This document shows positions 1-11,503 of a DNA stretch of 11,503 nt, in pieces. A model generated the notes under the pieces. The model saw nothing but the letters and a program-made list of their open reading frames with translations. It ran no database searches and was not told the origin of the DNA. The stretch is from contig CAXXSM010000158.1 of NCBI GenBank assembly GCA_963663405.2, forward strand, positions 1 through 11,503, written 5' to 3'. This DNA comes from a bacterium (lineage in GTDB: Bacteria > Hinthialibacterota > Hinthialibacteria > Hinthialibacterales > Hinthialibacteraceae). A program made the translations under genes and the position numbers. The stretch's first letter is position 1. Each line of letters opens with the position of its first letter.

Positions 1-1792
1 CAATCTCTGAAACATGTGCATCCGTTGGCAAATCCGTTGATTCTATGCAATAGACCAAAGGCCCTCTCTTAACAGCTGCTTGATTCCTCAGTTCTTCGAC
101 CAATGGATTTGCTTCGTACAATTTTACAGTCATTGGAAAGGTAATGTCAATCCGGTCACCTTCCGACCATGATTTTTGTATCTTGTAATACGTTCCCGGT
201 TTTATTTTGGAATTAACAGTATGATTATTAATTGATATTACAACATTTTCAGTCCAATGGGGAATACGCGCGAATAGGACAAAATTGGAATCTTCAATCG
301 TTTTTATCTCAATTTCGACTTTGCCTTTCCAGGGATAATCAGTATGCTGAGTCAATACGGCACGCGATCCATTCGGCAATCGCGTATCCAGTTTGTTGGA
401 ACCATATAGATTTATCCATATTCCTTCATCAGAGACACAGTATGCATATTGATTGATTTTAGCGATAGTGCGGACTACATTCGGTGGACAGCAGAACGAA
501 CTGATATACGATTGACGTTTGCCTGACCAGCGCAACTCAAAAGGCGGATTCGTGACAGTCCGTAGTGGATTCGTATAAAAAAACCGCTTCCCATCAATAC
601 TGATCCCTGAAAGTACTCCATTATATAACGCAAGTTCCAACGCGTCCGCATAACGTGCGTCTCCCGTAATTCTCAGCATCCGCCAATTCCACATTCCAAA
701 GCCAATCGTCGCGCACGTTTCGTTATACGCAGTGATATTGGGTAATTGATATGGGCGACCATACGCTTGATGGACAAGTTGTATCGCGCTGTGTTTTTTT
801 GAACCATCAGGAGAAGCGCCATCATAGAGCGCGCCTGTAGAACCGGTGATATACATTTTTCTTATATACACATCATTCCATATAGGATCCAAAGGAGTCC
901 ATAGCGTCGCATCGCCGGTCTCCATATATACATCCGCGGCACCGGCATAGAGATAATTCGCTCGTACCGCATGCCCCACAGCTGTTCGTTGCTCCCGGAA
1001 TGGAATTCGATCCTGATTCTGATCGGTTCCTCTGTCAGTCTTTGAACGTATATCGATTAAACCTTTCGCCAATTCTAAATAATCAGAGTTTTGCGTGACT
1101 CGATATAAATCGATCACTCCCATATAATGCGATGGACATATCGTGATACGCGCCAACTCTTCAGGTTTCTTCTCACAGACTTCACTTATGTAACTTGCCG
1201 CTTTTATCGCTACATCCAGCAAATTGGTTTTACCCGTAGCTTTGTAATGCGCCGATGCGGTTGTCAACAAATGACCAATATTATACGTTTCAAAATGCAG
1301 TTGATTTTGTATTTCGTTATGAGCGCATTTCCCTTTTCGTTCTTCAATAATGACGGGAGTATGGATATATCCATCATCACGTTGCGCTTGCGCAATGACA
1401 TGTATAATCTGGTCCATTATACGATCCAGATCTTGATCTAACGTCATCGCATAAGCGTAAGATGCCGCTTCCAACCACTTATAAAAATCTCCGTCATTAA
1501 ACTTTGGCCCATGATGTTCACCCTCTTGCAGTCCAGCCGCAACCAAAAAATTGGTATACGCGTGACTGATTGTTGGATTTTTAAATAAATCCCATAGATT
1601 GGGGATCATCGTTTGATGACACAATTCAAATCGATCCGCCCAAAATCCACTCGTCCATTGAACATCCTTAATGTTAGTTGAATTCAATTTTGCATAGGGA
1701 CTGATATGAATCCTTTGCGCTGTATCATCCAGACAAAATGTATTCATACAAAATAATATCGAAAACATACAGATGATGAGTATTTTCCACAT
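1..1792 (-). CDS. GH127 (DUF1680) glycoside hydrolase, probable aceric acid hydrolase (BT1003-like); 3' end truncated by the window edge
   Basis: Not in the ORF track; translated by hand from ATG at 1792, open for 597 codons to the window edge. It starts with a signal-peptide-like MWKILIICMFSILFCMNTFC. GH127 motifs: GFWADRF, FNDGDFYKWLEA, ICPSHYMG, GHAVRANYLYAG, KMYITG, HQAYGRPYQLPNITAYNETCA, FFYTNPL, SFCCPPN, TDYPWKG, RGPLVYCIE. Confidence 0.92.
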   Translation of the reverse strand, partial: MWKILIICMFSILFCMNTFCLDDTAQRIHISPYAKLNSTNIKDVQWTSGFWADRFELCHQTMIPNLWDLFKNPTISHAYTNFLVAAGLQEGEHHGPKFNDGDFYKWLEAASYAYAMTLDQDLDRIMDQIIHVIAQAQRDDGYIHTPVIIEERKGKCAHNEIQNQLHFETYNIGHLLTTASAHYKATGKTNLLDVAIKAASYISEVCEKKPEELARITICPSHYMGVIDLYRVTQNSDYLELAKGLIDIRSKTDRGTDQNQDRIPFREQRTAVGHAVRANYLYAGAADVYMETGDATLWTPLDPIWNDVYIRKMYITGSTGALYDGASPDGSKKHSAIQLVHQAYGRPYQLPNITAYNETCATIGFGMWNWRMLRITGDARYADALELALYNGVLSGISIDGKRFFYTNPLRTVTNPPFELRWSGKRQSYISSFCCPPNVVRTIAKINQYAYCVSDEGIWINLYGSNKLDTRLPNGSRAVLTQHTDYPWKGKVEIEIKTIEDSNFVLFARIPHWTENVVISINNHTVNSKIKPGTYYKIQKSWSEGDRIDITFPMTVKLYEANPLVEELRNQAAVKRGPLVYCIESTDLPTDAHVSEI

Positions 1793-1861
1793 ATTCTTAT
1801 TCCAAATGTTATTCAATAATTGATTATTACACCGCATTGCGTGAAATACATTAATTATATT

Positions 1862-3076
1862 TTAATGCAGAGTATTACTATTGTTTTTGGGATCCATATA
1901 ATCAACATATTGATTTGGATTCGTGCCATTCAACCATTCTTCAATATTCGTATATCCATCATTATCTTGATCACCCCTATTATCAGTTGGATCATCCATA
2001 TTCAATCCATATTTTTCTTCCCATTGATCCGGCATGCCGTCATAATCCCGATCATTTGGCGCTGGAATAGATACATACTCCGGCCATCCTCCGACTTCAT
2101 CAGGAGTGTTGATTATACCATTTCCAGAATCTATTTTACCAGCTCTCACCATCTGCATAATACGTTCATCTACAGGATCTCGTTTCGGAAGCGATGGGCC
2201 TGCATGTTTTAGCACGTCTTGATATGCTTCTTCCGCCTGTTGTGTATGTATAGGAGCGCATGGATTTGGATGCGCCGCTCGCACACGCGCAATAATCATT
2301 GCACGCTCATAATCGGTAAGATTCCTATCATAATCGAACTGTAAACCTTCCTGCCAATTGTTCTCTGTGATATCCGGGTATCCATACACGTAATTATCAG
2401 CGACATACCATTTACCCGGTTTATCCGATTCACTGTACATATCTAAATGCTGTGGACGGCAGATTCGGTATTGTATAGCGCCTTCATTAACAGCCGGACC
2501 TGGTTTGAAATAGTTCGCGACAATATTGACGTTTGAACTCGCGTCCGCGCCGTCTATGGTTCGATGTCTCCAATTGTAAAGAACATTATTTCGTATATCA
2601 ACACGCTCTCCCCATCCAATACTTGGATTCCGGCCCGTGTTGCAGGCGAAAAGGTTATGATGAAACGAACCGTTTCTACCTCCCCATGTTCCTCCAAAAG
2701 CGTGATTGTTTAGATTCAGCGCTTCACTGGATATACACCATTGAATGGTGATATTCTCCGCAGGAAGTTTTTTCTGACTTCCATCCGGCATTGTTTTCAT
2801 ATAGCGGTAGAACGATATATTTTCATCCAATCCCCATGATGTGGAACAATGGTCGATGATAATATTGCCAATGGGATAGCCACCCAACGCATCATTTCTG
2901 TCTTTTAAATTCCCACGGCGGAATCGGAGATAGCGAAGAATCACATCATGTGTATTGATTTCCGTTGTCTGCCCTTTGACGCAGACACCATCACCTGGAG
3001 CCGTTTGGGCGGCAATGGTAAGATATGGATTATCAATGCTGAGTTTACTTTCTAATGTGATAACACCGGATACACG
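1862..3076 (-). CDS. PL1 pectate lyase domain (PL1_2-like); C-terminal part of the frameshifted GH127/146-PL1 gene (ORF track gives 1862..2944)
   Basis: The frame is open upstream of the GTG at 2944 and reads RVSGVITLESKLSIDNPYLTIAAQTAPGDGVCVKGQTTEINTHDVILRYLRFRRG. It then has IIIDHCSTSWGLDE, NITIQWCISSE, HHNLFACNTGRNP, NNVLYNW and NYFKPGP, and ends in a DRDYDGMPDQWE...DQDNDGYTNIEEWLN Ca-binding tail. The N-terminal PL1 motif lies at the end of the upstream ORF. Confidence 0.9.
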   Translation of the reverse strand, partial: RVSGVITLESKLSIDNPYLTIAAQTAPGDGVCVKGQTTEINTHDVILRYLRFRRGNLKDRNDALGGYPIGNIIIDHCSTSWGLDENISFYRYMKTMPDGSQKKLPAENITIQWCISSEALNLNNHAFGGTWGGRNGSFHHNLFACNTGRNPSIGWGERVDIRNNVLYNWRHRTIDGADASSNVNIVANYFKPGPAVNEGAIQYRICRPQHLDMYSESDKPGKWYVADNYVYGYPDITENNWQEGLQFDYDRNLTDYERAMIIARVRAAHPNPCAPIHTQQAEEAYQDVLKHAGPSLPKRDPVDERIMQMVRAGKIDSGNGIINTPDEVGGWPEYVSIPAPNDRDYDGMPDQWEEKYGLNMDDPTDNRGDQDNDGYTNIEEWLNGTNPNQYVDYMDPKNNSNTLH

Positions 3077-5202
3077 AATATTACAATTCGAGGTACTTCG
3101 GCTGTTACAGCCGCACGTAAACTGCCAGGTCCACTATCATTCAAGTTTGTCACGAGTATGACAATTCCTCCACGCCCTCCGGCCGTAAAAGCGCCCGCTC
3201 CTTCCGCGCCGGGAAACGCAGGTATTTTCTTCTCTAAATTCGGTTTCTTTGATACACTGTTATTACATCGTTTCAACCAGACAGCATAAGAAAAAGATTT
3301 ATCATTACGTTCAAGTTTTTGTTTTTCGTTTTTATACCATTGTCCAATGTTTGCAAACGGCCATGCGTTTAGTTTCATGATTTGATTATTTTCCAATACA
3401 ACATTTACAGCGTACGCAGGGCCTAATGTATTTTCTTCTATCTTGATTTCTTGCAGTTTGTCTTCCGCAATAAACCAACGTACTTTTGTGGATAAATCTT
3501 TAGGCAGACCTTCCAATTTCATTTGATCGATTGAGTTCCATAATACCGTATCAATGGCATAAACCAATGGGCCACGCATTAAGGCCCATCGATCGTCATT
3601 TTGAACATGTAAGCGTTGTATCCATTGAATCTCCATTGGTAGCAATAATGATATCTGTGATCTACTTTCCCACACACGTTCAATTTTCATATAATGCCCT
3701 GGCTTCAATTTTTTCAATATTTCATCATTCACTTTGACCACAGGTTTCTTACACCAAGCGGGTAAGCGAATATATATCGGAAATTTTTCCGTTTTTTCTG
3801 TTTCTATGGAGATCTCAATTTCTTCTGTTTCTGGATAATTCGTTTTTTGTGATATCAATACGGTTGAACCTGAATCCAGCCGAATGGCAGCCTTGGATTC
3901 AATATACTGATTGATGTAAATACCATCTTTACCAGAGGCATAGATCAATTGAGGAATCTTTGTGGCAATCCGTGGCCCACTCGCCGTGCAGCAATCGGGC
4001 CCATGAAAATACACATCCGGTTTCATTCCATTGAGCGGCGTATGATAGCGAAACACTTCTCCATCCACGGTCTGCGCAGCGAATAGATGATTCCAAATCA
4101 ACCGCTCGATCGCGTCCGCATAGATCGAATCACCCGTTAATTCCAGGAGATAATGACTCAACTCGATCCATGACATCATTGCGCATGTTTCCACTTCACG
4201 GCCATCGATTGGAAGGTTATATCCCGTTTCATAGTGTTCGTCAAAACTGACACCGCCAGTGATATACATCTGCCGGTGCGAAATATCATGCCACGCGCCA
4301 CGCACTTTCAGTAATAGGGAATTATCACCGGTAATTTGATACAATCGTAACAATCCAATCAGATTCATATGCAGTGTATGGGAATGCACGTAACGCTGAA
4401 TCTCATTAATTCCAATTTCTCCCCGCGCAACTTTCGCAAGATTCGAAAACGTATTGTATCCTGACCACCGGTCAATATTATCAACACACCATTGCGCCCA
4501 TTGTAGATATCGATCGTCTCCCGATACTGTATACAGGCGCAGCATAGGATCGATCAACAAGGTTCCCTCCAAACAATAATGCACAGAATGCCCTGCGATC
4601 GTTTCCCCTTTCGGTCCCGGCCAAAATTCGGCTTTTCCCGGTCCAATTGTATCAACAAAATAATCACCAAGCCGTTTAGCCGTTTCAAGCGCTCGATTGT
4701 CTTGCCATACTTCATACGCAGTTAGCAAACCGTGCAGCATAAAATACAACTCGTAAGCGTCCATACCACGCAAAGGCATTTTTTGGGTTCGAACCGCTGG
4801 ATCCGTTACGCCAAGATATCCCCCCGGCTCCTGCGCGTTGATAAGCCGGTTCAATATACTTTTTGTCTTCTCCCGTAACGGATCATCGTTGAATGTTTCC
4901 GCGGCCAAGACCGCTGACTCAAGCCACTTGCCGGGTTGTTCTCCCACCCATTTCCATTCCCGGTGTTTCTTTTGTTCGACAAGTTTTACAAATGCGTCAA
5001 TATCAAAATGATGAAGATATTCATCCTTATTCACTGCAAGCCGTTTTCCAATAAATCCACCAATATTGGACACGGAATTCGGTGTTAAAGCCGTTTCGAT
5101 TCGTTCAATTTTGATTTGTGAAGAATTGGAATCAATAGCAGGATAAAAACAGAAAACAAAGACGATCAGCATCACTCGATATCGCGTACAAAATGTATAC
5201 AT
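3052..5202 (-). CDS. GH127/GH146-type beta-L-arabinofuranosidase-like domain followed in frame by the N-terminus of a PL1 pectate lyase (N-terminal part of the frameshifted fusion gene)
   Basis: SD-like GAGGA 7 nt before the ATG; hydrophobic N-terminus. Motifs WVGEQPGKWLE, MYITGG, DEHY..ETCA (E322, E338, C340), DCCTASG (C404/C405), TNYPE, IRLPAW, RGPLVY and YAVWL. These are followed by IPAFPGAEGAGAFTAGGRGG..VTNLNDSGPGSLRAAV, the typical start of PL1_2-like lyases. The last residues (VYPVLSH) are out of frame. Confidence 0.88.
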   Translation of the reverse strand: MYTFCTRYRVMLIVFVFCFYPAIDSNSSQIKIERIETALTPNSVSNIGGFIGKRLAVNKDEYLHHFDIDAFVKLVEQKKHREWKWVGEQPGKWLESAVLAAETFNDDPLREKTKSILNRLINAQEPGGYLGVTDPAVRTQKMPLRGMDAYELYFMLHGLLTAYEVWQDNRALETAKRLGDYFVDTIGPGKAEFWPGPKGETIAGHSVHYCLEGTLLIDPMLRLYTVSGDDRYLQWAQWCVDNIDRWSGYNTFSNLAKVARGEIGINEIQRYVHSHTLHMNLIGLLRLYQITGDNSLLLKVRGAWHDISHRQMYITGGVSFDEHYETGYNLPIDGREVETCAMMSWIELSHYLLELTGDSIYADAIERLIWNHLFAAQTVDGEVFRYHTPLNGMKPDVYFHGPDCCTASGPRIATKIPQLIYASGKDGIYINQYIESKAAIRLDSGSTVLISQKTNYPETEEIEISIETEKTEKFPIYIRLPAWCKKPVVKVNDEILKKLKPGHYMKIERVWESRSQISLLLPMEIQWIQRLHVQNDDRWALMRGPLVYAIDTVLWNSIDQMKLEGLPKDLSTKVRWFIAEDKLQEIKIEENTLGPAYAVNVVLENNQIMKLNAWPFANIGQWYKNEKQKLERNDKSFSYAVWLKRCNNSVSKKPNLEKKIPAFPGAEGAGAFTAGGRGGIVILVTNLNDSGPGSLRAAVTAEVPRIVIFVYPVLSH

Positions 5203-5238
5203 ATCGCTTCCTCAATCTTCTAATTCCACATATACACA

Positions 5239-6207
5239 TCAATTCTTATTCGTATATTCATTGCCTTGCTTTGGAGGCAACTTCATTCCCTCTCCAAAAT
5301 AATATCCAGTATGAGCGGGTTGATTATAACTTACATTCTGCCAAGCGATACTTAATCGATAAACCGAATCGCTCATCAGCGTTGGGAATCGATAGTTAGT
5401 AGGAATCGTGGTTGTAAAGATACGTAATTCACTTCCATCTCGAGTACGCCATATCACTTCTTCCCGCCAATCCCCCAAAATATCCGCCGCCAGACACGGA
5501 TTTGCCTTTGTTCCATTATTCGTCACACAATTGTACTGCCCTCCATTCAGCAATCGTTCCGTTTCACCCCGTTCATAATTCCATTTATCAATATACGCCC
5601 CGCTTCGCCAGCCTCCATCGAGAATTTCTCTCAAAAGATCACCATCCCACCAGATCCCCATATTACATGAGCGTGGTTTTGCGGATGAGATTTTCTGCCC
5701 TTGACAATTGTATAGTCCATCAGAATCATTCGTCCAGCATTCATACCCGCGGTGACGCGGATCGATATCCATAGCCAAACCTCTTCCAGGATCATTCAAC
5801 TGCAATCCCCAGATCACTGTTCCAGTCAATGCGTCCCGCAAATTGGCGCCATTGGGATGCTTTGGACGTTCGTGAATCCCAAAAATCTCTAATCCCGGCC
5901 GATCGGGATTGATGTCCGATACATGCAAAGCGTCCCCATGGCCCAATTCTGTTGTATAAAGTCCTTTTCCATTGTCATCGATTACACAGGCGCCATAGAT
6001 AATCTCATCCTTTCCATCATCATCAATATCCGCGACGGACACGCTATGATATCCTTGCCCCTGATAGTCCTTGTTTCCAGGGGTTCCATCATCGCTGTCA
6101 AACGTCCATAGATGAGTCAGTTTTCCATCTCGCCAGTTCCAAGCCGCTAACACCGTTCTCGTGTAATATCCACGGCACATGACTAAGCTGGGCCGCTTGC
6201 CATCCAA
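5239..6207 (-). CDS. yesW: PL11 rhamnogalacturonan lyase, C-terminal part of frameshifted gene
   Basis: YesW/YesX-family motifs: LDGKRPSLVMCRGYYTR, GQGYHSVSVADIDDDGKDEIIYG, GHGDALH, DIDPRHRG, IWWDGDLLRE, NNGTKANP, ADILGDWREE, YRLSIAWQNVSYNQP. Confidence 0.92.
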   Translation of the reverse strand: MDGKRPSLVMCRGYYTRTVLAAWNWRDGKLTHLWTFDSDDGTPGNKDYQGQGYHSVSVADIDDDGKDEIIYGACVIDDNGKGLYTTELGHGDALHVSDINPDRPGLEIFGIHERPKHPNGANLRDALTGTVIWGLQLNDPGRGLAMDIDPRHRGYECWTNDSDGLYNCQGQKISSAKPRSCNMGIWWDGDLLREILDGGWRSGAYIDKWNYERGETERLLNGGQYNCVTNNGTKANPCLAADILGDWREEVIWRTRDGSELRIFTTTIPTNYRFPTLMSDSVYRLSIAWQNVSYNQPAHTGYYFGEGMKLPPKQGNEYTNKN

Positions 6208-7135
6208 GTAAGCGGCGCACGCTAAAAAACCGGTCTACTCGATTTCCATAACCATCCCCCCAAACATCTTTAATTTGCTGTGACGTAGGATACAGCGTAT
6301 CCGGATGACGGGGAGGGATATAATTCGTTGTTACCATTGCTTTCCCCGTTAATCCATCAAACACAGTCAAATACTCTGGCCCTGCAAGAATATAGCCATC
6401 TTCATTGCGGTAATCCGCGCTCACGTCGCCAATAATATTGCCAACGCCATCTCTCGTTCCATCGGCGGTCTTGCAGGCGATTTCCGCCTTCCCATCTCCA
6501 TCGAGATCATAGACAATAAACTGGGTATAATGAGCGCCTTCCCTTATATTCTTACCTAAGTTAATTGTCCACAGTAATGTTCCATCCAATTTATAAGCTT
6601 GTAATATCGCTGGCCCTGTTATCCCTTTGTGCGCATTATCTCGCCCGCGTGAGGCTTGATGCAAAACAATTTCATAGGAACCATCACCATCCAGATCCCC
6701 CACCGAAGCGTCATTCGGTGTCGTTCCTTCAGGCGTTTGCAGTGGTATGGATAGATAAGGCCGCGCCGGAGCGTCGGCAACAAAAGTATAAGGCTTACTC
6801 GCATCTTGTTCTTCACCATTGATGATAGGTTTTACAAAATAGGAAAGAGAACGCGACCAATGTACATCCTTATCTTGAAAACACGTTCGATCGAAAATCG
6901 GTTTTTTATTAACTCGAACTGTTTTTCCATCAATCGTACGATAAAGGTTGAATCCAATCTCTTCTTGATCACAACCAAGCATGCGCCAGCTAACAAAGAT
7001 ATTTCCATTGCCTTGATTGACGGCGACAACACCCCGATCGAGAGATTCCATTTGCCGCTGCGCAGATGCATATGAAACTAAAAAAAACGAAATAAATAAA
7101 AGACATAATACTATGCTTTTTTTTGAATGATTCAT
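6098..7135 (-). CDS. yesW: PL11 rhamnogalacturonan lyase, N-terminal part of frameshifted gene (in frame until about 6224)
   Basis: Signal peptide ending ASA|QRQMESLDRGVVAV. Motifs FVSWRMLG, FNLYR, PNDASVGDLDGDGSYEI, INLGKNIREGAHYTQFIVYDLDGDGKAE, KTADGT, GPEYLTVFDG and WGDGYGNRVDRF. SD-like GGAAGGA 5 nt before the ATG. Confidence 0.92.
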   Translation of the reverse strand: MNHSKKSIVLCLLFISFFLVSYASAQRQMESLDRGVVAVNQGNGNIFVSWRMLGCDQEEIGFNLYRTIDGKTVRVNKKPIFDRTCFQDKDVHWSRSLSYFVKPIINGEEQDASKPYTFVADAPARPYLSIPLQTPEGTTPNDASVGDLDGDGSYEIVLHQASRGRDNAHKGITGPAILQAYKLDGTLLWTINLGKNIREGAHYTQFIVYDLDGDGKAEIACKTADGTRDGVGNIIGDVSADYRNEDGYILAGPEYLTVFDGLTGKAMVTTNYIPPRHPDTLYPTSQQIKDVWGDGYGNRVDRFFSVRRLLGWQAAQLSHVPWILHENGVSGLELARWKTDSSMDV

Positions 7136-7187
7136 TAGAATCCTTCCATACGATTGAATTGGATTGCATCTAATGTGACAACAACAA

Positions 7188-9329
7188 TCACGGCATTTTC
7201 ATGAGATTCTCCCAGCGTACATTCCATTTTCCATCCTTCGGAAAACCAGGAGCGTCGATTTTGGGACCGTTATCCCATCCTGCCGCCATCATAGAAACCG
7301 CTGTTAACAAACCTCCATTGGCGGGTAGATACGTGGGAAGATTCTTACGTTGATAGCAATGTCCGTTGGGGAGGTACTGATTTTTGGGCGTGTCCATCAG
7401 CAACGATTGTATAGCGAGTTCTGGTTCACCAACTCGCGCGGCTGTCATGGCCATCATTGGGTAATCCCATCCCCATGTGCTTGGCCAATTCCAATCTTCA
7501 AAGATTTTATGCAAAGTCCTACGCATAATTTGGGGATCAACAAGTTCACTTTCCGGCAACACACCCAATGCGGCCACTAAAGAAGGATGATCCCGCCGCA
7601 GCGCTGGATTTTCGAATGTGTCCAAAGTTGATTCCGTCGTAACATAGACATCCTTGTTTTGAGGTAAAGGCGCTAAGCGGTCAATAATATCCTGCCATTT
7701 GGGTTCCGGCTCCAATCCCAAACGCGTTCTCCATTCCTGCGCGTATTGCAATCCCCAAGCCCAATACGCCAATTCATACGTTGGATTATACGTTTTATCC
7801 GGCGGGTAGCATTCCTGCGCGGGGATCAATGGAGGACCAAGAACATACCGTTCTTTTTCTGGATCGAAATACGCGTAGGAAGCCATAAATTGGGCAGTCT
7901 CAAAAACAATTTCTTGATATCGTTTCAGTAACTCTTCACTTGGATTGGCGCGGTAGCATAACTCGGCGTAATAGATCGGATGCGGCTGCTGCCATATCAA
8001 AAATACGCCGATCCCAGAAGGCCCTTCCCGGCCATCCGGCCCAACCATCTTTGGCCACCGCGCCCCGTTGTATCCTTGCAAAGCAGCCATTTTTTTCGCT
8101 TGTGGAAGAATCTGTTGATACCAAGACAAACTCTTCTCAAGCATCGGCGTCCGGTTCCACAAAGCAAAATGCACGGCATGCCACCAGTGCATTTCCAAGT
8201 GAAACTTGCCATACCAACTATTGTGCGTCAATCCGGATTCCTGTGGCGGAATGGAGGAGGCGCATTGTATGGCGGTCAGATATTGAGAGAGAATGACACG
8301 CCGTTCAAGTTCAACTGCGCGTGGATCACTGCATTGACTAAAATCAACAGCGCCGCCACTCATCCAAAACCTCTTCCAAAACGCAGCGCAATCCGCGCGA
8401 ACCCCCGCAACATCAATTAGAGATTTTGTAATTTCCTCTTTTGAAAATTCACATGTAAATTCAAAGAAGCTTCCTTTTCCCGGCTGAAGCAAAAAAGAAT
8501 GAGCTTCTTTTTGAATCCAATCGCAATGGCCTGAATACTGGATGCGGACATAATACACATCCTCATCAAGCGTCCGTTTCAATACAACCAATCCCATTTC
8601 CTGTTTCAAAATGGTAGTTGTATGCCGGTCAGGTGAATTCCAATCAGCCATGCCCGGCCCCCAATTTTCAGAACCATATGGAAAAGAAAAACAGACGGGC
8701 AGATTCTCCAAGCAATGTTCACCGGTTTCCACACGGACCGCAATCAGATCTCGATTTGGATGACAGACAGTGACAACCTTTACAGGATGCCCATCGATCG
8801 TGAAAGAACTGCGTAATTCTCCTTTCCACAAATCGAGGGTTTGTTGAACCTCTTTCAATTCATCAATTAAAAGTTCAGTCGTATCCGCATGTTGAAGTTG
8901 AAAACCGATCCGGCCCAGATGAAGCCGGTGAGGATTGGCCCGAAGCCAACGTCCGGCCGGTAAGTTCGTCCGAGCAGCATAGGGAACCTTCCGCCCATAG
9001 GTGTCATAATACGCGAAGGTTTCATCTAACTTGTAAGGTGTTTTAGATGGAATTGTATGCCACCCCCATGAGGACAACGTTCCCAAAGGAATCCCGTCCT
9101 GATAAAAACCGGGGAATGTCTGCAAACCAGTCACATCAGCGGTAAACGCGAATTCCCCATTGCCAACCGAGAAAGGAGCCAATGGATCCGCTTTTTCAAT
9201 ACATGGATTATGACGATTGACCAAGGCGAAACGATCGATCGAACCGGTCCCATCCGCCACACAATAATTTGTTAAAAAAAAAACCGCCGGCAATAAAAAT
9301 GCGGATAGAATTTTAATTTTGTTAACCAT
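7188..9329 (-). CDS. Secreted six-hairpin (alpha/alpha)6 glycosidase of unknown specificity, GH95/GH65-like
   Basis: Intact 713-aa ORF with a signal-peptide-like N-terminus. Motifs IDRFALVNRHNP, VGNGEFAFTADVTGLQT, NPHRLHLG, FWMSGGAVD, ELERRVILSQY, PPQESGL..WYGKFHLEM, GARWPKM, IPAQE, DHPS, WGWDY and YLPANGGLL, in an order paralleling the GH95 catalytic barrel. Family assignment is by recall only. Confidence 0.75.
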   Translation of the reverse strand: MVNKIKILSAFLLPAVFFLTNYCVADGTGSIDRFALVNRHNPCIEKADPLAPFSVGNGEFAFTADVTGLQTFPGFYQDGIPLGTLSSWGWHTIPSKTPYKLDETFAYYDTYGRKVPYAARTNLPAGRWLRANPHRLHLGRIGFQLQHADTTELLIDELKEVQQTLDLWKGELRSSFTIDGHPVKVVTVCHPNRDLIAVRVETGEHCLENLPVCFSFPYGSENWGPGMADWNSPDRHTTTILKQEMGLVVLKRTLDEDVYYVRIQYSGHCDWIQKEAHSFLLQPGKGSFFEFTCEFSKEEITKSLIDVAGVRADCAAFWKRFWMSGGAVDFSQCSDPRAVELERRVILSQYLTAIQCASSIPPQESGLTHNSWYGKFHLEMHWWHAVHFALWNRTPMLEKSLSWYQQILPQAKKMAALQGYNGARWPKMVGPDGREGPSGIGVFLIWQQPHPIYYAELCYRANPSEELLKRYQEIVFETAQFMASYAYFDPEKERYVLGPPLIPAQECYPPDKTYNPTYELAYWAWGLQYAQEWRTRLGLEPEPKWQDIIDRLAPLPQNKDVYVTTESTLDTFENPALRRDHPSLVAALGVLPESELVDPQIMRRTLHKIFEDWNWPSTWGWDYPMMAMTAARVGEPELAIQSLLMDTPKNQYLPNGHCYQRKNLPTYLPANGGLLTAVSMMAAGWDNGPKIDAPGFPKDGKWNVRWENLMKMP

Positions 9330-9331
9330 TA
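9327..9331 (-). other. Overlapping stop/start (TAATG), suggesting translational coupling of GH51 and the GH95/65-like gene
   Basis: TAA at 9331-9329 shares base 9329 with ATG at 9329-9327. Confidence 0.8.
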
Positions 9332-10396
9332 TTTCACACCAAATTTGAATATAGAAACACTAATCGGTGAAACGATCAGGCGCCCATCATTCCACATCAC
9401 CGGGACTTCTTCAATCGTCACATCCGGCGCTTCCCCAGGTGTGTTATGAGCCATTTTATCTGAACCGGTGATCTGCCAGCGTTGCCCAACACTATTCACT
9501 TTCACACCCTTTAATTCAACCGGCAGTGAAACCGGCTCATCCGTTGGATTCACAATGGATATCGTGATCGCGTTCTGATCCGATGTCCATGCGGCGGCAA
9601 CGTATAATGGCTCAGGCGCGTCCGTGACACGGACAGGAATTTCTCCATAATGACGCCGGTACAATTTCAATGCCAGTCCCGTTGTTTCAAACTGCGCTTC
9701 TGTTTTATTGGTTTTAATCGCGCCAATGACATTCACCGTCTGCGCATAATTCGCCATGAAAAAGAGATCGCTGTTCTTGAAATATTCATGAAGACCGGCG
9801 GCGATTCCCAACGCGTCCTGCAGATGATACTGACAACCGAGTTCGCCATAGATATAGCGGCCATACCAATAATTCCATTCATCCATCGCGATGCGAATAT
9901 CCTTTGCTTCCAATCCTTCAATCGATTCACGGTATTGACGATGCGCATCCGCGACACGCCGGATGGCATTAGGTATCAGCGCCACATGTTCAATCAGATT
10001 GGTTTTGCTCTTTTGATAAATATGTTCGCTGATTAAATCCATATGATCCGAACAGACATTCATCATCGTTTGACTCCAGTCGCCAACAGCGCCGACGGCG
10101 ATCAACTGGATGGATGGATCAATGTGGTACATCAATTCCGCACATTGATTATGCTTTTTCACATAATCTTCCAACGGCATATGTCCCTTTTGCCAATCGC
10201 CATACATCTCATTCCCAACCGCCCACCAACGAACGTTAAACGGTTCGGGATGTCCATTTTTAGCGCGTAATTTTCCCATGGGCGTATCAACACTGCCATT
10301 GCAATATTCCACTTCTTCCGCCGCGAGTTCAACGGAACCGAGTCCCGTGTTCACAGCGATAAAAGGTTCTGCGTCAATCAATTCACATAGATCCAT
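9329..10396 (-). CDS. GH51 alpha-L-arabinofuranosidase, C-terminal part of frameshifted gene (frame open from about 10452)
   Basis: Catalytic motifs WWAVGNEMYG (acid/base Glu, 10208-10210) and IAMDEWNYW (nucleophile Glu, 9878-9880), MANYAQTVNVIG, and a C-terminal beta-sandwich region. The frame extends upstream as KNPAWTGIEHNDVGIHEFMDLC. Confidence 0.92.
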   Translation of the reverse strand: MDLCELIDAEPFIAVNTGLGSVELAAEEVEYCNGSVDTPMGKLRAKNGHPEPFNVRWWAVGNEMYGDWQKGHMPLEDYVKKHNQCAELMYHIDPSIQLIAVGAVGDWSQTMMNVCSDHMDLISEHIYQKSKTNLIEHVALIPNAIRRVADAHRQYRESIEGLEAKDIRIAMDEWNYWYGRYIYGELGCQYHLQDALGIAAGLHEYFKNSDLFFMANYAQTVNVIGAIKTNKTEAQFETTGLALKLYRRHYGEIPVRVTDAPEPLYVAAAWTSDQNAITISIVNPTDEPVSLPVELKGVKVNSVGQRWQITGSDKMAHNTPGEAPDVTIEEVPVMWNDGRLIVSPISVSIFKFGVK

Positions 10397-11271
10397 AAAT
10401 TCATGAATTCCGACATCATTATGTTCAATACCCGTCCAGGCGGGATTCTTGCGGGGGGACGTTTATCGCGGTCGCCGACGCCGTCTTTCCAATTGTAATC
10501 ACTGACAAAATTCCCACCCGGCCAGCGATAAACAGGCGCATCCAGTTCTTTTAAAAGCTGCAGAGTATCAGGCCGGAAACCTTTCACATTGTCCACTGGC
10601 ATCAACGAAACCGTTCCAACTCGAAAAGCGCCTTTTCCATGCCCCACAATACGCAGACGGCCTTTCAATGTATCCCTTTTGGATGTCATGCGGAATGAAT
10701 ATTTCTTGTATTCATTTGTAAGTTTGTCAATTGTATAGACGACACATTCATCCTCTCCGTCTCCACAAACTAAACTGACTTTGATTGGAACCGCGTCAGA
10801 ATCACCCGCGGCGATAATATACCCCACATATTCTTTGCCAGCCAAGAACGCCAATTCCCCCTGTTCAATCCCGGCCGGCGCATCACTAATCTTAATTTCC
10901 GGCGTATGTTCACCGGTAAAAGATCCTTCTTTCACCATACGGACTGTCCCCTCACCACCAATCACTTTCCAGGGCGAACCTGTTAAAACGGGAAAATCAC
11001 CGCCCCTCCAAAAACCTCTATCCGTCTCGGTTGACCAAGGTTTATATTCATCCGTAACGGGAAAAAAGAACTTTCGGTCTTCCAGCATCTCCGCCCAAAT
11101 CCCGCCATAAATACAACGGCCCAAATGCTCGATAAACTGACCGTAGATATACTTTGAGATCGGTTCCCCGGTTTTCGTGGTATGAATCGTCACCTTGTTT
11201 CCCCCCCACACAAAACACGGAATCAGCAGCAAACAAAAAACCAATGTCATTTTTCGAAGATTCATTTTCAT
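10378..11271 (-). CDS. GH51 alpha-L-arabinofuranosidase, N-terminal part of frameshifted gene
   Basis: Signal peptide, then ISKYIYGQFIEHLGRCIYGGIWAEML, an inserted beta-rich segment, and GFRPD..RWPGGNFVSDYNWKDGVGDRDKRP. The true start may be the ATG at 11265, since SD AGGGAG is 9 nt upstream of it but only 3 nt upstream of 11271. Confidence 0.92.
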   Translation of the reverse strand: MKMNLRKMTLVFCLLLIPCFVWGGNKVTIHTTKTGEPISKYIYGQFIEHLGRCIYGGIWAEMLEDRKFFFPVTDEYKPWSTETDRGFWRGGDFPVLTGSPWKVIGGEGTVRMVKEGSFTGEHTPEIKISDAPAGIEQGELAFLAGKEYVGYIIAAGDSDAVPIKVSLVCGDGEDECVVYTIDKLTNEYKKYSFRMTSKRDTLKGRLRIVGHGKGAFRVGTVSLMPVDNVKGFRPDTLQLLKELDAPVYRWPGGNFVSDYNWKDGVGDRDKRPPARIPPGRVLNIMMSEFMNLWIYVN

Positions 11272-11274
11272 TGT

Positions 11275-11280
11275 CTCCCT
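11275..11280 (-). promoter_or_regulatory. Shine-Dalgarno sequence of the GH51 gene
   Basis: Minus strand reads AGGGAG-ACA-ATG-AAA-ATG. Confidence 0.65.
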
Positions 11281-11335
11281 AAATTTGCAAAAATTTTTAC
11301 ACTTAATCTTGAATCGCTAAATCTGATAAAAATCA

Positions 11336-11364
11336 ATCCTACGGCAATCAACATCCATTGTCAA
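11336..11364 (-). promoter_or_regulatory. Putative sigma70-type promoter of the operon
   Basis: Minus strand: perfect -35 TTGACA (11364-11359), 17-bp spacer, -10 TAGGAT (11341-11336; 4/6 match including the most conserved positions). It lies about 65 nt upstream of the first gene. Confidence 0.7.
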
Positions 11365-11503
11365 ATGTTTCTAAAAACAATCAAAAGTCCAGCGATACAG
11401 AATGAAAAATCGGTTTTTTCAAGAAAAATTGAACCATTTAGCTCTTACTGCGTATTGGGGTTTATGATATCCTAGATAAACTGCTGTCGCGGTGAATGCA
11501 ATC

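Follow-up and report, generated by a model that had tools for sequence, protein, structure and literature searches.

Among glycosidases of family GH127, Ara127N (4qjy), BT3674 (6ex6), HypBA1 (3wkw) and the aceric acid hydrolase BT_1003 (5mqo) have a common three-domain fold. In HypBA1 a glutamate is the acid/base, with a Glu-x-Cys...Cys-Cys arrangement providing the zinc site and the cysteine nucleophile. The related family GH146 is represented by the beta-L-arabinofuranosidase BT0349 (5opj), which acts on pectic arabinan. Polysaccharide lyases of PL1 subfamily 2 (PL1_2) are exemplified by PfPL1 (9buj) from Pseudoalteromonas fuliginea, whose catalytic base is Arg220, the second PL1 arginine, which neutralises the C6 carboxylate, being given as Arg235 (PMC11229556); other characterised members are BT_4115, BT_4116 and BT_4119 from Bacteroides thetaiotaomicron and PelZ from Dickeya dadantii (PMC11229556). 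An earlier note on the DNA described here knew of no characterised protein in which the two families are paired, and a literature search outside subscription journals and CAZy, judged from the papers listed and the openings of their abstracts, likewise found no paper describing a GH127-PL1 pairing. The GH127-PL1 protein joins domains of known families in a new combination.

The window, by which we mean the whole stretch of 11,503 nucleotides analysed (contig CAXXSM010000158.1 of assembly GCA_963663405.2, Hinthialibacterota), carries the fusion gene on its minus strand at 5202..1862, with a GH127-like glycosidase followed by a linker and a PL1 subfamily-2-like lyase; homologues P0003-P0012 align with it end to end, and all features given here lie on that strand. 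The upstream open reading frame (3052..5202; product P0001, 716 aa) holds the GH127 domains and is free of stops up to the lyase motif. Its translation begins with a probable Sec signal peptide, basic and then hydrophobic, at about residues 1-24 (5131..5202), followed by the catalytic (alpha/alpha)6 domain (residues 57-417, 3952..5034), a middle beta-sandwich domain (residues 427-523, 3634..3924) and the C-terminal part of the glycosidase module (residues 524-643, 3274..3633), which aligns in all fusions and in the stand-alone relatives and ends in YAVWL (residues 639-643, including W642). A 16-residue Lys/Asn/Ser linker (residues 644-659, KRCNNSVSKKPNLEKK, 3226..3273) then leads into the N-terminal 50 residues of the PL1_2-like module (3076..3225), which are still in the glycosidase frame and extend from the IPAFPGAEG motif (3199..3225) to PRIVIF. 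The remainder of the module, comprising the beta-helix and a C-terminal helical region, is read in the -1 frame (1862..3076) and was placed by comparison with 9buj and P0003; within it are the motifs IIIDH (2849..2863) and GRNP (2624..2635) and, at the C-terminus, thrombospondin-type-3-like Asp-rich calcium-binding repeats (1907..2038). A scan of 1700-5500 for promoters and terminators stayed at chance level, with 14 sites for 11.7 expected.

The coordinates, motifs and 16-residue linker that the earlier note had given for a GH127 and PL1 fusion proved correct at every position on rechecking. Its addition of one nucleotide near 3077, yielding 1113 residues, was also borne out: exactly one base is missing at 3076, after the codon for Phe709, and crossing this gap gives a read-through product of 709+404 = 1113 aa. 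As it had further anticipated, annotation treats the locus as two genes, the protein database listing the contig's pieces separately as P0001 (716 aa) and P0232 (360 aa).

The glycosidase module is recognised in P0001 by PF07944 (169.1 bits against a cut-off of 24.9), which a genome search recovered at the same place, and by PF20736 (78.6 bits against 24.2). The model of the C-terminal domain, PF20737, has no match in P0001 or P0003 and is matched in the neighbouring canonical GH127 gene; about 120 residues follow the middle domain in the fusion, and the predicted structure of P0003 shows beta strands there at lower confidence. E322, E338, C340, C404 and C405 are present in the window protein and invariant across 10 fusions; in the alignment with 4qjy they fall on its E...ETC...CC motifs, and the title of PDB entry 7exu names an E322Q mutant. 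The sequence match is stronger to GH127 (E 9.2e-45) than to GH146 (E 2.5e-20), and the score of P0003 with the aceric acid hydrolase equivalog NF049879 (156.6 bits) falls far under the cut-off of 950. All fused glycosidase modules, along with 8 unfused ones, form a single clade with 100% SH-like support. These data suggest that the module is most likely a GH127-type exo-glycosidase with a cysteine nucleophile and a zinc site, acting as a beta-L-arabinofuranosidase-like debranching enzyme. Where the earlier note had assigned it to GH127/146 jointly, the cysteine-nucleophile motifs of the family are indeed conserved, and the module stands nearer to GH127 than to GH146. The same note had called both active sites intact, and both of the motif sets that it named are present and conserved across the fusions at the level of sequence.

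The lyase module is identified by its similarity to PfPL1. P0002, the translation of the downstream frame, matches 9buj with an E-value of 1.1e-33, and a stand-alone orthologue does so at 5.5e-50 over residues 50-459, the alignment starting exactly at the IPAFPGAEG motif. The best NCBIfam match is to the PelZ model (E 3.8e-37), with a score of 128 against an equivalog cut-off of 840. The Pfam model PF00544 (Pectate_lyase_4) reaches only 16 bits on the lyase, under its cut-off of 24 (E 0.0092), and is also absent from the precomputed Pfam lists of close stand-alone homologues; PF18884 (TSP3_bac) at the C-terminus is likewise under its cut-off, at 23.1 bits against 25 (E 6.6e-5), in a stretch that aligns with the calcium-binding region of PfPL1. 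The arginine of GRNP aligns with the catalytic base R220 of PfPL1 and does not vary among the fusions (it is R858 in P0003). By hand count of the alignment, position 235 of the PfPL1 chain is not an arginine, and R223 and R228 of PfPL1 face serine or a gap in the window lyase. Judged from these alignments, the module is probably a PL1 subfamily 2 lyase, a parallel beta-helix with an arginine base and a predicted galacturonan beta-elimination activity.

Database proteins show the lyase module joined to a wide range of other CAZyme domains, and such attachment to unrelated catalytic domains is reminiscent of carbohydrate-binding modules. It could therefore be imagined as non-catalytic, directing the glycosidase to pectin by binding galacturonan or acting as an anchor, and both the second PL1 arginine, which has no placed counterpart in the alignment, and the sub-threshold Pfam PL1 model would agree with such a role. 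We nevertheless regard this as improbable, because little or no variation is seen, in either the fusions or the stand-alone forms, at the residue aligned with the catalytic base, at the Asp/Glu positions of DALGG, IIIDH and WGLDEN or in the GRNP motif, and these stand-alone forms, 60-70% identical, are abundant and carry signal peptides of their own, as would be expected if they were working enzymes.

The fold of the protein was approached through a model of P0003, which is 71-73% identical to the window protein; its mean pLDDT is 83.7. Structure prediction had been proposed in the earlier note, and the model gives both a GH127 and a PL1 fold. Foldseek aligns the model with 4qjy and 6ex6 at an E-value of 2.5e-37 and a TM-score to target of 0.71-0.75, and with 9buj at 2.5e-22 and 0.77, the next matches of the lyase part being VexL and Jun a 1, which supports a right-handed parallel beta-helix for that part. 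The linker of P0003, residues 642-675, has a pLDDT below 50, and with this disordered linker and a pTM of 0.69 the model gives no sign that the two domains pack against each other through a fixed interface.

The junction between the two modules is not peculiar to the window and recurs in a few uncultured bacteria. Ten intact homologues (P0003-P0012) of 1088-1124 aa and 58-71% identity have the same junction; they are found among the 120 listed matches of P0001, where the alignments of 10 entries of this length span 95-99% of P0001 and so reach across the linker into the first part of the lyase. PF07944 is carried by 12 of the 120 listed longer proteins with the PL module, and a genome of the same family contains a 1140-aa open frame with no internal stop (G012:C24:192-3464). 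The pairing is rare, with one full-length representative of the architecture among the best 150 matches listed from a library of 1.84 billion proteins. A search for single proteins combining DUF1680 and PL1, which the earlier note had suggested, thus returned the 10 intact homologues and the G012 frame. The in-frame join from YAVWL to IPAFPGAEG, which it had considered real, is common to the intact homologues, and the linker differs among the fusions, with about 5-16 residues of variable sequence.

Close relatives in which the two modules are separate also exist. Locus L015 has a GH127 gene (681 aa, 5869..7914) and, after 51 nt, a 501-aa PL1 gene with its own signal peptide, so that a tail of about 25 aa, the 51-nt spacer and a leader of 48 aa separate the modules in the split form; the order is reversed in L016, where PL1 is upstream of the GH127 gene. 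Among 52 species-representative loci, a PL module occurs in the flanks of L013, L015 and L016 only. Ranked by GH score, these are three of the top four loci; the remaining one of the four, L014, is cut by the end of its contig, and none of the other 48 loci has a flanking PL module. The earlier note had held that relatives always encoding two genes would speak against a fusion, and intact fused relatives are found alongside the split adjacent form. In FastTree phylogenies with weak backbones, at least two changes of the fusion label on starred branches are needed in the PL tree, and at least three in the GH tree.

These separate adjacent genes in close relatives (L015, L016) speak for regarding the locus as two genes, or as an assembly chimera with an artefactual in-frame linker, and Logan contigs that stop short of the junction at 3226-3273 leave room for such a view. 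The Logan contigs come from two runs, have a word depth of about 2 and span 3310-7913, with 3050-3300 outside their coverage; run X1, which contributes a small share, gives 151-base pieces only, located elsewhere. However, the same junction is present in 12 other database proteins drawn from the independent sources NCBI, JGI, ENA and Logan, the linker of the window resembles that of the nearest clade (P0003-P0006), and the stretch between the modules contains neither a stop nor a start nor a signal peptide, which together make a chimera or a pair of genes very improbable. As far as sequence can tell, the fusion is not a chimera and the join is real.

The break at 3076 requires a separate explanation. 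The glycosidase frame runs through PRIVIF, its final base being 3076, and the frame of P0002 begins with RVSG at 3076 and continues for about 404 open codons until the stop at 1862-1864; because the end of the first frame and the start of the second both use base 3076, exactly one base is missing. At the break the window reads TTCGT, compared with TTC CGT or TTC CGG in relatives, as expected if a CC pair had lost one C; the site is such a pair and not a long homopolymer. Identity to P0003 is 71% ahead of the break and 73% past it, and the approximately 404 codons past the break contain no second lesion. The frameshift is most likely an assembly indel error, and because of this the organism probably makes the full-length protein.

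It is conceivable that full-length protein is instead made part of the time by a programmed -1 ribosomal frameshift or some other recoding, since a -1 shift following the TTC codon restores the frame and the copy in another assembly (P0020, P0335) ends three codons downstream of the 3076 point. This is hardly credible, as no X XXY YYZ slippery heptamer was found at the site, eleven relatives continue with TTC CGN, and the genome contains many unrelated one-base breaks.

A true pseudogene deserves more attention, although we consider it unlikely. Here a real fusion gene of the lineage would recently have been inactivated when a single base was deleted, and the neighbouring PL11 and GH51 genes may have gone the same way in a decaying pectin locus. 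The deletion stands in the deposited sequence, and two further frame breaks occur in the window, at an A6 run in PL11 (6224-6229) and a G6 run in GH51 (10453-10458), so that three of the six genes of the 11.5-kb contig are frame-broken. In addition, a Logan contig is identical to the window over 3310-6228; the agreement of run X2 with the window is not independent, because X2 may be the source sample. Contigs of this run stop at 6228 and resume at 6225, within the A6 run of the PL11 lesion, the pattern expected of a homopolymer-length bubble, and this weighs against decay.

Breaks are also not confined to the pectin genes. About 12 of 54 sulfatase loci in the genome are broken as well, and so are uvrA, at a G6 run, and a LeuRS-like gene; the last two, if real, would be hard to square with a living cell. 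Several long housekeeping genes are intact (rpoB, rpoC, ileS and two other aaRS-like genes), which lends the pseudogene some support and means that the error rate is not uniform across the assembly. Genome searches for the dnaE and carB families returned, for one, a fragment confined to the first 133 positions of the profile and, for the other, no true copy. At the fusion gene itself, the lack of a second lesion and the equally high identity to intact relatives past the break again argue against decay. An assembly so rich in one-base indels, in which one gene has been called as two 'proteins', is one whose gene calls need caution.

On balance, we think it probable that the locus encodes one secreted GH127+PL1_2 pectin-degrading enzyme of about 1113 aa, derived by fusion of a gene pair, with the gap at 3076 an assembly indel. 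An ancestral, conserved adjacent GH127-PL1 pair would have fused, losing both the sequence between the genes and the signal peptide of the lyase. In the resulting protein the N-terminal GH127-type module is predicted to strip side-chain sugars, and a short flexible linker would tether it to the C-terminal PL1_2 lyase, predicted to cut the galacturonan backbone by beta-elimination. The enzymatic activities, the substrate, the synergy between the domains and the signal peptide are what we infer here. Should the cell produce the protein at full length, and should both halves be active, one molecule would physically link a cysteine glycosidase that removes side chains to a lyase that cuts the backbone, a natural design against decorated pectins and a candidate for the processing of biomass or pectic oligosaccharides. 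The series of fused, adjacent and split forms constitutes a Rosetta-stone link through which an uncharacterised GH127 sub-clade can be assigned to pectin degradation.

A broader and more speculative proposal, to which we give rather little credence at present, is that the PL1_2-like module serves as a recurrent hub in uncultured Planctomycetota-like and Verrucomicrobiota-like bacteria, being repeatedly fused to or placed beside strippers of single sugars from substituted galacturonans (GH127-like, GH78 rhamnosidase, GH65-like and Sde182 NH-like). Such proteins would form a tethered 'debranch-then-cleave' class in which a decorated backbone, be it an RG-II-like, an arabinosylated or an apiosylated galacturonan, could be cut by the lyase only once its partner has removed the block, with a specificity outside the known homogalacturonan activity of PL1_2.

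Compared with the described systems, the glycosidase module has the three-domain fold of Ara127N, BT3674, HypBA1 and BT_1003, to which the P0003 model aligns with TM-scores to target of 0.68-0.75. Identity to these enzymes is 19-24%, and unlike them the module sits in a clade of its own, in which the closest members lie beside PL1 or are fused to it. With BT0349 of GH146 it has in common the clan-level fold and the Cys/Zn chemistry, at a TM-score to target of 0.61 and with a weaker sequence match than to GH127. The match of the window lyase to PfPL1 starts at AFxxAxGxGxxTxGGRxG and takes in the beta-helix, the helical adornment at the C-terminus and the Asp-rich calcium site, with the position of Arg220 kept. 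Identity between PfPL1 and the window-type module is only about 27%, however, and the 10-residue insertion of PfPL1 past the RxP motif is absent from the window module, where serine replaces R223. PfPL1 stands alone, whereas the window lyase has a glycosidase as fusion partner. Other multi-catalytic pectinases in the database tether this lyase module to a second pectin-related domain, namely a CE8 pectinesterase, an SGNH esterase, a GH78 rhamnosidase or a GH65-like, Sde182 NH-like or DUF3826 domain, the PL1_2-like module of the GH78, GH65-like and Sde182-like fusions being 68-70% identical. When the partner is GH78 or GH65-like, the lyase follows immediately behind the signal peptide at the N-terminus, whereas in the GH127 fusions it is C-terminal.

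The window's genes all lie on the minus strand in the ORF survey, and the fusion gene opens with an ORF of 716 aa (P0001, 3052..5202) whose translated N-terminus is basic and then hydrophobic. Pfam recognizes in it a GH127 catalytic domain at residues 57-417 (PF07944, 169.1 bits) and a GH127 middle domain (PF20736, 78.6 bits). The glycosidase module ends at YAVWL (W642, L643) and the frame runs on through the linker KRCNNSVSKKPNLEKK (3226-3273) into IPAFPGAEG (3199-3225), but past ...PRIVIF it holds only 7 unrelated codons before a stop. One base back lies an open frame of 404 codons (RVSGVITLES...), which runs to a stop at 1862-1864 and encodes the remainder of the lyase (P0002). The Phe codon ends and the Arg codon begins on one shared base, 3076, which means that precisely one base has dropped out; the window reads TTCGT where two relatives have TTC CGG or TTC CGT, and restoration gives 709+404 = 1113 aa. 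This is the length that the earlier note had claimed for a one-nucleotide repair near 3077, and all its other landmarks were recovered on recomputation, including E322, E338, C340, C404 and C405 in P0001, IIIDH (2849-2863) and GRNP (2624-2635).

The fusion is real and conserved. Among the listed matches to P0001 are at least 10 intact proteins of 1088-1124 aa (P0003-P0012; 58-71% identity), drawn from NCBI, JGI, ENA and Logan, which span 95-99% of P0001, linker and lyase start included, and carry a complete lyase domain; P0002 is 73% identical to the homologous lyase. At the aligned junction each has ...YAVWL and IPAFPGAEGAGA... separated by a variable linker (about 5 to 16 residues), and a genome of the same family (G012) holds the fusion as an open frame of 1140 aa with zero stops. 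These homologues bear out the proposal of a single in-frame GH127 and PL1 polypeptide, and another two forms carry additional domains (P0127, 1266 aa; P0130, 1346 aa). Directly downstream of the fusion lies a second, canonical GH127 gene (2-1837, minus strand; PF07944 at 368 bits plus middle and C-terminal domains) that runs off the contig end, and G012 has its counterpart in the same order (L013, 4414-6513). The architecture is rare, occurring in two of the 35 genomes examined for the class, the window's own included; a profile of ten fusions searched against 1.84 billion representatives at 50% identity gave a full-length match only to P0011 among its best 150.

Evidence on whether the break is genuine is indirect. 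Two further genes in the window are broken, both on the minus strand and both in two ORFs: a PL11 rhamnogalacturonan lyase (5239-7135), whose ORFs overlap, at an A6 run (6224-6229), and a GH51-like alpha-L-arabinofuranosidase (9329-11271), whose 5' portion gives an ArfA-like match and whose 3' portion carries Alpha-L-AF_C, at a G6 run (10453-10458). Contigs from X2, the only sequencing run with a match there, have a word depth of about 2, cover 3310-7913, which lies outside 3050-3300, and are identical to the window over that span. One ends at 6228 and another begins at 6225, so that each holds five of the six A's, the pattern of a de Bruijn bubble over variable homopolymer length, and this points to reads that differ in the length of the run. 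Elsewhere in the genome about 12 of 54 sulfatase loci in a table count are split into adjacent frames or carry stops (for example C67 11244, C42 33626, C122 59942 and C131 40643), and one-base breaks split uvrA, at a G6 run (C150 89616-89644), and a LeuRS-like synthetase gene (C109, about 3600-3770); rpoB, rpoC, ileS and two further synthetase-like genes are unbroken. In the fusion itself, the sequence past the break carries no additional lesion and is conserved to the same degree as the sequence ahead of it. The two other broken genes, the A6 contig pattern, the sulfatase, uvrA and LeuRS-like breaks and the undamaged 3' part together favor an assembly error, and on this indirect evidence we consider the frameshift probably an artefact; that the gene is a recent true pseudogene seems rather improbable. 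Programmed frameshifting, by which the cell itself would join the frames, is unlikely, as the site lacks a slippery heptamer and relatives cross it in a single frame. In a second assembly the GH127-PL1 fusion is also in pieces (P0020, 523 aa; P0335, 358 aa), one of which ends in ...PRIVVFRIS, a point three codons beyond the place where the window breaks.

The earlier note had held that close relatives always encoding two genes would count against a fusion; intact fused relatives exist, but so do adjacent separate genes. A MAG labelled Pirellulales (L015) has a GH127 gene of 681 aa that belongs to the same clade and stops 25 residues past YAVWL, and a separate 501-aa lyase gene starts 51 nt later with a 48-residue leader, signal peptide included, ahead of IPAFPGAEG. 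A Sedimentisphaerales MAG (L016) has a more distant lyase gene just upstream of its GH127 gene. Across 52 species-representative loci with relatives of the glycosidase module, the lyase module occurs in the flanks only in these two (adjacent) and in L013 (fused), three of the four loci that score best for the GH module; the fourth, L014, is cut by a contig end, and none of the remaining 48 has it. In the GH tree, all 12 fused modules, the window and 8 unfused proteins form one clade (100% SH-like support). Both trees recover window + P0003-P0006, P0007/P0009-P0012/P0130, P0008 and P0127 as sub-groups, which fits a co-inherited gene pair that may have fused or split more than once, although the tree backbones are weak.

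The lyase module is itself a promiscuous fusion partner. As a stand-alone secreted protein (about 490-520 aa, 60-70% identity) it is very common, and among 120 longer lyase-module proteins listed it is joined to GH127 domains in 12, GH78 rhamnosidase domains in 4 (among them P0122, P0128 and P0129), GH65-like/MGH1-like domains in 5 (P0124-P0126, P0133, P0135), an Sde182 nucleoside-hydrolase-like domain in 3 (P0123, P0141, P0212), DUF3826 in many and SGNH esterase, CE8 pectinesterase, SUMF1 or BNR in others. The module in the GH78, GH65-like and Sde182 fusions is mostly about 68-70% identical; in the GH78 and GH65-like forms it is N-terminal, whereas with GH127 it is C-terminal. In G012, moreover, the second gene downstream of the fusion is Sde182-like (L013, 6566-7873). 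The second GH127, PL11, GH51 and a 713-aa ORF (7188-9329, minus strand), which has zero Pfam families at E <= 0.001 and only a weak GH65 central domain match (E 0.003), mark a pectin/arabinan locus. The closest named fusion homologues carry the label Pirellulales or 'uncultured bacterium', and the genome's rpoB (L066, G000:C70:90489-94205) has its nearest species representative, 82% identical, in a MAG titled 'Candidatus Omnitrophota bacterium' (L067); horizontal spread could explain this mismatch, as could inconsistent labels.

An AlphaFold2 model of P0003, from a 110-row alignment, stands in for the window protein (mean pLDDT 83.7, pTM 0.69) and provides the structure prediction that had been proposed: a helical barrel with beta-sandwiches is followed by residues 642-675 at low confidence and then by a beta-helix that carries a helical tail. 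The top Foldseek hits are GH127 structures (TM-score to target 0.71-0.75), and 9buj is the best lyase hit (0.77). The putatively secreted enzyme may remove a terminal furanosyl-type decoration through a Cys nucleophile at a zinc site, while the flexibly tethered PL1_2 module would use Arg-mediated beta-elimination to cut the backbone of galacturonan, and the tether would keep both activities on the same polymer. The original observation is confirmed, and the evidence supports its structural interpretation. Two known families are combined here in a pairing that is uncharacterised and of which our literature search found no published description. Such proteins are already in databases, unnamed or as 'DUF1680', and are one case of the lyase module's broader fusion habit.

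Among solved structures, the glycosidase part is closest in sequence to Ara127N (4qjy, E 9.2e-45), followed by BT3674 (6ex6, 3.2e-36) and BT_1003 and HypBA1 (about 1e-24); the match to GH146 BT0349 (2.5e-20) is weaker than that to Ara127N. The NCBIfam equivalogs for aceric acid hydrolase (156.6 against a cut-off of 950) and PelZ (128.1 against 840) score far below threshold, and PF00544 reaches 16 bits against 24. The sole solved relative of the lyase part is PfPL1 (9buj, E 1.1e-33), described as the first member of PL1 subfamily 2 to have its structure solved, for which a metal-independent mechanism with metal-assisted binding was argued, Arg220 abstracting the C5 proton and Arg235 named as a second arginine (PMC11229556). 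A stand-alone orthologue aligns from the first modelled residues of PfPL1 (AFPGAEGAG against AFKNADGYG), so IPAFPGAEG is the true domain start, as had been read from the sequence. Both active sites had been described as apparently intact: the five glycosidase residues, IIIDH and GRNP are present, with the GRNP Arg opposite Arg220, but a counterpart of Arg235 was not placed in the alignment. The fusion has in common with Ara127N the motif set fdEhy, EvETCa and pdCCta, which line up with their 4qjy counterparts, and with PfPL1 the start motif and the Arg220 position.
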